Virus record (IMG/VR): IMGVR_UViG_3300019926_000016
Strand: one strand, 5' to 3'
From: a virus
DNA length: 64,000 nucleotides
Shown here: positions 1-64,000 of the stretch, piece after piece
Layout of the letters: every line of letters starts with the position of its first letter
Numbering within the stretch: the first letter of the stretch is position 1
Program-made: the position numbers and the translations under genes
Notes under the pieces: generated by a model
Seen by the model: only the letters and a program-made list of their open reading frames with translations
Databases searched by the model: none
Told to the model about the DNA's origin: nothing

Positions 1-194
1 GAATCACCGGAAACCTCGAAGGTGTCCTATCGGAAGGAGCGGTAAAAACTCTTGCAGAGTGTGAGGAAGGTGAAGGCTCGGCGTTCTTCCGAGTCGATGT
101 TGACAGTGACCGATTCAACCCGAAAGAGATGGCTCTTTCGGTAGAACTGGGTTTTCAAGTCTACGAAATTGACGTTGAAGTGAGTGAAATCTAA
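1..194 (+). CDS. 3' end of a hypothetical protein (partial, begins before the window)
   Basis: Open frame from nt 3 (ITGNLEGVLSEG...EIDVEVSEI) to TAA 192-194; acidic composition; next ATG at 197. Confidence 0.6.
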   Translation, partial: ITGNLEGVLSEGAVKTLAECEEGEGSAFFRVDVDSDRFNPKEMALSVELGFQVYEIDVEVSEI

Positions 195-196
195 CA

Positions 197-526
197 ATGA
201 GTGATAAAATCCGAAGTATCAGCGTGAGTCTTGAAGACGGTGAACGGCAGAGTGCAGGAAAAGTAACCAAGAAGTTCTTCAATTCAGTGGACGATGCTTT
301 CAGGAAACACGTAGTAGAAGTGACTCAAGTGACCGGCGAAAACCCGGAAGCGGCCCCGGCTCATCTGTCTTTCAAAACAGATGCCGACCCTGAAGCGATG
401 ACCATAGAGGTTGAATGGATGGCCGCAACCCATTTCAACCACGTTTCTGCAACAGTCGTTCCGACTGACGAAGAGATGCAAGAAGCTATGGAAACCATCG
501 AAGAAGACATCGAAGAAAGCATCTAA
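197..526 (+). CDS. hypothetical acidic protein
   Basis: 109-aa ORF, D/E-rich, directly after the upstream stop. Confidence 0.7.
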   Translation: MSDKIRSISVSLEDGERQSAGKVTKKFFNSVDDAFRKHVVEVTQVTGENPEAAPAHLSFKTDADPEAMTIEVEWMAATHFNHVSATVVPTDEEMQEAMETIEEDIEESI

Positions 527-558
527 GGCTCAACAGGTGGGTTTCGATTCTTCGGAAA

Positions 559-592
559 CCATCGAAGGTGAATTTATAACAACCTTCGGTGG
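559..592 (+). promoter_or_regulatory. TATA box (TTTATAA 573-579) inside an 11-bp inverted repeat
   Basis: CCATCGAAGGT (559-569) / ACCTTCGGTGG (582-592) flank TTTATAA, about 90 nt upstream of ATG 669. Confidence 0.55.
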
Positions 593-668
593 CCGGACCC
601 GATTCTCCCTTCGGGAAACAACAGGGAGCGTGAGGTTACTCTACGAAGTGAGTAACATATTTCGACCA

Positions 669-1772
669 ATGAGTTTCGACTTCGCAGTGAACGACAGCAG
701 TACCGAGACGGTCAACAACGACAGCGACGACGTTTCCGAAGAGATTTCAACGGAGTTCGAGAACAACGAGGTGGCTGACCTGTACCTCAGTATCGGTGAC
801 TGGAAGGGAACGGTCGGTAAAATCCTCAAAGCTCTGGAAATGGAACAGCTAAAGATTTACAGCGACGACACTCTCGAAGATGTCGGTCGTCTTCTCGGTG
901 AGTACACCGAAGCCCATCCGATGCAGAAGTTGCATATGGTGGCTTCGTTGGCAAAGGCCACCGCCGGAAAGATGCAACGAGAAAACGACCACGGCATCGG
1001 TCTTCAGAAGGGCAAAGCTCCCGAAGAACACTTCGAGGAGAGTGTCAGCTACGCTCTGTTCTTCTCCGACCTTCCAGCTATCGAATGGGAGAGTCTTGAC
1101 GGTGGAGAGCGTGAAAACCTCGAAGAGATGGGCATCGACCCGTCGTCTCTCGGCTTCGACACGACCTTCGGTGGTCCGAAGCTGTTGGTGGTCGGCGGTG
1201 AACGGCTCCCCATCGTTGTCGAAGAGGGCAACGAAGTGATGGAAGCGGTGAACATCCTTCAGGGTCTTCCGGGGGAACCTTCGGCCTACACTGAAGACGG
1301 CTTCCGAGAGTCGTCTGACGGTTCGGTGTTCGGTGAAAGTGAGGATTCAACCGAGACTGAAAGCACCGAGAACGGTGGCGAAGTGAACCTCGCGGCGAAC
1401 CCCGAACGAGTCAAAGAGGTGAACGTCGGTGACATCAAAGCTGAAGTGACCGGCATCGACTCGCTTCGGACTATCCAAACGATGCTTCGAGTCGAAAGTG
1501 ACTCGGAGAGTCCTCGGTCGTCGGCCATCAAGCGACTCAAAGAGCGTCGGAACGCCCTTCAGAACGGCAGTCAGAATGAAGGGTCCGACGCTGAAGGCGA
1601 CGAAGAGGCAGATGACGACAAAGTGGCTGAAGCCGTCGATAGTGTCGAAGAGGACACCGAAGAGCAGGAACGAGAGCTTGACGAAGGCGACAAAGCTCTG
1701 ATGGCGGCAATGCTGAACAACGGTGATGTTGAGAGTCGAGAAGAAGCGAAGGAGGAAGTGCTGAAGCTGTAG
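669..1772 (+). CDS. hypothetical acidic protein with a small helical C-terminal domain
   Basis: Start moved from 411 to ATG 669 (MSFDFAV) because the upstream part overlaps the previous gene and promoter; the VNVGDIKAEV...RSSAIKRLKERR segment resembles the C-terminus of ORF 30588..30896. Confidence 0.75.
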   Translation: MSFDFAVNDSSTETVNNDSDDVSEEISTEFENNEVADLYLSIGDWKGTVGKILKALEMEQLKIYSDDTLEDVGRLLGEYTEAHPMQKLHMVASLAKATAGKMQRENDHGIGLQKGKAPEEHFEESVSYALFFSDLPAIEWESLDGGERENLEEMGIDPSSLGFDTTFGGPKLLVVGGERLPIVVEEGNEVMEAVNILQGLPGEPSAYTEDGFRESSDGSVFGESEDSTETESTENGGEVNLAANPERVKEVNVGDIKAEVTGIDSLRTIQTMLRVESDSESPRSSAIKRLKERRNALQNGSQNEGSDAEGDEEADDDKVAEAVDSVEEDTEEQERELDEGDKALMAAMLNNGDVESREEAKEEVLKL

Positions 1773-1914
1773 GCTGAAAGACTCGGAACGACGAAGTGAA
1801 GTCTTAGCCCAATTGAAGGCTTTGGCCTTCCACGGTTCACGACCGAATTGGGAACTTTAGGGCAAAGCGTCAGGGACGCTCTGCCTTCGGCCTGATTCCC
1901 TGAGAGTGATTGCA

Positions 1915-2121
1915 ATGACTGGCTTCGATACCAGCGACGGCTACCGAATCGAACCGCTTGATGACCGAGACAGCGACGACCCTGACTTCACCATCGACCC
2001 GATGCTTTCGTGTTCTAACACGGACTTCGGCGGTGAAGACCCTGCTTCGGACCCGGAACCCCGTGGGGAAGTCGCTCCGGCTTGGAACAGTGAAGACCGT
2101 CTCGGTGAGGTTGAAGGATGA
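1915..2121 (+). CDS. hypothetical protein
   Basis: D/E/P-rich ORF from ATG 1915; ATGA overlap with the next ORF. Confidence 0.5.
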   Translation: MTGFDTSDGYRIEPLDDRDSDDPDFTIDPMLSCSNTDFGGEDPASDPEPRGEVAPAWNSEDRLGEVEG

Positions 2122-2267
2122 CGATAGACCCCGACCCGTTGGCAGAACGAAGTTCTGACGGTCTGACTCGGGATGACCTAAAGATGGACAAGTACGACGA
2201 CAGCAAGCAGAGTCTCGAAGAGAACGCTGACATCGACCCGAAACTGAAGGAGAAGTTCGACCTGTGA
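2118..2267 (+). CDS. small hypothetical protein (49 aa, not in the ORF track)
   Basis: MTIDPDPLAERSSDGL...KEKFDL; 4-nt overlaps at both ends. Confidence 0.5.
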   Translation: MTIDPDPLAERSSDGLTRDDLKMDKYDDSKQSLEENADIDPKLKEKFDL

Positions 2268-2467
2268 ACGACAAAAACGAAGCAACGTGGCAGTATGAAG
2301 TCGATTCGGTGCAACGACAGGGAACGACTGGAGCGACAAAGGCTCGGCGTCACGGTGAAGTCAGTTGTCCAGAACCGACTGACGGCAACGAACCGAACAA
2401 TCATCACGGTGATAAGGAAAACGAACAACCGGCTCACGACAAAGACGGGATTCCAACAGGAATCTGA

Positions 2468-3025
2468 GTGACGATGGGCTTCGATTTCGCAACGTCTGAC
2501 AATAGCGGAAAAGACGACAGTGAACCGGACTTCGGTGATGAAATGGGACACCGAAAGTTCCGTGAAGCCTGTGAAGAGTATGCTGAATGGGCTGTCGAAG
2601 AGTACGATGAACTGTCTGAGGTAGACCTGAAGCCGGTCAGAGTCGAAGTAAGTGACGACCTGAAACGAACGGCAGGCAAAGCAGGGAAACGGAGCGACGA
2701 CTACTTCATCCGGTTCGCTACTGGAGCCTACGAAGAGTGGGGTTGGAGCGACCAGATGAAGTCAACTATCCGCCACGAACTGATACACATTCACCAGTAT
2801 CAGGAAACGGGAAGCGGCGACCACGGAATCGGATTCAGACGAATCGCTAACAAGATAGGCTGTGAAGTCCATTGTCAGAAGTTCACTGACTACAACTTCC
2901 AGTTCTACTGTACCGAATGTGGCGAAGAGTCGGGTGGTCGGTATCGGGAGTGCAAAGCAACAAGAAATCCCGAAAAGTATCGGTCAAAGTGCTGTAAAGC
3001 ACCACTACGAGTTGAAGAACAATGA
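2468..3025 (+). CDS. SprT-like zinc metalloprotease
   Basis: HELIH (HExxH), downstream DHGIGF, C-terminal CTECG...CCK zinc ribbon. Confidence 0.85.
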   Translation: MTMGFDFATSDNSGKDDSEPDFGDEMGHRKFREACEEYAEWAVEEYDELSEVDLKPVRVEVSDDLKRTAGKAGKRSDDYFIRFATGAYEEWGWSDQMKSTIRHELIHIHQYQETGSGDHGIGFRRIANKIGCEVHCQKFTDYNFQFYCTECGEESGGRYRECKATRNPEKYRSKCCKAPLRVEEQ

Positions 3026-3157
3026 CAACACTCAATCCGAAAGAAGACGGCGAGGAAGCGTTAGATGAATTGATTTTCGAACGAGACAAAAAGAAGTCGA
3101 AGTACGACGAGCAGTTAGCGGAAGACGAAGACGACGGCAACAACTGAGGCAAATCCT

Positions 3158-3448
3158 ATGATAGATGCAGAACCCTTCGATAGCGACAGCGATAGCGATA
3201 GTATTGGAACGTATAAATCACTTTCTCTCGGCCTTATCGGTGCGATGAAGGATGGAATGGTCGATTCCTTCTCGTACCGTGGTCTTCGAGTGAACCGAAG
3301 CGGTGATTCGATGTGGGTCACTGAAGATAACGAAGCCGCGATGAATGACGAACCACTCGGCGGTCATCTGTATCTCCCTTCGGCTACTGTTCGGACTGCT
3401 TTCGAGTGGTTAGAAACAAAAGCCGACTACTACGAGGTGGCTGAATGA
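3158..3448 (+). CDS. hypothetical protein
   Basis: 96-aa acidic ORF, ATGA-coupled to the next ORF. Confidence 0.65.
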   Translation: MIDAEPFDSDSDSDSIGTYKSLSLGLIGAMKDGMVDSFSYRGLRVNRSGDSMWVTEDNEAAMNDEPLGGHLYLPSATVRTAFEWLETKADYYEVAE

Positions 3449-3708
3449 AACTCACTATCGGAGAGAAGTGGCATCGTGAAGAGACGGAATACATCGAAGA
3501 GATGACCATCGAAGGGTTGGCATCAATCGAGGACCAACTACCGAACGGCGAAGTCGTTCTTCCGAAAAACGGCGATAGCAAAGTGAAAGTTCGTATCATC
3601 AACAGTGTGACGGCGAATTTCTTCACGACCGAAGTAAAACTTCGGGCTATCGTTAATAATTGGGAACGAGGTGAAGCCCCAATAGAGATGCCGGGAATGT
3701 TGGTGTAG
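3445..3708 (+). CDS. hypothetical protein
   Basis: 87-aa ORF coupled to the previous ORF. Confidence 0.65.
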   Translation: MKLTIGEKWHREETEYIEEMTIEGLASIEDQLPNGEVVLPKNGDSKVKVRIINSVTANFFTTEVKLRAIVNNWERGEAPIEMPGMLV

Positions 3709-3709
3709 G

Positions 3710-3720
3710 AAAGACTTAAG
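3710..3720 (+). promoter_or_regulatory. repeated AAAGACTTAA motif (probable BRE-TATA)
   Basis: Same or near-identical 10-mer at 6041, 10259, 11295, 19619 and 36465; always intergenic, usually just after a stop codon. Confidence 0.6.
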
Positions 3721-3740
3721 ACAAACCGCTTCAATTCTTT

Positions 3741-3810
3741 GGGCGAAAGAAGGGAACAACCCTTCTCGGTTGAGAGGTAGCCGCCTCGACCCTGACGATG
3801 CCCAAGGCTT
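3741..3810 (+). ncRNA. type II hammerhead ribozyme HH1
   Basis: GGGC-GAAA-GAAGGG/CCCTTC-TC-GGTTGAG/CTCGACC-CTGACGA-T-GCCC; loop AGCC pairs with 3' GGCT; predicted cut after C3767. Confidence 0.9.
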
Positions 3811-3834
3811 CACGGGATGCAACCTTCCAAAACT

Positions 3835-3975
3835 ATGACGGAACACACCTGCCGCCGACCCGATTGCGAGGAAACGTTCACCAACCAGTTCGACTACGAC
3901 ATTCACCTTCTGAACAGTCACGAAATGCCGAGTGATGAAATCGACAATTTCCCTCGGCCTCCTGAAAGCCGGTAA
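3835..3975 (+). CDS. small C2H2 zinc-finger protein (46 aa, not in the ORF track)
   Basis: MTEHTCRRPDCEETFTNQFDYDIHLLNSH...; C-x4-C-x12-H-x4-H; lies between HH1 and HH2. Confidence 0.75.
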   Translation: MTEHTCRRPDCEETFTNQFDYDIHLLNSHEMPSDEIDNFPRPPESR

Positions 3976-4000
3976 CTCCGAGTTACCGTAGCCTTCTAAC

Positions 4001-4067
4001 GGGCGAAAGGGGAGAAATCCCCTCGGTTTCGAGATAGCCGCCGAAACCCTGACGATGCCCACGGCTT
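4001..4067 (+). ncRNA. type II hammerhead ribozyme HH2
   Basis: GGGC-GAAA-GGGGA/TCCCC-TC-GGTTTCG/CGAAACC-CTGACGA-T-GCCC-A-CGGCT; predicted cut after C4024. Confidence 0.9.
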
Positions 4068-4101
4068 CGCAGAACGGGACCAACCTTCCGAGGTAAGACC
4101 A

Positions 4102-4647
4102 ATGGCAGAAACTACGAGCGATAACGGCGATGCAACGACAGACTTCGACCCGTTCGACGGGTTTAACGTAGTAGATGAACTTCCGCTTCAGCAGTTCGTG
4201 GACTTCGGCTTCGATTCGTTCGGAGAGTACATCCACATCGTTCCCGACCCGGAACGGCGACAACTTCGGGTCTACCGTTCGGTGTCGGATGCAACCGAAG
4301 AAAACGAGCGGATTTCAACGGTGATAGATGACGTGAAAATCACCTATCACTACGACAACTACCGCAACGATAGGCCGGAAGTCAACCACTTCTACCTGAC
4401 TGGAACGGAAGCGATGACGTTCCTTTCATTTCTGGACCTTCTCGGTTCGGGTCGTGAAGGACGGCTCACCTTCGAGTGGTGGGAAGAGTCAGGGATGCCG
4501 ATGATGGAAGACGAAAAGACGGACATCGAGATTCTGACTTTCACGTTCGACAAGCCGAACGGCGTGAACCGAACAGTATCGATAGACAATCCGTGGCAAT
4601 CTCCGAAGGCTCACCGGATGGCGAATCTGGATGGTGAAGTGCTATGA
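4102..4647 (+). CDS. hypothetical protein
   Basis: 181-aa acidic ORF, ATG 77 nt after the HH2 cut site. Confidence 0.75.
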   Translation: MAETTSDNGDATTDFDPFDGFNVVDELPLQQFVDFGFDSFGEYIHIVPDPERRQLRVYRSVSDATEENERISTVIDDVKITYHYDNYRNDRPEVNHFYLTGTEAMTFLSFLDLLGSGREGRLTFEWWEESGMPMMEDEKTDIEILTFTFDKPNGVNRTVSIDNPWQSPKAHRMANLDGEVL

Positions 4648-4877
4648 CAGAGATTCCCGAGGAAATCCGGTCGTTCGAGGAATTGCAGTCGGTCGATAGC
4701 ATTGCTGAAGTGCAAGACAGTTACGCCGATTACGTCATCATTCTCGATTCGTCTCGAACGAACGAGGTTCGGGTTCACTACCTCGAAAACTTCCGTAACA
4801 AATGGGAATGGGTCGATTCGGCAACTAACGACCGTCACGACAACGGTTACTTGCAGATTCAACGGAGAGACAACTAA
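4644..4877 (+). CDS. hypothetical protein
   Basis: 77 aa, coupled at both ends. Confidence 0.65.
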   Translation: MTEIPEEIRSFEELQSVDSIAEVQDSYADYVIILDSSRTNEVRVHYLENFRNKWEWVDSATNDRHDNGYLQIQRRDN

Positions 4878-5302
4878 TGTCAGTCATCAAAGAGCGGCTT
4901 GACGAAACGGACGCATCGCTTCACGAAATCGAAGAGTGTCTGGATGAAATCGAACGGCTTCAGTGTCGGTATCCAGATGCCTTCGGTATCGCGGCAGTCT
5001 TCGACAACGACGAACTTCGGGAACAGATAAGTGAAGAGCGATTCACTGGAAGTTACCCCGGAGCGTGGCATATCTACGATGGAAACACGAGACACGACTA
5101 TTACTGGCATCGTCATCAACCGGGACACGACGACTGGATGTCAATTTGGGCAGACGAGAAAAGATGGGGTGAATGGTGGATTGAAATCTACCCATATATT
5201 GATAGTGAGAGTCCAACACTCAGGACTTCACACGACACCAAAACAGAAGCGGCGATTCGGGTGGCTAAACTGATGCAGAAATACAGTGAGGATGAACAAT
5301 GA
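4877..5302 (+). CDS. hypothetical protein (Trp-rich)
   Basis: 141 aa, TAATG overlap. Confidence 0.7.
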   Translation: MSVIKERLDETDASLHEIEECLDEIERLQCRYPDAFGIAAVFDNDELREQISEERFTGSYPGAWHIYDGNTRHDYYWHRHQPGHDDWMSIWADEKRWGEWWIEIYPYIDSESPTLRTSHDTKTEAAIRVAKLMQKYSEDEQ

Positions 5303-5467
5303 CCGGACCATACGATTTCATCGACCCCGACCGACCCGAGAGGAAACGCGCCGTTCAACGAACTAACGAAGCCACTGAAACCGAGAAGGGTGGGATGAAC
5401 ACCGACAGGATGCGGTTCCGATAGGCCGAACTGTCGATGAAGAAAACGAAGGACTGTTGAACCGACT

Positions 5468-6037
5468 TTGGAGTGCGATTGGAGGATTCTTCAAATGAAC
5501 CAAGCAACAGCAAACGTTCAGACGACGGGTAGCATCGTGACTGACAATGGACGAAGTTTCCCCGATGATGTCTACGAAGAGACTTCACGGGCCACCGGCA
5601 ATCAGCAATGGGTCGCTGACCACTGGGCTGATGGGAAACTTCCGACTCATTCCACCAGTGGTGATGCAGTGGTTCTCTACACCGGGACTGGAAACTTCAA
5701 AGGATTCCAGTATCCTGACGGGCGAGGCAAACTGAAGCACTACAATCACATTCAAGCAATCAGAACCCGTTCAGGGCTGATTATCGGTGATAGCAGTTGC
5801 TATGCAAGAGGGATGGCACACTGTAACTATCCAACAGATGAAGACTACCGTATCAACCTGACCGAACTGAAGAAACGACTTCGAGGCGAACCAGAAGAAA
5901 TCTACGACATAACGGCAATCAGCGGCCTCGATGACGACACAATAACATTCGAGAGTGGTCGTGTCTATTCGGTTGAAGACGACGAATGGTCGGACCCTGA
6001 TGCCGACACGTCAGAACCGAACGCTCTTGGATTGTAG
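5468..6037 (+). CDS. hypothetical protein
   Basis: 189-aa ORF; true start may be the downstream ATG (MNQATAN). Confidence 0.7.
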   Translation: MECDWRILQMNQATANVQTTGSIVTDNGRSFPDDVYEETSRATGNQQWVADHWADGKLPTHSTSGDAVVLYTGTGNFKGFQYPDGRGKLKHYNHIQAIRTRSGLIIGDSSCYARGMAHCNYPTDEDYRINLTELKKRLRGEPEEIYDITAISGLDDDTITFESGRVYSVEDDEWSDPDADTSEPNALGL

Positions 6038-6076
6038 ACCAAAGACTTAACCCGAAAGGTTCCAAGTCTTTCAACA

Positions 6077-6144
6077 GGGCGAAACGGGGACCGGCCCCGT
6101 CGAGAAGGAGGTAGCCGCCCTTCTCCTGATGATGCCCACGGCTT
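6077..6144 (+). ncRNA. type II hammerhead ribozyme HH3
   Basis: GGGC-GAAA-CGGGG/CCCCG-TC-GAGAAGG/CCTTCTC-CTGATGA-T-GCCC-A-CGGCT; GUC triplet, predicted cut after C6101. Confidence 0.92.
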
Positions 6145-6166
6145 CACGGGACGCAACCTTCCGAGA

Positions 6167-6349
6167 ATGACCGAATCCGAACCAATCGCTTACGTCTATC
6201 AGGTTGTTCCAGACAATCCTGATTGGGCAAAGCAAAGACCGGCTTTTGAGCCTCATTAGAGTGTCACGTTTGAACACCCCGATGAACGGTTCGATGGTAT
6301 AGATGGCGTGAAGGCAATCGACACAACTCCCCTCTACGACAATGAGTGA
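6167..6349 (+). pseudogene. 60-codon ORF interrupted by an in-frame TAG (6257-6259)
   Basis: MTESEPIAYVYQ...FEPH*SVTFEHPDERFDG...YDNE*; the second half has no start codon and ends overlapping ATG 6342. Confidence 0.45.
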
Positions 6350-9110
6350 CAACGCACTTCAGACGACGGACGAAGCGAACGATGAACAACCTGTGGTCAA
6401 AGGGACGGGCGGCGGCGAAGTCAAGAAAATCGACACAGTGGACGAAGACCACCCGCTTGTCGAAGAGACGGGCGATTCGGCACTGAAGACCGAGACTGAA
6501 AGCGGTGCAGGTGAGTTTCTGTCTGACTTCATCTACGAACACGACTCGGCTTGGGTTCGGGAATGGCTCCAGAACCACGAAACGGCTTGTGTTCGAGCGG
6601 CGAAGTACCTCATCAAAGCGAGTGACGAATACAACGACGGCTGGTTGACTCATTCGATGTGGGTCGAAGAGGAAACCGGCGAGACGGTCATCGACTACGA
6701 TGAACCGCAAGCGATTCTCGCTGAGTACGATGGTGAGGCGAAGACGCTTCGTGAGATAGAAGTGAATCGTCCCATCGGTGAAGTCCTCGAAGCGGCGCGG
6801 AATCTCGGCTACGACCCAACAATCGTTTGGGACGTGTATCTCGATGAACGGAAGATAGTGACCGAAGACAACGGCATTGGGATGACTCCGTATGAGTTTG
6901 ACCAAGCCTTCAACACTATCTTCTCTTCTGGTGCGGCCCTCGATAGTGAAACCGGCGGGATGTTCGGTGTCGGTTCGGAGTCCGTGGCACTGGTTCACGG
7001 GAAGAACGGCGGGGCTGAAATCGTAACATCAAGTCGTCGGACAACGAGTGACGGTAATGGGTACGAAGGCTTCAAGGCCTACTCCTATCTCGGTGGAGCG
7101 AACGCACTTCCCGGCGACGTTCCCGAGTCGTTCCGTGGAACGAAGTTCAACATCCCGGTTCAGAAAGACTTCAACCTACACAAACTTCAGGAGTGGGTCG
7201 AAGAGTATTCCGAGAAACTTCGTGTTCCGCTTCTGTACCGGGAACACGACGCTGGAAACACGCCGGTCGAAGAAGAGTACGAAGCCACAGTCTTCACTGA
7301 AGACTACGGTGAACCGCCGGTTGTCATCGAACGACCCGGTGAATTCAGTGTCGTTGCTGGACCTGATGTGTATAATGACAGTTTCCGTTCCGATGATAAT
7401 GACACGTTCCTCGTCTCGATGCCGATTGACCGGAACACTCGCGCTTCAATCTACACGTTTTGGGACGTTGTGATTCAGATTCACGACGAACAGGGCCTTA
7501 TCGTCGCCGGTCCTCACCGTGGAGAGTACCGCGAAGACGTTGGGGACATTCAGGATAACGATGTGGTGCTACCGGAACCGACCGGGGACCGTGACCGTCT
7601 TCAGCGGGATTCGGAATCGAAGGACTTCTTCTACTACGTTCAGGACGAAGTTAAGTCCCGAGAGTTGGAGAAGGTCAGCGATGTTGCGGAGCGGATGAAA
7701 GAGGCAGACCATCCCGGTGATGTAATCCGTGACAACAAGAACGACTGGACGTTGTTCAAGAAGATGGTCAAGTATCACGGTCATCACCGCATCTTCGAGA
7801 GTCGGGCTAAACTGAAGTCATTCGTCAACGACCGCGACGAGTTTCCCGACTTCGACAAGCAGAAAATCCACGAGATTTACTCCCTCTTCGAGAAAGTGAG
7901 CCACTGCTACAAAGGAGCCGGACGTTCCTCGAAGAAGAGCAGTCGGTCGGAGAAGATGTTGGGTGAAATCCTCGCCAAAAAGAACCCCGATACCGTCTAT
8001 ATGGCGGCTTCGACTGGTGGGAATTTCACGCAACGGTTCAAAGTCATCGAGAACACTTACGACAGTCCTGAAGTCATCGTCATTGGTAGTGCCGCAAAGT
8101 ACGACAAGTATCAGAAGCAATACGGGTTCCGTATTCTGAAGAACGTCCCGTTGACTGACGGCGACGAAGACGACCACGACTACGATGTTCCCGATGATAT
8201 TCACGACCGGAACGTGAAGACATCGACGGACAACACCGGGAAGGCCGAGGAAGTCAAAGAGCGCGTTCTAAAGATTCGGAACGACGGAACTAACTCTTCC
8301 ATCGACTTCCGGCCAACGATAGAAGATGCTCAGGAACGACTCGAAAATGGGGGGACATTCGGAAACCACAAAGAGAAATTGATTGTGTTTCCCCGGAGTG
8401 CAGATGAAAACATCAGTGACCACTATGACTTGGCCGACTATGTTGCCATAGTTTCGGTCAGTTCCAAAGAGTACGACGAGTTATCGGGCTACGATAACGT
8501 CTTCACCTTCGAGGAATACAAAGAGTGGTCCCGGTCGGCTCTCATTGCCACCGAAGACGGTGCAATGACACCGGAAGAGTTGGTCGAAGATGACCGAATG
8601 GTGGTGATGGCATATCGTGACAAGCACGGAAATCGAGATGTTCTGAAGTTGCTCTCCGACGACTATGAGGAACTTCGGAACCGCTACCTCGATGACATTC
8701 GTGACCAGTACGGCTACTATTACGACGACGATTACGATGTTGGTCGTGGTAAATTGCCGCCGGAGAGTGAACGACCTGATACGCTCTTTGCGGTGACTGA
8801 TTCGGTCGTTCTCAATCGGGCTGAATGGGCATTTGACCATATGGCTTTCACGCCTAAGTCGATGGTCTGTCTGAAACTCAACCGGCGTCGATACGGGTAT
8901 AATAACCCGGCTGAGTGGAAGACGCTCAACAAAACGACGAAGAAGTACCGACTGATGGTAGACACGCCGAAGTGGGACAACAGTAGCGACATCTACGAAA
9001 TATTCCCTTCGGACCACAGTAGTCGAAAAGCACAGATGTACCTCGGTTTCCACGACCGAGGCGTTGACCCGACTGATTTCGAGCCTGAAGAACTTCGTGA
9101 CCTCATCTGA
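6342..9110 (+). CDS. large GHKL (Hsp90/MORC/rIIA-like) ATPase
   Basis: Bergerat-fold motifs REWLQN, EDNGIGMT, GGMFGVGSES and RGTKFNI, followed by about 600 aa of unrecognised sequence. Confidence 0.8.
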   Translation: MSDNALQTTDEANDEQPVVKGTGGGEVKKIDTVDEDHPLVEETGDSALKTETESGAGEFLSDFIYEHDSAWVREWLQNHETACVRAAKYLIKASDEYNDGWLTHSMWVEEETGETVIDYDEPQAILAEYDGEAKTLREIEVNRPIGEVLEAARNLGYDPTIVWDVYLDERKIVTEDNGIGMTPYEFDQAFNTIFSSGAALDSETGGMFGVGSESVALVHGKNGGAEIVTSSRRTTSDGNGYEGFKAYSYLGGANALPGDVPESFRGTKFNIPVQKDFNLHKLQEWVEEYSEKLRVPLLYREHDAGNTPVEEEYEATVFTEDYGEPPVVIERPGEFSVVAGPDVYNDSFRSDDNDTFLVSMPIDRNTRASIYTFWDVVIQIHDEQGLIVAGPHRGEYREDVGDIQDNDVVLPEPTGDRDRLQRDSESKDFFYYVQDEVKSRELEKVSDVAERMKEADHPGDVIRDNKNDWTLFKKMVKYHGHHRIFESRAKLKSFVNDRDEFPDFDKQKIHEIYSLFEKVSHCYKGAGRSSKKSSRSEKMLGEILAKKNPDTVYMAASTGGNFTQRFKVIENTYDSPEVIVIGSAAKYDKYQKQYGFRILKNVPLTDGDEDDHDYDVPDDIHDRNVKTSTDNTGKAEEVKERVLKIRNDGTNSSIDFRPTIEDAQERLENGGTFGNHKEKLIVFPRSADENISDHYDLADYVAIVSVSSKEYDELSGYDNVFTFEEYKEWSRSALIATEDGAMTPEELVEDDRMVVMAYRDKHGNRDVLKLLSDDYEELRNRYLDDIRDQYGYYYDDDYDVGRGKLPPESERPDTLFAVTDSVVLNRAEWAFDHMAFTPKSMVCLKLNRRRYGYNNPAEWKTLNKTTKKYRLMVDTPKWDNSSDIYEIFPSDHSSRKAQMYLGFHDRGVDPTDFEPEELRDLI

Positions 9111-9306
9111 ACCAGTCACTCCGGCTTACAACAGCAAGCCGGACCCTGACGAACCGTGGCGGTTCGTTTGCCCTCATTGTGAGGGACAGGTTCAACGAGG
9201 AAAGAACAACCTCAAATGGAGGTGTTACGATTGCCGTGAATCGTTCGAGAAAGACAATCTGAAAGACCTGAAACGCGATGAAGATAGACCCACCGCAAAC
9301 CGTTGA
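9064..9306 (+). CDS. zinc-ribbon protein (start uncertain)
   Basis: CPHC...CYDC motifs; only a TTG start in frame. Confidence 0.5.
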   Translation: MTRLISSLKNFVTSSEPVTPAYNSKPDPDEPWRFVCPHCEGQVQRGKNNLKWRCYDCRESFEKDNLKDLKRDEDRPTANR

Positions 9307-9378
9307 CCGGACTCGACCGTTCGAGAAGATAGACAGCGACGAATACCACTCGCTGTTCGACTACGAGGAAGACTGACA

Positions 9379-10080
9379 ATGGAAGTCCTTGACGACAACG
9401 AGGTTAACTACCTCGTTCTGACGGACGATGGAAGTACAGTGACGAAGACCAAATCATCGAACCTGAACCAACTGCTCTTCGACCACAACCTCTACGGGTT
9501 GCTCGAAGAAGGCAGTGAAATATGGACGTGCAGTAACCCGGAAACAGCAGAACCGACAGTAACAATCATTCCCGACGATGATGCCGAGTGTTACACTGTT
9601 CGGGTTGGCAATACGATAGACCTGACTCTCGGAGCGCATCACAAGACCGATTTGGTTGATGCACTTGCTGAAGTGTATCAGGACCACGACGGCGACAGCG
9701 TGGTTCCTCTTCTGGACCTTATCGAGTCTATCCGTGAAGATATGGTCCGGGTTGAAGCCCTGAAGCCGTTCCTCGGGATTCTATCCGAGAAGGTCGAAGA
9801 AAGAGATGACGGCTGGTTCATCAACGGCCACCTGCTTCTGACCTACGAAGGTGACTTCCATCATCCTGCTACTGAGAGTCGGGAACGGTCGGGGCAATCA
9901 GTTATCGGTGTCGGGTCAAACGTCGGAGCGTACAGTCTCAATATCGACCCGCCGACGAGTGAGATTCGGCGTGAGGTAGAGTATGACGGCGAAACCTTCC
10001 GATTGACTGACTCGGAAGTGGACTTCATAGCCCGAACGTTGTGGGCTATCGAGAACACGCCCGACAGGAGGGATGACTAA
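9379..10080 (+). CDS. hypothetical protein
   Basis: 233-aa acidic ORF. Confidence 0.75.
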   Translation: MEVLDDNEVNYLVLTDDGSTVTKTKSSNLNQLLFDHNLYGLLEEGSEIWTCSNPETAEPTVTIIPDDDAECYTVRVGNTIDLTLGAHHKTDLVDALAEVYQDHDGDSVVPLLDLIESIREDMVRVEALKPFLGILSEKVEERDDGWFINGHLLLTYEGDFHHPATESRERSGQSVIGVGSNVGAYSLNIDPPTSEIRREVEYDGETFRLTDSEVDFIARTLWAIENTPDRRDD

Positions 10081-10256
10081 TGGCGTATTTCTGCACCAGA
10101 TGTGAGGCAGAAGAACATCCGAATATGCCCAAAGAGCGTGTTCGGAACGAATTTGAGCAAGATAGGAACCTGTCGGTGACAACCTATTGTGCCACTTGCT
10201 CATCCAATACGGTCCACATCTCGGACAGCGCGAAACGGCTATCGGAAATGACGTAA
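10080..10256 (+). CDS. small CxxC zinc-finger protein (58 aa, not in the ORF track)
   Basis: MAYFCTRCE...YCATCSS...; TAATG overlap. Confidence 0.65.
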   Translation: MAYFCTRCEAEEHPNMPKERVRNEFEQDRNLSVTTYCATCSSNTVHISDSAKRLSEMT

Positions 10257-10289
10257 CATAAGACTTAACCCTTCGGGGCTTGAGTCTTA

Positions 10290-10329
10290 GGATGAAAGGG
10301 CGGCGGGCAGTTCGATTCTGCCTCATCCC
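10290..10329 (+). ncRNA. mini-tRNA-like element (acceptor stem plus T-arm only)
   Basis: GGATGA/TCATCC stacked on GGCAG-TTCGATT-CTGCC; 10-nt linker in place of the D and anticodon arms; AAGACTTAA about 30 nt upstream. Confidence 0.6.
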
Positions 10330-10361
10330 GTTGCGCCAATCCCCGGCGTTCGGTTCAAATA

Positions 10362-11291
10362 GTGGGACACAACCGGAAAAAGATGACCTACTACGTAGTA
10401 GTTGACGACGAAACAAGCGAAAAGGTAGACGGGACCGAACGGTATGACCAAGAGTTCCGTGCAACGATAGATGCGTTCAAGTGGGAAGCCAAAAACCGTG
10501 GTTCCTTCTCAGTTGAAGAGCGCGAAGAGACAACCGAAGACGACTCCGAACATACAATGAGTGACTACGACTTCATCGGCAACGACGACGCACAGGACGA
10601 CAACCAGCAGACCACCGACGACTTCGACACCATCGGCAATATGTGGACCCTCGGGGACCACAGCACGGCGTCGGAGGGAGAACGGAACTACCTCACAGAG
10701 TCCATCCAGAACACGATGGAGGCTCTGGACGAAGACGTTGACGACGAACTAATGGGCGTTCTCCGAGACGCACAGGGCCTCGTCAGTGAGACGAGCATCA
10801 GTCGGTTCGAGTGTCCGGTGGAAGACTGTGGCCTCGGTCACAGCCACCCTGACCACAAGCACGACATTCGGTCGGGCTTCAACGTCGAAGAGGACTTCGT
10901 GGAGCAGATGAAGTTCTGTCCGTACTGTCACTGTGGCGTCAACGAACTGGCGATGCTGGTTCGGTTCTTCCCCTACATCAACCGTCCGGTGTTCACCGAC
11001 CAGCACGACTTTGAGGGCGTTCTGGAAGTCAACCCGGACGTTCTGGAAGCAGTCTATCGGACCTACAACGACGATGGGGTGAGCCTCAGTGTCGCCGCTG
11101 GTCGGGTCGCTTCTCGGCGCGGTCTGGACGAAGCAGAAGCAATCCCGCTCGGTGTTCGTGAAGACATTCAGGCGTTCTTCAATCGTCGTGACGCGATTCA
11201 GAACGCGGCTAACTCTGCTCCTATCGCTCAGGAGACTCGGGGTGTCATCGAGGCCGACCGAGAGGCACTTCAGGAGATGGTTTCCGAGTAG
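10362..11291 (+). CDS. hypothetical protein with Cys/His metal-binding motifs
   Basis: CPVEDCGLGHSHPDH and CPYCHC; start may be a downstream ATG. Confidence 0.75.
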   Translation: MGHNRKKMTYYVVVDDETSEKVDGTERYDQEFRATIDAFKWEAKNRGSFSVEEREETTEDDSEHTMSDYDFIGNDDAQDDNQQTTDDFDTIGNMWTLGDHSTASEGERNYLTESIQNTMEALDEDVDDELMGVLRDAQGLVSETSISRFECPVEDCGLGHSHPDHKHDIRSGFNVEEDFVEQMKFCPYCHCGVNELAMLVRFFPYINRPVFTDQHDFEGVLEVNPDVLEAVYRTYNDDGVSLSVAAGRVASRRGLDEAEAIPLGVREDIQAFFNRRDAIQNAANSAPIAQETRGVIEADREALQEMVSE

Positions 11292-11331
11292 GTCAAAGAC
11301 TCAACTCTGGAAGGTTGGTCTTAGAAGCACT

Positions 11332-11405
11332 GGGCGAAACGTCGGGTTGGTCCCCCGGCGTTGGGAACGAGATGGTCGCCGTTCCCCTGATGATGCCCAC
11401 GACCA
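11332..11405 (+). ncRNA. type II hammerhead ribozyme HH4
   Basis: GGGC-GAAA-CGTCGGG/CCCGGCG-TT-GGGAACG/CGTTCCC-CTGATGA-T-GCCC; pseudoknot changed to TGGTCG/CGACCA (compensatory); predicted cut after T11362. Confidence 0.92.
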
Positions 11406-11434
11406 GACTGGTTGGGAACCGATGTAAACTATCA

Positions 11435-11572
11435 ATGAAATCGACAACCGAAGCATCTGAAAAGGTTGGAACGTCGCACGGAGAGCGAATCCGTGACAAC
11501 TACGACACGAAAAATCTTTCCGCGATAATGGATAGATTTTACAGCGCAGTTTCGTGGAGGGATGACGAATGA
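11435..11572 (+). CDS. small hypothetical protein (45 aa)
   Basis: MKSTTEASEK...WRDDE; ATG 72 nt after the HH4 cut site; ATGA-coupled to the next ORF. Confidence 0.5.
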   Translation: MKSTTEASEKVGTSHGERIRDNYDTKNLSAIMDRFYSAVSWRDDE

Positions 11573-11826
11573 CTGTCGTTAGTCATCTCGATATATTCTA
11601 CGACACTCGGTTTTCTCTTGCAGTCACAAATTCAGGCCCGTCGAACAACCCCAACACTGGTCTGACAGAGGTTCCGAAAGCCGCAATTATTCACTTCGAG
11701 GACGGTCCCGAGAGGTACGTTGACTCTATGGACTTCGATGCCCCGAACGGGAAAGGCTACGAAACGGCTCAATTCCTGATTGGACGGGCAATGATGGACC
11801 CCGATGCGGTGGTGGAACCAACTTGA
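11569..11826 (+). CDS. hypothetical protein
   Basis: 85 aa, coupled. Confidence 0.6.
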   Translation: MTVVSHLDIFYDTRFSLAVTNSGPSNNPNTGLTEVPKAAIIHFEDGPERYVDSMDFDAPNGKGYETAQFLIGRAMMDPDAVVEPT

Positions 11827-12047
11827 ATCAACAAGACCGCGAGTTACTTCGTTCGGTGTACGACCAGCAATGGGCCAGCACCAGAGAAATCGAGCGGTCT
11901 ACTCGATTCAGTTACGATTCAGTGACGGTCCATCTTCGACAACTCTTCGAGACAGGTCATTTGGACCGATGTAAAGTCGGTAGTCACTACGAATACCGGA
12001 TTGCGCTTCCGGTCCTTCCAGCGGTAATCAGCGACATTGCAGGATGA
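11823..12047 (+). CDS. winged-helix DNA-binding protein
   Basis: STREIERSTRFSYDSVTVHLRQLFETGHLDRCKVGSHYEY pattern. Confidence 0.7.
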   Translation: MNQQDRELLRSVYDQQWASTREIERSTRFSYDSVTVHLRQLFETGHLDRCKVGSHYEYRIALPVLPAVISDIAG

Positions 12048-12559
12048 CAGACATAGCAACAGGTGATTTCGTAGCAGAACACCTGAACGACGGTAAGGTT
12101 CGAGACGAACAGATTCAGCCAAACGGTGTAGACCTGACCATAGAAGAGATGTATCGAACTTCCGGTCAGGCTCACTTCTTCGATGATGGATACGAAAAAC
12201 CGGAGAGAACACCGATAACGCCGCGAAAGGCAATCCACGAGGACGAGACAAAAGTATTCTCAATTGTTTCGGGGCAGTATCCTGTGGTCTATGCCGAGAA
12301 GGTGGAGATACCGGACGGGTATGTGGGACGAGTTTACCCCCGTTCCCGGTTGATGCGTTCGGGTCTTCATCTCACATCGGCACTGTGGGACCAAGGCTAC
12401 GAAGGAATCGGTGAAGGTCTGCTTCAGGTTCCGTCGTCAGTAGAGAGAGTTACGATTCCGACCGATATGGCCGTCGCTCAGATGGTCTTCATATCGGCAG
12501 AAGAGGCTGAAGACTACGAAGGAAATCACAATAAAGAACGGCTAACGGTGACTGATTAA
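12044..12559 (+). CDS. dut: trimeric dUTPase / dCTP deaminase family protein
   Basis: QIQPNGVDL, PRSRLMRSG, WDQGYEG. Confidence 0.8.
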   Translation: MTDIATGDFVAEHLNDGKVRDEQIQPNGVDLTIEEMYRTSGQAHFFDDGYEKPERTPITPRKAIHEDETKVFSIVSGQYPVVYAEKVEIPDGYVGRVYPRSRLMRSGLHLTSALWDQGYEGIGEGLLQVPSSVERVTIPTDMAVAQMVFISAEEAEDYEGNHNKERLTVTD

Positions 12560-12560
12560 A

Positions 12561-12899
12561 ATGAGTGACAACAGCGACAAAGATTCACAAGCATTGGGCG
12601 AAATGAGCAACGACGAGTTGGCTAATCTCGTTCGGAACACGGCGGCTTTCCGAGCGGCGGCGGCCTGTGCCGCGTTCTCAGACGAAGCACAAGAACTTCG
12701 AGAGAACGACTCACTGGCCTTCGACCGACTGGTGAAAGAAACACACGCCAAGCAGGGAACTGGCGTCTCTTCGAAAGACACCACTCGGGGAATTATTCAC
12801 AAATTCATCGACGTGGTAGAAGAACACGCAGAACTTGCCGAAGAGCCTGCTGATGCCGCCGAGAACGCGGCGACGGAGGTGGTTACTGAGGATGACTGA
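12561..12899 (+). CDS. hypothetical protein
   Basis: 112-aa ORF. Confidence 0.65.
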   Translation: MSDNSDKDSQALGEMSNDELANLVRNTAAFRAAAACAAFSDEAQELRENDSLAFDRLVKETHAKQGTGVSSKDTTRGIIHKFIDVVEEHAELAEEPADAAENAATEVVTEDD

Positions 12900-13215
12900 C
12901 CTCCGGCTTCGGATGAGTGGTGAGATGGGAGAATCGCTACGGTTCATAGAAACAGAAACAGAAGACGGTCAAACCATCGAAGTCGGGGAATGGACTGAAG
13001 AAGACGGTGACTGGTTCCTCGAACTTGACTTCCTCGACCTTCTCGAAATTGCAGTTGAAGAAACAGAGAAGGTCTACATTGTCAAAGAAGAGGCCACGTG
13101 GTCATATGAAGTCTTCTTCGACAAAGAGAAAGCCCGAGAAGAAAACAGTAAGGGTCACTGGAAAGAACGCGCTCTCCACGTCGCAGACTTCATTCCGGCG
13201 ATAGAAGATGGATAA
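12892..13215 (+). CDS. hypothetical protein
   Basis: Start at ATG 12892 (MTDLRL), acidic. Confidence 0.65.
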   Translation: MTDLRLRMSGEMGESLRFIETETEDGQTIEVGEWTEEDGDWFLELDFLDLLEIAVEETEKVYIVKEEATWSYEVFFDKEKAREENSKGHWKERALHVADFIPAIEDG

Positions 13216-13223
13216 AGACTGAC

Positions 13224-13290
13224 GGGCGAAACGGGATTCTTCCCGTTGTCGGTGAGGTAGCCGCCACCGGCCTGACGATGCCCACGGCTT
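13224..13290 (+). ncRNA. type II hammerhead ribozyme HH5
   Basis: GGGC-GAAA-CGGGA/TCCCG-TT-GTCGGTG/CACCGGC-CTGACGA-T-GCCC-A-CGGCT; predicted cut after T13247. Confidence 0.9.
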
Positions 13291-13340
13291 GATGGGACCA
13301 ACCAAAACACCCAACGGACTCCAGAGGAAATCAGTGCATA

Positions 13341-13622
13341 ATGTACGAATCAGGCTTTCAGACCGAAGTATCGGCGGCTATCATCCAACACGAAGAGGAA
13401 GAAGTCAAAGTCTCAATCAGTGATAGTGAGAACATCATCTTCGTAGAAATCGGAAGAAAAGACGCCGCATACACGGCAGACGAAGCGAGAGAGTTAGCAC
13501 AGAATATCGAACACAACGCGAGGCAACGGTGGGACGAGATTCCTTCCGACCTTATCGAGTACATCAATGAACTTGCTGACGTTCTTGATGGAAAAAAGGA
13601 TTCAACAGAAGTCGAACGATGA
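13341..13622 (+). CDS. hypothetical protein
   Basis: 93 aa, first gene after HH5. Confidence 0.7.
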   Translation: MYESGFQTEVSAAIIQHEEEEVKVSISDSENIIFVEIGRKDAAYTADEARELAQNIEHNARQRWDEIPSDLIEYINELADVLDGKKDSTEVER

Positions 13623-14029
13623 CACAGTTACCCACACCGGACCCGGAAGTTGCACAGGTTTACAAGGAAGACCGAAGCGGAGAACTGTATCAAATCATCT
13701 ACGTGGATGCTCAGATAGTTCTCCTTCGAGGTGAACGCGCTCGACGTGACGGTGAAAACATCCACCGTCTCGAAATGCGAAGCCAATTCAACGAACAGGT
13801 TAAGTCAAATCGACTCGAACTTCAACCTGATTCCGACATTGACTTGTTGTCCCTGACAGGGAAAGCGTGGTCTGAAGTCGATTACATCGGAGAAAAGACG
13901 GCTGAAAACCTCCACGATGAAGGCTTCAGCACTATCGTTGATGTTCGACAGGCAAAAGACGAGGAACTGCTTTCCGTTGACGGACTCGGGAAGTCGGGGC
14001 TAAAGAATCTCCGTTCTTTTGCCCAGTAA
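13619..14029 (+). CDS. helix-hairpin-helix domain protein
   Basis: VDYIGEKTAENL...LLSVDGLGKSG tandem HhH. Confidence 0.8.
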   Translation: MTQLPTPDPEVAQVYKEDRSGELYQIIYVDAQIVLLRGERARRDGENIHRLEMRSQFNEQVKSNRLELQPDSDIDLLSLTGKAWSEVDYIGEKTAENLHDEGFSTIVDVRQAKDEELLSVDGLGKSGLKNLRSFAQ

Positions 14030-14055
14030 AGACTCGATTCAGGAAAGATAAATCA

Positions 14056-14160
14056 ATGAACCAGTGCGATAGTTGCGGTTTCACTGACGTTCGACGGAGT
14101 GGTACAGCGTGTCCGAAATGCGAAGATGGCATCATTCGGAGGAACAATGGTCGGAGGTAA
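14056..14160 (+). CDS. CxxC-CPxC micro zinc-finger protein (34 aa)
   Basis: MNQCDSCGF...TACPKCEDG. Confidence 0.55.
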   Translation: MNQCDSCGFTDVRRSGTACPKCEDGIIRRNNGRR

Positions 14161-14587
14161 CTACCCGCCGGGGACGAGTCGTCGTGACTTGATTCGTGGT
14201 GGCATCATCGAACCGCACCGTCACGAGTGCGAGTTTCTTATGGATGATGACCGAGCAAACCCCATCATCGAGGATGGTGCGGCAATCTTCCACACAGAGT
14301 GTCGGTATGTAGAAGGAGAATACGGTCAGGGGTACTCTTGTGATGAAACTCGCAGTTATCGGTTCGAGTATTCGACTCTCGAAACGAGTGAAGGTGAAGA
14401 GATAGAACTTCATCCTATCACAGAGTGGGAAAAGAACGACGACGATATTGCTGAGAAGGTCGCCAGCATCGAAGAAGCCTATCACAACTTCTCCGACGAA
14501 AGAACAGAAATAGACGTAGACCCCGACCCTGAAGCCGGGGTTGTCGCTATCGAATATAACGGCTATACCTTGAGGTACGAACCTTGA
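14147..14587 (+). CDS. hypothetical protein
   Basis: Probable start ATG 14147 (MVGGNYPPG). Confidence 0.65.
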   Translation: MVGGNYPPGTSRRDLIRGGIIEPHRHECEFLMDDDRANPIIEDGAAIFHTECRYVEGEYGQGYSCDETRSYRFEYSTLETSEGEEIELHPITEWEKNDDDIAEKVASIEEAYHNFSDERTEIDVDPDPEAGVVAIEYNGYTLRYEP

Positions 14588-16374
14588 TTGCAAATCAGAA
14601 ACAGACAGTGACGAATCTCGAAGAGTACGACGAAACACCAGCAGGCTTCAAAGAGTATCTTCACGACCTCGGTGAAGAGATGTTCCCGTTCCCCGGCTTC
14701 CGTGAGTATCAGGACGAGATACTGTACGAGACGCTGGATGCGTTCTTCATCGACGGTTACTGGAACGTAGTTATCGAGGGTCCGACCGGCATCGGAAAGT
14801 CGCCGTTCAACGTAGCTGTCGGTCGGGTTATCTCGATTCTCGCTTCCAGAAAACGGAAGATTCAGGACTACTTTGGTATCAGTCTCCGTGGCTTGGATAA
14901 AGGCAAGTCATTCTACACAACCCCACAGAAGTCTCTTCGGAATCAGTTGGCCGACGACGATGACCTTCGAGATTACATCACGATGTTGAAGTCACGTCGT
15001 GATTACATCTGCGGAGAAACGGGAACCAACTGTGCGGAATGTATGGTCAGAGCATCACAAGACGAGTCTTGCCGAACGGTCGCTGACTGCACCTACTGGG
15101 GACAAAAAGAAGCGGCAATGAGAAGCGACATAGCGGCAATTACGTTCGCTATGCTCATTGTGGACAACTACGTTCCCGTAGAAACTGAAGACGGTGAACA
15201 GATTTCCTTCGATGACCGCGACCTCGTTGTGGTTGACGAAGGACACAACAACGAACGCCAATCATCCAGTCTCTTTGCCGGGTTCACGCTTTCTCCGTGG
15301 AGTCTTCCCGAAGAAGTCTACGACGATGCCGGAGAACAGGTTGATTGGGAAGACGACCGCTTCGAGGATGTTGAAGACATTCTCCACGAGATTCTTCAAC
15401 GAGCAGAAAATTTCGTGGATATGTACGAAAACATCGAACAAAAACAGTCCCAAGTCGAGAAGTGCGAAGATGCAATCCGCAAGATACGGTACTGTATCAG
15501 GACGGAAGAAGAAGGACGCGGTTGGGTCGTCAACATTGACGAGGTAACGATTCCCGGTACTCGCGGTCAAACGACGAAGAGCATCCAAGTGAAGCCGGTT
15601 CGAGTCGATGATTTCTTGCGGGATTTCGTCTGGTCCCGTGGTCAGCGAAGACTCATAACGTCAGCGACGATTCCTTACCGGGCTGATGTTGACAAATGGG
15701 GCGACCGAATCGGCCTCGATGATGAAGTAAAGTTCATCTCGAAGCGAACGCCGTTCCCCGAAGAACATCGGCTGATTCATCTGAACACGATGGTCGGAGA
15801 AATGGACAGTAACCACGAAGACGATAATTGGGCCGATGCAATGGCTCAAATACGGGAGATTCAGTCTCACCACGAAGGAGAAAACGGGCTGATTCACTCT
15901 GTATCGTATCCTCGGGCCGAGCGTGTTGCTGATAGTCTCGGTCGGAGCAACGTCATCTTTGATGAGAAAGAAAAGGACACGGACGCACTCATCACGAAGT
16001 GGCAGAACAGTGATAAGGACATAATGGTGTCTCCGACGATGACTGAAGGCGTTGACCTACACGGCGACCGTTGCCGTTGGCAGGTTCTTCTGAAGGCTCC
16101 GTTCGCATATATGGGAGACAGCAGAGTGTCCTACCTCACGTTAGAAAAACACGAGTGGGACTGGTACTACGAAGAGGCCGCAATCGACATCATCCAGTCG
16201 GTCGGTCGGGCTGTTCGTGGTCCTGAACCGGAAGAAGCGGCATCGTTCTACATCATAGACGAGAAGTTCGAGGACGTGATGTACCGAACGAATCCACCTG
16301 AATACTTCGTAGAGGCTGTCAGGGATGACCCTCCCGAACATTGGGAAAACCCTGAAGCCGCTCCGTGGAGATAA
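14584..16374 (+). CDS. SF2 DinG/XPD(Rad3)-family helicase with Fe-S cysteines
   Basis: EGPTGIGKS, four-Cys cluster, VVVDEGH, TEGVDL, QSVGRAVR. Confidence 0.9.
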   Translation: MIANQKQTVTNLEEYDETPAGFKEYLHDLGEEMFPFPGFREYQDEILYETLDAFFIDGYWNVVIEGPTGIGKSPFNVAVGRVISILASRKRKIQDYFGISLRGLDKGKSFYTTPQKSLRNQLADDDDLRDYITMLKSRRDYICGETGTNCAECMVRASQDESCRTVADCTYWGQKEAAMRSDIAAITFAMLIVDNYVPVETEDGEQISFDDRDLVVVDEGHNNERQSSSLFAGFTLSPWSLPEEVYDDAGEQVDWEDDRFEDVEDILHEILQRAENFVDMYENIEQKQSQVEKCEDAIRKIRYCIRTEEEGRGWVVNIDEVTIPGTRGQTTKSIQVKPVRVDDFLRDFVWSRGQRRLITSATIPYRADVDKWGDRIGLDDEVKFISKRTPFPEEHRLIHLNTMVGEMDSNHEDDNWADAMAQIREIQSHHEGENGLIHSVSYPRAERVADSLGRSNVIFDEKEKDTDALITKWQNSDKDIMVSPTMTEGVDLHGDRCRWQVLLKAPFAYMGDSRVSYLTLEKHEWDWYYEEAAIDIIQSVGRAVRGPEPEEAASFYIIDEKFEDVMYRTNPPEYFVEAVRDDPPEHWENPEAAPWR

Positions 16375-16381
16375 ATTAACA

Positions 16382-16636
16382 ATGACAGACCTACAATCCA
16401 TCAAAGCACAAGCGAGTCGAATCGGCGCGATAATCCATTGCCCGGAGTGCAGTCACGAAGAAGACTTCTCGGCGTTCCTCGAACGGGACACCCGCATTGA
16501 CGAAGAAGAAAAAGAAGTAGATTTCGGTTGTCCCGAGTGTGGCAACGATACTGTTAGCCTCGGGAAGCGGCGGAGGGGGAGCCTGAACATCGTCGTCAAT
16601 GGCCTCGAAGAGATGGAACAACTGGCAGATGAGTAA
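16382..16636 (+). CDS. zinc-ribbon protein
   Basis: CPEC...CPECG. Confidence 0.65.
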   Translation: MTDLQSIKAQASRIGAIIHCPECSHEEDFSAFLERDTRIDEEEKEVDFGCPECGNDTVSLGKRRRGSLNIVVNGLEEMEQLADE

Positions 16637-16829
16637 AATGGGAAAGAATCTACCACCCGGCGTCTCGATTAGCGACTCAGATGCACCGTGGAATCAAAGA
16701 CACCCGGAACCGGGTGACATCAACGTAGAATGTAAGTCCTGTGACTTCAGAGGGAAACTGTTAGACACACCACGAGATGAAACGCTTACCTGTCCAGATT
16801 GCGGTGAAGGGGTGATAAGGTCAGGTTAG
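16629..16829 (+). CDS. zinc-ribbon protein
   Basis: NLPPGV...CKSC...CPDCG. Confidence 0.65.
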   Translation: MSKMGKNLPPGVSISDSDAPWNQRHPEPGDINVECKSCDFRGKLLDTPRDETLTCPDCGEGVIRSG

Positions 16830-16870
16830 TAATTAGTTTTATATCATCTGAGAGTTAATTTGTAACGACT

Positions 16871-17116
16871 ATGGAAAGAGCATCATTGCTAATCATAGTT
16901 GGCGTTCTTCTCTTGGGCATCGGAATTTCGATGTCTCCGACGAACACTACTACCAGTACGAGTTGTAGTGACTACGATATTGGAGCAGACGAGGTAAGTT
17001 GTGAAGGAACGAGCGTCACAAAAGAAACGTCACGGAATCAACTGAAGTACCCGACAATGGCAGTCGGATTCGTAGTTGGGATTGTCGGGTTCTCGATTGC
17101 GGGAATGAAAGATTAA
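16871..17116 (+). CDS. small membrane protein (2 predicted TM segments)
   Basis: Hydrophobic N- and C-terminal stretches around a Ser/Thr-rich loop with 2 Cys. Confidence 0.65.
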   Translation: MERASLLIIVGVLLLGIGISMSPTNTTTSTSCSDYDIGADEVSCEGTSVTKETSRNQLKYPTMAVGFVVGIVGFSIAGMKD

Positions 17117-18117
17117 TCTATGTCGAACATTTCCCGCCGCAGTTCTCGCTTCTCACTCTCGCTCCGAGCGTCGTAGTGCTTTTCGAGAACGTCGGTAGAC
17201 ACGTCCATTCGGTCGCTCACCAGTTCTTTCGAGTGACCCTCGTTGAGTGCTTCTGTGATGGCACTCCGACGAAGTGGATGCGGTGAGACGGACCCCGGAC
17301 ACTGCGCGGCTTTCGAATACGCCGTCGCTTCACAGTCCTCGATGCTCCGGTCGTAAGGACAGTCGTTCGAGTATTCACAGGGTCGGGTCATCAGTCGAAC
17401 CTGCTTGCGAAGCGTCGTTCGATGCGCTCTGCCTTCTTTAGTCGTGAACAGTGGTCGGCGTCCTTCCTCGTCGGTGACTTCGTGACGGCGACCGTCGATG
17501 TAATCGTCAACGATAACGCAGACCCATTCGTGAAGATTCAACTGCCGTTCGGCAGGGTCTTTGTTCTTCAGTGGCGTTCCCGAGTCGGGACGATGGACCG
17601 CTTCGACGTACATATCCTCACTGTGGTAGTCCCGAAGGTCGAGAGCGCGAGCAGTTCCAATACGCATCCCTGTCGTCCACAGGAGAGCAAACAGGACGTG
17701 CCGCATCGAAGCGTAGTCGTAGGTCCGTAGCTGGTTCAGCAGGTCGTCAGCGTGGTCAGCATCCAGCGTGTCGTCTTTGCTTTCGTTCTCTACCTCGGGC
17801 ATCATTATGTCCTGCGCCACGTCTTCGAGTAAGTCGCGGCTCTCACACCACTTGATGAAGACCCGAAGGGTAGTCATCTGGTTGTAGAGGGAGATGTTGC
17901 TAATGTCGTCTTCGTCACGGCGGTAGAGTTGAAATTCGGATAGCTCCCAGTTGCCTATTTCTCCGACCTTCTCGGGTCTTTCAGGGTCGTCGTGACACCA
18001 ATCGACAAACTGGGTGAGTTGAGACGAGTGATTGTAGAGCGTGGAGTCGGACACGTCGGCTTTCCGTTCTTTAAGATACCGTTCTACGGCGTCGGAAATC
18101 GTAAGATTCCGGTTCAT
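17113..18117 (-). CDS. int: tyrosine recombinase/integrase (SNJ2-like haloarchaeal type)
   Basis: Catalytic R (TGMRIG), K (PLKNK), HPLRR and Y (EKHY); N-terminal core-binding domain. Confidence 0.9.
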   Translation of the reverse strand: MNRNLTISDAVERYLKERKADVSDSTLYNHSSQLTQFVDWCHDDPERPEKVGEIGNWELSEFQLYRRDEDDISNISLYNQMTTLRVFIKWCESRDLLEDVAQDIMMPEVENESKDDTLDADHADDLLNQLRTYDYASMRHVLFALLWTTGMRIGTARALDLRDYHSEDMYVEAVHRPDSGTPLKNKDPAERQLNLHEWVCVIVDDYIDGRRHEVTDEEGRRPLFTTKEGRAHRTTLRKQVRLMTRPCEYSNDCPYDRSIEDCEATAYSKAAQCPGSVSPHPLRRSAITEALNEGHSKELVSDRMDVSTDVLEKHYDARSESEKRELRREMFDID

Positions 18118-18179
18118 TGGTTGCCTGAATCGCGGAATCGGTCTATTCTCAGCGTGACAACCTTGCGGAGCGGAGATTG

Positions 18180-18205
18180 AGGCGGTTCAAATCCGCCCGA
18201 ACCCA
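18180..18205 (+). mobile_element. putative attP core: 3' end of a tRNA gene
   Basis: GGCGG-TTCAAAT-CCGCC-CGAACCC-A (T-arm plus acceptor 3' strand) with no matching 5' half; about 60 nt upstream of the int start. Confidence 0.7.
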
Positions 18206-18422
18206 CCTCGCTCCCTCCGGTCACTCACGTAGACAGCACCGCCGCCGTCTTGCGATTTAGGGGGTAAGCCGTCACGCATTTCAACCGGGGACCTCCCCCG
18301 GCCTCCTTTCGTCCCGCGATTCTCCAACAAGTAGTTATTCGAAGGTAAAAAAGGCATCGTGCGTCCCGGTCACTGCAAAAGTCACCTCACTTTCGATAAA
18401 CCGTATGACGCGATACAGAATT

Positions 18423-18908
18423 TCAGCCCGAGAATAGTTCACCTCTCAAGTGCGACGAAAGGTAATCGAACGCTTTCTGTTCTGCTCTTTGCCGAGAACC
18501 AGCGAAGATAAATTCGACGTTGTAGTGTCTCTCCCACGTATCTACGGTCCCGAAGACTTGTGATTGAGTCACGTCGTAATAGTTCAAGAAGTAATCATCG
18601 TGATACCGAGACGGATTCCGTGGTTCCTCGATGATGACCTTTAACGGCGTCTCCCACGACTTCGCCCGCTTGATTTCGTTCTTGAACCGTTCCCGGTTGT
18701 GAGTGATGCTGGAAATGAAATCAGAACCAGACTTCCGCTCGATAGCATACTCGGGATAATACGTGTCGTTCTCTTCTTCGTGAGAACAGAACTGAGCAAG
18801 CGTATAATCCCCAGTATTTAGCGTCTCGTCAACGACCGTCGCATCGAATCCATCGAAGTTCCATCCCTTCTGCTCTCTCGTGTCCCGTAGAATTTCGAGA
18901 GTCGGCAT
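18423..18908 (-). CDS. ERCC4/XPF-family nuclease
   Basis: DTREQ, GDY, IERKSGSDF. Confidence 0.85.
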   Translation of the reverse strand: MPTLEILRDTREQKGWNFDGFDATVVDETLNTGDYTLAQFCSHEEENDTYYPEYAIERKSGSDFISSITHNRERFKNEIKRAKSWETPLKVIIEEPRNPSRYHDDYFLNYYDVTQSQVFGTVDTWERHYNVEFIFAGSRQRAEQKAFDYLSSHLRGELFSG

Positions 18909-19393
18909 CAGAGATTAATCCTCCCACGGATTTTTTCGATGATGGACACAAGTTGGTCATCTTCGTAACCGATTTCAGAACCAACTCTATCGAACACAGC
19001 ATCATCAGGAGTGTTCTGGTTCGGATAATACCGACTTCCATCGGGAACATCATCATTGACGACTAACACACAGACAGCGAAGATGATAGCGTCAACATTC
19101 CATCCGATACTGCGAACATCGAGCGTGTCGAAGAGTTTCCGTCCTCGCTTCTTTTGATAGTCGTTGAGTCGAAGCGTAGACGAAAGGGAATCGAAGCGAT
19201 GAAGATTGTCTTGACGACGAACAACTTCTTTGTTTTCCCGTTTCGGGCCGTTCCACGTTCCGGTGTTGTAAGCCCTGAATCGTTTGAACTTGTATTGTTT
19301 GTGTGCCGGTGCTTCATCTGGTTGAATTGTCGTTGCGTTATTCGTGTCACTCGTTATGACATCGGGTGGTTTCTTTTCCTCTGGATATTCCAT
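18908..19393 (-). CDS. hypothetical protein, possibly a cyclin/TFB-repeat-like helical fold
   Basis: FDSLSSTLRLNDYQKKRGRKLF...IIFAVCVLV pattern; fold is a weak inference. Confidence 0.55.
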   Translation of the reverse strand: MEYPEEKKPPDVITSDTNNATTIQPDEAPAHKQYKFKRFRAYNTGTWNGPKRENKEVVRRQDNLHRFDSLSSTLRLNDYQKKRGRKLFDTLDVRSIGWNVDAIIFAVCVLVVNDDVPDGSRYYPNQNTPDDAVFDRVGSEIGYEDDQLVSIIEKIRGRINL

Positions 19394-19515
19394 TTAGAAA
19401 TTACAGACAGAGATAGTCAACATATTGCTGTAACCAGTGTAGAAGTCTCTCTACCTACTATAATAACTATACTACACTACTGTCGGCCTACTGGTCCCAG
19501 TATAATATTGAAAGT

Positions 19516-19558
19516 ATAGTAGGGAAAGAACCGAGAAGGGCGGAAGTAAACCCGACTA
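19516..19558 (+). repeat. 43-bp direct repeat, copy 1
   Basis: ATAGTAGGGAAAGAACCGAGAAGGGCGGAAGTAAACCCGACTA, identical to 44775..44817. Confidence 0.9.
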
Positions 19559-19684
19559 TACTTTACCTCTATACTGGTAACACTGTTGTACTCTGTCCTC
19601 ATTAAACAATTAGTCTGAAAAGACTTAAAGATTACGACTTGACTCTTACAGAAGGGTTAAGTCAATGGAGAATAGAAAACAACT

Positions 19685-20224
19685 ATGGATACAAAAGAGA
19701 TAACTCAATCAACGACAGAACAGGATAGTGTGAACGATGAACAGATAGCGCATCTCGCTGGCTTCTTCGATGCGGCTGGAAACATCTCTCTCAGAGTGAC
19801 AAAGGACGAAGACTACCGACTCGGATTTACGCTCCGTCCGATTGTCAGGGTCTTGCGACCAAATGAAGAAGACCCGATACTCGGGAAACTAATGGAATAT
19901 GCCGATGACGAAGCCGTGAAATACAGTCTCACTGAGATTTCTCACGGCGGCGGTGGTTCAAGCACCGGATTTGTGATTACTGATACTGACAGCATCGAAC
20001 GGTTCCTCGAACCGATGTTCGAGTATATGGTCACTCAGTATATTCGAGCGAATATAATGCTCAACGAAATTCTACCGGAATTAGAAGACGGTCAACACCG
20101 AGAGAAAGAAGGATTCGTGAGGCTCGTCAGTATCGCTGACGACATCCGTAGAGAATCTGCTTCGAGCAAGAAGGTCAAATACACGGAAGAATACTTCCGT
20201 GAGATGTGGTCAATCCCCGAGTAA
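19685..20224 (+). CDS. single-motif LAGLIDADG-family protein, probably catalytically inactive
   Basis: LAGFFDAAGNISL...YRLGFTLRP aligns with I-CreI-type motif; the catalytic acidic position is Ala. Confidence 0.75.
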   Translation: MDTKEITQSTTEQDSVNDEQIAHLAGFFDAAGNISLRVTKDEDYRLGFTLRPIVRVLRPNEEDPILGKLMEYADDEAVKYSLTEISHGGGGSSTGFVITDTDSIERFLEPMFEYMVTQYIRANIMLNEILPELEDGQHREKEGFVRLVSIADDIRRESASSKKVKYTEEYFREMWSIPE

Positions 20225-20833
20225 CATCTTCTCGGCTCTGTCGGCTTCGTCATCGAGTCCTTGTTCTCGAAGACCCTCGATGTACTTCCGCACCTTCTCG
20301 GTGTCCAACGACCCGACTTTACTCTGCTGAGTGGCGGCTTGGCGGCGTTCCGTCGATGGCATCTGTGTCGGTTCTTCGACCACCTCGATAACGTTCTCGT
20401 TCTCGTCAACGTGAACAATGGCGAAGTCTTCGGGTTCGTGTTGTTCTGGTGCGTCTTCGGGATGATTCTTCCGGCCTGCTACTTGGCCGAGATGAATCAT
20501 TACTCCGTGTTTCCCTCTGAATGGCCGCTCACAGTATGGACATAGCCGTGCCACCTGTTCGGAATTTCGTTCAGATGGGTACTTCATCTCAACTTCTCTG
20601 GTTCCAATCTCTTCCGCGTCTTCGAGGCTAATCCCTTCGGGGATTTCTCCCTGCGTTCCGTGACCGTCACCGGAACTTCTGGAGACGTGAAGATGAAGAC
20701 CCCGAGAAAGGACTTCTTTCTCACATCCCTCTACGGGACAACGTACTGTTGTCTCGTCGTTTTTGTGCTTAACCGTCTTGCCGTTGCCATCAGATGCCAT
20801 TGAGGTGTACTCGTATTCAAAGAAAGAGTCCAA
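20210..20833 (-). CDS. tandem C2H2-type zinc-finger protein
   Basis: CPVEGC...LHLHVSRSSGDGH and CPYC...MIHLGQVAGRKNH; probable start ATG 20800. Confidence 0.75.
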   Translation of the reverse strand: MDSFFEYEYTSMASDGNGKTVKHKNDETTVRCPVEGCEKEVLSRGLHLHVSRSSGDGHGTQGEIPEGISLEDAEEIGTREVEMKYPSERNSEQVARLCPYCERPFRGKHGVMIHLGQVAGRKNHPEDAPEQHEPEDFAIVHVDENENVIEVVEEPTQMPSTERRQAATQQSKVGSLDTEKVRKYIEGLREQGLDDEADRAEKMLLGD

Positions 20834-21185
20834 TCACTTAAGTCCTAACAATCGTTTAACACAAACGGTAGTTTGAACGACAGGAAAAGACGGTTCCGAA
20901 GACTTGATTCCGAAGGAGTTAAGTCAATGGACCCCGTTTAGTGTAGTAGGGAGGTCGGAAAGACAGGCTACCGCCGCTTCTCGACCACCTATTCCGGGGT
21001 CGGAACCCTCGCGGGTCACTCATCCCGATACAGTCCATTTCGAAGTCGGGGCTTTCCTCCCCGCCACTCTCAAAACTTAAGAGAGTGAAGACTGTACGGG
21101 AGACTGAGGGCTATTCGCCCTCGGAAGGTTGTGTCCCGCCACTTCGGTTGGGATTCACGCGGGGTCTGGTCGCCCCGCTCTTCGT

Positions 21186-21260
21186 GCTTGCGAAGCTGAC
21201 TGGTTCAGCACAGCCCATTTGTAAGGCTGAGTTGGGTGCGTTCGAATCCACCCGCAAGCT
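21186..21260 (+). tRNA. tRNA-Thr(UGU)-like, atypical
   Basis: Acceptor GCTTGCG/CGCAAGC, D-stem GCTG/CAGC, anticodon stem CAGCC/GGCTG with a 9-nt loop CATTTGTAA, bulged T-stem. Confidence 0.7.
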
Positions 21261-21420
21261 TTGCCGTGTTGGACTCTCCGTGGTCTGACTCGGTTTTGAG
21301 AACATCACGGAGAGGTGACGCCCGACGCCTTCACCTATTCTGGACCAGTGGGAGAAAAACCACAACGGTATCGGGAAGGAGAGCCGTTGCCCGCGATACT
21401 CCACACTAAAGAAAGGGCGA

Positions 21421-21494
21421 CGGAACCAACTTCCACGCGGCAGGAAACGTGGCTGTAGACCACGCCGTTCTCGGTTCGAGGCCGAGGGTTCCGA
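21421..21494 (+). tRNA. tRNA-Tyr(GUA)
   Basis: Acceptor CGGAACC/GGTTCCG (C1-G72, A73), CGTGG-CTGTAGA-CCACG, CTCGG-TTCGAGG-CCGAG; lacks U8. Confidence 0.8.
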
Positions 21495-21619
21495 CTCGAT
21501 GGTTTGCTCGACCTGAGCCACAATAGAGAATGGTAAAATCTGGATAGTGGCGTATCCTATGCCGACGCCAGTGACATACCGGGATACCGGGAAGAAACGT
21601 TTGGCGTCTCATAAATACC

Positions 21620-21692
21620 ACGGGAGTAGGTTAGTTCGGCCAAACTTCCTGCATTGGCGCAGGAGCCTCGGGTTCAAATCCCGGCTTCCGTA
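21620..21692 (+). tRNA. tRNA-Pro(UGG)-like, atypical
   Basis: Acceptor ACGGGAG/CTTCCGT, T-loop TTCAAAT, anticodon stem CCTGC/GCAGG with a 6-nt loop ATTGGC. Confidence 0.65.
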
Positions 21693-21693
21693 T

Positions 21694-21774
21694 TGGAGAT
21701 AGCCGAGGCGCACGGCTTGGCGAAAGTATTGCACCACTGAGTGCGCTAACGGGGTTCGAGGCCCCAGTCTCCAC
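21694..21774 (+). ncRNA. degenerate tRNA-like element without a recognisable anticodon arm
   Basis: TGGAGAT/GTCTCCA, GCCG/CGGC D-like arm, GGGG-TTCGAGG-CCCC T-arm. Confidence 0.5.
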
Positions 21775-22211
21775 TCACCCCATCAGGAGTGACATTCCGA
21801 GATGGGGGCGTTCTGCGGCGTCTCGACTGCCACTGTGGAGCCTATGCCACCTCCACCGCTGGCCGGTCAGACAAAATATCCCGAACGACAGAGCGGGATT
21901 TATGAATAAAGTATGTTGAATTGTTAAATACGTTCTCTGTCAGGAGGTGCTACGATAAGTTCAATGACAAATCATAGAACTGGGTCATAAACGGAACCGT
22001 GCAGGGTGAACCGACGCCGAGCGGCGTGTCTCAAGCTGACCACACGAATAAGTGGCGATAAGAATTGCGACACCCACCTATGCAGAATATTATCTCTAAG
22101 ACTCTTCTTGCCGTCGTTTCTTCTTCTGTATGGGCTTCACAACCCACGACGGCCTTGACGCCGACTCCTAATCAGACGGGGTAAGCACCGGGCGTCTAAA
22201 CAAATTCGGAC

Positions 22212-22285
22212 AGTCCCGTAGGGTAGCAGGCCAATCCTGTTGGTCTTTGGAACCAACGACCTCGATTCAAATTCGAGCGGGACTA
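22212..22285 (+). tRNA. tRNA-Gln(UUG)
   Basis: Canonical cloverleaf AGTCCCG/CGGGACT (A1-U72), TTGGT-CTTTGGA-ACCAA, CTCGA-TTCAAAT-TCGAG. Confidence 0.9.
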
Positions 22286-22350
22286 TTGGCCGACTCAATT
22301 GGCGTTGAGAGTCGGAAACCTCACCCAACATTACGCCACTTAAGTTACCA

Positions 22351-22878
22351 ATGACAGCAATAATCGCACTGGTCAGTGGAATCGTGAACAAATTCTCGGC
22401 GGGTAGCAATGAAGTTCAGAACGGAGCCGCCGCAGTTCGGCAAGCAATCGGAGAAGTCGAAGGTCTTCAAGAGGCTGATTTCACCGCCGTTCTCGGTGAA
22501 CCAGAGATTGTGGATAACGGGAACGTGTTCTTCACGGACCCGAAGGTAGCAGTCCCGGTCAAAGAGTCGCCGTATGACAGTTTCGACCGTCTGATGTTCG
22601 ACCTGCCTCGTGGCAGAACCGACGAAGAGTCTACGTTTTTCGAACTTCTCGATTTCTTCGGACTGGACTTCGAGACGATGGAGCAGTTGGAAGATGGAAT
22701 GATTCCAGTCTTCTACGCTAAAGGATGCTTCAATATCGACTGGGATAACCTCGATAATGGCGAAGAAGAAAACCCGGATACGGAAAACGATTCTGACACT
22801 GGAACCGATGAAGAGTCAGATAGTGCCGTCAACGTCGAAGAAACGACCATTAACTCGGGTGAAGACGAAGATGCCTAA
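22351..22878 (+). CDS. hypothetical protein
   Basis: 175-aa ORF with an acidic tail. Confidence 0.75.
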   Translation: MTAIIALVSGIVNKFSAGSNEVQNGAAAVRQAIGEVEGLQEADFTAVLGEPEIVDNGNVFFTDPKVAVPVKESPYDSFDRLMFDLPRGRTDEESTFFELLDFFGLDFETMEQLEDGMIPVFYAKGCFNIDWDNLDNGEEENPDTENDSDTGTDEESDSAVNVEETTINSGEDEDA

Positions 22879-23002
22879 CTGCCTCTGCGAACCCTGCGGC
22901 GACCACTGTTCCTGTCGGTGCCACGAGCGAAACCGGGAGACAACTTCCTCCGCCCTTCTCGAATCTGACCCTACGATTTCGAGAGAGCGGCCATTAGGAT
23001 GA
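22871..23002 (+). CDS. small Cys-rich, metallothionein-like protein (43 aa)
   Basis: MPNCLCEPCGDHCSCRCH. Confidence 0.45.
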   Translation: MPNCLCEPCGDHCSCRCHERNRETTSSALLESDPTISRERPLG

Positions 23003-23154
23003 CCTGCTACGCCGCTCGGGGGTCGTGGCCTGCGGTCAAACTTCCGGGTTTCCCTCGATTCCGACTCCCCGTGCGAGCGGGCGAGTCTGCGTAAACTTCC
23101 CTGCGGTGCTGGTTGAGAGATTGGTGTACGGCGGTTCGATTCCGTCGCTCTCAC
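22982..23154 (+). ncRNA. about 170-nt RNA with a tRNA-like domain
   Basis: GAGAGC/GCTCTC acceptor-like helix, GGCGG-TTCGATT-CCGTC T-arm, TACGCC/GGTGTA helix enclosing about 100 nt. Confidence 0.5.
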
Positions 23155-23285
23155 TTGAGGCCAAAGACTCGAAGCGCGAGAGTGGAGTCATACCAAAAGA
23201 CTCAAGCCGATGGGCCTCAACACTTTGAGTGAAGCACGTTGACGCTCGAAGTGGCGGTTCCGACAACGTGACACAACCTAAAACA

Positions 23286-24407
23286 ATGTCCCGATACGAC
23301 AACAGCGGCAACGGCGGTAGTAGCGGCGATTACGAAAACGATACCACGGTCAAACTCCAGAAGTACGCAACTCTGCGTATGGAGCCTGAAGCCGTGAAGA
23401 CTTCGAGCCACGAACAGTACGGTTCTTCTTTCATCGTCAACTTCGATGCGATGGAAGTCGTGGACGGCATCGTGTTCCAGCGAGAAGACAAGCCGCAGAC
23501 GGTAAAGGTCTTCTCTACGGACAAGTTCTTCAACCTCAACCCCGAGGATGGGCTTGTCTACGAGAACTTCAATGAAGAAGACGGCTACTCCGGTCAGATG
23601 TCTGCACAGGACATTCTCGACCACCCGCGAGTGGCTGGTTTCTCCGAGACGTTCGCTGGCGTGGATTACTTCTACAAGCCTCTCGGGGTCGTCATCGAAG
23701 AGGCCGGTGAAATCGCCACGAATGACGAACTTGAGGTTGAAGTTACCGACGACGGTACTATCGACCTTGAAGATTCCTCGATGCTCTTGTCGAACAAGTC
23801 GTGGACTCGGACGTTCGCCAAGAAACTCACCGAGGAAGGCGACGGCATCATCAACGACAACGGGAAAGACGGCGACGAGCGCGACGAAAATCCCAAGTAC
23901 GACGCTCACGAGTGGTTGGCGACAGACGAACCGACTCTTCGGAGTCAGTTGGAAGGCCGGTCGCTGGAACTGTGGGTCACTGAAGAAGAGATGGAAACCG
24001 AAGACGGAACGCAGACCTACGGAACGCCGAACCTGCTCGATGTGAAGACCGGGAACTTCGTCACTATCGACAACGGAATCTCTGACGGTGACAGTGATTC
24101 TGACGCCGACGCTGATGGCGAAAAGGCCGCCGCGACTGATGGCGGTACGAAGGCCGATTCCGGTACGGTCGAGTCGGATACTGACAGTCCCGAAACGACT
24201 GATTCGCCTGATTCGGCTGACGATTCATCTGGTCTTCCTGATGGCGTGCCGGACAGTCTGGAGAAACTAATCGACTACCTTGCCCGGAACGACAACGGTG
24301 ACGTGACGGCAGAGGATGTTCGTGACTTCTCCGAAGACGAAGTGGAGAACCCGGACGAAATCGACTGGGAGGCCGCCGCAGAAGAGGCCAACCAGCGGGC
24401 TGAGTAG
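23286..24407 (+). CDS. acidic hypothetical protein heading the replication operon
   Basis: Start at ATG 23286; acidic, low-complexity C-terminal part; an SSB/recombination role is a positional guess only. Confidence 0.8.
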   Translation: MSRYDNSGNGGSSGDYENDTTVKLQKYATLRMEPEAVKTSSHEQYGSSFIVNFDAMEVVDGIVFQREDKPQTVKVFSTDKFFNLNPEDGLVYENFNEEDGYSGQMSAQDILDHPRVAGFSETFAGVDYFYKPLGVVIEEAGEIATNDELEVEVTDDGTIDLEDSSMLLSNKSWTRTFAKKLTEEGDGIINDNGKDGDERDENPKYDAHEWLATDEPTLRSQLEGRSLELWVTEEEMETEDGTQTYGTPNLLDVKTGNFVTIDNGISDGDSDSDADADGEKAAATDGGTKADSGTVESDTDSPETTDSPDSADDSSGLPDGVPDSLEKLIDYLARNDNGDVTAEDVRDFSEDEVENPDEIDWEAAAEEANQRAE

Positions 24408-24644
24408 ATGACAGACCGTTCAGAGACGGTAGAAACCGTCACGGTGTCGGCTTCGAGGAAGGTTCAGTTGGACTCTTACGAGCCGATTGAAGCCTACGTT
24501 GCTGAGGAACACAGTGTTCCCGACGACGTGGACTACGAAGAGTGGTTGGACGAGCGACAGGACGATGTGATGGCCGCCGCTGAAGAAGCGGCGATGCGGC
24601 GTCACGAAGAGTGGGTAAGGGAGGAAGCCTTCGGAGATGACTAA
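24408..24644 (+). CDS. hypothetical protein
   Basis: 78 aa, abuts the previous stop. Confidence 0.7.
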   Translation: MTDRSETVETVTVSASRKVQLDSYEPIEAYVAEEHSVPDDVDYEEWLDERQDDVMAAAEEAAMRRHEEWVREEAFGDD

Positions 24645-25194
24645 CGAACCCGGCTACCGAGACGCTGATACTCTCTCCCGACTCTACCACGACGAGGGTC
24701 TGAAACAGCGAGAGATAGCCGAGCGTTTCGGGGTCGGGCAAGGTGTTATCTCCGATTGGATGTCTCGTCTTGACATTCAATCCCGAAACCAGTGGGAAAT
24801 CGAAGATGAAGACGCACTTCGAGAACTGTACCACGATGAGAATAAGTCGCTTGAAGAAGTTGGTGAAGAACTTGATGCAAGTGCAAAAGCAGTGCAACGG
24901 GCTATGGAGCGGTTCGAGATACCGCGACGTGACCCAAGACACACAAGAGATGCACCGACTCTCTATGTGAATGATGGGTACAAAACTTGGCACATTAATG
25001 ACTGGAACGACCAGTATAATGTCCGAGTCCATCGGCTTGTGGCTGTTGCAGAACACGGCTATGAGGCCGTGAAAAGTAACGTAGTACACCACAAGAACCG
25101 ACACAAATGCGACAACCGGACTGAAAATCTGGAGTTGATGACACAGGCTGAACACAATAGAGAACACTCCGAAGAAGCGTTCGGTGACGACTGA
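24637..25194 (+). CDS. HNH endonuclease with tandem N-terminal HTH repeats
   Basis: RVHRLVAVAEHG...VHHKNRHKCDNRTENLELMTQAEH; two LYHDE...E(I/V)xE HTH units. Confidence 0.88.
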   Translation: MTNEPGYRDADTLSRLYHDEGLKQREIAERFGVGQGVISDWMSRLDIQSRNQWEIEDEDALRELYHDENKSLEEVGEELDASAKAVQRAMERFEIPRRDPRHTRDAPTLYVNDGYKTWHINDWNDQYNVRVHRLVAVAEHGYEAVKSNVVHHKNRHKCDNRTENLELMTQAEHNREHSEEAFGDD

Positions 25195-25236
25195 CGTAGC
25201 GAAATAGCATAGCGCGGCAACCACGACCTTCTGCCT

Positions 25237-25299
25237 CTTCACGGGCCGGTTCAAAGATAGAGATACCCCCGTTCTCTATCTTGCCGAACGCCCGTGAAG
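25237..25299 (+). other. long intergenic hairpin
   Basis: CTTCACGGGC/GCCCGTGAAG closing AGATAGAGA/TCTCTATCT. Confidence 0.6.
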
Positions 25300-25316
25300 T
25301 GGCGAGACACAACCCA

Positions 25317-26783
25317 ATGAGTATCCAAGAGTACGACAATCCGACGCTGTACGAAGTATCGCAGTTGCGCGAAGATTGGGGTCTTGCTGGTGAAGAAGAC
25401 ACGCACCTTGTGGTGTTCCTGTCATTCTTCGGCGGCGGCTTCGTCGTGATGACCGGACTCTCTTCAGGCGGGAAAGACGCAGTTGTGAACGCGGCTGAAT
25501 ACTGCGTTCCCGATAACTGGGTCTATCAGATTCCCACCTCAATGAGCAAGACGGTTCTCTACGAAGACGCAAACGCAATCAACGCCTGCCCCGTCCATCG
25601 CCACAAAGACATTAGCAACATCGCCGGAAAGGATTGGCTGGAAGACATTTGGAAGCGGCACGGTGACGGGAATCCCATCAGTCACTCTTACACTGAGGTA
25701 ATGGGAGAAGAACGAACCACCGTCACGCAGACGTTGATGCCGCCAAACTGTATGATTCTGTTCCTTGCTTCAGACAATGAGCAGGTGGACATCAACGATT
25801 ACGCTGAAGTTCGGAACCGTGCCCTCGTTCTCGGGATTGACGATTCACAGGGACTCACCGAACGTGTGAACGAACGGCAGGCAAAACAGGAGGCCGGAAT
25901 CATCGAGTACAACATCGGTGAAGAACGGACGAAAGAAATCCGTGAGTACGTTTCTACGATTCCGATGCACTCCTACGGCGACGATGACCCCGGTGGATTC
26001 CTGAACCCGGTAATGCCTGCACTGGATAACCAGAACCCACTTCCACAACACTTCACGGAAGCACGCCGCGATTTCCCTCGGTTGTCTGACTTTATGAAGA
26101 GTGTTACGCTCTTCCACTACGACGACCGTATCGAGGTTCCGCAGAAGATGTGGAATGGAGAAAACCGAATCGACAACGACGTGACGCTTCTCGTCACCCC
26201 GGCTGACGCTTGGCTTGGGATGCGGGTCTTCGGTGAAAAGATGGTCCTGTCGGCTCTGAACCTTCAGGATAAGGACTTTCACCTTCTCGATTTGCTCCGT
26301 GACAATTACGGGCAACAGTTCGATGTTGGGTCGCTTCAGTCGATGATGCGACAGCGAGGGTGGAATATCACCAACAGCGACGTTCGTTCGTCGTTGAAGA
26401 ATATGAAGACCAAAGGGTACGTCCGACCCGATAAGTCCGTTACGCCGCACGAATGGACTGCCTCGGAGTTTGCCAAGCAGGTTCGTCGTGACGTGAATCT
26501 GGATTGGCCGACCATCATCGAGGATACCCGTAAACTGGTTCACGAACACTATCCGAAACCTGTGGCAATGGACTACGAACAGCAATTCCTCGAAGGCGAC
26601 GGACTGCTCGTTACCCATCCGTTCGAGGGTTACACAGTGAACCTCACGGAAGAAGAAGCAAACGAGTTAGAGCAAAAAGTCGAAGAACAAGAAGAAAAGG
26701 AGAAAGACGCCTTCGAGGGCGGAATGTACGACGATGACGACGATGACAATGACCAAAGCGGTTCACAGGGTACTCTGGTATGA
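25317..26783 (+). CDS. P-loop NTPase, putative replicative helicase
   Basis: Walker A TGLSSGGKD, conserved RAL arginine, C-terminal wHTH-like segment, adjacent to the primase; start ATG 25317. Confidence 0.65.
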   Translation: MSIQEYDNPTLYEVSQLREDWGLAGEEDTHLVVFLSFFGGGFVVMTGLSSGGKDAVVNAAEYCVPDNWVYQIPTSMSKTVLYEDANAINACPVHRHKDISNIAGKDWLEDIWKRHGDGNPISHSYTEVMGEERTTVTQTLMPPNCMILFLASDNEQVDINDYAEVRNRALVLGIDDSQGLTERVNERQAKQEAGIIEYNIGEERTKEIREYVSTIPMHSYGDDDPGGFLNPVMPALDNQNPLPQHFTEARRDFPRLSDFMKSVTLFHYDDRIEVPQKMWNGENRIDNDVTLLVTPADAWLGMRVFGEKMVLSALNLQDKDFHLLDLLRDNYGQQFDVGSLQSMMRQRGWNITNSDVRSSLKNMKTKGYVRPDKSVTPHEWTASEFAKQVRRDVNLDWPTIIEDTRKLVHEHYPKPVAMDYEQQFLEGDGLLVTHPFEGYTVNLTEEEANELEQKVEEQEEKEKDAFEGGMYDDDDDDNDQSGSQGTLV

Positions 26784-26938
26784 CTGACCATCCCTACGCA
26801 GTCGGCAACACTCTGACTCCGGGCCAAGTAGCGGAAGATGACCCAATGAGTGAGAAAGAGCGTTGTCCAAACTGCGATGAACTGGTTGAATTGACTCCCG
26901 AAAACACCTGTACGAAGTGCGGTAAAGAGGTACGTTGA
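26780..26938 (+). CDS. small CPxC-CxxCG zinc-finger protein (52 aa)
   Basis: CPNCD...CTKCG; coupled at both ends. Confidence 0.6.
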   Translation: MTDHPYAVGNTLTPGQVAEDDPMSEKERCPNCDELVELTPENTCTKCGKEVR

Positions 26939-28161
26939 TGGACTTTCAGAAATCTCTCTGGAAGGCAAGTACCGTCTTTGCTCCTGACTTTCCGCGTCAG
27001 GTTTCATCAGGAACGACAATTCAGGAGCGCGTAGACCGACAGGTAGATTTCTGCGAATCTCTGGAACAGGCAAGAGAAAACGGGATGCCGGGGTACTACT
27101 CGGTCTATTCGTTCCCTCGGGGACACTCGAAGGACGGAAAAATCCCGAAGGTCGATTGTGTCTTCATCGACCTTGATATTCCGGGCGACGACTACGACCC
27201 GGAACAAGAAAAGACCGGCTTCGATGCGTGGGAACGTGAAATGAGTGCGTTGCTTGCAAGAGCGCGTATGATTGCTTCCGCCATTATCGAGTCGGATTCT
27301 GCGAACCAAGACAACTTCAGAGTGGTCCTATCGGGTCATAAGGGACTTCACATCTATCTCGATTTCCCGACTATCTCTACGAACAACGGCGACTTCCATC
27401 AATTCAAGAACGGTCTGAAGAGTTACGGCGACAACATTATGTCGTGGCTCGATTCAATCGCCGGAGGCGTCAACATCGACTCGTGGGTTGACGTAGACGC
27501 TTCGGACCTCGGGCGGTTGGCACGTCACCCCAACACCGTGCATCACGGTGCAGAATACGATGACACGGAACGGTGGTGCGTTCCGATAACGATGGAAGAG
27601 TTGTCTGAACTTCGGGTTGAAGATTACTTGGACTACACAGAGTCGCCGCGTTGGATAAGTGGATACAGTAGGAATCCATCCGAGAACGCCGGAGAAAAGG
27701 TCGTACAGGCAATCAGAACAGCATCGTCTACCGGAAGCGATTACTCTAACAACGGTTCTTCTGACACGAGTTACCACGATTCTGAGGCCGTAAGCAATTA
27801 CGGCGATAGAGTAAACGAAGAAATCACTCTCGAAGACGTGGCATTTCTCACTTCAAACAAGCCGTGCATCGAGGCGTTCCGAAACCGGGATGACGCCTTT
27901 AACCACGGCAACGCCTCACACCTGATGGAGTTGAACATCATCGGTCGATTCGTGGAGATGGGCGTCCCGCGAGACGTTATCCACAATTTCTTCTCCACCC
28001 TTCCCGGTTACAGACAAGACTACACTGACAAACAGATTGACGAAGCAATTGGCAGGGAGTACAGGGAGTTTAATTGTAACAAGATAGCAGAACGTGCCGG
28101 GATGTTCTGTCTCGGTGACGGTTGTTCTGTCTATCAGCGGAACGACGACATCCAGAAATAG
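26938..28161 (+). CDS. archaeo-eukaryotic primase with fused PriL-like Cys-rich C-terminal domain
   Basis: FIDLD, SGHKGLHIY, RLARHPNT; C-terminal KPCI...FNCNKI...FCLGDGC. Confidence 0.85.
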   Translation: MDFQKSLWKASTVFAPDFPRQVSSGTTIQERVDRQVDFCESLEQARENGMPGYYSVYSFPRGHSKDGKIPKVDCVFIDLDIPGDDYDPEQEKTGFDAWEREMSALLARARMIASAIIESDSANQDNFRVVLSGHKGLHIYLDFPTISTNNGDFHQFKNGLKSYGDNIMSWLDSIAGGVNIDSWVDVDASDLGRLARHPNTVHHGAEYDDTERWCVPITMEELSELRVEDYLDYTESPRWISGYSRNPSENAGEKVVQAIRTASSTGSDYSNNGSSDTSYHDSEAVSNYGDRVNEEITLEDVAFLTSNKPCIEAFRNRDDAFNHGNASHLMELNIIGRFVEMGVPRDVIHNFFSTLPGYRQDYTDKQIDEAIGREYREFNCNKIAERAGMFCLGDGCSVYQRNDDIQK

Positions 28162-28195
28162 CGGCTATCCCTCACAATAGGGACCAAACTATAAC

Positions 28196-29413
28196 TTGAA
28201 CGATAACGCAAAAATCGGTTCGGAGCAACGACAAAAACTGTTCGGACTTCTTGTTCAAGAGGGAAGTGCGAATTACGACGAAATAATGGACCATCTTGGT
28301 GTGGGCCGTTCGACAGCCCGTGACCACATCAGTAATCTCCAGAACGAAGATGGAATCCCTCTCGGAACGCGCCGAGAAGGTGGGCAAAAGGTGTTCTACT
28401 ATCGTCCCGATGCAAAAGAACACCCAGTAAACCCGAGTGAACCAACAGGGGAACTTCGTTCGAAGGCTTCAATCACGAAAGACGCCAAAGAAAAGATTCA
28501 CGAACTGATTCAGTATCTCGATAATGACCTGAATGGCCGTTCTCCTGCCATTCCCGAGTCGGGACTTTCGGTTCGTGAAAGCCACGAAGATATGGTCGTC
28601 CACCGTTCCGACGACCATATTGGAGCGTCCTACACCGACGAATTTGGAAACAGTACCTTCGATGCTGAAATTGGCATCGAGCGCGTCAGGACTGTTTCTG
28701 ATAAAGTCTTCAATCTGAAAGCTCGGCAAGAGGCCGCAGGTGTTGACTTCGACACGCTCCACATCGTGATGGGCGGCGACCACCTTCACGGAATCGGGAT
28801 TCACTCTGACCAGCCGTGGGAAACCGAACTTTCCCTTCCTGAACAGTTGAGCGTTGCGTCTGACCTGTATATGGAATTTATCGACCGGGCTACGGAAGAG
28901 TTTGAATCCGTTCAGGTCGTCTGTCAGAAAGGCAATCACGGAGAACTTCGCGGTGACGGAATGGGACCAGATGACAACGTTGACACTGCGTTGTTTATGG
29001 CTCTCGACCGCCGCGTTCGTGACCGGGACTACGACAACGTGAAATTCGTTCGCTCCGAAGCAGGAAACTTCACTAACTTCCCGCTCCGTGGAGAGACGCT
29101 GAGTGACTGTCAGCACCGCGCACATCTCCGTCACGGTCAACACAGTCTGATTCACATAGGAACGTCGGCGGGCAAGAAGAGATGGCTTCAGTGGCTCCAT
29201 CAGCACGACTTCGACATTGCCTATCGAGGGCACTACCACGAGTTTCGTATCGAGAATATCGTCTCGAACCCCGTGGTTATGTCCGGCGCAATCGTCCCGC
29301 CGAGTGACTTCGAAGAGTCACTTGCGGAATGGTCGGAACCTGCCGCAACAGTCCACGGCGTAAGCGATGAACGTCCGATGACTTGGTTCTACCCGATTGA
29401 CTTTACAGAGTAG
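28196..29413 (+). CDS. HTH-fused calcineurin-like metallophosphoesterase
   Basis: N-terminal wHTH; SDDH, GGDHLHG, GNHG, RHG and GHYH motifs. Confidence 0.85.
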   Translation: MNDNAKIGSEQRQKLFGLLVQEGSANYDEIMDHLGVGRSTARDHISNLQNEDGIPLGTRREGGQKVFYYRPDAKEHPVNPSEPTGELRSKASITKDAKEKIHELIQYLDNDLNGRSPAIPESGLSVRESHEDMVVHRSDDHIGASYTDEFGNSTFDAEIGIERVRTVSDKVFNLKARQEAAGVDFDTLHIVMGGDHLHGIGIHSDQPWETELSLPEQLSVASDLYMEFIDRATEEFESVQVVCQKGNHGELRGDGMGPDDNVDTALFMALDRRVRDRDYDNVKFVRSEAGNFTNFPLRGETLSDCQHRAHLRHGQHSLIHIGTSAGKKRWLQWLHQHDFDIAYRGHYHEFRIENIVSNPVVMSGAIVPPSDFEESLAEWSEPAATVHGVSDERPMTWFYPIDFTE

Positions 29414-29512
29414 GAAACTCGGAAGGAGGGGCGTTTCCGGGTTTCCGGTAAGACTCAAAGTGAACAGACTTAATACATAGGCGGTCGTGAGAAGTAGTAG
29501 ACGCACCTCAAA

Positions 29513-29872
29513 TTGTCAATGCCCGAAACACATTCGCGTGAGGGGAAACGTGTTGAAAGAACAGTAGCGACCGACGACCCACATTCCAACTACTCAAGAG
29601 TAAATCCAATCACAGGCGAAAGAATTAAACCGGGTATTCCTGTCTTAACGAGTAGCCCAATTGGAAGCATAGTAGAAAAGGATGTTAAGCATTATCTGAA
29701 TCTCTGTCCAGAGTGTAATGTCAGTGCAAGGTACACACATAAATCGGAACCAGTGTGTCCCAACTGCGGAATCATTTGCTCTGGTCGAGATTCGGAAACC
29801 AAGCAACGGGTCGTTCGAGACGCAAAAGCGGCAGGTCGTGTGGACGGCGAGAGGGAGATGAAATCTGTATGA
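29513..29872 (+). CDS. zinc-ribbon protein (TFIIB-type ribbon)
   Basis: CPEC...PVCPNCGII. Confidence 0.65.
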   Translation: MSMPETHSREGKRVERTVATDDPHSNYSRVNPITGERIKPGIPVLTSSPIGSIVEKDVKHYLNLCPECNVSARYTHKSEPVCPNCGIICSGRDSETKQRVVRDAKAAGRVDGEREMKSV

Positions 29873-30588
29873 ACGCAGAACAAATTGACTGGTCGGAACA
29901 GGAAACACAAGCACGAACAAGAGTTGACACCGAAGGTAACTTCATCGAAGTCAACGAAAAGGCCGTTGAATTATTCGGCTATTCGGAAAAAGAACTTCTT
30001 GAGATGGATTGTTCTGAAGTTTTGGCAAATCCGTCTTGGGAAAATGGAATCGAGTTTAAGAGACTCCTATCTGGTTCTGAGAACTATACGCAGATGAAAA
30101 TTCTCCGTAAGGATGGAACAATCGCTCTTGTAGCCTTCAAAACTTTCCCTTCTCTGACTGAAGATGGACGGGTTCTCGAATCAAAGGCCAAAATTATCGA
30201 AGAATTGTCTTCTGACCCGATTCAGGAACCGGATGATTCCAATCCAGAGGAAATCCAATTCGAAGGTATCTCAGATGAAGAATTGTCTGAGATAGTCGAA
30301 AACATTCGCGTTGATGCTCCAGAAGGTGAAATCCCACTCAACGCGATAATGATGGACATTGCAGTAGGCCACAACGAACTGGAACAGTACAAAACTGGCG
30401 CGTTATCGACTTACGAAGCAGTTGATTCGCGTTTGAAAGAAGAGCAAGAACGAAATCCAGACTCGAAAGAGTGCCAAGTCTTGCAAGAAGTCAAAAAGTC
30501 TGCCTTCGGACTCTACCTTCGAGTCCAAAGAGGCGACGAAGAATTGCACGGTAACAGAGACGGACGATACTCAGGATACTTCAACTGA
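29869..30588 (+). CDS. PAS-domain protein
   Basis: VDTEGNFIEVNEKAVELFGYSEKELLEM...ILRKDGT; start ATG 29869; unrecognised helical C-terminal half. Confidence 0.8.
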   Translation: MNAEQIDWSEQETQARTRVDTEGNFIEVNEKAVELFGYSEKELLEMDCSEVLANPSWENGIEFKRLLSGSENYTQMKILRKDGTIALVAFKTFPSLTEDGRVLESKAKIIEELSSDPIQEPDDSNPEEIQFEGISDEELSEIVENIRVDAPEGEIPLNAIMMDIAVGHNELEQYKTGALSTYEAVDSRLKEEQERNPDSKECQVLQEVKKSAFGLYLRVQRGDEELHGNRDGRYSGYFN

Positions 30589-30896
30589 TGCTACAGGAAG
30601 AAACACTCCGCGAAGTAGAACGACGGAAATACGAAGAACCGGAAGGTGAACTAATCGAGGTACTGGGAACCGGAACGAATACCGTGACTGTTCTCACGAG
30701 AGTTGAATCCGAGAACGCGAGGATAGAAACCCCGCCGATTGACCCGGACCAACTGACAGTCAGTGAGATACAGGATGCGTTAGGAAACGAAGGCTATGAT
30801 TGGAATCAGCCTGTCCTTCTTGGCCTTCTCGAAGCGGAAAAAGAGGGCAAGAACCGAACGACAGCAATCAACGCAATCGAAGAACGACTACAATGA
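30588..30896 (+). CDS. hypothetical protein
   Basis: LTVSEIQDAL...EKEGKNRTTAINAIEERL small helical domain. Confidence 0.7.
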   Translation: MLQEETLREVERRKYEEPEGELIEVLGTGTNTVTVLTRVESENARIETPPIDPDQLTVSEIQDALGNEGYDWNQPVLLGLLEAEKEGKNRTTAINAIEERLQ

Positions 30897-31372
30897 ACTG
30901 GAACTATTGGCTCCCGTGGCGTGAATATCCACAGGACGATGGCAAAGACTCGAACTACGAAGATGAAGTCATAGACCGATGTGACCACGAATGGGGTGGC
31001 TGGTGCGAATCAGAAAACGGGAAACGTCATCCTGTCCTCGCTCCACAGAATAGATTCTATCCGTCTCCGAGAATTGAAGACGGTTATCTGGTATTCACTG
31101 TCGTCGCAGAGAAAATGAAATACTGTAAATTCTGCGGCGAAGCTATGGGTCCTCGTCTCGTGGATGACGGAGAAGCCGCAATTGCGTTAGACTTCGTGAT
31201 AGATTCTGACCGTTCAATATCGGATGCTCTATCGTGTTCCGATAAAGGTGATAGTGGCCGCATCCTTGTCAACGAAAGTGAGCAAGAAGATGATGGCGCA
31301 CCGCTCGTCCCTGTCACTGAAGAACCACAGGCAGAAGACAAGCCCACCGAAGCAGGTGGGCCGACTGACTGA
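30893..31372 (+). CDS. hypothetical protein
   Basis: Start ATG 30893 (MNWNYW); CDH...CKFC. Confidence 0.65.
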   Translation: MNWNYWLPWREYPQDDGKDSNYEDEVIDRCDHEWGGWCESENGKRHPVLAPQNRFYPSPRIEDGYLVFTVVAEKMKYCKFCGEAMGPRLVDDGEAAIALDFVIDSDRSISDALSCSDKGDSGRILVNESEQEDDGAPLVPVTEEPQAEDKPTEAGGPTD

Positions 31373-31719
31373 TGGCCGCTGGTAAACTCGTGGGTGTTGA
31401 CTTCGATAAGACGCTCACAGACCCGGACCAAGACGAATGGAGCGGAGCGTTCGAGCAAGACCCAAACGACGAAATGGTGGAGGCGACCAGAAATATGTAC
31501 TTTGGTGGAAACAAAGTCATAATCTGGACCGCTCGGCAGTGGTCCGAAGCACCACAAATTGTCGGTTGGCTTCGCGTTCACGAAGTCCCATTCCACGGTC
31601 TTCAATGTGCAAAGGGAGGTGCTGACAAGTACATTGACGACAAGACCGTGACGCCTGAAGAGTTTCTTGGAGAAGAGACAGTGATGCGTGTCAATTCTCC
31701 CGAAACGACAACTGACTAA
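31372..31719 (+). CDS. HAD-superfamily phosphatase (minimal, PNKP-phosphatase-like)
   Basis: VDFDKTL, WTAR, K...YIDDK. Confidence 0.85.
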   Translation: MAAGKLVGVDFDKTLTDPDQDEWSGAFEQDPNDEMVEATRNMYFGGNKVIIWTARQWSEAPQIVGWLRVHEVPFHGLQCAKGGADKYIDDKTVTPEEFLGEETVMRVNSPETTTD

Positions 31720-31907
31720 TGGCGTTCACGTTGAACGTAGAGCATACGATTGTCGGTGGAAAGGCCGTTCTTGAGAAGTTCGAGAACGTGGCTTCGTTCG
31801 ATAATCCACCGATGACTGACACGCTTCACATCAAATACGCAGACGACCGCGAGGACGATAAACTGAACTACGGAACCGTAGTTCGAGCGAAAGATAACGA
31901 TGACTGA
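31719..31907 (+). CDS. hypothetical protein
   Basis: 62 aa, coupled. Confidence 0.55.
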   Translation: MAFTLNVEHTIVGGKAVLEKFENVASFDNPPMTDTLHIKYADDREDDKLNYGTVVRAKDNDD

Positions 31908-32163
31908 AAACGAAACAGAAGACCTGACCGAAGGAGACGAACCGCAACGTCGTGACCCGAATATGTTCGAGATAACCGCAGTCCGGCAGTTCGAAATCGG
32001 GCTAACGTCACAACAGGAACAACAGATGCTCGACCGTACCGATGAAGATACGGTTGAAGAAGCAATTGAGAGGATGTTCCTTCAAAGAGAAATACAGAAC
32101 ATCGAACCAGACCAGCGACTAATCTACGCTGATGCAAAAGCCAATGAATCATCCGACAACTGA
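31900..32163 (+). CDS. hypothetical protein
   Basis: 87 aa, coupled. Confidence 0.6.
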   Translation: MTENETEDLTEGDEPQRRDPNMFEITAVRQFEIGLTSQQEQQMLDRTDEDTVEEAIERMFLQREIQNIEPDQRLIYADAKANESSDN

Positions 32164-32545
32164 AACCGAAAAGAGGCGAAAGGCACGCAGTGCAGTAAGC
32201 ATAATGGAAGATTCCAAGAGTCTCTACGAACGCAAGAACGACGATTACGGCGACTCTTGGAAGTTGGCAGGAAAGACGCTCTCGATGTGGCTCCGACATC
32301 AGGGAGTCGAAGAGTTGCGTGTCCCGGTCAACGAATACACGATGAACAGTATCGGCCTGTTCACTCGCCGTCTCGACAAGATGATTCGAGAGTTTAACGG
32401 ATGGTTCGCTCTCGAAGAAGGCGACGAGTTTCAGGTCAACGAAAGTATTGCAGAAACTCACCAAGACGACGTTCCTTACGCGGCAATGCACACTCAACTC
32501 GCTGAAGAGTACGCATACGCCGACGTAGAAGACGTACTTCCCTGA
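32144..32545 (+). CDS. DUF1599-like (nucleotide-modification-associated, MazG-like fold) protein
   Basis: YERKNDDYGDSW...RRLDKMIR...ESIAETHQDDVPYAAM. Confidence 0.65.
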   Translation: MNHPTTETEKRRKARSAVSIMEDSKSLYERKNDDYGDSWKLAGKTLSMWLRHQGVEELRVPVNEYTMNSIGLFTRRLDKMIREFNGWFALEEGDEFQVNESIAETHQDDVPYAAMHTQLAEEYAYADVEDVLP

Positions 32546-32547
32546 CA

Positions 32548-32760
32548 ATGACAGAAATAGACCAAACCGCACTACAACGGACGCTCGATGAAGAACAAGC
32601 AGAAGAAATGCTCGATGATTTGGAGAACATCGAGAACACAGTACCGGAGGGTGCTGACCTCGATGACATCCAAGGCTGGAAGTTGACCTTCACGTTCCAA
32701 CGTGAGGATATTCCAGTCCTCAAAGACGAAGTGAGAGAGATAGTCGATGACGGAGAATGA
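32548..32760 (+). CDS. hypothetical protein
   Basis: 70 aa, acidic. Confidence 0.6.
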   Translation: MTEIDQTALQRTLDEEQAEEMLDDLENIENTVPEGADLDDIQGWKLTFTFQREDIPVLKDEVREIVDDGE

Positions 32761-32911
32761 TTCTCTCGATGAAGATGACATAGACACGTTGGCCGAGAAG
32801 ATACAGCAAGCAATCAAACGCACAGAAAACTTCCTTTCGACCCTTCCCGAGTTTGAACCTCGGAGCAATCGGTCACAGAAGTTCCGTCGAGTCCGAAACA
32901 AAAGGAAATGA
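32747..32911 (+). CDS. small hypothetical protein (54 aa)
   Basis: MTENDSLDED...RNKRK fills the gap and overlaps both neighbours. Confidence 0.5.
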   Translation: MTENDSLDEDDIDTLAEKIQQAIKRTENFLSTLPEFEPRSNRSQKFRRVRNKRK

Positions 32912-33093
32912 GCAAGACAGAACACAAACAGTGGGCCTTCATCTTCCACCATCTCGGCAAAGAAAGTCTTCGGAAGATGCTCTTCAAAGCCGCGATGCAG
33001 AAAGATGAAGAAGGTCGTGTTGTCCTCGAATTTGAAGGCGACGAAGCGATGGACATCACTGACCACGTAGCAGAATTGGAATCAGACTTATGA
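32908..33093 (+). CDS. hypothetical protein
   Basis: 61 aa, ATGA-coupled. Confidence 0.6.
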   Translation: MSKTEHKQWAFIFHHLGKESLRKMLFKAAMQKDEEGRVVLEFEGDEAMDITDHVAELESDL

Positions 33094-33437
33094 CAAAAGA
33101 AATCACAATCGAGTACAAAGGCGGCAGTCGGCGTATCGAACTTCAGTATCCGGGTGACAAGACGAAAATGCACCAGATAGCGACTGGACCCGATGACTTC
33201 CGATTCAACAAGACGTGTCTTGATTGGCTTCAGGAAACTGTTGAACTTGGGACCGATATGAGTCAAGAAACGATTCGCGGAATGACGATGGCTCAAGGAA
33301 TCGGCGTAGTTGGCGAAGTCCTCGGGTACTGGTCTGAGAAATCAAACCAAGATTCAGACTCGGGAAGGGTCGAAGAGAAAGTGAACGGTATCGAAATAGA
33401 TGAACAGGGCGCAGTTGACTTGGAGGATATGCGGTGA
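33090..33437 (+). CDS. hypothetical protein
   Basis: 115 aa, coupled. Confidence 0.65.
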   Translation: MTKEITIEYKGGSRRIELQYPGDKTKMHQIATGPDDFRFNKTCLDWLQETVELGTDMSQETIRGMTMAQGIGVVGEVLGYWSEKSNQDSDSGRVEEKVNGIEIDEQGAVDLEDMR

Positions 33438-34429
33438 CTCACACTGACACCTCAATTGCTGGAATCGAACCGGGAACGTCGTTGTCGGTGTCAGATGAAC
33501 GCCGCGAGAAAGGACTTGCATATTGTTCCAAGTCCAGAATCAAGACGTACAAACAATGCCCGGCGAAATTCTACTGGAAATACTGGTGTGAACATCGGCC
33601 ACCGGGAACGATGGCGACAACTCGTGGCTCACAGATTCACGAAGCGTTCGAGATATTCCACGAAAACCTTCAGGCGTATCTCGAAGAACACGGAGAGAAA
33701 CCTGACCGTTTCACTCCGCTAATGCCTGACGACTTCGGGCTAACATCGCAGTGGCTTGACTACATCGGTTCCTTTTGGGAGTTTGAGATGCGTCGGTACA
33801 ACGAGTCGTTCCGTTCGATTGCCTTCGCCGCTTCTCGAATCCCAAGCGGAATGATAGACGTAGATGAACAGTCACTCGATGCGTGGAATCCGCTTGAAGT
33901 AGAGGCAGAGTTTTGGATGGGAGAACCGCCAAGCGACTACGATGGCGACCCTGACTACATAGACTCTAACGGCCCGCCCGTTGGTGACATCCCGTGGATG
34001 GGAAAAGCTGACGTGGTTCTCAACTCGGCTTCGGTCCCCGGCGTGACTGGCTCCGGTGTGACCATCCTCGACTACAAAACCGGGAACTGTCCGAAAGTAA
34101 AGTACGAGGGCGCGCCCTTCTTCGATGAATTGATGGAAAACGTGTTCCTCGAAACCGAGTATTACGGCTGGATGGCCGAACACGTCTACGATGTTGACGC
34201 CGTGGCTATCTACTACCCGAAAGATGACGAGCTAATCGTCGGGGAGTACGGCGTTCAAGAAAGACGTTGGAAAATCAAAGAAGCCGCGCTCGGGATGCAG
34301 GAACGACCGGGAGAACTGAACGAAGATGGAGTGCCTGAAAACTTCGACTTCGAACCACAGAATCTCTGTCACTGGGGCGATGGGTGTTGCTGGTTCTATA
34401 ATGTCTGCCCAAGTACAGAAGGACAATGA
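33434..34429 (+). CDS. Cas4/RecB-like PD-(D/E)xK exonuclease with split Fe-S cysteines
   Basis: SKSRIKTYKQCP, GKADVV, ILDYKTG, CHW...CWFYNVCP. Confidence 0.85.
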   Translation: MTHTDTSIAGIEPGTSLSVSDERREKGLAYCSKSRIKTYKQCPAKFYWKYWCEHRPPGTMATTRGSQIHEAFEIFHENLQAYLEEHGEKPDRFTPLMPDDFGLTSQWLDYIGSFWEFEMRRYNESFRSIAFAASRIPSGMIDVDEQSLDAWNPLEVEAEFWMGEPPSDYDGDPDYIDSNGPPVGDIPWMGKADVVLNSASVPGVTGSGVTILDYKTGNCPKVKYEGAPFFDELMENVFLETEYYGWMAEHVYDVDAVAIYYPKDDELIVGEYGVQERRWKIKEAALGMQERPGELNEDGVPENFDFEPQNLCHWGDGCCWFYNVCPSTEGQ

Positions 34430-35112
34430 AAGAAGAAGCAAAACACGAAGATAAAGAGTGGCTTCAAGAACAGTACGAAAATGGAAAAACTACGCGAGAG
34501 ATAGCCGAAGAAACCGAAGTCGGCAAGAGTGCAATTGCTCGCCGATGTCGTGGTTTCACTCGAAAGTGGAAGCAAGTTAGTTGGCTTGAGGAAGAGTACG
34601 TCGTAAAGAATCAAACACAAGAAGAGGTAGCCGAAGGACTACCTGTTGGACAAGCCTGCATCAGTAAGTGGTTGAAAAAGCGCGGAGTTGAGAAACCGTG
34701 GCACAACAAGGCGGTTCTCGAAGAACTCTATGTAGAAAAAGAAATGTCTTCGTTAGACATAGCAAAAATGTTCGATGTTGTTCACGCGACAATCCTTCAC
34801 AACTTGAAAGAGAACAACATCGAGGTAAGAGAACCACTTTGGGTTGTTCGCGCAGTTGACGAACCGGGTGCAGGAGAAGGTGAATCGCTCTATTACGGTC
34901 CAAACTGGCCGGAACAAAGAAAGGCGGCTCTGGAGAAGTATGATTACACTTGTCAGTATGACGGGTGTAATGAAACTAACCGAGGCAGACCGTTAGATGT
35001 TCATCACATCAAGCCTCTTCGGACGTTTGATTCGTTTGAAGAGGCTCACCAAGTAGATAATCTGGTTCCGTACTGTAAAGAACACCACGGAAAAGTTGAA
35101 ACTCACAAATGA
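34426..35112 (+). CDS. HNH endonuclease with tandem HTH repeats
   Basis: Three WL(Q/E)E.Y...EIA/EVA units; CQYDGC...DVHHIKP...NLVPYCKEHH. Confidence 0.88.
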   Translation: MKEEAKHEDKEWLQEQYENGKTTREIAEETEVGKSAIARRCRGFTRKWKQVSWLEEEYVVKNQTQEEVAEGLPVGQACISKWLKKRGVEKPWHNKAVLEELYVEKEMSSLDIAKMFDVVHATILHNLKENNIEVREPLWVVRAVDEPGAGEGESLYYGPNWPEQRKAALEKYDYTCQYDGCNETNRGRPLDVHHIKPLRTFDSFEEAHQVDNLVPYCKEHHGKVETHK

Positions 35113-35300
35113 GTAACGGCTTCAGACGACTGACCGAGAACGACGTTTGCCCGGTTTGCGAGAACGCAGTACAGATTGTGGTTGAAAAGACCGGACGAGG
35201 AACAGACGTGAGGCATAATGGACTGTACGATGTTCACGAAGACCCCGACACTCCAGAAGGAGTAGCGCGGTACTACCTGCACTTCAACCAGTGGCCTTAA
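35109..35300 (+). CDS. small zinc-binding protein
   Basis: CPVC...H...H. Confidence 0.55.
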   Translation: MSNGFRRLTENDVCPVCENAVQIVVEKTGRGTDVRHNGLYDVHEDPDTPEGVARYYLHFNQWP

Positions 35301-35304
35301 TCGA

Positions 35305-35526
35305 TTGATGGAAAAAGAAAATACACACATCCCCGACCACGTTGATTGGAAAAAATTCGACTTGACTGTAAGTATCGAATATCAAGATGGAACTACCGAG
35401 ACTGCCACTGATAAGGCAGAAGGTGAAAGAAAATCAGATGCTGAAATGTTTGTAGAGTATCGGCTTGGACTCTATGATTGCATCAAAGAAATAGAAATAG
35501 AATCCGTAAAAGAGATTGATGACTGA
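35305..35526 (+). CDS. hypothetical protein
   Basis: 73 aa. Confidence 0.55.
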   Translation: MMEKENTHIPDHVDWKKFDLTVSIEYQDGTTETATDKAEGERKSDAEMFVEYRLGLYDCIKEIEIESVKEIDD

Positions 35527-35656
35527 AGGAAACACAGAGCTTGTCCTGCACGATGAATCACTCGACCACGTAGTTGCTGTCCTACGTGGTGAAGAACCGC
35601 TTGACCAAGGCGGAAAGTCCGAAACGATTGCAAACACCATCGACTCACAACGATAG

Positions 35657-36466
35657 ATGCCAATGCCTGAAACTGAAACACTCGAACTACGAACCGATAC
35701 GGTAGAACAACTGATTGACCTTCTCGAAGCATCCAGTGCTGGTGAAGCGGGCCAAATTATGCCCCGCGACCGCCGCCGGGCTGTGGCAGGCCGTCTCAAG
35801 CGACAGATTTCTCGACCGGATGCGATTGCACTTTGCGGCCTTCCCGGTGCTGGCAAGTCCTACGCCGCTGATAAACTCAGTACGGTGTACGACGCTCCGG
35901 TTGTCTCGATGGGTGATGCAATCCGTCAGAGTTTCAAAGAAGAGTACGGAACCGTTGACGACTCTGAACAGCTTGGAGAATACGCCGCACGATGGCGGGG
36001 CGAGAACCCGGAGGGGATACCTGAAAAAGTCACTGACATCGTTGACCAGCGGTATTCCGCAGGGACCGAAACTCCGTTGTTCATCATCGACGGCGTTCGC
36101 TCTGTCACGGACTATGAAGTGTTGAACGGCTACTTCGACAACTTCCACCTTCTCGAAGTGAAAACGAATTTCTACGCCCGTCTTTCACGGATTGCTGACC
36201 GTGGGAGAGAAGGAGAAGAATCGTTCCAAGCCGTAGACTTGGCAGAACGTGACACTCGGGAACTGCTCGACCTCGGCTTCAAGGAACTTCGAGAAGGCGA
36301 TTACATCGACTTAGAAGTAAAAAACGGAACCGGGCCGGATAAGTTGGCAATTCGTCTCTCGTCAGTGGTGGAGAACAACCTTTCCTACGACATCGAGAAC
36401 GGCGAACCGCTCGGAACCACATACAAACTGGAAGAGATGCGGCAACGAGTATCGACTGGGAAGTAA
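35657..36466 (+). CDS. P-loop nucleoside-monophosphate kinase (dephospho-CoA-kinase-like fold)
   Basis: GLPGAGKS, SMGDAIR, IIDGVRS, RLSRIADRGR. Confidence 0.8.
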   Translation: MPMPETETLELRTDTVEQLIDLLEASSAGEAGQIMPRDRRRAVAGRLKRQISRPDAIALCGLPGAGKSYAADKLSTVYDAPVVSMGDAIRQSFKEEYGTVDDSEQLGEYAARWRGENPEGIPEKVTDIVDQRYSAGTETPLFIIDGVRSVTDYEVLNGYFDNFHLLEVKTNFYARLSRIADRGREGEESFQAVDLAERDTRELLDLGFKELREGDYIDLEVKNGTGPDKLAIRLSSVVENNLSYDIENGEPLGTTYKLEEMRQRVSTGK

Positions 36467-36572
36467 AGACTTAACTCCCCACGGTTCAATTGTTTAGTAC
36501 GGAGACTCATTCTCCGGTGTCTCGAAACCGCCCTCGACCTTCCGGGTCGGGCGGCGGGACACAACCTGACCA

Positions 36573-36761
36573 ATGGAAACCATTCAACACACAAACGAAG
36601 TAGACTTCGAGAGCGCAGAAGTAGAGACGCTACTGACGCTTCTGCGAAAAGTCGAAGAAGCAGATAGTCCACAAGAGGCAATCTGGTTCGGAGAAGACGA
36701 CTTGCGGAAAGTTGAGTCGATTCGAAAACACATCGAGAGGACCACAGGACGTAGCCAATAA
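36573..36761 (+). CDS. hypothetical protein
   Basis: 62 aa, follows AAAGACTTAA at 36465 and a GC-rich structured leader. Confidence 0.6.
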   Translation: METIQHTNEVDFESAEVETLLTLLRKVEEADSPQEAIWFGEDDLRKVESIRKHIERTTGRSQ

Positions 36762-37147
36762 TGTACCCTGAGATTTCACCATCGCTCAAACTGAGAGAGA
36801 CTATCAGCCACCCGATTCGCAGTGAGGAAGTTATCGGGTTCCTCGGTCGGAACACGAAACTCGGCGGCACGGCAATCGTAATGAAAGAAGCCGCCGTTTC
36901 GGAGAGTATCGACGGACGCCGAGTTTTCGTCCCTGATGACTCGGCAGAAAAATTCGCTAAATCCAACTCGGAGTTAGTGGTTTTGTTGGAAAACGAAGTA
37001 TTTGCGATGATGGGAACTGACTTCGAGGAAAAATGTCTGATAAAGAAACGGAAATACGAAAGTGAAACCATTCACGTTCCAGAAGTCTCGCTGAATAGCA
37101 TTTGCTTCCGCAGGTTCTCGCGTTCAGAAGTGGATGTGAGCAACTGA
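36761..37147 (+). CDS. hypothetical protein
   Basis: 128 aa, coupled. Confidence 0.55.
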   Translation: MYPEISPSLKLRETISHPIRSEEVIGFLGRNTKLGGTAIVMKEAAVSESIDGRRVFVPDDSAEKFAKSNSELVVLLENEVFAMMGTDFEEKCLIKKRKYESETIHVPEVSLNSICFRRFSRSEVDVSN

Positions 37148-37599
37148 TGGGAGACGATAATCTGCTTCTCTACGAAGCCGAAGACCGGCTCAAGAGTTGC
37201 GGCTTCGAGCGAATCGACACGGTATGGGATAGCATAGATAACAACGGAGTCACCCACCTCATACTTGCGTTCAAAGGAGAGTCGTTCTCTCTGAGAGCCA
37301 AGCAGTACCGATACGAAGGTAACGCCTCGTTCGGACTCGAACAGGTAGAACAGGCCGATGAAGACGGCCACGTTCTACTCTCATACGTTGATGACATCGA
37401 CATCTTCGCCGTCTTCGACCCTGCGGCAGTGCTGAAAGACGGCGATTGTTACAACCAGCCAAGCAAGCAGTCGGTCAGTCGGACTTGGATAGAGGTTCCA
37501 GCAGAGTACGGCGTTGAGATTACTGAATACCTCAACGACGAAGCAGAACCACGCGGAGTTTCCGGTGAAAATTCCGCACTAACGGAGTTCGCAGTATGA
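37147..37599 (+). CDS. hypothetical protein, possibly a restriction-endonuclease-like fold
   Basis: Start ATG 37147; fold is a weak inference. Confidence 0.6.
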   Translation: MGDDNLLLYEAEDRLKSCGFERIDTVWDSIDNNGVTHLILAFKGESFSLRAKQYRYEGNASFGLEQVEQADEDGHVLLSYVDDIDIFAVFDPAAVLKDGDCYNQPSKQSVSRTWIEVPAEYGVEITEYLNDEAEPRGVSGENSALTEFAV

Positions 37600-38075
37600 T
37601 TCTGTCAGACTCAAGCATCACTGAACAACTCGGGAACGGGGGGCAAATAGACTGTCAACCTTTTCCCGGCGATGAACAAATCCAACCAGCCTCGCTTGAC
37701 GTTCGGCTTGGTCGGGAGATGTACCACTTCGACTTCGACCGTTCAATAGAACGAGAAGAACATAAACTGATTCCCGGTAAGCGTTACCTCGGTCACACCA
37801 AGGAAACTATCGGCCTTCCGAACGACATCGCCGCACAACTGGCGGGTCGGTCATCCATTGGTAGGCAAGGCGTCATCGTCCACAAGACAGCGGGTTGGAT
37901 AGACCCCGGCTTCGAGGGTGACATCACGCTTGAATTGATGAATTTCGGGTCGGAACCAGTTGACCTGCAAGCAGGAGAACGTATCGCCCAACTCGTATTC
38001 TTCAAACTCGATTATCCGTCCGAAGGATACGATGGTAGTTACCAGAACCAGAGCGGCCCGACTCAAACTCAATAA
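37596..38075 (+). CDS. dcd: dCTP deaminase
   Basis: QIQPASLDVRLG, GRSSIGR, TAGWIDPGFEGDITLEL. Confidence 0.9.
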   Translation: MILSDSSITEQLGNGGQIDCQPFPGDEQIQPASLDVRLGREMYHFDFDRSIEREEHKLIPGKRYLGHTKETIGLPNDIAAQLAGRSSIGRQGVIVHKTAGWIDPGFEGDITLELMNFGSEPVDLQAGERIAQLVFFKLDYPSEGYDGSYQNQSGPTQTQ

Positions 38076-38266
38076 TGCAACAACATCAAGAACAACCGTT
38101 GACGTTCGACGCACGAATCGACTGTCCCGACTGCGGTGAGTCGGCTGAACTACGCGCTTCTCGAAAGAAAGGAAAAGCAGTGCTTGAATGTCCCGGCTGT
38201 GGCATCGTTGAAAGTGGCGTCATCCCCTACGGTGAAGGACTTGTTGTGGGTGAACAAAATGACTGA
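38075..38266 (+). CDS. zinc-ribbon protein
   Basis: CPDCG...CPGCG. Confidence 0.65.
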   Translation: MQQHQEQPLTFDARIDCPDCGESAELRASRKKGKAVLECPGCGIVESGVIPYGEGLVVGEQND

Positions 38267-38909
38267 GATGAAAGTCGAACTTCGAGACGAGTACAGTACA
38301 CCAAACCCGGACCAACTCGCGGCAATGGCGGCCCGTGGAGATTATATGAACGATAGTCTCGTCGGGACCGACTACGATGAAGCGATGGGCGACCGTGACC
38401 TTCAGGACTTCCTCAACGAAAAGGTCTACAAAGGACACTTCGGGGTCTTCGAGCATCCACAGGCATCGTTCTTCGTGGAAGGACTGAGCCGGAGTGCGAT
38501 GGCTCAAGTCACGCGACACCGACATATGAGCTTCGACGTGCAGAGTCAACGGTACGTGGACTTCAGTGAGAAAGACCCCGTTGTACCGCCGTCATTCGAC
38601 TGGTATTGGGAAAAAACACTAAAACAATTCTGGAGAGTCGGGTTATCTTGGTATCAGCAAGCAGTTGATGACGGAATACCAAAAGAAGACGCCCGGTTCT
38701 TCCTCCCTCTCGCCGCGCCGGTCAATATGACCCTCACGGCGAATCCTCGGTCACTGTTCCACTTCCTCGACCTGCGTGATAACGCGAAAGCGCAGTGGGA
38801 AGCACAAGAGTTTGCACAAGAAATCGGTGACGTTGCATCAGATTGGGCACCGAAATCGTTCCGTGCCTACGACGAGAAGACGAACAACAATTCGCTGAGG
38901 GCACCGTGA
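38259..38909 (+). CDS. thyX: FAD-dependent thymidylate synthase
   Basis: GHFGVFEH, RSAMAQVTRHRHMSFDVQSQRY, EDARFFLP, RDNAKAQWE; start ATG 38259. Confidence 0.93.
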   Translation: MTEMKVELRDEYSTPNPDQLAAMAARGDYMNDSLVGTDYDEAMGDRDLQDFLNEKVYKGHFGVFEHPQASFFVEGLSRSAMAQVTRHRHMSFDVQSQRYVDFSEKDPVVPPSFDWYWEKTLKQFWRVGLSWYQQAVDDGIPKEDARFFLPLAAPVNMTLTANPRSLFHFLDLRDNAKAQWEAQEFAQEIGDVASDWAPKSFRAYDEKTNNNSLRAP

Positions 38910-38988
38910 AAGAAGTAATATTCGGATTAGCATTAATGGCTACCGGATACTGGATATTGTTCTGGTTATTCCTCGGAAAAGATAAAAA

Positions 38989-39261
38989 ATGACTGAACAA
39001 GAAGTATGGAATCTCGTCATCGAGTACAGCGGCGCGGCAGACCGAGAACTTCACCGTTCACTTCACGTAAGTCCTCAGTCTGCCCGTAACAAGGCTGAAA
39101 AAGTTCTGACCTACGACGTTCCCGAGATGGAAGAGTGGTACGTCCGACCCAACTCGGACGAGATGAAAACGGAGTACGTCGGCTACGTTCTCGACCGCGA
39201 CGAAATCGACTCTTGGCCGATTCGGATAGAGGCCACCAGAGAGGAAATCCGCGATGACTGA
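38989..39261 (+). CDS. hypothetical protein
   Basis: 90 aa, overlaps the polB start. Confidence 0.6.
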   Translation: MTEQEVWNLVIEYSGAADRELHRSLHVSPQSARNKAEKVLTYDVPEMEEWYVRPNSDEMKTEYVGYVLDRDEIDSWPIRIEATREEIRDD

Positions 39262-41350
39262 ACACGAAGAAATCTACATTACCACGACAGAGACACTGTA
39301 CCCCGGAGACACCGACTTCGATAACCTCGTCGTCAGGCTCTACGGGCGAACCAGAGACGGAGACAGTAAGACCGTCACGGTGGAAGGCTACAAGCCGCAC
39401 TTCTTTACCACGGAGTCGGCGGCAGAGTCGGTCAATGTGGCTGACTTTGACGACCTTATCGAGTACGAACCTGTGGATTCGAAGCCGCTCTCGGAACGCT
39501 TCGATGACGACGCTACGAACCTCGTGAAAGTCATCGTGAAGTATCCCCACGCCGTCCCGATTCTGAAAGATGAATTTGAGACGACGTGGGCCGCAGACAC
39601 CATCTTCACCGAACGGTTTCGGATTGACAAAGACATCAGGACCGGAGTGAGAGTCCCAACCGAGAAGGGTGGAGATGACCATCACGTTGTTGACCACAAT
39701 GACGTGGAACCAGTCGAGATGAAAGACGTAGAACCCCGTGTTCTGACTCTTGACATCGAGACTGACGACCGTGGTGCAGGCTTCCCCGACCCCGGCGAAG
39801 CGCGGATTCTGAGTATCGCAGTTCACGACTCTTACGAAGACGAGTATCGAGTCTTCTTGGACTTGGACGGCGAGAACTTCGAGGATTTCTTCGGCCTCGA
39901 TATGGTCGAGCGAGCAAAGTTCTCCGAAGACGAACTGAGTCTTGCTGACATCGGTATAGATGAACCGGATTCGCTGAAGTTCGAGAAATCCGAGAAGCGG
40001 ATGTTGATAGCCTTCGGGTCGTGGGTGCAAGAGAAAGACCCGGACATCATCACCGGCTGGAACAGCGGAGATTCGGCAAACGACGGCTTCGACCTTCCCC
40101 ACATCATCGAGCGGATGAAGTCTCTCGATGCTTCGCCAAGTCGTCTGTCTCGTGAAGGGCAAGTCGAAGTGGACGACTATGGTGATGACTTTACGCCAAA
40201 GGTCACAGGACGCGCTCTCTACGACCTGATGGACGGATGGGGAGACACGAAGTTCACTGAACCTCGTTCCTACAAACTCGATGACGTAGCCGCTGATGCT
40301 CTCGATGACGCGAAGATAGAACACGAGCAACAGGGCTACTTCGAGATGTACCGCAATGACCCAGTGAAGTTCATCAACTACAACGTCAAAGACACTCGGC
40401 TTACTGTCGAAATTAACGACGAAGAAAACGTCCTCGGCTTCAAGAAACGGCTGAAGGATATGGTCGGCGTTGACTGGCGACGGACTCACCAGAACAACGA
40501 GTTTATCGAAATGTCTGTTCGCCGGAAGTGTAGTGAACACAATCTGGTGATGATTACGGCCTACGATAACGAGTACGTCGGCGGCGACACAGATGAAGTA
40601 AATTACGAAGGCGCATACGTCTTTACTCCATTTGAAGGTCTTCGTAAGAACGTAGTCGGGATTGACTTGGAATCTCTCTATCCTCGAACACAGCAAATGT
40701 TGAACGTGTCTCCTGATGCTCGAATTGAGAAGTCCAAGGCTCTCGTAGAAGGCATACCGTTCGTAGAAGCTGAGAACGGGCAGACGTTCCGTGACGACGT
40801 TGATGGCATTATGCGGGAACTGATTACCGATTATATGCAACTGAAAGCTAAGTTCAAAGAAGAGAGGAACGAAGCAGACCCCGGAACGGAAGAACGCGAA
40901 AAGTTGGCTGAAGTCTATAATGTCACAAAAACAATAGTTAACTCATTCTACGGGTACGGGGGATGGAATCGTTCCCCGCTCTATAATCCACACGATGCCG
41001 CCGCTGTGACACTTACTGGACAAGCAGTTATCAAGGCTACTGCCGAATATGTAAACTGCGAAACGCCCGGTGAAGTGGTTTATGGCGACACCGACTCGGT
41101 TTACTGTCAATGGCCTAACAAATGGGGACAAGTCAAAACGCTGGAATACGTAGATGAAGTCTGCGGCCATCTCAACGACAAACTTTACCCCGACCTCTGC
41201 GAAGAATACAGAATAAACCCACAAGACAACCGCTGGAATATGGAACTGGAAAAATTATGCACAATGTTTATGAGTGGCAGTAAGAAACGATATAGCGCGT
41301 GTGTGCGGTGGTCTGAGGGGATGTCGTTCAATGAGGTGATAGTCCAATGA
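39254..41350 (+). CDS. polB: family B DNA polymerase, N-terminal part (exonuclease, palm, fingers)
   Basis: LDIETD, GWNS..FDLPHI, DLESLYP, KTIVNSFYG, YGDTDS, KKRY; ends before the thumb. Confidence 0.95.
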   Translation: MTEHEEIYITTTETLYPGDTDFDNLVVRLYGRTRDGDSKTVTVEGYKPHFFTTESAAESVNVADFDDLIEYEPVDSKPLSERFDDDATNLVKVIVKYPHAVPILKDEFETTWAADTIFTERFRIDKDIRTGVRVPTEKGGDDHHVVDHNDVEPVEMKDVEPRVLTLDIETDDRGAGFPDPGEARILSIAVHDSYEDEYRVFLDLDGENFEDFFGLDMVERAKFSEDELSLADIGIDEPDSLKFEKSEKRMLIAFGSWVQEKDPDIITGWNSGDSANDGFDLPHIIERMKSLDASPSRLSREGQVEVDDYGDDFTPKVTGRALYDLMDGWGDTKFTEPRSYKLDDVAADALDDAKIEHEQQGYFEMYRNDPVKFINYNVKDTRLTVEINDEENVLGFKKRLKDMVGVDWRRTHQNNEFIEMSVRRKCSEHNLVMITAYDNEYVGGDTDEVNYEGAYVFTPFEGLRKNVVGIDLESLYPRTQQMLNVSPDARIEKSKALVEGIPFVEAENGQTFRDDVDGIMRELITDYMQLKAKFKEERNEADPGTEEREKLAEVYNVTKTIVNSFYGYGGWNRSPLYNPHDAAAVTLTGQAVIKATAEYVNCETPGEVVYGDTDSVYCQWPNKWGQVKTLEYVDEVCGHLNDKLYPDLCEEYRINPQDNRWNMELEKLCTMFMSGSKKRYSACVRWSEGMSFNEVIVQ

Positions 41351-41916
41351 GCAAACCCTACCACGACCGCGACACTCTCGAAAAGGATATTCAGAAATTG
41401 GGAACCCAAACCGCAGTAGCAGAAAAATATGGAGTTTCCCAAGCAACAATTGGACACTTCGTTAGAAAATACAAAATTGACCAAGAGGAATGGTCCTATG
41501 ACAGATGGAGTAACGAAGAAACGCCGTGGAGAAACAAAGAAACCCTTCAAAAAACCTGTGAAGAATGTAATAGTATATCAGAGGTAAGTCGCTTGTTGGG
41601 TTGCGAGCGAAAAACAATCACCCGTTGGATGAACCGCCACGAGATAGATATTGAATTTTGGGAGGGTGACGGATATAGTTCTCCGTATCCGGGTGACTGG
41701 AGAAATATAGCAGAAAGGACAAGAGAACGTGATGGAGAGTGTGTTCGTTGTGGGGTAAATCCAGATAGAACACTTTCTGTTCACCACATTATTCCTGTTA
41801 AGGAATTTGACGACCCCAAAGATGCTCATTATCTGGAAAATTTAATGACCGTCTGTCGAAGTTGTCACAGAAAGATTGAAAATCTTCCCGAAGCAGAACA
41901 ACGAGAGATGATATAA
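41347..41916 (+). CDS. HNH endonuclease with HTH repeats, inserted within polB
   Basis: CVRCG...SVHHIIP...ENLMTVCRSCH; lower GC than the flanks. Confidence 0.9.
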   Translation: MSKPYHDRDTLEKDIQKLGTQTAVAEKYGVSQATIGHFVRKYKIDQEEWSYDRWSNEETPWRNKETLQKTCEECNSISEVSRLLGCERKTITRWMNRHEIDIEFWEGDGYSSPYPGDWRNIAERTRERDGECVRCGVNPDRTLSVHHIIPVKEFDDPKDAHYLENLMTVCRSCHRKIENLPEAEQREMI

Positions 41917-42545
41917 TGGCTGACACAATGACCATCGAAGAAGCAGAGAACAAAGACGTAACCATCGGGAAGTTTAGTGTTACGGGTTACGACTGCGTGA
42001 AGTCGAACTTCTCGATGCTGACGAAGGAAACACAAGAAACCGTTCTGGAGCAAATCGTTCGCGGCGAAGACAAGTCGGCTGTCGTTGAGACGGTTCACGA
42101 AGCCGCTACTTCAATCGACGCTACGGACCCGGACTGGGAACACATCGGCGTTCCACAGGGTCTTGGCAAAAAGATAAACCCGAACAAGGCAGACGAAGAC
42201 GCCTACTATACGTGGTCCTCCACAGGCAATCATCCCCGTGGAGAAGCACCACGAGCGGCGTGGTTTGCTAATCACCTTCTCGATGTTGACCTTGCGAAAG
42301 GAGACAAGCCGAAGCGCGTGAAGGTCAAGCCCGGTCTGACCGTCGATGGCGAAGATGTAGATGTGATTGCGTTCGACTCTGAAGAAGACTTGTCTGACGT
42401 TGACGTGAAGGTTGATGCTTCAGAGATGCAACGCAAGTGTCTCGAAAATCCGCTTGACGACGTTCTCGATGCGTTCGGGGTCGAGACGGAAACCGCATTG
42501 CAGGGAAAAGCGCAGAGTCAGAGCGGTCTGGAGGCTTTCTGTTGA
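41916..42545 (+). CDS. polB: family B DNA polymerase, C-terminal (thumb) part
   Basis: FSVTGYDCVKSN continues the PolB ITG..xRS motif; GDKPKRVKV; C-terminal QSGLEAF PIP-like box. Confidence 0.85.
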   Translation: MADTMTIEEAENKDVTIGKFSVTGYDCVKSNFSMLTKETQETVLEQIVRGEDKSAVVETVHEAATSIDATDPDWEHIGVPQGLGKKINPNKADEDAYYTWSSTGNHPRGEAPRAAWFANHLLDVDLAKGDKPKRVKVKPGLTVDGEDVDVIAFDSEEDLSDVDVKVDASEMQRKCLENPLDDVLDAFGVETETALQGKAQSQSGLEAFC

Positions 42546-42748
42546 TGGAAAAACACGACGTTTCCCCGGAATAGTCACGGAAAAGAGCAACACAGACCCA
42601 GTGACGAGGATGACAGAATTAGCTCGCGTTCACAAACGCCAAATCGAACGGGCCTAAAAAATGGGTCTGCTTCACGGAATCAACGCACAGTCGATAGCGC
42701 AGGTGAAAAATAACGTGATAGAATTTGAAGACTATGGTTGGGATGTAG

Positions 42749-44218
42749 ATGGCTGAATATTGTGTTTTCTGCGGCATTGAGTTTTCTCTTCAAGAAATCT
42801 GGTATCCGTACAAACACCTCAAAAATTGCGACGAACATTCAACAATGCAAACTAACACACATATCAGCGGCTCAAGTACCAATGCAAAAGTAATGCTCCC
42901 CGAATCGGAGCTTGAAGAAGGAGTCGTAGACCAGATTCAGGAAATGATAGACCACGAATCGTTCCAAAACGATGTGGCTATTATGCCGGATACGCACGTC
43001 GGAAGCGGCGCAGTTATCGGCTTTACGATGCCTCTCGGGGAACGTGTAGTTCCGAACACAATCGGAGTAGACATTGGTTGTGGGATGTACGCCGTGAACT
43101 TCGGGAACGTGGAATACGACCGGAAGACCCTGCAACTGTGGGACGAAGAAATCCGCGAGAAAGTTCCGATGGGGTTCGAGGTTCGACAAGATAGAGCCTA
43201 CCACCTCCTGAACGACTTCCCGTGGAAGAAAGCACGAGAAAAGCTTGCACAATTCGAAGAACAGTACGGCGGTCTTCGTAGTGATGTGTGGCGGTTCGAA
43301 CCAGAACTTGCGATGGATTACTTCGAAGACCTGTGCAACCGCATCGGCTACGACCAGACTCGTGCCATCAACTCGGTCGGGTCACTCGGTGGCGGTAATC
43401 ACTTCATCGAACTTGGTCACAGCGACAAGACCGGATTGTGGGCCATCATCCACAGTGGAAGCCGTGGCCTCGGGCTAAATATTGCTCAGTACCATCAGGA
43501 ACGCGCAGTTGAACTTCGAAGTGCCGAAAAGTTCGAGAAGAACGTTCTGCCTGAATATTATCGGGAGTACGCCACCGATGAATTGAAACCGAAAGCAGAC
43601 AAAATCCGTGAAGACTTCGAGGGAACCGAAATCGGACAAGTGTTCGACAAAATCAGCCAAGCTCGTCAGGAAGCAACTGAAGCGTTCAATGATGACCTTG
43701 CATACCTCGAAGGAGCAGAGGCGCACCAATACTTCGTGGATATGATTTTCGCTCAGATGTACGCTTCCCAGTCGCGGAAGCTGATAATGTCGAAGGTCGC
43801 TGAAGTCGTCGGAGCAATCCCAAAGTGTCCTATCGAGAGCGTTCACAACTTCATCGACTTCGAGGATATGACCATCCGAAAAGGTGCGACTCGTGCTTCT
43901 GAAGGCGAAATTGCCGTTGTTCCCTTCAATATGAGGGACGGGACGCTTCTCGTGGAGGGGAAAGGAAACGACCGATGGAATAACTCGGCTCCGCACGGAG
44001 CGGGTCGGGTAATGTCTCGGACTCAAGCGTTCGATGAACTGGACCTGAGAGACTTCAAGAAAACTATGGACGGTGTAGAGTCTTCGTCAGTGACCGAAGA
44101 GACGTTGGACGAAGCACCAATGGCGTACAAGTCTTCCGGCCTTATCGAGTCGGCCATTGAACCGACCGCTGAGATAGTGGACCAAATTCGACCAGTCTTG
44201 AATCTGAAGGCAGAGTGA
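42749..44218 (+). CDS. rtcB: RtcB RNA 2',3'-cyclic phosphate/3'-phosphate to 5'-OH ligase
   Basis: MPDTHVG, GVDIGCG, GSLGGGNHFIE, IHSGSRG, HNF, RKGA, SAPHGAGR, DEAPMAYK; second possible start ATG 42845. Confidence 0.97.
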   Translation: MAEYCVFCGIEFSLQEIWYPYKHLKNCDEHSTMQTNTHISGSSTNAKVMLPESELEEGVVDQIQEMIDHESFQNDVAIMPDTHVGSGAVIGFTMPLGERVVPNTIGVDIGCGMYAVNFGNVEYDRKTLQLWDEEIREKVPMGFEVRQDRAYHLLNDFPWKKAREKLAQFEEQYGGLRSDVWRFEPELAMDYFEDLCNRIGYDQTRAINSVGSLGGGNHFIELGHSDKTGLWAIIHSGSRGLGLNIAQYHQERAVELRSAEKFEKNVLPEYYREYATDELKPKADKIREDFEGTEIGQVFDKISQARQEATEAFNDDLAYLEGAEAHQYFVDMIFAQMYASQSRKLIMSKVAEVVGAIPKCPIESVHNFIDFEDMTIRKGATRASEGEIAVVPFNMRDGTLLVEGKGNDRWNNSAPHGAGRVMSRTQAFDELDLRDFKKTMDGVESSSVTEETLDEAPMAYKSSGLIESAIEPTAEIVDQIRPVLNLKAE

Positions 44219-44322
44219 AGACTGAATCTTGTCCTCACTGCAATGGTCCACTCTACAAACGCCATTGCAAGGTCTGCTGTGAACAGTGTGGTGTAATCAA
44301 AGACTGCTCAGACCCGTTTTGA
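44215..44322 (+). CDS. haloarchaeal micro zinc-finger protein (HVO_2523-like, 35 aa)
   Basis: CPHCNGPLYKRHCKVCCEQCGVIKDCSDPF; GTGA overlap with the rtcB stop. Confidence 0.65.
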   Translation: MKTESCPHCNGPLYKRHCKVCCEQCGVIKDCSDPF

Positions 44323-44498
44323 GCCAAAGAAAACTTGTTACAATTACTGAATTTCTGCGTAGAATCGACAGCCCTGCTTGCACTACGAATGACAGCAGGC
44401 GACGAACAGATGGCCGAGGCATCACGAGAACTGCCCGATAAATACCTCTCGAAAATCGCGCAACGACACCCGAATCAGACTCGCGGGATTATCGCTGG

Positions 44499-44753
44499 TT
44501 GGCAAGAAAAACAATGACAAACCGTGATAATTCTGTGAGAGGCCGTGAGGCTTACGAGAAGGCGTTCGAGGTTGGGGCAGTGGGATGTATCCTATTATTG
44601 ATTGCGACGGTACTGGGCCACACGCTAACCGGCCTCTTGGCGTTAGCAGTATGGACGGTCGTTACGCTCTTCGCTTTGCCGTGGTTCTATATCCTATATC
44701 GTAACAAAATTCCTCACTTTCCCAGTTGGTTCCTTCGAGGACCACATCAATAG
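44499..44753 (+). CDS. small membrane protein
   Basis: Two hydrophobic stretches. Confidence 0.6.
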   Translation: MARKTMTNRDNSVRGREAYEKAFEVGAVGCILLLIATVLGHTLTGLLALAVWTVVTLFALPWFYILYRNKIPHFPSWFLRGPHQ

Positions 44754-44774
44754 GGACAGTACAATACTGAAAGA

Positions 44775-44817
44775 ATAGTAGGGAAAGAACCGAGAAGGGC
44801 GGAAGTAAACCCGACTA
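44775..44817 (+). repeat. 43-bp direct repeat, copy 2
   Basis: Identical to 19516..19558; followed by pyrimidine-rich and TACTA tracts. Confidence 0.9.
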
Positions 44818-44882
44818 ACCTTTACCTTTATCTTTTACCCTCTTTTACTACTATATACTATACTACTATAAAGACAAAAAGA

Positions 44883-44929
44883 CCCCCTGATAGAGAAAGA
44901 GACTGAATATCTCCTTCTCTGTCAGGGGG
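44883..44929. terminator. strong hairpin between the convergent early/replication and late arms
   Basis: CCCCCTGA-TAGAGAA...TTCTCTG-TCAGGGGG. Confidence 0.6.
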
Positions 44930-45182
44930 ATTTTCGTCGTGTATAATAAAGACTTGAAGTGTACTTTAAAGTGTTCGAAGAATGAAGACTGCGTATGGAG
45001 TTAAGCCCACGGCAGGTTTCCTTCGTGAAGTCAGAAATGGAACGGATTCAAAACGATGAATCCCGCCAACCAACTGAAAAAGTAGAGGCTGGCCGAATCC
45101 AAAAAGAAGCAGAAGACCGACTCACCGAGTAACCATTGCTATCAAGCCAAACTCCCCGCCCCGAACCCACCCGGTGAGGTGG

Positions 45183-45437
45183 CTACAAATCTTCTAAATC
45201 GTCGCTCAGGTCTTCACGTTTTTCTTCATCTGCCGTGATATAATTTAGCCCCGAGACTGCACTGATACCGAGGATATAGACTACAACCCATCCAATTGTT
45301 TCCAAGCCGGACGGGACAAACGATGCAAAAAGATGGTCCAAAATATTTTCCATCGTGAAGACCAGCAAGACTGCGCTCAATACTTCAGCCGGAACGAAGA
45401 AATCAACGACTCCGGCCAGCGAGCGTAACTTCTGCAC
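45183..45437 (-). CDS. small membrane protein, holin candidate
   Basis: 2-3 hydrophobic segments, charged C-terminus, last gene of the late operon. Confidence 0.55.
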   Translation of the reverse strand: MQKLRSLAGVVDFFVPAEVLSAVLLVFTMENILDHLFASFVPSGLETIGWVVVYILGISAVSGLNYITADEEKREDLSDDLEDL

Positions 45438-45449
45438 CTTCCCGAGTCC

Positions 45450-45656
45450 TTACTTGTTCTCTTTCAAGTCGGAGATTTCAACCATCAGTTCACCATCTTT
45501 CGTCTCTCCGAGAGTGAGTGAATAACCCATCTCCGCGAGGGCTTCACGATGGTTGCTGATAGTATCTAATTCATCTCGCAACTGACCGAGACGTTGGAGC
45601 AAGTTCGATGCGTCACTGTCATTGCCGATTGAGATGTCGGCACGAATTTCTGTCAT
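45450..45656 (-). CDS. hypothetical protein
   Basis: Probable start MTEIRAD. Confidence 0.55.
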   Translation of the reverse strand: MTEIRADISIGNDSDASNLLQRLGQLRDELDTISNHREALAEMGYSLTLGETKDGELMVEISDLKENK

Positions 45657-45663
45657 TGGTAAA

Positions 45664-45768
45664 TTATCCACAAGCCGACCAACCGCACTCAGGACACCAC
45701 GCACAACCGCTTTGTGGTGCTATATCTTCGTTACCGCAGTCAAGACATTTTTCAGGTATTCCGGCCAC
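45664..45768 (-). CDS. stand-alone micro zinc ribbon (34 aa) resembling the class II RNR C-terminal ribbon
   Basis: CLDCG...SGCAWCPECGWSACG; GTG start; not in the ORF track. Confidence 0.5.
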   Translation of the reverse strand: MAGIPEKCLDCGNEDIAPQSGCAWCPECGWSACG

Positions 45769-45770
45769 GT

Positions 45771-45929
45771 CTACTTCCCGTCTCCCTTGACAGGACTGGT
45801 AACTGCGTCAAGAATCATCTTGATTCGACCGCGCCGAAGTGCAAGTGCGACGAAAAAGCCGTGTGACCAGATTAAGATGTCCTTCGGATTCGATGCTATG
45901 AAGTCTGTTACGTGTTCTATTCCAAACAT
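45771..45929 (-). CDS. small hydrophobic protein (52 aa)
   Basis: MFGIEHVTDF...IWSHGFFVALALRRGR; TAATG overlap with the upstream ORF. Confidence 0.55.
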   Translation of the reverse strand: MFGIEHVTDFIASNPKDILIWSHGFFVALALRRGRIKMILDAVTSPVKGDGK

Positions 45930-46132
45930 TACTTGAGTCGTGAGAGTACAATATCGCCAGCGAGATACCCCATCCGCCAGTAGTGTTTCTCTTGTTCGTA
46001 GTCCGATTCGTATTCTTCAGTGTCTTTGCCGACGTAACCGCAATACAGCCCGTCTTCGACCGCGTGGATTTCTCGATACGTGAGATTACCGAGAACTGGG
46101 AGAGAAACTGCGGTGTCTGATTCAGAAACCAT
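45929..46132 (-). CDS. hypothetical protein
   Basis: 67 aa, coupled. Confidence 0.65.
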   Translation of the reverse strand: MVSESDTAVSLPVLGNLTYREIHAVEDGLYCGYVGKDTEEYESDYEQEKHYWRMGYLAGDIVLSRLK

Positions 46133-47109
46133 TATTCCAGTCCATAGACGGTAGCTTCAGCAGTTGCGTTTTCATAAGTAGTAAGCTGAAGACTGTTGAT
46201 AGTATTGTTCTTGTCGTATTTGAAATTTTGAAGTGTTGATTCAAGGTCTCCAGATGTTCCAGTCACACTTCCGTATATTTTATTCGATGCTTCGTAAATG
46301 TATAGACCTCCAATAAATATAGTATTATTTACTGAACCAGTGTCTCCCCCTACTCTACAGGTAACACCACCAATTTTTGAACCATCATTTTGATAACCCT
46401 GCCATACGTAATCTTCTGTGTTGTTATTAAAGTTTATTCGCAAGTAGTCACTGGTATCTACAAGGCTTGTCGATTCAACAGAAATGAAATAACTACTGTA
46501 TTCTGAAAGATTAAAGTTAAAAGAAATCGGAGTAGATGAATTATTATCTTCTTGTGTAGTTATTTTTGTTCCGTGTGGAGTTTCAGCAGAATTGTTATCA
46601 ACATATGTTTGAGTGTAATATCGACCATCGTGGTCGTGCGAGGTAAAATCAGATTCGAGTGAAGACACATCAACTCCGTCAACGGTTCCGGTAAGAGTAA
46701 TGTTACCAGAAACAGAGACAGTCCCATCGAGATTCAGGTCGCCTGTCGAATCGTTAATCTCGTAACCTCCCATATCCAGAACGCCTTGCATCTGGTCGCC
46801 GTCACGACGAAGGTGGGTGTACCACGAAGATGTTGAAGTATCCCAAACTTCCAGACGGTCTGTATCGGTGTTCTGGTAGAGGTGGGCCTCTTCCGGCGTT
46901 CCCGGTTCTCCGCCTGTTCCACCAACATCGCTTTCGATACGACTGTTGGTTAGCGGAACGAGATGGTCTTTCACGTCTTCGATGAGATTGTCAATTATGA
47001 AGTTATCCCAATCGTCAACAGGCTGTTCTCCTTCAACGTAGCTGTATCCGTCAGGATACTCTGTACCAGTCGCACCCCAATTTTTGAGGTTAGTATTGTA
47101 GCTTGCCAT
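46132..47109 (-). CDS. tail fibre / receptor-binding protein candidate
   Basis: Follows the baseplate genes; GTVDGVDVS...HDHDGRYYT fibre-like motif; AT-rich C-terminal part. Confidence 0.7.
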   Translation of the reverse strand: MASYNTNLKNWGATGTEYPDGYSYVEGEQPVDDWDNFIIDNLIEDVKDHLVPLTNSRIESDVGGTGGEPGTPEEAHLYQNTDTDRLEVWDTSTSSWYTHLRRDGDQMQGVLDMGGYEINDSTGDLNLDGTVSVSGNITLTGTVDGVDVSSLESDFTSHDHDGRYYTQTYVDNNSAETPHGTKITTQEDNNSSTPISFNFNLSEYSSYFISVESTSLVDTSDYLRINFNNNTEDYVWQGYQNDGSKIGGVTCRVGGDTGSVNNTIFIGGLYIYEASNKIYGSVTGTSGDLESTLQNFKYDKNNTINSLQLTTYENATAEATVYGLE

Positions 47110-47133
47110 AGTAAATCGGTGAGTCGTCTATCG

Positions 47134-47778
47134 TCAGTTAATCAATCCAGCATACGTACCGCCGTTGTCCTTCGGTTCTCCGTTAGAATCTAACCCGTCG
47201 TAACCTTTCTCCGCCTCGTGGTTCCCCGCGTTATACTTCGTCGGTGTAATATACGTGAACGTCCCACGACGGACTGCACTTAGGTTGAAACCAGCCGCAA
47301 TCATTTCTCCGGTAATCGTGACAAACTCGGAGCTTGAGATAGCGAGACTATCGAGCGAATTTCCGGGGACGGTCAACTCGATAACCCCGTGAGCAGTCTT
47401 TTCGTATCCAATTTTCTCAGGTTCAACATCCAAGATTGTTGCCGTGTTTTCTATCAACTCTCTCGTGGTCCCTTCGTTCGTCATCTGCTGAAACTCCGAA
47501 ATTAGACGAGAGCGATACTTTTCTTTTCCTTCACCTTGTTTTGGTTTCAAATCGACCAGTTCTGCAAACCGTTCGAGTTGGTCAACAGTTTCGGCTTCTT
47601 GGACAGTAGTAGCAATATCAAGAGAGTCGATGTCTTCATCGAGGCGGTCTATTGCGTGACCAACAGTATCGAGAAGTTTGAAATTGCCTGAATCTCTATT
47701 CGTAGGCATCCAACCGGGAATCCGGCGAAGAATATATTCACCGGATTCAGAGGTTTCTGCCGCTGTAATTTGAGCCAT
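47134..47778 (-). CDS. baseplate wedge protein (gpI-like)
   Basis: LERFAELV...EKYRSRL pattern; position after baseplate J. Confidence 0.75.
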   Translation of the reverse strand: MAQITAAETSESGEYILRRIPGWMPTNRDSGNFKLLDTVGHAIDRLDEDIDSLDIATTVQEAETVDQLERFAELVDLKPKQGEGKEKYRSRLISEFQQMTNEGTTRELIENTATILDVEPEKIGYEKTAHGVIELTVPGNSLDSLAISSSEFVTITGEMIAAGFNLSAVRRGTFTYITPTKYNAGNHEAEKGYDGLDSNGEPKDNGGTYAGLIN

Positions 47779-47785
47779 TATGAAT

Positions 47786-49519
47786 TTACTTGTCTATCGT
47801 TGTAAAGGACAACGACCCGTCAGTAGCGTCAGCAGAGGCGACTTCGTTATCAGCAATTGCGATATTCGTTGAACCGCTCGGTGGGTCGCTGGTTCCGACT
47901 TCGAGATTCGAGATGTCGTAGACACCTTCTATTTCCCGAATAGCAAATTCAACTTCTCCGTAGATAACGTCATCACCAGCACCAAGACCGAACGAATCGT
48001 TGCCGGAACTGAAACTGCCACCTATGTAATCAACAATCGAGTCTTTGACTTCTTCTTTCCCTTGGAAATTATCCGTTACAGTCAGGTCTGCACTGACGTA
48101 TATCTGGATGCTATTCGGTCGGGAAAATTCAATAGTTTCAGTTTGTCCGTTCGGCAATTCTGCCGCCGCCGAATCTTTTGTGCCGTTGATTCCGCCCCAA
48201 GAAGTGTCTCCGGCGGCCATCGTATAGAGAATTTCTTCAGCAATAGCCTCAGTTTCTCCGTCTTCAACTATAAGTTCGAAGCCTTCGTATGAGCCATCAC
48301 TGTCGTTCTCAATTCGGAAGATATTGACGGAAGATGTTCCGTCGAGGGACTTCATCGCGTTAATCAGTGCAGGAGCAGAAGCACGAGAACCATCAGCAAG
48401 TTCGTCTTTGGCACGTTGCCGAAGTTCATCATCTTCCTCTTCTTCAGTTCCGCCGTCAGTCTTGTGTTTATTAGTTACGTATTCAACGCCTGTCGGCGGG
48501 TCAGGCATTACTGTGATGGTGTTCGGGGCGGTATTCGCGTTTGGTCCCGATTCAACTGCGTTCACAGCAACCGTAACAGCAGTGCTGGTCACGAAGTCGA
48601 AATACTTCTTGGAGTTTGCGTCACCGCTTTTGAACCCGATTCCGCCGTCAGTGTGTGTCGCGTCATAACCATCAATCGCAGAGAACTGGTTTTCGGAACT
48701 ATCATCGAAGACCAGAGAGAAGTCACCGCCACGGTCCCACTTGATTTTTGTTTCAATACGCTCTGACTCGGGAACGCCGGGGGAAGTATCCTCAACGACC
48801 GTGTTTTTTGTCCCGTCCTCGATTACTTCGAGTGCAACGCGGTCAGTGTCAGCGTCAACGACAATCTGATAGTAGTTGTCTGCGTCTATATACGCAAATT
48901 CAGTGATAGAAACTCCATTCGCACCGACCTGCGTATAGAACCTGAAATCAGTTCCGTGTCGTAGGTCAACGCCGCCGTCGTGAATTTCGACTCCATCTAT
49001 GGCAGGCAACTCAAGGCTCTGAGAGCCTTCGAGAACGGTCGAAGACTGAACAGATGCGTCGGACGTGTCCCCCAAGTATTCGGCCACGTCGCCGTCCTCG
49101 AACCGCTCGTAATCTTTAATCTGAACAGTCCCGGTCGTCTCGAAGCGAATCGGACTCCCTGAATCGGTCTGTACGGTCGTCCCTTTTGGAACAGTGTACG
49201 TTGACGTTGCAGGAGTATCCCGGCTGAAGGTAACGTATCCGCTTGCTTTGTCGGCCTTATCGCGTTGAACCCCGATAAGGGCACAGAGAAGGTCAAGTGC
49301 CTCTTTTTCAGCGTAATCTATCTGAGTAGAATTGAGGACCAGCCCGATGTCAGTCTGTGCTTCTGCAAGACGCTTTGCTATCGGACGGTAGAATGACCGA
49401 ATGACGTTGAGAGAAGTGTCATTTAGGTCATCGTCCCAATAGTCTTTTGCGTCGGCTATCATCGCATCGAGAATAGCCTCCGTTGTCTGTTCTTCGAATC
49501 TGCCGTTTACAAGAGTCAT
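47786..49519 (-). CDS. baseplate J-like protein with an internal insertion
   Basis: LDLLCALIGVQR...ASGYVTFSR...GTTVQT, DGGTEEEEDDELRQR, GDDVIYGEV. Confidence 0.88.
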   Translation of the reverse strand: MTLVNGRFEEQTTEAILDAMIADAKDYWDDDLNDTSLNVIRSFYRPIAKRLAEAQTDIGLVLNSTQIDYAEKEALDLLCALIGVQRDKADKASGYVTFSRDTPATSTYTVPKGTTVQTDSGSPIRFETTGTVQIKDYERFEDGDVAEYLGDTSDASVQSSTVLEGSQSLELPAIDGVEIHDGGVDLRHGTDFRFYTQVGANGVSITEFAYIDADNYYQIVVDADTDRVALEVIEDGTKNTVVEDTSPGVPESERIETKIKWDRGGDFSLVFDDSSENQFSAIDGYDATHTDGGIGFKSGDANSKKYFDFVTSTAVTVAVNAVESGPNANTAPNTITVMPDPPTGVEYVTNKHKTDGGTEEEEDDELRQRAKDELADGSRASAPALINAMKSLDGTSSVNIFRIENDSDGSYEGFELIVEDGETEAIAEEILYTMAAGDTSWGGINGTKDSAAAELPNGQTETIEFSRPNSIQIYVSADLTVTDNFQGKEEVKDSIVDYIGGSFSSGNDSFGLGAGDDVIYGEVEFAIREIEGVYDISNLEVGTSDPPSGSTNIAIADNEVASADATDGSLSFTTIDK

Positions 49520-49527
49520 TAACTAAT

Positions 49528-49863
49528 TTATTGAGCCGTCACGTCTTCTGAGAAATCCTCAACTCCTTCATCAGAATAGATGATTCTGACTTCATAGGTA
49601 TCTGCTTCTCCAAGTTTTTCGTTTATGTCTATTGCTTCCAGAGCATCGAGGTTATTGTGTTCCCGTGCAACACGGGTAACTTGTAGTTCAATTTTCTCTT
49701 CGATAGTATTGCTCTGGTATAGACCGGGAAGGGTGTTATACATAAAGTCCGTCAACATCATCACGACGGACTGCTCAAACGCCTCTCGGTCACTGACTGT
49801 TGCTAAATCGTTTCGGTCATCGAGATGTACCGAGAAGTTTGAATTAAGTTTTAGGTCTTCCAT
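49528..49863 (-). CDS. baseplate wedge gp25-like protein
   Basis: LATVSDREAFEQSV pattern, size and position. Confidence 0.7.
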   Translation of the reverse strand: MEDLKLNSNFSVHLDDRNDLATVSDREAFEQSVVMMLTDFMYNTLPGLYQSNTIEEKIELQVTRVAREHNNLDALEAIDINEKLGEADTYEVRIIYSDEGVEDFSEDVTAQ

Positions 49864-50223
49864 TTATTGTTTAGTGCCGTTTATGAACACATCTCCAGAA
49901 GCGTTTAAGTGGAGATTGTAGTCTCCGTCTTGTGTTTCTTCGAACGAAATGCGTGTTTCGTTATCCAATTGAATCGTCAATTCCCCTTCTTCCATTTCGT
50001 CGGGGTAAGCGTCTTCTTTACTGATGACGTTAGTAATGAAACGAGTCCCGTCTTCCAACTGTTCCATCGCTACCTTCATTCCTTGTTTGGGCATCTCGAT
50101 AATGCCCGGATGGGATTTCAGGACGGGAACGTTTCGATACTCTGTATCAATCCGAATTGCACGGACGTTGCAGTAAGCAACTCCGTCCTTGTAGGTTACA
50201 GATGTTACAGTTCCGTGTTCCAT
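49864..50223 (-). CDS. baseplate spike/gpV-like protein
   Basis: OB-fold-like N-terminus (MPKQGMKVAM), DEMEEGEL..Q, C-terminal beta-strand repeats. Confidence 0.7.
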   Translation of the reverse strand: MEHGTVTSVTYKDGVAYCNVRAIRIDTEYRNVPVLKSHPGIIEMPKQGMKVAMEQLEDGTRFITNVISKEDAYPDEMEEGELTIQLDNETRISFEETQDGDYNLHLNASGDVFINGTKQ

Positions 50224-50225
50224 AA

Positions 50226-51665
50226 TTATAGAAGGTCCATCAAATCAGGCTTGAAGACTTCTTCTTCGTTGAGATACTGTTCCGATTTCGGGTCGAAATA
50301 CCGAACGAAAGATTCCACTGGAGCGTCAGGTAGCATCGCAATGTCTACGTTGACCATCCAATTTCCAGAGTCCGTGACTCTGTGTTCAACGCTGTTGACG
50401 ATGTAGATTTCGTTGTTTACGTAGTCGTTGCAAATGTCGTCAGAATCAGGACCGTTCCCGATAGTCCCGCTCTGTGGATTCGGTGTCTCGAAGTTGCTGT
50501 CATCGGGAATCAGATGAAGCAAGTCACCGCACCGCAAATCACGAATTTCAGACACGGAATCCCCCGACAGTTCCGGGTCAAGAGTGATTGTTCCAGTATT
50601 TTGCCGCTTCATCCGTTCACGAAGTGCGGCTTCCGCAACTTCGTCTACACCGTCCCGTTTTGCTCCGGTATTCCTGACTGAAAATGTTTTACCGTAGTCA
50701 ATATCGGTTCGGGTAGCGAATCCAGTTGCTACAACAAGTCCCATTGCATCGGGTTGTTTCTTGAACCAGCCCTCGATGTTTGCCAAGTCACCGATTCCGG
50801 GGTCGTCGTCTAATGCTCCTTCGACAACAACGCTTTTGATAGGTTCTCTGCCGTGGCTAATTTGCGGGTCTTTGTATCTCCAAACACGACTATCATCAGG
50901 AGCGGCCATATGATACTGAGAATTGGTTTCGGGGTATCCAACGTAGAGATACCCACTATCACTGGTCCAAGTTCTCAGGTTGAATTTCTTGTTCAGTCTT
51001 GCAATTGCCTTCAACGGACTAATTTTGTTGAAGTCCACTGCAAAGTAGGAATTTATGAGATTCTGTGTCCTGTTTTGGTTTGCGTCTTGGAGGTTCCCGA
51101 GGTAGGTCCAACGATGTGCTTCACCTAAAATACCGTCTAACTCTCGGATTCTGAATCCTTCACCGTCTGCATTGTCATCGGTAGCGTAAAAATCCAGAGC
51201 CGCATTACCGATTATTTCTTGGGTTGCCCCCTCTGGAATCGTAAATACAATTCCGTTCATCAGGTCGTTTGTGACCTTCTCGAAGCAGTATTGATATGCT
51301 TCAGCCACACTGACTGATTCCCACTGCTTGTCTACGATTCCATCGTCCAAAGATTTCTGCAAATCCTCGAATGTGATGTGGGTGAAGTTATTCCCGTAAC
51401 TGACGTTATCCGGTCGGAATAGAAGACGTTGCACCCACTGCCCGTTAAGATGAACGTCAGCACGTTTCCAGTTGCGGAGTTGGCCGTTTTCATAGCGAGT
51501 ATGAGGTTTCATCATCTCGCCAACCTCCGAATCGAACTTCGCTCGACAGTAATCGAACTCCGAGCGGGACATTTTCATCGTCATCGAAATTGGACGAATC
51601 TCGAAAGGGTCGTCGCCGCCGTTTGCGTCTTCTATCTGAATCGTCCAATCGTGGTCACAAGTCAT
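50226..51665 (-). CDS. baseplate hub protein
   Basis: 479 aa; position between the tape-measure region and the spike. Confidence 0.65.
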   Translation of the reverse strand: MTCDHDWTIQIEDANGGDDPFEIRPISMTMKMSRSEFDYCRAKFDSEVGEMMKPHTRYENGQLRNWKRADVHLNGQWVQRLLFRPDNVSYGNNFTHITFEDLQKSLDDGIVDKQWESVSVAEAYQYCFEKVTNDLMNGIVFTIPEGATQEIIGNAALDFYATDDNADGEGFRIRELDGILGEAHRWTYLGNLQDANQNRTQNLINSYFAVDFNKISPLKAIARLNKKFNLRTWTSDSGYLYVGYPETNSQYHMAAPDDSRVWRYKDPQISHGREPIKSVVVEGALDDDPGIGDLANIEGWFKKQPDAMGLVVATGFATRTDIDYGKTFSVRNTGAKRDGVDEVAEAALRERMKRQNTGTITLDPELSGDSVSEIRDLRCGDLLHLIPDDSNFETPNPQSGTIGNGPDSDDICNDYVNNEIYIVNSVEHRVTDSGNWMVNVDIAMLPDAPVESFVRYFDPKSEQYLNEEEVFKPDLMDLL

Positions 51666-52180
51666 CTATATCCAACAGTGCCGCCCGGAGCGTTCGTAGT
51701 TAGAGCAGTCACGATAGCATTGTTCGATGAACCTTGCTCGTCACGGCCAGTCGAAACAAGGTCAAGAGTGTACTCGAACATCCTTTCTCTGGTTTGCGGG
51801 TCGTATCCCGATTCGTTACCCAGTTCACCAGATTTGATTATACATTCAACGCCGCCGTTTGGAATTAACGGAGATAGAACTTCTACCTTCCCTTCCAAAT
51901 CGAGAAGGGCGTTAAAGACATTTATCTCGCCTTGAAGCAGAAGACCGGAAACGTGTATGTCACGGTTCTTTATTGTCTTTATGGAAACAGATTCACCACC
52001 CCCGCAACTCCCGCCTCCATAGCGGTTGAGTTTCTTTTCTTTACCTTGAGTGAAGTCAGATGGATAAAATTCAGGAATAAAACTATAATGAAGACCCTGT
52101 GGATTTATCTCGAACCCGAGTTGCTGGTTCGGGTTATCGGGGATGTTAGTTTCTGAAGATTGGTTCGGTGAGTTAGGCAT
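51662..52180 (-). CDS. tail tube initiator-like protein
   Basis: Position directly after the tape measure gene. Confidence 0.55.
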   Translation of the reverse strand: MPNSPNQSSETNIPDNPNQQLGFEINPQGLHYSFIPEFYPSDFTQGKEKKLNRYGGGSCGGGESVSIKTIKNRDIHVSGLLLQGEINVFNALLDLEGKVEVLSPLIPNGGVECIIKSGELGNESGYDPQTRERMFEYTLDLVSTGRDEQGSSNNAIVTALTTNAPGGTVGYR

Positions 52181-54126
52181 TAGTTTTGTCCCTCGATGTC
52201 AGATTCGACAGATTCGGTCCTGACAGATGGTTCATCGGTTATCTGAGATGTGCTATTAACGTCCTTGACCACTCCCTCGATTTCTTTCCGTTGAGAGTAG
52301 TCCATATTTCCACTTGCGTTGATTTCGTAACTTCTGTTGTCGTTGATGACAGTACCTCCGCCTCCACCCATTCTGGTTCCACCGCCCACACCAGCACCAG
52401 AAGAAGGTCCATCAGGAGCCATTCCTTTGATTGCTTCGTAACTGACTGCGGCGGCTCCAACAGCAAGACCAGCAGTAGCAAGACCTGCAAGAACACCAAG
52501 AGCGGCATTGGCTTCCCACGCGGCGGCTACAAGACCGTAAAGCATCCCGGTGATTCGTGCAATACCACCGATGACAGTTGAGATAACTCCAGAACCACCA
52601 ACGGTAGAAAGTGCCGCCGCGACTCCGTAGAGTGCAGTCACAACCTTAGACGTGAGAAGGATGAAACCTCCCCAAACGCCCATCAGAGTCAAGATTGTAA
52701 CTATGAAGTCGTTGTTGAGGAATCCCGCAACTGCCGCGAGAATATTGAATAGAGGCTTGAAGTTAACAACAAGTCTCGAAATGAAAGTCGAAAGTTCGTA
52801 TGCCGCGACCGCGAGAGTCACGAATGTACTTCCGAGACGAACTAACAGGTCTTGGTTCGCTTCAGCCTCTTTAATTAGCCACTCGAAGAAGTCCAGAAGT
52901 CCAGAACCGATAAGGCCGCCGAAACGCTTCGAGAGTTGGCTTATCGCCTCTTCGTTCTCGATGATAATTTCTACTGCTTCTTCCATTCCACCGGCAAGCG
53001 CACCACCGAGATTGAAGAGCGTATCTTCGTAAACGGTCAGACCTTCCATCTCTTCAGCGACCGGCTGAAGTGCGCCGGGAATAGCATCAAACGCCCTATC
53101 AGAAATGGGCGCAAATTCTTGCATCGTCGGCTGGAAAGTCTCGAATAGTTCTCTCTTCAAGCCCTGCAATCTCTGTTGGGCGTTGCCGAACGATTCTGCC
53201 ATCGAGTCTCCGTGTCCAAGAAGACCCATTCCGACAATGCTCGCTCCTGCCGCGCCGACCGCACCGAGAGCGGCGGCCACACCAAGTGCTTGTGCGGCAA
53301 AAGTGACCATCATCGGGAGAATTGCGGCCAGCAGTTGCATATACTGACCCATACTCGGAGTCAGTTTCTTCATCTGCTTCCGCATCTTGCTGAAGCCGTT
53401 ATTCAGCGAATCAAGGTCGATAGACCGAACACGCCTTTGCCAGTCTTTTAGACCATCCCCAATATCAACGGAGAAACCTAAGTCAGCAAGTTCTCTTTTA
53501 GAAAGGAGACTTCTTCGTTTGTCTCCCATCGACAACGGTTCCATTCCGAACCGTCCTCGAACACCAGTTCGTTTTCGAGCATCGTAGTCAGGAACAAGTG
53601 GTGAATGTTCGCCAAGATTAGCGACACCGCCGCCGCTTCGCATCTTCAGCATTTCACCAATATCACTATCGCTTACGTGGACAGCATCAGGACCGTAAGT
53701 ACGTTCAAAAATACTTGCGGTGCTACCACCATCAGCAACACCAGAAGCCTCACGAGCAAGGTCAGTAGAAGCATCGGCGGCTTGAACCAACTCAGCCCAG
53801 TTCATATTAACAGGAGGACCACGACCGCCGCCGTTACCGGAACCAGTAGAACCATCAGGACCATCGACTACAAGACCGACTTCAGCCCCGTCAAGTTCTT
53901 TCGCCGCCTTCTCGATGTCGTTCGTGAGACTGTTCAGGTTAACGTCAACGTCTTTGAGTGATTCAGCGAGGGCATCAATCTCGTCAGTGATGTCACCAAT
54001 GTCGGCATCGAAGTCGATGTCGATGTCATCAGCGACCATCTCAAGCCCTTTCAGCGAAGCGGCAATCGCACCGATTTTACCAGTAGCGTCGTTCGCGTTC
54101 AGGTCAAGGTCAATATTAACAGCCAT
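52180..54126 (-). CDS. tape measure protein
   Basis: 648 aa, Ala/Gly/Leu-rich helical with hydrophobic C-terminal part; follows the chaperones. Confidence 0.85.
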   Translation of the reverse strand: MAVNIDLDLNANDATGKIGAIAASLKGLEMVADDIDIDFDADIGDITDEIDALAESLKDVDVNLNSLTNDIEKAAKELDGAEVGLVVDGPDGSTGSGNGGGRGPPVNMNWAELVQAADASTDLAREASGVADGGSTASIFERTYGPDAVHVSDSDIGEMLKMRSGGGVANLGEHSPLVPDYDARKRTGVRGRFGMEPLSMGDKRRSLLSKRELADLGFSVDIGDGLKDWQRRVRSIDLDSLNNGFSKMRKQMKKLTPSMGQYMQLLAAILPMMVTFAAQALGVAAALGAVGAAGASIVGMGLLGHGDSMAESFGNAQQRLQGLKRELFETFQPTMQEFAPISDRAFDAIPGALQPVAEEMEGLTVYEDTLFNLGGALAGGMEEAVEIIIENEEAISQLSKRFGGLIGSGLLDFFEWLIKEAEANQDLLVRLGSTFVTLAVAAYELSTFISRLVVNFKPLFNILAAVAGFLNNDFIVTILTLMGVWGGFILLTSKVVTALYGVAAALSTVGGSGVISTVIGGIARITGMLYGLVAAAWEANAALGVLAGLATAGLAVGAAAVSYEAIKGMAPDGPSSGAGVGGGTRMGGGGGTVINDNRSYEINASGNMDYSQRKEIEGVVKDVNSTSQITDEPSVRTESVESDIEGQN

Positions 54127-54443
54127 TAGTCAGATTCGTGAACTTCGTGGTCGGGATTCAATTCTTTGTTTATATACCGGACAGTCTCTTCTTGGCCCAT
54201 ATCAGAATTACCTGAAGGGCTACCGGAATCAGCGCGAGAGTTGCGAGTCGGGCCGTTGCCCTGTTGGGCTTGCTCTTGCTGTCTCTTTTTCTCTTCTGCC
54301 TCTACCCGTTCCGCTTCATCGAGGACTTGATTTTGGAACGGAGTTAGGTCGCCTATATGGTCAACACCGGGAAGGTCGGTGATGCCATTCGAGTGGTTCT
54401 CTACTCGATTTTTGAAATTACTCGCCGCCCCCGTCTCTGCGAA
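54126..54443 (-). CDS. tail assembly chaperone, frameshifted C-terminal extension (GT-like)
   Basis: Open in the +1 frame from the TTT-CGC site; ends TAATG-coupled to the tape measure gene. Confidence 0.65.
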   Translation of the reverse strand, partial: FAETGAASNFKNRVENHSNGITDLPGVDHIGDLTPFQNQVLDEAERVEAEEKKRQQEQAQQGNGPTRNSRADSGSPSGNSDMGQEETVRYINKELNPDHEVHESD

Positions 54444-54906
54444 AGGCTTCTGCCTTATCAGCGTTAGACGAGATTTCCAACACCCGCTCTGCAATGACGA
54501 GAGATTTTCCACCCTGAAGCATCTTGATTATCTCTTCAACCCCTTCTTCATCTTCACCTTCAGCAATACCCTGTGAAGTGTCGATGCCCATAGAGGCGGC
54601 CTTGTGCATTATCTCAACGAAGTCTTCATCGAATTGCGACGGGTCGATGCTGTCTCCGTCTTCGTCCTTTCCGTCTTCGAGGGCTTCCTGTGCTTCTTCG
54701 GGGTCAAGGTCGAGGCGGTTTTCGAGGAACGCCGCAATCGGAAGAAACTCTTCGTCCGTAAGGGGTCGGACGTACAGTTCGCCTTCCATATCGTAATACG
54801 TGAAGTCAATAGTTTCGCGGAATTGGTCGCCGCGAAGGGCCATCTCACGCAGACGGCTGATGTTAACGTCGTTACTCTGGTCTTCTGCTTCAGCGTTTTC
54901 GGACAT
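54418..54906 (-). CDS. tail assembly chaperone (G-like)
   Basis: Between tail tube and tape measure; ends ...AEAFRRDGGGE. Confidence 0.8.
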   Translation of the reverse strand: MSENAEAEDQSNDVNISRLREMALRGDQFRETIDFTYYDMEGELYVRPLTDEEFLPIAAFLENRLDLDPEEAQEALEDGKDEDGDSIDPSQFDEDFVEIMHKAASMGIDTSQGIAEGEDEEGVEEIIKMLQGGKSLVIAERVLEISSNADKAEAFRRDGGGE

Positions 54907-54977
54907 AAGTGAGTTTGAGTCGGTGATGAGTAGTCGCTAAGAAAACCACAAAACGTAGAAATCGAAAACCGGAGAAG

Positions 54978-55499
54978 TTACTGCTGGTCAGGCTGGTCAG
55001 AGCCTCTGTCCATCGCAACCCAGTCGAACGCAGTCTCGGTTGCAGATTCAGAACGGACTTCGTAACTTTCGGACGTAGCGAGAACGTGTTTGTAGCGTTC
55101 AGGCTCGTCGTTCAGTTCGTGGTTAATGTTGATGGTCATCGGCAACGGAACGCCGTGGTCATCGTAGATGAAGTCCGTAATCGGACCAGTTTCGCCTTCG
55201 CCGCTTGCGTCAGGAGCCTTCTTCGTGAAACGCGACCCCTTGAACATCATCGTACCCGAATACGAAATCGCCGTAATCGAGTATCCGCTTGCTTTCAGCG
55301 AAGATTCTCGAATCTCCGAGATTTCGACTTCTTTCGTGGTATCGAGTCGGGAAATCGGAATCTCGACGTAACCTGCTTCGTTGTCAGGTTCATCGAAACT
55401 CCCGCTCGAATAGTCGATTCCGCTTTCTGCACCCCGCGAAATTACAAGCGTAATGTTCGCGGCGGATTCTATACGGTCAACAGTGCCATTTCGTGCCAT
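54978..55499 (-). CDS. tail tube protein
   Basis: 173 aa, beta-rich, directly after the sheath. Confidence 0.75.
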   Translation of the reverse strand: MARNGTVDRIESAANITLVISRGAESGIDYSSGSFDEPDNEAGYVEIPISRLDTTKEVEISEIRESSLKASGYSITAISYSGTMMFKGSRFTKKAPDASGEGETGPITDFIYDDHGVPLPMTININHELNDEPERYKHVLATSESYEVRSESATETAFDWVAMDRGSDQPDQQ

Positions 55500-55527
55500 A
55501 ATGAATTAAAGTAAGGAGATTCGAGTC

Positions 55528-56838
55528 TTATCCGCCGTTCCCGATGGTAACGGTGTTCTCGATGAACCGAAGCGGTTCAACAAGGTCAACCTGCATCTCC
55601 AGTCCGGCAGTCACCGCGTCTTCCTTCAGAACGTTGACTTCGTAACTGATGACGACGTTCGACTCTTGAAGTTGGGTCAACTGTTCACTGACCATCCCTT
55701 CGAGCGTGTTGCGAACAGTCGCACTGTTCAACTTTCCAATGAAGGGCTTCTGATTGTCGCGGGTAGTCTCGATAATGTAGTCAGCGACGAGACGGTTGAA
55801 GCCGTACTTCAGGTTGCCTTCATCTGTGTTGGAGTCCGAGACGGTCGTGGGGTCATCCACGATACGAACACCGCGTGCCTCGTCAGCAAGCGGAACAACC
55901 TGATTGTCTATCAGACTGCCTCTCTGTGCGCGATTCATCGAGTCGGCTTGGAAACCAGCAATCCGCTTGTTCGTACTCAGACGCTTGTTGATAGGCGTCG
56001 TGTCAAGACCGAGTTGGGCCTTGAAACCAACATAGGCCGCCACAGCAGAAGTCTTGTCCTCGAACCGAGTCGGATAGACAACTTGAGTCCGGCTGTCGTC
56101 GTACTGTTGGGTGAAGTTGCTGGTATCGGAAACGTGGATGTCAGCCCCACCAACGGCAAGGGCAAGGTCGTAGTCTTCTTCCATATTCCCGACAGTAAGG
56201 TTCGCATCGTCCACAACATCTTGATTCTCCGAGAGCGGAGTCAAGAAGTCGATAACGTCAGGAACCTTGTCAACCATCACGTCAATCCCGCCGGAATAAT
56301 CGAAGTGGTCGTAACTGATGTCCAAAGAAGTGGACGGAACAGCGTTCACTTCAACCTTCCCACGAACGGGATTGACGTAACACTCGCCAGTTTTCGGAGA
56401 GTAGGTCGAAACGTCGTCGTAGACGATATTCGGAGTCTGGTCGGTCCCATCCAGAGAGACAGTTACATCATCCGCGTCTTCTCTTATCGGGGCGTTATCG
56501 AGTTCAACCGTAGTGCTGGAAGCACTCGAATGGTCTTCATCAGTAACCGAAGTCGCTTCGGCAACTGCGGCATAGACCGGGTACGCGTCTTCATTGAGAG
56601 CGTCAATAACGCCCTGCGTAAGAAGACTCGAATCTTTCGGGCCGAACCATTCGACCGCTTTGGAAGCGCGGGTTACTTGATAGACTTTGCTGGTGTCAGC
56701 CGGACTGGTCGCGTTAGCGAGGTCTGCCTGACCAACGATACCGAGATTACTGGGAGCCTCACCAGAAGTCGGCACTGCCGCCGAAGAGGTAAGGTCAGTA
56801 ATAATACCGGGTTCTTGATTGTCGCCGTAAGTAGTCAT
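55528..56838 (-). CDS. contractile tail sheath protein
   Basis: PGIITD..S, VEWFGP.S.L, C-terminal RLVADYI...FIGKLN...LVEPLRFI. Confidence 0.9.
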   Translation of the reverse strand: MTTYGDNQEPGIITDLTSSAAVPTSGEAPSNLGIVGQADLANATSPADTSKVYQVTRASKAVEWFGPKDSSLLTQGVIDALNEDAYPVYAAVAEATSVTDEDHSSASSTTVELDNAPIREDADDVTVSLDGTDQTPNIVYDDVSTYSPKTGECYVNPVRGKVEVNAVPSTSLDISYDHFDYSGGIDVMVDKVPDVIDFLTPLSENQDVVDDANLTVGNMEEDYDLALAVGGADIHVSDTSNFTQQYDDSRTQVVYPTRFEDKTSAVAAYVGFKAQLGLDTTPINKRLSTNKRIAGFQADSMNRAQRGSLIDNQVVPLADEARGVRIVDDPTTVSDSNTDEGNLKYGFNRLVADYIIETTRDNQKPFIGKLNSATVRNTLEGMVSEQLTQLQESNVVISYEVNVLKEDAVTAGLEMQVDLVEPLRFIENTVTIGNGG

Positions 56839-56853
56839 ATTGAATTACTGAGA

Positions 56854-57405
56854 TTACGGATTGAAACTGAAGTTCTTCTCGACAGTTTCGATTGTATCCG
56901 TCTGCGTGTCTGCATCGCCGTTGTCGTTGTCCGGTGGGGTGAGAACAACAGTGTGGTCGCCGTAGAACCGTGCGGATAGTTTCAGTTCATTTTCTTTCGG
57001 TTCTGTAAAAGTGTAAGACGGGCTTCCGCCCCCACCGATTCTACACTGTTTCAGTTCTTCGTGAAACGCTTGCGGGCGGTCACGAATCAACCGAAGAAGA
57101 TTCTTTACACGGTCTTTCAATCGAGTAACATCTACTTCGTCTTGATGACGAACTTCAAATTCGACTCGTGTGACGAAATCGAAATTCAGGTATCGCTCGT
57201 AGTTTACCGACACATCATCGTTGAAGTCACCCACAGCCTCACCAGCAAACGGTGAATTGTGGTAGTTGAAATCATTCGTATTCCAGTCATCTATGATTAC
57301 AGACGGAACGGGTCGTTCGTCTTCTAAACCAGAAGTACGAACCGCTTCGTCTATGTTGTCAGAGAGATGTGACTGGATACTGCTGATTAGTGTTTTTTCA
57401 TCCAT
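56854..57405 (-). CDS. tail terminator/completion protein
   Basis: Position before the sheath; size. Confidence 0.6.
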   Translation of the reverse strand: MDEKTLISSIQSHLSDNIDEAVRTSGLEDERPVPSVIIDDWNTNDFNYHNSPFAGEAVGDFNDDVSVNYERYLNFDFVTRVEFEVRHQDEVDVTRLKDRVKNLLRLIRDRPQAFHEELKQCRIGGGGSPSYTFTEPKENELKLSARFYGDHTVVLTPPDNDNGDADTQTDTIETVEKNFSFNP

Positions 57406-57413
57406 TGAAGAGA

Positions 57414-58016
57414 TTACTTCAGACCAGCGGCACGAAGTTCACGCCGCATATGTTTCTCGACTTTCTGTTTTACCAATCGAGGACCAACTTGTTCGAGATA
57501 CTGTTCAGTCGTCTCCATAAACCCAATGCCCGGATAGCCCTCATTTTCGAGTTTGCCTTTTACAGCAAACGCGGTCAGAACGAGAGCAGGACTATACCTA
57601 CCTGCAAGAGCCTCTAACTCAGGATTCCATTCGCCAACATCTGCTTCAGCGGCTTTTTCCTGAGTATCACCGTCAGGTACTAACTTCGCATCTACCCACG
57701 GGATAATATCTTGGACTTCAGGGTTCGAACCGGGCTTCAGTCCCCGCTCGACAATTCCTGCGTGTGGAGCATCGTTTTCTATTTTGCCCTTCCAGCGGTA
57801 GTACCTGTTAAATGAATTTTCACTGGTACTAAATCCTTGTTTGACCGTTCCTCGCCAAACACGTTCCGAGAGCATTACAACGTCTTTAGCCTTATTTTCA
57901 CCTTCATCCAGCATCCAATTACCCGCATCTTCAAGGCCGCTTTTCAGTCCACTACTAAGTGCAGGTGCAACACGGTCTTCGCCTTCGATGTCAATTTCTA
58001 ATTCAATGTCACCCAT
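57414..58016 (-). CDS. neck protein (HK97 gp10-like)
   Basis: NDAPHAGIVERG motif; position. Confidence 0.65.
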   Translation of the reverse strand: MGDIELEIDIEGEDRVAPALSSGLKSGLEDAGNWMLDEGENKAKDVVMLSERVWRGTVKQGFSTSENSFNRYYRWKGKIENDAPHAGIVERGLKPGSNPEVQDIIPWVDAKLVPDGDTQEKAAEADVGEWNPELEALAGRYSPALVLTAFAVKGKLENEGYPGIGFMETTEQYLEQVGPRLVKQKVEKHMRRELRAAGLK

Positions 58017-58018
58017 CG

Positions 58019-58387
58019 CTATTCACCGTTCTCGTCGTGGATAATTGGTTCAGCGAAAAATTCAACGTGAGTATCGTACCGAGTATGGGCTTTTACCTCA
58101 TACTCTTGGTCTGCATATAAGATGTGGTCTTCAGGTGAAGGTGGGTCAGGTTGGTCTTCAGTATTCGGAACAATAAATACCGGACGGTCCCGATTTCTGT
58201 CTCCAACGTTAGACTCTATCTGTGTATTTCTGTTCGGGTAGGTTTGAAACGCGATTACTTTTCGGTCCTCGGTGTACGTGTCGGTCGTATTGCCAAATTC
58301 GTTCTGTCCGGTTTCAGAACGAGATTTAACTATTGCCTCACGTCCCAATCGAAAAATCTGCGCTACGATTTGGCGTCGGTACGTCAT
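58019..58387 (-). CDS. head closure / head-tail adaptor
   Basis: QNEFGN...DHILYADQEYEV; position. Confidence 0.65.
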   Translation of the reverse strand: MTYRRQIVAQIFRLGREAIVKSRSETGQNEFGNTTDTYTEDRKVIAFQTYPNRNTQIESNVGDRNRDRPVFIVPNTEDQPDPPSPEDHILYADQEYEVKAHTRYDTHVEFFAEPIIHDENGE

Positions 58388-58851
58388 ACATCAGTATCCG
58401 TATCGGCTTCTGTCCCACCAGACTGCTGTTCAACGAATCCATCGGCCTCATATTGTCTTCCACTTCGAGAAGGGGCGGAGGCGCGAATGATGTTCGAAGA
58501 TTTAAGAGACTGAAGTGAAGCCATCGCGTTCCGATACCAAGTAGTAACTTCGTCGTTGTCTTTTGCAAGAAGCGATTTGGTATCAACAGCACCGACCTGA
58601 ATCTCTTGCGAATCAAGTTCCCCGACCTGTATTTTAGTGAATAGACAGGTAAACCAGAACAGGGCCTCTTGTGCTTCCGGCACTTCCGGGTCGAACCAGT
58701 TGTAATCTGGACCGATTGCCTTCTTTACACGGATATGACGTTTTGCGTTTCGGTAAGCAGTATCGAGGCCGTCGTGTGAAAGTGCAAGAGTGGAAGTGTA
58801 GCCGGTCATCTCTCGCACATCTTCTTTTAGTTCTGATTTTGTGGAAAGCAT
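58384..58851 (-). CDS. head-tail connector protein
   Basis: Position right after the MCP; size. Confidence 0.6.
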   Translation of the reverse strand: MLSTKSELKEDVREMTGYTSTLALSHDGLDTAYRNAKRHIRVKKAIGPDYNWFDPEVPEAQEALFWFTCLFTKIQVGELDSQEIQVGAVDTKSLLAKDNDEVTTWYRNAMASLQSLKSSNIIRASAPSRSGRQYEADGFVEQQSGGTEADTDTDV

Positions 58852-58880
58852 AATAACTTCAAGACGGCCTCAATGGGCCT

Positions 58881-59846
58881 TTACTTCAGTTCGGTCGCTT
58901 TGACTTCGACAGCCGCAAGCGGGTCAGCCATACGGCAACCGTAGTCAGCCTGCGCGTTCGCACCGAGAAGGTCGCCGGGCGACCGGACCATCGCACCGTT
59001 CGGTCGCGTGACCTGAACGGGACGGTCTTCGAGGAACTTGATAGGCGACTCGTTCTGCGCCTGCGTGACGTAGAACTTGTCACCAGTCATCCACGGCGAC
59101 TCGACCAGCCGAACGCCGTCGATAACGATGTCAAGGTCTTGAACGTCAGCAGACCGCATACCGTTCGCCATCGGGACGTGATACTGCGCGTCCCACGAAA
59201 TCTCGTCCTTCAGCGCACGCTTGAAGGAATTGGAGACGAGCGCAACGAACGGACCCTCCATCCCGTGATGGGTCAGTTCGCGCTTGGCCTCTTCGATGTG
59301 TTCGTGCGGCTCGTAGGCCGTGTCGTCAGTGCCGTCGTCATCGAAGAGACTGTCAGTGTCGTTGAAAACGTGGCTGTGGTTATTACTGAAACTGTACTCG
59401 CCGTAGTCCTTGATGTCGTACCAAGCACCAGAACCGTCGATAATGCCGTTCTGAAGCGTGGTGTAGATAAGTTGTTCCTCGGTGTTCTTCGCACCCGACA
59501 GAAGACGCCGGAGCTTGCGAAGAATCTCATCCGAAGGAGTGCGCCGGATGAACTTCTGCGACATTCCAAGAGATTTGCTGTACGTCGTGGAACGAATCGT
59601 CATCCACTTGCCGTCAGGGTCGTCAGCACGCATCGAACGCGGCTGTTCGCCTTCCGAAAGCTCGTCCCAGTACACATCGTCCTGTTCTGCTTCCTGATAG
59701 AAGGTCTGCTCCGAGACAGTCTCCGCGAACATCTCGCGGAAAGGCTTCTCGGCGTCGTTGTAGCGGTCGAAGAGCGTGTGCGCCTTCTCCAGAAGGTCGT
59801 CAATGTCCACACCGTCAGCAGTGTGAAGTTCGTGTCGAATTGCCAT
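58881..59846 (-). CDS. major capsid protein (HK97 fold)
   Basis: 321 aa with strong codon bias; C-terminal DYGCRMADPLAAVEV; position. Confidence 0.85.
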   Translation of the reverse strand: MAIRHELHTADGVDIDDLLEKAHTLFDRYNDAEKPFREMFAETVSEQTFYQEAEQDDVYWDELSEGEQPRSMRADDPDGKWMTIRSTTYSKSLGMSQKFIRRTPSDEILRKLRRLLSGAKNTEEQLIYTTLQNGIIDGSGAWYDIKDYGEYSFSNNHSHVFNDTDSLFDDDGTDDTAYEPHEHIEEAKRELTHHGMEGPFVALVSNSFKRALKDEISWDAQYHVPMANGMRSADVQDLDIVIDGVRLVESPWMTGDKFYVTQAQNESPIKFLEDRPVQVTRPNGAMVRSPGDLLGANAQADYGCRMADPLAAVEVKATELK

Positions 59847-59884
59847 TGTAGTATTTTAAAGAGTTATGTCGTCAGTTTAGAGTC

Positions 59885-60439
59885 TTAGGCCACCGTATGG
59901 TAGTCAGCATCGACTTCGAGGAAGATACGGTCCTTCGAGACATTCTGCGGGTTCACGCCGTCATCCATCGTGGTACACGCAACGCCAAGAACCTGCACCG
60001 CTTCACCGGAAGTGGAAGGCTCAGTCTGCGTGAAGCCACCGCCAACGTCGAGATACACCGGCTCACCGGGCGTGAAGTCAGTGTCATCATCGTCGTTGAC
60101 CATCTCGATACCGCTTCGAACGACCGTCGCTCGGTCGCCCGCAAGCGTTCGCTCTTCTCGATAGATGCCTTCCTCAACGTGGTCCCACGGATGTTGGGTA
60201 ACGTTCGAGAGGTCAGCAGGCATCACTTCACGCGGGAAGAGAACACCAACAGCCTGAACAGGCCCGTTGCCTGCATCGTTGGCGTCAGCGGCGGCGTCAG
60301 CACGGACAAGTTGAGGCGGGTCCACAGAGTTGTCGATGCCGACAGGAACGCCCTGATTTTCGCCAGTAACCTGAACGTTGTCGATGCCGGTACGGTTGAG
60401 AGGCTGTTCCTCACCAGTCGCAATGTTGAAATCAGTCAT
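59885..60439 (-). CDS. capsid decoration/cement protein
   Basis: FTPGEPVYLDVGGGFTQTEP...QVLGVA; directly upstream of the MCP. Confidence 0.7.
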   Translation of the reverse strand: MTDFNIATGEEQPLNRTGIDNVQVTGENQGVPVGIDNSVDPPQLVRADAAADANDAGNGPVQAVGVLFPREVMPADLSNVTQHPWDHVEEGIYREERTLAGDRATVVRSGIEMVNDDDDTDFTPGEPVYLDVGGGFTQTEPSTSGEAVQVLGVACTTMDDGVNPQNVSKDRIFLEVDADYHTVA

Positions 60440-60458
60440 TGGTTGTCTTTAGAAAGTT

Positions 60459-60905
60459 TCAGTCGAGGTTGACGCCCTGCATCTCCGAAATCTGGTCGTC
60501 AACGAAGTCGGCGTCATCCTCTTCGTCCACATTGGGAGACTTCTTACCGAAGTCCTCGAAGTCTTCGTCATCATCTTCGGACTCAGACTCTTCAGTCTCG
60601 TCCGAAACGAATTCCTGCCAATCACGGAGGTCGCTGAAATCAGCGTCTTCCAGCGTATCTTCCGTGACCGGAACATCCTCGAAGGCTTCCGCCTCGGTGA
60701 TGTCTTCGATAAGCGAGGCACGAGCGTCCTCGAAGTCTTCGATAGTCTCTTCATCAACGTCGTCCAGAGTTTCAGCCGCCTTCTCAAACTCAGCGACGTT
60801 GGATTCCTGTGCGTCTTCGAACTTCCCGACAATCTCGCGCAGTTCATCTGCGTCGAAATCAGCAAGCTCACCGTCGTAATTAACCCTATTGAAATTAAGG
60901 TCCAT
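60459..60905 (-). CDS. scaffolding protein candidate
   Basis: Extremely acidic and helical; between protease and decoration genes. Confidence 0.6.
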   Translation of the reverse strand: MDLNFNRVNYDGELADFDADELREIVGKFEDAQESNVAEFEKAAETLDDVDEETIEDFEDARASLIEDITEAEAFEDVPVTEDTLEDADFSDLRDWQEFVSDETEESESEDDDEDFEDFGKKSPNVDEEDDADFVDDQISEMQGVNLD

Positions 60906-60907
60906 AG

Positions 60908-61621
60908 TTAGAATTGAATTGTTTCCGTATCTACTGCAAAGTCTTCCGCCGCTGAGTTCTCGTCAGGACTATCCTCGTCGTCCCCTGAGTCATCAAACTC
61001 AACTGTGGCCTCTTCAACAGCTTCCGCAAACGCGGCATTGACACCACCCTCGTCGTAACCGCCGGGGAAATTCACAGTCGAAAACTCTCGGAACTTCCCA
61101 TCAACCATCTCCGGTTCTCCTTCATCATTCATCGCGGCTTCATAATTACTACCGAAGCCAAGAGAACCATCACGAATTTCCGGCGGTTCGTGGGTGTACC
61201 GTGCTATTGCTTCCTGATGATTCTGCGACCCCTCAATGTTCGGAGTCCGAGTCATCAAGAAGAACTTGTTCAGCCTCTCAGAGAACCACTTTTCTCGAAC
61301 TTCCCCAATCCGCGCCCAACTGTTTTTGTCTTCGTGGTCTTTCAGATGCGGGGGCGGAGAAGCGTATTCCTTTCTCGCCACCTTATCGAGGAAGTCCGTA
61401 GTAATCCGAATACCATTACGGTCTTCAGGAGGACCGGGTTCCATTGCGGCAAATATTACGTCAACGCTCTCAAGTTCTCCGTGTTCGTTTGTGTTTTCTC
61501 GAACACCAAACTCATTGAATCCGGTGCCGACCCGTTCTGCAAATTCCTGATGCGAAAAATCAATTTCATCATCAGGAGTAGAAGCACTGAAGAATAGGTC
61601 TTCTTCAATTTCGAATGTCAT
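60908..61621 (-). CDS. prohead maturation protease
   Basis: HLKDH...ARIGEV, DGSLGF, REFSTVNFPG. Confidence 0.75.
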   Translation of the reverse strand: MTFEIEEDLFFSASTPDDEIDFSHQEFAERVGTGFNEFGVRENTNEHGELESVDVIFAAMEPGPPEDRNGIRITTDFLDKVARKEYASPPPHLKDHEDKNSWARIGEVREKWFSERLNKFFLMTRTPNIEGSQNHQEAIARYTHEPPEIRDGSLGFGSNYEAAMNDEGEPEMVDGKFREFSTVNFPGGYDEGGVNAAFAEAVEEATVEFDDSGDDEDSPDENSAAEDFAVDTETIQF

Positions 61622-61627
61622 TGTGTA

Positions 61628-61897
61628 TTAAAATGGATTAAGACGGCTTAGTTTATCAGAAATCCAGAGAAGAACACTACCCAGTCCAACTGTTACGCCA
61701 TTGATGATAACAGTATTTCGTCTGACCTTGTTTTGAAGGTCATTGATGTCGCTTTGGTTTTGAGCTACGTCTTCGTTGATGTCTTCCAGAGATTTTTGAA
61801 TACTCCGCGTTCGTTCCGCGATTGCTCCTAACTGTGCGTTACTCCCTTGAACCTCGTTATGTATTTCATCAAGTTGGTCGTGTTCAGAATCGTCCAT
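61628..61897 (-). CDS. coiled-coil protein with C-terminal TM segment
   Basis: Heptad-rich N-terminus, hydrophobic C-terminus. Confidence 0.65.
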   Translation of the reverse strand: MDDSEHDQLDEIHNEVQGSNAQLGAIAERTRSIQKSLEDINEDVAQNQSDINDLQNKVRRNTVIINGVTVGLGSVLLWISDKLSRLNPF

Positions 61898-61903
61898 AAA
61901 TAA

Positions 61904-63448
61904 TTAGTCTTCATCCTCTGCGATTGACTTCTTATTTCGACCCGAAGAAGAATCTTCACCGGGGTCTTGTCGAGAAGTCACTTCGCCGCCTGCCGACTCA
62001 GAACCACCTTCTGTATCAGTCGGACTTCCGCCTTTCGGGTTCTGAATATCATCTCCTTTTTGTGCAAGCGCACTCAGGTTATCCAGATGATTTCCAGATT
62101 CCCAAAACGAAGGTACTTCATCAGGTTCAATACCAGCACGTTCTGCGAACGCTTCAGGCGTCAACAGTCCATTGTTGAAGAGATTGAGCAACTTGTCAAT
62201 CTCAAGCCTCTTTTCAGCAGAACTGTGTTCACCGAATTGAAACTCGGGAACGGTGGCATCAATCTCAGTGTCGAGTCCGGCACTACCAGTTAACAGACTC
62301 ATTAGAATCTGCGACTCGACAGCCGACTTGACTCGATTTTGAAGGCGGTTGACTCGTCGTTTGAATGAAGGCATCGTCGCGGTCGCCTCTCCCTGACCGC
62401 CAATGTCCATATTCATCAGGACACGCGGAACGCCAAGCCCAGTGATGACACGATTCTCGAAGTGCTTGAACGTATCTTCGAGGCGCATCGCACCAGCAGT
62501 CGAAGAAGTAGAAGTCGTACCAACAACTTCGGTATCAACGTCGTGCGGAGCGGCCAACATCGTATCAGGTTGGATGCTTTCTACGTTGTCCATCCACGCC
62601 TGAACTTGGTCTTCAGTCCAATTATGGTCTTCATCGCCAAGTTTCCAGAGAATCGGAGGATACGCTTTCGTAGCGATGAAACGAGCGTAGTCAATTTCCA
62701 TATCCCGAAGCATATCTGCTTGCTCCGCGATAGGTTCGATAAGCGAACGCCCAAAGTCGTCTTGCGGTGTCTTGAAAAAGTACAACTCCGCTATTTCGTG
62801 TGGTTCGTACTTTATACCAGTCGTACCCGTTTCACCGCTTCCAGAAGACGTGCCTTCGGGGGTCTGAAGGCGATAGAACTTCAGATTGCCGTATTTGTCT
62901 TCTTTTCGCTCCATCATCTTCGTCGGGAGCAGTTTGGGTTTGAACTGGCCGTCTTCAACGACCAATTCCATAAATGCGTGTCCGTCTATCGCCGCATATT
63001 GAACCCAATCAACGAAGACGCTCCAGAAATCAGATGCTTCGAGAAGACGACGGAGTTTCGAGACTGGGGCTTCATTGCCGTCTTGATTCTCCGAATCAGG
63101 CATCGCGGCTTGAGAACCAGAATCTTCTTCGGTCGGCATCGAGGCCTCGGATTCAGTATCCGGGTCCATCGGAGCCTGATAAGACCGACGTGAAAGATTG
63201 AAACCATCACCAACAACCCAGTCGATAATGGTCATTACCGCTTCTTTTACGTGTGGGTCCGTGTAGGCAATATCACGATGTTCATCAATCGTGTCTTCCG
63301 GTGCTGAAGTAGCCCGTTCTCCACCAACAGAAGTCCCACCACCAGTGTCGCTACGGATGACACCTTTTGGGGATTCAGTATAGAAATCTGCATTTTCTCC
63401 ATCGGAAACCTGCGGGTCTACGAAATTTTTGTCTTCTTCTGTTGTCAT
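61904..63448 (-). CDS. portal protein
   Basis: AAIDGHAFMELV, DDFGRSLIEPI, ITGLGVPRVLM; follows the terminase. Confidence 0.88.
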   Translation of the reverse strand: MTTEEDKNFVDPQVSDGENADFYTESPKGVIRSDTGGGTSVGGERATSAPEDTIDEHRDIAYTDPHVKEAVMTIIDWVVGDGFNLSRRSYQAPMDPDTESEASMPTEEDSGSQAAMPDSENQDGNEAPVSKLRRLLEASDFWSVFVDWVQYAAIDGHAFMELVVEDGQFKPKLLPTKMMERKEDKYGNLKFYRLQTPEGTSSGSGETGTTGIKYEPHEIAELYFFKTPQDDFGRSLIEPIAEQADMLRDMEIDYARFIATKAYPPILWKLGDEDHNWTEDQVQAWMDNVESIQPDTMLAAPHDVDTEVVGTTSTSSTAGAMRLEDTFKHFENRVITGLGVPRVLMNMDIGGQGEATATMPSFKRRVNRLQNRVKSAVESQILMSLLTGSAGLDTEIDATVPEFQFGEHSSAEKRLEIDKLLNLFNNGLLTPEAFAERAGIEPDEVPSFWESGNHLDNLSALAQKGDDIQNPKGGSPTDTEGGSESAGGEVTSRQDPGEDSSSGRNKKSIAEDED

Positions 63449-64000
63449 TATCGAGAGTGCCTACGTTTGTAACGTCGATTCGGAGTATTGTTGCGTTTTA
63501 TCGCTCCAAATCCAGTTTTCGTCGTTTTCTGCTCTTGAACGTCTCGTCTGTTCTCCCCACCAGAAATCATCTGCCGGAAACCATCATCACTGGTTCCTTC
63601 AGTCGTCTCAAAATCATCATCAGCGTGTCCAGAGACGTTTTTCCGCTGATGTGGTTCCGTATTCCGTTCAACGTCGAAATTCGGCGGATACGCACCAAGA
63701 ACCAACGCCATTGCAAGGTCGTCTTTGCCGTTCGGAGCGTGTTTCTTCCCCGAGAATTTGGCCTTAGACGTTTCGTGACGTTGTTCCTTAACAATCGCTT
63801 CGAGTTGTCCTTTGATTTTCTTATCAGGAACCAACGTCAGCAAATCATTGTGGAGAGCATAGTTGAAATCGCCCATCATCCGGGCAATCTCATCTTTGTC
63901 GCTGAAGTTGAATCCAATTGCTCGCTTCCCGAGTCGGGCTTCAACCTCTTTCTGAAATCCTTTCCCCGGCCCGGTCTTGTCAAGATACACCCTATCGACT
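63448..64000 (-). CDS. terL: terminase large subunit, C-terminal nuclease part (partial)
   Basis: LDKTGPG...GKDDLAMALVLG RNase H-like motifs; frame runs off the window. Confidence 0.85.
   Translation of the reverse strand, partial: VDRVYLDKTGPGKGFQKEVEARLGKRAIGFNFSDKDEIARMMGDFNYALHNDLLTLVPDKKIKGQLEAIVKEQRHETSKAKFSGKKHAPNGKDDLAMALVLGAYPPNFDVERNTEPHQRKNVSGHADDDFETTEGTSDDGFRQMISGGENRRDVQEQKTTKTGFGAIKRNNTPNRRYKRRHSR

Follow-up and report, generated by a model that had tools for sequence, protein, structure and literature searches.

A haloarchaeal virus islet of tRNAs and anticodon-altered tRNA-shaped elements that may act as RNA-cutting signals

Introduction

Punctuation of polycistronic transcripts by tRNAs is known from mitochondria and, as tRNA-linked small RNAs, from murid herpesvirus 68; tRNA-shaped RNase P and tRNase Z cutting sites free the neighbouring RNAs in such transcripts. 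In Haloferax volcanii, the t-elements are tRNA-shaped, do not decode and flank other RNAs, being found, for example, upstream of 5S rRNA; they are substrates that RNase P and tRNase Z cut in vivo, which releases the intervening RNA (Holzle 2008/2012, as cited in PMC4326828). HF2, a haloarchaeal virus, carries tRNA-like genes with low tRNA-model scores and unconventional folds, including HrrHF2_450, which lies beside the integrase and is the attP, and the weak, atypical 'tRNA-Pro' HrrHF2_625, with one of them termed of uncertain function, and its long primary transcripts appear to be processed to smaller RNAs (PMC8707807). Some phages have documented tRNAs that escape anticodon nucleases through changes in the anticodon loop, in genomes that also encode an RNA repair ligase (PMC10264068; PMC11555353).

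Here, we analysed a 64,000-nt stretch of viral DNA (IMG/VR record IMGVR_UViG_3300019926_000016; hereafter the window), in which a first-pass annotation had described a cluster of mostly deviant tRNAs. All five elements were recovered: a Thr-like element, tRNA-Tyr, a 'Pro-like' element, an element that we call X, and tRNA-Gln (Table 1). The islet shares with the t-elements a haloarchaeal setting and non-decoding tRNA-shaped members that flank other RNAs; in contrast to them, it is virus-encoded, has full-size cloverleaves with visible tRNA ancestry mixed with true tRNAs, and its cleavage is a prediction. The HF2 genes come from the same virus family and resemble the islet in their low model scores and unusual folds, whereas no sequence similarity of the islet to isolate genomes was found, it does not lie beside the integrase, and its deviant members match no host tRNA in the 401 Halobacteria genomes sampled. 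With the nuclease-evading phage tRNAs, it has in common a viral origin, anticodon-loop deviations and a genome with an RNA repair ligase; however, the published phage tRNAs have 7-nt loops and decode, while the loops here have 6 or 9 nt and stand beside a likely functional tRNA-Tyr with the host's loop. Compared with tRNA punctuation, the domain of life and the polymerases are different, and a single viral genome brings together canonical tRNAs, crippled tRNAs, mini-tRNAs and hammerheads. By analogy with the Haloferax t-elements, we tentatively propose, at slightly less than an even chance, that the Thr-like, 'Pro-like' and X elements derive from tRNAs, do not decode and mark sites for RNase P and tRNase Z cutting within the replication operon's leader.

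An islet ahead of the replication operon

The conserved proteins of the window match Hafunaviridae, and it belongs to a haloarchaeal tailed virus of the HF1/HF2-like (Hafunaviridae-like) kind. The five tRNA-shaped elements all lie on the plus strand in a 1.1-kb gene-free stretch, inside a 1.5-kb ORF-free gap that is flanked by a leftward gene at 20210-20833 and by the replication operon, which runs rightward, and the neighbouring ORFs are long, intact and uninterrupted. In HCTV-6, HSTV-2 and seven IMG/VR contigs, the syntenic slot is occupied by tRNA sets of varying composition, and the islet content differs in every pair of relatives compared. A large protein collection shows that there are closer relatives, with 270 homologues of the islet's neighbouring gene and one cluster identical to the window protein, and a metagenome scan for relatives returned mostly distant or short contigs. 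No homologue of the islet region or of its parts was found in the INPHARED isolate genomes, and an exact-pattern search of IMG/VR located X and the 'Pro-like' element only in contigs already known. A locus in L050 was discarded as an orthologue, being a chance match. Putative intron-bearing tRNAs were observed in the relatives L020 and L032.

Conserved structured modules adjoin three of the elements. The non-coding block before the Thr-like element stops right at the 5′ end of the Thr or Thr-like tRNA in the window and its relatives, and is the probable 5′ part of a precursor. A hairpin module directly precedes the 'Pro-like' element; the RNA flanking this element is about 79% identical to that of L051 (blastn, window 21566-21693 against L051 5961-5828, 79% over 135 nt), and by eye the outer stem of the module is altered on both sides between the two. 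Behind tRNA-Gln, a structured leader extends to the first gene of the operon, and a blastn match to L003 reaches 22329, within this leader.

Table 1. Features of the islet and related features elsewhere in the window
Feature	Position	Strand	Evidence
Mini-tRNA (acceptor stem and T arm only)	10289..10330	+	Purpose-built scanner
Integrase	17113-18117	-	
T-arm and 3′ acceptor fragment beside integrase start	18180..18206	+	Sequence read
Conserved non-coding block	20896..21185	+	blastn, 70-78% identity to L003, L004, L005
Thr(UGU)-like tRNA	21186..21260	+	Rfam 33.1 bits; five Thr orthologues aligned; cloverleaf minimum-energy fold
tRNA-Tyr(GUA)	21421..21495	+	ARAGORN; host tRNA-Tyr comparison
Conserved hairpin module upstream of 'Pro-like'	21566..21619	+	blastn
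'Pro-like' tRNA-like element, 6-nt anticodon loop	21620..21692	+	ARAGORN '?(Gln|Pro)(tg)'; Rfam 43.3 bits
Element X, conserved tRNA-like RNA	21694..21774	+	Orthologues in L051 and L005
tRNA-Gln(UUG)	22212..22285	+	ARAGORN; Rfam 54.7 bits
Conserved structured leader, tRNA-Gln to first operon gene	22286..22350	+	By eye: window, L003, L004, L005, L020
First gene of rightward operon	22351-22878	+	
Second mini-tRNA, 0.8 kb downstream of cluster	23114..23154	+	Purpose-built scanner; weak tmRNA-end match 23044-23147
RtcB RNA ligase gene	42749..44218	+	Pfam PF01139, E 3.7e-61

Detection and overall structure

ARAGORN called Tyr(GTA), Gln(TTG) and, at the 'Pro-like' element, a 'tRNA-???' whose anticodon has 2 nt. 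A regional search with the Rfam tRNA model reported Gln, 'Pro-like' and Thr-like, while Tyr and X were not reported at E<=10. Its alignments left the anticodon loop of 'Pro-like' one base short and gave the Thr-like element a 2-nt insert in the anticodon loop and a 1-nt insert in the T stem. All three reported elements pass the RF00005 gathering score of 29 bits; because this score tolerates loop indels, passing it is no proof of decoding. A gathering-mode run over the whole window gave zero matches, compared with the three above the gathering score regionally, which we took as a filter effect.

The well-paired acceptor stems that had been noted in the cluster were confirmed, with 7/7 pairs in each of the five elements. 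A scan for an acceptor stem with a T arm gave 12 matches in the window against 0.7 per shuffle, and the cloverleaf is the minimum-energy fold for all four deviant elements, indicating that the tRNA shapes are not due to chance. A 5-bp anticodon stem, a 7-nt loop, U33 and a purine at position 37 are combined in Gln and Tyr only; 'Pro-like' is the only element to combine U8 and G53-C61 with a standard 4-bp D stem and a 5-bp T stem.

Two technical explanations of the odd loops were found unlikely. Sequencing or assembly error was rejected: 6-nt loops recur in three independent assemblies for X and in another L051 element, and the surrounding ORFs are intact. An archaeal tRNA intron would be an insert of >10 nt whose splice sites lie in a bulge-helix-bulge; neither such a motif nor a mini-intron is supported in the Thr-like element, with inserts of only 1-2 nt, or in X, which is just 81 nt long and in which inspection by eye found no conserved outer helix.

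Probable decoding by Gln and Tyr

tRNA-Gln(UUG), previously singled out as the only canonical member, is indeed the sole one with a fully standard outline, with the reservation that A53-U61 replaces G53-C61. Syntenic Gln(TTG) genes occur in HCTV-6, HSTV-2, L003, L004, L006, L032 and L051, and the viral tRNA-Gln is 72-79% identical to host tRNA-Gln. tRNA-Tyr(GUA) lacks U8, as described before: A8 is present, together with either a 3-nt linker between positions 7 and 10 or a C10.A25 mismatch, and the D region is atypical. Its C1-G72 pair, A73 and 7-nt loop CUGUAGA are all as in host tRNA-Tyr. The acceptor-end nucleotides of tRNA-Thr and tRNA-Tyr are the identity set of their synthetases. No orthologue of Tyr was found by blastn against the relatives or by the IMG/VR pattern search. 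On its sequence, Tyr is probably functional, and both Gln and Tyr are probably working tRNAs, which would serve codons that are more frequent in the virus (51% G+C) than in its G+C-rich host.

Elements with altered anticodon arms

The 9-nt anticodon loop and T-stem bulge of the Thr-like element were both borne out: a 5-bp stem carries the loop CAUUUGUAA, and a C is bulged in the T stem. This copy also has A8 and seven Watson-Crick acceptor pairs, and ARAGORN detects it solely at a relaxed threshold, with a '2-nt intron'. Both indels, one adding 2 nt to the loop and the other bulging the T stem, occur in the window genome only, while the five orthologues are canonical and score 44-67 bits. Nevertheless, the copy still has G1-C72, C2-G71 and U73, which do not vary among the six Thr orthologues, and although about half of its stem positions are changed relative to the nearest orthologue, all of its stems are still perfectly paired.

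Such genome-specific indels may be recent damage. It could be, although we think it rather unlikely, that small indels have recently inactivated the tRNA genes behind the Thr-like and 'Pro-like' elements and left them functionless in a fast-turnover islet, with X a separate matter. The change of islet content between every pair of relatives is consistent with this, as is the minor status of the ACA and CCA codons in the window (15-16% of their families); codon usage, however, fails to separate the competing readings of the islet. The perfect pairing of the Thr-like stems after so many stem changes argues against mere decay.

Enlarged anticodon loops cause +1 frameshifting, and the retained acceptor-end nucleotides would suit a Thr-like RNA that is charged and reads an extended codon or shifts frame, with the 6-nt-loop RNAs decoding abnormally. 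We consider such unusual decoding very unlikely: the Thr-like fold would be less stable with its T-stem bulge and A8, no candidate shift site was identified, the long neighbouring ORFs are uninterrupted, and the 6-nt loop sequences differ between orthologues.

In the next deviant element, the reported 6-nt loop is present (AUUGGC), but the Pro(UGG) label is unsafe, since ARAGORN gives Gln or Pro and the A1-U72/A73 end and the D loop resemble tRNA-Gln. Pairwise comparison with 52 viral and host tRNAs gave a best non-orthologue of 70% identity. The one orthologue, L051 5829-5904(-), differs from it at 2 positions (1 substitution, 1-nt indel) across the acceptor stem, T arm and discriminator; three D-stem pairs have been swapped by compensatory changes, leaving the D stem fully changed, while the anticodon arm is unrelated in sequence and length. 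An element that is defective in two lineages and yet has a near-unchanged acceptor stem and T arm and a compensated D stem again speaks against decay. The other L051 elements combine good acceptor stems and T arms with loops that have C33 or A33 or, in a further case, 6 nt; as far as its sequence tells, L051 is an independent case of the same anticodon-defect syndrome.

Element X, as had been suspected, has no standard anticodon arm. An acceptor-like stem is followed by a 6-bp D-like hairpin, a linker of 8-9 nt, a displaced small hairpin of 4-5 bp, a 4-bp T stem and a standard T loop, and the 6-nt hairpin loop CANUGA is kept in all three viruses. RNAalifold on the three sequences gave 23 pairs, 6 of them compensatory, and 96.8% of cells were paired, with 0/500 shuffles as good. 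A search with covariance model R1 found no members beyond the window, L051 and L005. On these alignments, X is clearly under structural selection, which counts against decay; the earlier remark that simple decay was also possible still applies to the Thr-like copy with its two genome-unique indels. The 6-bp D-like stem and 4-bp T stem raised the idea of a class II (Ser/Leu) or Sec-type tRNA minus its anticodon arm; no host class II match to the 5′ half was found, and the matches obtained were not tRNAs. The D-like hairpin, the linker and the loop sequence are conserved far beyond what a plain cutting signal needs, which hints at a more specific partner. X is a small, clearly structured RNA family of which three members are known, and it offers a concrete target for functional study.

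The deviations cluster in the anticodon loop, the usual target of nucleases. Together with the RtcB gene in the same genome and the documented phage tRNAs with altered anticodon loops (PMC10264068; PMC11555353), this invites the view that the elements mimic tRNAs and either withstand or sequester the host's tRNA-targeting nucleases (PIN/VapC, HEPN and similar), alongside a viral RtcB that reseals cut tRNAs. We regard this as improbable. In the documented cases, the loop stays at 7 nt and the tRNA decodes, whereas the loops here have 6 or 9 nt; Tyr, the sole clearly functional deviant, has exactly the host loop; RtcB lies 21 kb off and is common in this virus family whatever the islet content (PMC8651126); and the system has no known host nuclease or target. 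Nuclease-resistant decoding tRNAs, one of the readings first put forward, are unlikely among the 6-nt-loop elements and at odds with the host-identical loop of Tyr, and no deviant combines the host anticodon, a 7-nt loop and a substituted nuclease site. A related view, to which we assign a similarly low likelihood, holds that the elements are chargeable but deliberately non-decoding mimics in a virus-host tRNA conflict, serving as decoys or inhibitors of tRNA-cleaving defences or as RtcB substrates, with X as a new RNA that is engaged sequence-specifically by a protein of the virus or the host, not a plain cutting signal. It draws on the retained identity nucleotides, of Thr type here and of Ala type (G3.U70) in L051 and L054, and on anticodon loops resized to 6, 8 or 9 nt.

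A possible role as cutting signals

Among the functions suggested at first pass, processing signals appear to fit the sequences best. In this proposal, the Thr-like, 'Pro-like' and X elements would descend from tRNAs and have lost decoding, while selection would keep the tRNA body, that is, the stack of acceptor stem and T arm together with the elbow made by the D arm. The islet would be transcribed as one long precursor, and the elements would act as cutting signals because host RNase P and tRNase Z recognise the retained tRNA body. Cuts at look-alikes and true tRNAs alike would release the conserved structured RNAs and the downstream mRNA.

The acceptor-like stem, the T arm on which it stacks and the standard T loop are kept independently of the anticodon, the mark by which we compared the elements with t-elements. 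The position beside conserved structured modules likewise fits signals that give neighbouring RNAs their defined ends. The comparison with orthologues for stem-preserving changes, which the first-pass annotation had suggested, revealed compensatory changes in the acceptor/D/T body, namely in the acceptor stem and the hairpin of X and in the D stem of 'Pro-like', while the anticodon arms drift; with 2-3 orthologues per element, the statistical basis is thin. Since the true tRNAs already provide cutting sites, it is not obvious why further cutters that do not decode would be needed.

If the elements are cutting signals, haloarchaeal tailed viruses would reuse worn-out tRNA genes to cut RNA, and true tRNAs, crippled tRNAs, mini-tRNAs and hammerheads would jointly shape the transcripts of one genome. 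This would explain the recurrent atypical "tRNA-like genes" of "function uncertain" in HF1/HF2-type genomes and account for the long primary transcripts of HF2 that are seen as short RNAs. For annotation of these viruses, a match to a tRNA model should not be equated with a decoder.

Mini-tRNAs, hammerheads and RtcB

Elements reduced to an acceptor stem and a T arm, of about 40-41 nt, were found in the window, L005, L065, L054 and L057, and a D-arm-reduced scaffold with variable middle hairpins in HF2, L003 and L054. By sequence and predicted fold, the relatives form a continuum from canonical tRNAs through anticodon-defective ones to mini-tRNAs of about 40 nt. Hammerhead-II matches lie between genes of the window genome, suggesting that it cuts its own transcripts in other ways too. 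The mini-tRNAs and hammerheads thereby count in favour of the cutting-signal reading. The link between RtcB and the islet is only circumstantial.

The integrase and its attachment site

The HF2 precedent raises the question of whether at least one deviant element is the attP of the integrase, which we judge extremely unlikely. Among 401 Halobacteria genomes, only tRNA-Gln matched full-length, and no long near-identical host match to the other elements was found in this sample, in which two candidates were scored per genome; the short matches obtained were chance matches in coding DNA. The cluster also lies 3 kb from the integrase, and an attP role for it was rejected. A T-arm and 3′ acceptor fragment about 60 nt upstream of the integrase start is a likelier attP than the cluster.

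Elements of the tRNA islet

Proteins of the window matched PHROG families for a helicase, an integrase, an ERCC4 nuclease, an HNH/LAGLIDADG endonuclease and primase-like proteins, and by tblastn a conserved 500-aa protein matched 53 phage-collection records, nearly all named haloarchaeal tailed viruses (best: HCTV-6, HRTV-11, HSTV-2 and HRTV-7, ~60% identity). These matches indicate that the virus is in or near the family Hafunaviridae; its G+C content is ~51%, and no DNA-level match to isolate genomes was found. The five tRNA-shaped elements sit in a 1.5-kb ORF-poor gap, and the gene to its right opens a long rightward block reaching the polymerase and the RNA ligase RtcB.

In gathering mode Rfam gave no hit on the 64 kb as a whole, and a regional E-value run gave three tRNA hits that pass the gathering score; Tyr and element X were not reported in the regional run. 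The structural description in the first-pass annotation was set against relaxed ARAGORN output and energy folding, and each point of it was borne out. The Thr-like copy has a 9-nt anticodon loop and a T-stem bulge (a 2-nt anticodon-loop insert and a 1-nt T-stem insert in the Rfam alignment), with A8 in addition. The 'Pro-like' copy has a 6-nt loop, one base short in the Rfam alignment; Tyr(GUA), said to lack U8, carries A8 and an irregular D region; element X has no clear anticodon arm. The acceptor stems, described as well paired, hold seven pairs in every element. In element X, a linker of 8-9 nt separates a 6-bp D-like hairpin from a 4-5-bp hairpin that has a 6-nt loop, and the T stem is 4 bp long.

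Two labels needed revision. 'Pro' is unsafe, since ARAGORN gives Gln or Pro, and A1-U72/A73 and the D loop are Gln-tRNA-like. Gln(UUG) keeps an otherwise standard outline, yet A53-U61 replaces the near-universal G53-C61, which is G-C in the Gln copies of the related contigs L003, L004 and L051. Tyr agrees with host tRNA-Tyr genes in C1-G72, in A73 and in every base of its 7-nt anticodon loop, so it is probably a functional tRNA whose D region is unusual; no Tyr orthologue was found.

The deviations fall in the loop targeted by anticodon nucleases (PMC10264068) and the virus encodes RtcB, both of which would fit a role in counter-defence. However, published resistant tRNAs retain a 7-nt loop, Tyr carries the host loop, and RtcB is common across the family (PMC8651126), making this role unlikely. 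Abnormal decoding by the 9-nt loop is highly improbable, and no site supports it.

Features of the islet and of the surrounding window
Feature	Coordinates (strand)	Detection	Detail
Hammerhead type II match	6077-6141	Rfam, 36.2 bits	gathering score 37
Mini-tRNA	10289-10330	acceptor/T-arm scan	~41 nt, acceptor stem and T arm only
Hammerhead type II match	13224-13287	Rfam, 31.9 bits	gathering score 37
T-arm and 3' acceptor fragment	18180-18206		~60 nt upstream of integrase start
Gene left of the gap	20210-20833 (-)
Non-coding block	20896-21185		~290 nt, ORF-poor
15-nt core of the block	21126-21140
Thr-like copy	21186-21260 (+)	Rfam, 33.1 bits
Tyr(GUA)	21421-21495 (+)	ARAGORN, Tyr(GTA)
'Pro-like' copy	21620-21692 (+)	Rfam, 43.3 bits; ARAGORN, 'tRNA-???'	two-base anticodon in ARAGORN
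Element X	21694-21774 (+)
Gln(UUG)	22212-22285 (+)	Rfam, 54.7 bits; ARAGORN, Gln(TTG)
Leader	22286-22350		hairpin-rich, tRNA-Gln to ORF 22351
Gene right of the gap	22351-22878 (+)
Mini-tRNA	23114-23154	acceptor/T-arm scan	~41 nt, acceptor stem and T arm only
RtcB gene	42749-44218 (+)

The equivalent slot in related viruses

Searches with the neighbouring protein and DNA motifs recovered the equivalent slot in HCTV-6, HSTV-2, HF2-type viruses and several IMG/VR contigs; the orthologue comparisons cover these loci, and the protein search shows that closer relatives exist. tRNAs are always present in the slot, and the set varies from virus to virus. Canonical copies occur in the nearest contigs: Thr, with the anticodon CGU or UGU, scores 56-67 bits in L003, L004, L005 and L020; L004 also has Pro(UGG), L005 has Ala, and Gln is present in L003, L004 and L051. 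The syndrome of the window recurs in L051 (one contig with L053): its Thr(UGU) bears G8, an 86-nt 'Asp' has C33, a 'Pro-like' orthologue has A33 and another element has a 6-nt loop. This contig also carries X and a good Gln.

The non-coding block is 70-78% conserved in L003, L004 and L005. In all of the nearest contigs, as in the window, the Thr tRNA begins right where this block stops. Its 15-nt core occurs also in HCTV-6 and three times in HSTV-2, and a 59-nt stretch around the core has 90% identity to a Natronomonas amylolytica chromosome. The leader is conserved in L003, L004, L005 and L020; in L051 this module comes after tRNA-Thr instead of tRNA-Gln. L004 holds at 3660-3547(-) a 5' fragment of Thr tRNA, then a ~110-nt conserved module and then a complete Thr tRNA. 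In L005 (3270-3197(-)) this module lies ahead of X, and it could be a small RNA unit that was inserted or is mobile.

Atypical tRNA-like genes are already on record in this virus family: the attP of HF2 is one, and the function of its weak 'tRNA-Pro' was termed 'uncertain' by the authors (PMC8707807). An attP within the islet has a close to negligible probability, given that 401 Halobacteria genomes yielded no long host match; in them only Gln matched over its full length (72-79% identity), and the short matches are those of chance. Moreover, a separate tRNA 3' fragment adjoins the integrase, and this fragment is the probable attP, as in HF2.

Probable selection on the shape of the deviant elements

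Element X is present in the window, L051 and L005. From the three copies RNAalifold predicted a four-helix structure in which both partners have changed in six pairs (three of the acceptor stem, three of the small hairpin). On a stated structure 96.8% of cells are paired and the observed covariation was reached by 0/500 shuffles; these values collapse once the partners are shifted by one to three columns. The D-like hairpin, linker, T arm and loop pattern CANUGA are near-invariant. No further member was found in 375 kb of related loci with a covariance model from the three copies, or by exact-pattern scans of IMG/VR.

When the 'Pro-like' element is compared with its orthologue in L051, the acceptor strands, T arm and discriminator together show 2 differences (one substitution and one 1-nt indel). 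Compensatory changes have swapped 3/4 D-stem pairs, and the anticodon arms are unlike in both sequence and length; the flanking RNA has ~79% identity. The six Thr copies show many stem differences and invariant G1-C72, C2-G71 and U73, and the window copy is still perfectly paired in every stem. Plain decay of tRNA genes would account for islet turnover and for the two indels that the Thr-like copy of the window alone has, but it is at odds with X and the 'Pro-like' pair, and we regard it as a rather doubtful explanation.

Candidate processing signals

Conservation of the acceptor stem, T arm and D arm, combined with an anticodon arm that drifts, suggests RNAs read by tRNA-end-processing enzymes and not by the ribosome. 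Such tRNA-like cutting signals are already known as the t-elements of Haloferax, which are substrates of RNase P and tRNase Z and can free RNA lying between them (PMC4326828), and long primary transcripts of HF2 show up as shorter RNAs, which the authors ascribe to processing (PMC8707807). On this basis, we tentatively favour the Thr-like, 'Pro-like' and X elements as tRNA-derived cutting signals, which would be cut by tRNA-end-processing enzymes in the leader of the replication operon, with Gln and Tyr acting beside them as decoding tRNAs. Against this stand the few orthologues behind the comparison and the sequence of X, conserved more strongly than a cutting signal needs. What appears to be new is the comparative evidence pointing to structural selection that keeps full-size, anticodon-defective tRNA look-alikes in different viruses, the fact that these occur together with mini-tRNAs and hammerheads, and the three-member X family.

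Mini-tRNAs, hammerheads and other tRNA-like scaffolds

When the window was scanned for a T arm enclosed by a 7-bp acceptor stem, 12 hits turned up, compared with 0.7 for each shuffled sequence. The hits in the window include two mini-tRNAs; similar ones occur in L005, L065, L054 and L057. Two hammerhead-II matches, slightly below threshold, lie between genes in the left arm of the window.

A reduced-D-arm scaffold common to L003 (region coordinates 813-880) and L054 (521-589) shows compensatory acceptor-stem changes and a variable middle hairpin that is not an anticodon arm. A related element of HF2, at 1430-1503(-) directly after tRNA-Asn, carries C1-G72/A73 and a Tyr-type anticodon arm. Two tRNA-like elements, L054 1387-1459(-) and L051 5439-5511(-), have the alanine acceptor signature, G3.U70 and A73, but anticodon loops of 8 and 6 nt, respectively; the latter also matches the tmRNA model ends (30.9 bits). 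Putative intron-bearing tRNAs lie at L020 1446-1583 (a 138-nt tRNA-model hit, in which ARAGORN models a 65-nt intron) and L032 9865-9959 (95 nt), and would be an obvious substrate for viral RtcB.

Follow-up and report, generated by a model that had tools for sequence, protein, structure and literature searches.

The t-elements of Haloferax volcanii, which lie upstream of 5S rRNA, are described as tRNA-like folds within a haloarchaeal RNA that take no part in decoding and are recognised by RNase P and tRNase Z, whereby the end of the neighbouring RNA is set; both enzymes process them in vivo (PMC4326828). In plant mitochondria, in line with mitochondrial tRNA punctuation, t-elements with a GGTTCRANYCC T-arm and an acceptor-like stem are situated at mRNA boundaries and generate mRNA ends, and true tRNAs and t-elements are interchangeable as cut signals (PMC1920247). 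In the haloviruses HF1 and HF2, the cut of a type II hammerhead coincides with a mapped transcript end (Perreault 2011, PMC3088659). An acceptor stem and a T-arm, combined with a reduced D region, are also found in the tRNA-like domain of tmRNA and in bacterial YrlA RNAs. As for the HF1 group of viruses, partial tRNAs are used there as attP sites (e.g., HrrHF2_450 of HF1/HF2, a tRNA-derived non-coding element that adjoins the integrase and whose 57-nt 3' portion is identical to a host tRNA), and besides these the literature on the group mentions only 'tRNA-like sequences' needing study (PMC8707807, PMC7230728).

The 64,000-nt stretch of DNA analysed here (hereafter, the window) carries at 23114-23154 a mini-tRNA in which the stacked acceptor-like stem and T-arm of t-elements are present, the motif GGTTCRANYCC being represented by GGTTCGATTCC at 23133-23143. 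In contrast to the t-elements of Haloferax, with which we compare it through their description in the above paper, the mini-tRNA is viral, multi-copy, only about 41 nt long, devoid of anticodon and D arms, and located in intergenic cassettes of mRNAs, and its cleavage is predicted. Unlike the plant mitochondrial t-elements, it belongs to another domain of life, would depend on other enzymes, and is exchanged with self-cleaving ribozymes as well. The type II hammerheads occupy the same slots, after AAAGACTYAA and before a start codon, including the same orthologous junction in sister viruses; however, a hammerhead cuts itself and leaves 5'-OH and cyclic phosphate, whereas the mini-tRNA would need host enzymes, which would leave 5'-P and 3'-OH. 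In comparison with tmRNA and YrlA, the mini-tRNA lacks the long connecting helix, the tag ORF, the G3-U70 pair, the Ro-binding module and a match to the models, and, in contrast to HrrHF2_450 of the same virus family, it is a self-paired minihelix without a host match.

The virus and the syntenic slot

The window belongs to a tailed haloarchaeal virus, a distant relative of Hafunaviridae; megablast of 6 kb against phage records gave no match. The conserved hypothetical gene downstream of the mini-tRNA (Table 1) has tblastn matches in 49 halovirus records, and its 373-aa product is about 51% identical to the proteins of the Mincapvirus isolates HRTV-11 and HSTV-2 and 27% identical to those of HF1/HF2. 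To retrieve the syntenic region from many lineages of relatives, the 373-aa protein was aligned, and the alignment served as the query against IMG/VR and metagenomes; in the IMG/VR locus search a single 373-aa protein found no match, whereas the alignment succeeded. The closest relative is the locus L008, with a neighbouring protein 72% identical. The metagenome search yielded only Mincapvirus-like loci with 46-50% identity, none of them nearer than L008, and the search of genome contigs gave one match, a mis-binned MAG contig.

The conserved gene order comprises a LAGLIDADG gene, a reverse-strand ORF, tRNA(s), a 175-aa ORF, an 'intergenic' stretch of about 400 nt and the 373-aa gene. The mini-tRNA sits in this intergenic stretch, shortly downstream of the tRNA cluster 21186-22285, three of whose four tRNAs score 33-55 bits with the Rfam tRNA model. 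With default settings, ARAGORN misses the tRNA at 21186-21260, whose anticodon loop numbers 9 nt and whose Rfam score is 33 bits; the tRNA-Tyr called by ARAGORN at 21421-21495 has no Rfam tRNA match at E up to 10.

The Cys-rich micro-ORF begins with an overlap of its start with the stop codon of the 175-aa ORF. Its cysteine pattern (CxCxPCGxxCxCxCH) is the same in 12 related loci, the tail DPT(I/V)SRE is common to the window and L008, and the counterpart in HRTV-11 is the annotated hypothetical gp70; the product is probably a zinc-binding protein. In L014, a Mincapvirus-like contig, tandem GCTGTGCTGTACTGTT-like units (L014:2540-2720) replace the micro-ORF directly upstream of the syntenic slot. 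Further along the window, at 42749-44218, there is an intact gene of the RtcB ligase (Pfam E 4e-61).

Structure of the mini-tRNA

The mini-tRNA has no anticodon arm, and a short linker containing GG stands in for the D region. When the 41 nt are folded alone, the minimum free energy (MFE) structure is exactly the acceptor stem plus T-arm, which accounts for 66% of the ensemble, and the occurrence of a T-arm together with a local acceptor stem is far above chance. Together with the T-loop, the GG of the linker may build a tRNA elbow, taking the part of G18/G19. ARAGORN in default mode, with or without introns, makes no tRNA call at the site, the Rfam tRNA model has no match there, and at the gathering thresholds no Rfam family matches the window.

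A reading of this DNA made from the sequence only had proposed a much longer RNA (discussed below) and mentioned, as an alternative, a local pairing of TGAGAG (23114-23119) that would give a second mini-tRNA like that at 10290. It is this alternative that proved correct. According to the pairwise alignment with L008, the local acceptor TGAGAG/CTCTCA is replaced there by GCCAGA/TCTGGC, all six pairs being compensatory, and the T-stem keeps 5/5 pairs, two of them changed. The same reading was right about the absence of the alanine determinant G3-U70: the pair at 3:70 is A-U if the local helix is considered and G-C if the far one is.

Table 1. Features of the mini-tRNA locus and of related cassettes in the window
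Feature	Position	Strand	Characteristics and evidence
Type II hammerheads	6077-6141 (36.2 bits), 11332-11402, 13224-13287		Rfam
Second family copy	10290-10330	+	GGATGA / linker / GGCAG-TTCGATT-CTGCC / TCATCC
Cys-rich micro-ORF, 43 aa	22871-23002	+	M-x-x-C-x-C-x-P-C-G-x-x-C-x-C-x-C-H pattern
Spacer between micro-ORF and mini-tRNA	23003-23113	+	Alignment with L008, pair table
Spacer hairpin GGGGGTC/GACTCCC	23018-23024 / 23063-23069	+	Kept in L008
Mini-tRNA, 41 nt	23114-23154	+	Covariance model R2, MFE fold, covariation, syntenic copies
Acceptor stem of mini-tRNA, 6 bp (TGAGAG/CTCTCA)	23114-23119 with 23148-23153	+
Unpaired A and G of mini-tRNA	23120 and 23147	+	Position 7:66
Linker of mini-tRNA	23121-23129	+	TTGGTGTAC, contains GG
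T-stem of mini-tRNA (GGCGG/CCGTC)	23130-23134 with 23142-23146	+
T-loop of mini-tRNA	23135-23141	+	TTCGATT
Discriminator-like C of mini-tRNA	23154	+
Leader of the 373-aa gene	23155-23285	+	Sequence, motif counts
Leader stem TTGAGGCC/GGCCTCAA	23155-23162 / 23213-23220	+	Begins right at the predicted tRNase Z cut
AAGACTC motifs (two)	23164-23170, 23197-23205	+
ACACAACC of the leader	23271-23278	+	Precedes ATG
Conserved hypothetical gene, 373 aa	23286-24407	+	Synteny anchor across Hafunaviridae; tblastn and alignment
AAGACTYAA in the window	3711, 6042, 10260, 11296, 19620, 23197, 29450, 36466	+
ACACAACC in the window	10367, 14915, 23271, 25307, 36559	+
ACACAACC in the window	21127	-

A multi-copy family in haloviruses

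In every lineage examined, the slot holds a T-arm preceded at 9-26 nt by a 5-7-nt complement of the 3' strand, and syntenic mini-tRNA copies are present in at least nine lineages. The acceptor pairs differ by lineage (CCGAGT/ACTCGG, CCAGA/TCTGG, GGGAA/TTCCC, CCGGG/CCCGG, GCTACG/CGTAGC, GCCGATA/TATCGGC, CCGAC/GTCGG and, once more, CCGAC/GTCGG).

Since MAFFT misaligned the 5' strands where the linker lengths differ, the covariance model R1 was seeded from four syntenic copies of equal length, the copy at 10290 being left out. R1 finds 10286-10333 in the window with 24.2 bits and, in five related complete genomes, 2-5 more matches per genome that are full-length and not tRNAs. The model R2 was built from 14 copies, all from other genomes and with no window sequences among them; in the 64-kb window it finds exactly 23111-23157 and 10286-10333, both with 47.1 bits, the next match having 17 bits. 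The match at 23111-23157 spans model positions 1-47, i.e., the full length, with E of about 5e-10. The covariance search across haloviruses, which the sequence-only reading had named as a check, gave copies in the cultured viruses HF1 (4372-4418 and 2902-2949), VOLN27B (two), HSTV-2 (one) and HRTV-11 (one). ARAGORN made no tRNA call at the mini-tRNA sites of 12 relative loci tested.

The family consensus consists of a 5-7-bp acceptor-like stem with a frequent mismatch at 7:66, a linker of about 10 nt in which GG(Y)G is near-invariant, a T-stem of 5 bp and the T-loop TTCRAYT. In the model-fitted alignment of 21 distinct members, double changes are seen in 11 of the 12 pairs, the cells are paired in 90.9% of cases (51% in shuffles) and the score for covariation reaches 0.88, as against 0.18 for shuffles and 0.13-0.22 for slid controls, the fitting to the model somewhat inflating these values. 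The family of which the element at 23114-23154 is a member has multiple copies in haloarchaeal viruses of the Hafunaviridae type; it is a distinct, smaller, viral family, absent from Rfam and from the HF1 record examined, in whose annotation the copies do not figure.

Cassettes and recurrent motifs

AAGACTYAA occurs in the window 9 times versus 1.2 expected, often with an inverted partner, and it matches the 'alpha' motif of the promoter-carrying class I intergenic repeats of HF2, CTAAAGACTTAGAA (PMC8707807). The motif ACACAACC (6 occurrences in the window versus 2 expected) is situated a few nucleotides before start codons, where the relatives have GGGACACAACC-ATG, and may be an initiator or leader motif. 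The compact cassette in which most copies are found includes a stop codon, AAAGACTYAA with its inverted partner, the mini-tRNA, a small hairpin and GGGACACAACC, the ATG following 40-50 nt on. The copy at 23114 is arranged differently, with a CGTAAAC block about 22 nt upstream and two AAGACTC motifs downstream.

A 20-nt block of the spacer, CTGCGTAAACTTCCCTGCGG (23087-23106), is identical to L008:2745-2764, while the flanks differ, and CGTAAA(C/G) recurs in L011 and HRTV-11; a possible promoter box is the TAAAC of CTGCGTAAACTTCCCTGCGG, which precedes the mini-tRNA by about 22 nt. As to the rest of the spacer (23003-23113), neither z-scores nor the comparison with L008 revealed any significant or conserved global fold beyond one hairpin.

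Exchange with hammerheads and tRNAs

In three other AAGACTYAA cassettes (3711, 6042 and 11296), the place of the mini-tRNA is taken by a GGGCGAAA...CUGAUGA element. A reading of these elements as kink-turns was rejected, Rfam identifying them as type II hammerheads; the scores of the window hammerheads (28.6-36.2 bits) are just below the Rfam threshold of 37 bits, hence they are missed by the default scan. Type II hammerheads were confirmed with Rfam in the genomes G001, G004 and HF1, too.

For six relatives, the gene order of the left arm was mapped and the slots were compared. At the junction of the gene families F5 and F3, a type II hammerhead is present in the window, G001 and G004, and a mini-tRNA in G005, as was seen by inspection of the sequences. 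In five relatives, mini-tRNAs stand at the junctions ahead of F12 or, if F12 is missing, ahead of F11; the window has no F12, and a hammerhead stands after F11 and before F7. In HF1, the slot of the 23114 copy is occupied by real genes of tRNA-Asn and tRNA-Tyr, and the T-arm of the HF1-type tRNA-Tyr (GGCGG TTCGATT CCG[C/T]C) is identical to that of the window.

To our knowledge, cutting its own RNA is the only activity of a hammerhead. A tRNA embedded in a transcript is excised by RNase P and tRNase Z. Because hammerheads cut themselves and embedded tRNAs get excised, the function shared by the occupants of the slot is most simply RNA cleavage. The viral RtcB may have to do with the ends, 5'-OH and cyclic phosphate, that hammerhead cutting leaves.

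The mini-tRNA as a candidate processing signal

The comparisons above establish the structure of the mini-tRNA, its conservation and covariation, the family, and the exchange of the slot with hammerheads and tRNAs. As to cleavage itself and the enzymes responsible, we infer that the mini-tRNA most likely acts in cis as a t-element-like signal for the host RNase P and tRNase Z, a proposal in which our confidence is about even. In a read-through RNA, RNase P would cut at the 5' end, before 23114, and tRNase Z would cut after the discriminator, after 23154, both host enzymes recognising the 12-layer acceptor/T stack and the elbow. The predicted cuts would separate the upstream unit (the tRNA cluster, the 175-aa ORF and the Cys-rich micro-ORF) from the mRNA of the 373-aa gene. 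The downstream RNA would begin with UUGAGGCC, pairing with GGCCUCAA at 23213-23220, and its new 5' end would be held in a stem; the putative UUGAGG start (TTGAGG after the discriminator in the DNA) is common to L008, L010 and L011.

In HF2, long read-through transcripts are known, which are apparently processed: a transcript spanning genes 010-200 crosses the second mini-tRNA and a hammerhead, and Northern blots mostly reveal RNAs of 1-2.5 kb (PMC8707807). A 5' end, 'T-4384', was mapped in HF2 by primer extension, and the fragment 4343-4385 was cloned as a promoter candidate (PMC8707807). This is the only experimental end near a family member, the HF2 mini-tRNA being located at 4375-4415 of AF222060.2 (L061:75-115); position 4384 is G10, in the linker, and differs from the predicted cut sites of both RNase P (4375) and tRNase Z (4416). 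Possibly, transcription truly starts at T-4384, TTAGAA occupying -33 to -28; alternatively, the reverse transcriptase may have stopped there. If T-4384 is a true start, transcription from local promoters may begin within the element, which would then be able to fold in read-through RNA only. The reverse primer of the cloned HF2 'IRA' fragment (2937-2924) corresponds to the T-arm of the other HF2 copy.

Several points count against the processing model. Most of the tRNA-like elements predicted in Haloferax were reportedly left uncut in vitro in the 2012 work of Holzle et al. The tRNase Z of H. volcanii favours substrates larger than a minihelix. Besides, the syntenic copy of HSTV-2/HRTV-11 has a local stem of 5 bp and a linker of 25 nt, and R2 matches its T-arm alone.

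A wider reading, in our opinion unlikely, is that the Hafunaviridae use a modular RNA 'punctuation', with tRNAs, mini-tRNAs and type II hammerheads interchangeable in promoter-proximal slots. Local promoters would start inside the module, as at G4384 of HF2, and read-through RNA alone would be cut, and the module would insulate transcription units and set the 5' chemistry of the mRNAs (5'-P versus 5'-OH); in this case the viral RtcB could act on the 5'-OH ends.

Alternative functions

The mini-tRNA could itself be the product, either a small stable RNA or a retained 5' end of the mRNA, serving as a decoy or handle for host tRNA-binding proteins (the CCA-adding enzyme, modification enzymes or defence nucleases) or protecting the 5' end, with cleavage being secondary or absent. 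This would agree with the AT-rich box that precedes many copies by about 22-30 nt (CGTAAAC for the copy at 23114, CTTAAC at 10265), with the strict conservation of the elbow-forming features (the T-loop TTCRAYT and the linker GG), and with the fact that the HF2 RNA reaches at least nucleotide 10 of the HF2 copy. Nevertheless, the acceptor sequences vary freely between the copies, so there is no common aminoacylation identity, no terminator was found downstream of the element, and the replacement of the element by self-cleaving hammerheads at one and the same junction suggests that what the two share is cleavage; we regard a role as the product as possible, though rather unlikely.

The mapped HF2 end bears also on another explanation, namely that we are dealing with a promoter or initiator element acting at the DNA level or with a decaying tRNA remnant, the likeness to tRNA having no function in RNA. 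T-4384 does begin in the linker GG, with TTAGAA at -33 to -28, the conserved linker could serve as an initiator, and the real tRNAs in the HF1 slot make descent from a tRNA plausible. What makes this explanation quite improbable is that compensatory changes keep both stems despite the diverging sequence, which is explained neither by DNA-binding sites nor by neutral decay, and that the T-loop keeps the tRNA consensus where the neighbouring protein is only 46-72% identical.

The proposed 170-nt RNA

The sequence-only reading had seen the T-arm as part of a non-coding RNA of about 170 nt (22982-23154), closed by both its ends into a tRNA-like domain of the tmRNA/YrlA style. All the motif letters it relied on are there: GAGAGC (22983-22988), GCTCTC (23147-23152), the T-arm GGCGG/TTCGATT/CCGTC (23130-23146), TACGCC (23008-23013), GGTGTA (23123-23128), GGGGGTC (23018-23024) and GACTCCC (23063-23069). 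Moreover, the far strand in the window pairs at 6/7 positions, or at 7/8 with an A.A mismatch, and HRTV-11/HSTV-2 likewise carry a far 6-bp partner, 162 nt upstream. However, in L008 the long-range helices are broken while the local helix covaries: the acceptor GAGAGC/GCTCTC keeps 3/7 pairs, TACGCC/GGTGTA keeps 2/6 and CTC/GAG keeps 0/3, whereas the inner hairpin GGGGGTC/GACTCCC is preserved with 7/7 pairs. The far helix is absent from L009, L013 and L014, and with it fails the long enclosing stem expected of a Y RNA or YrlA. The 170-nt model was rejected because a far 5' partner exists, besides the local one, only in the window and the HSTV-2 group, while the local helix is found in every lineage.

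Chance would account for the long-range pairing equally well: of the 7-mers within 150 nt, three (from 23114, 23072 and 22982) pair 6/7 with the 3' strand. The 173-nt fold has a z-score of -1.1, 26 of 200 shuffles folding as well, and in the MFE structure of the whole 173 nt the T-arm is not formed. The 5' part of the supposed RNA is coding sequence: the 'D-loop-like' GGCCATTAGGATGAC is the end of the conserved 43-aa ORF, including its TGA stop codon, and the 5' acceptor strand GAGAGC lies within the Ser-Arg-Glu codons of the micro-ORF tail. The tmRNA and Y RNA models fail to match, as ARAGORN in the tmRNA mode with a relaxed threshold finds 0 genes, the Rfam tmRNA model RF00023 scores 11.4 bits, below the gathering score of 47, and the Y RNA families have no match in 21000-23600 at E up to 10. 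No TROVE domain was detected in the ORFs flanking the mini-tRNA. An rtcB gene is present in the window, but it is 19.6 kb away from the mini-tRNA. What survives of the tRNA mimic is the 41-nt unit; an RNA of 170 nt closed by a helix of its 5' and 3' ends is very improbable. A tempting misreading is thereby corrected, and in the present case archaea still show no analogue of tmRNA or Y RNA.

An intron-containing tRNA at 22981-23155 is almost certainly an artefact: ARAGORN at a 90% threshold does propose a tRNA-Arg(GCG) with a 93-nt intron there, and the virus does encode RtcB, but lowering the threshold adds 25 calls in the window, of which this is one (28 versus 3 by default), it requires a mismatched 8-bp acceptor, a D-stem of 3 bp and an intron located at 28/29, the default intron mode gives nothing, and the 5' half is missing in L008. 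Given the absence of a default ARAGORN call and of an Rfam tRNA match at the site, the canonical tRNA was rejected together with the intron-containing one.

An attP site, where integration makes use of a copied part of a host tRNA as in HrrHF2_450, has a precedent in the HF1-group viruses, but it can hardly be considered seriously here, as the element has its own complementary 5' strand and covaries, the copies are multiple and differ in sequence, the flanking genes contain no integrase domain, and the exact 24-mer comprising the T-arm and the 3' strand occurs in 0 of 185,579 species genomes (a collection outside which the true host may lie) and is absent from IMG/VR.

Implications

If the mini-tRNAs are cut signals, archaeal viruses borrow the tRNA-processing machinery of the host to shape their mRNAs and, in the course of evolution, swap tRNA-processing and ribozyme solutions; this would also explain the very long primary transcripts of HF2 beside the short RNAs on Northern blots. 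An unannotated RNA family would also be added to the model haloviruses HF1, HF2 and HSTV-2, in which it is directly testable. Haloarchaeal genetics, which already employs t-elements as tools, could gain from the mini-tRNA a natural processing tag of compact size.

One more tRNA-like gene of an odd kind was noticed in the record IMGVR_UViG_3300019927_000008 at L064:370-445 on the minus strand. ARAGORN designates it as 'tRNA-??? (tc)', and its match, of 30.9 bits, is to the tmRNA model and not to that of tRNA.
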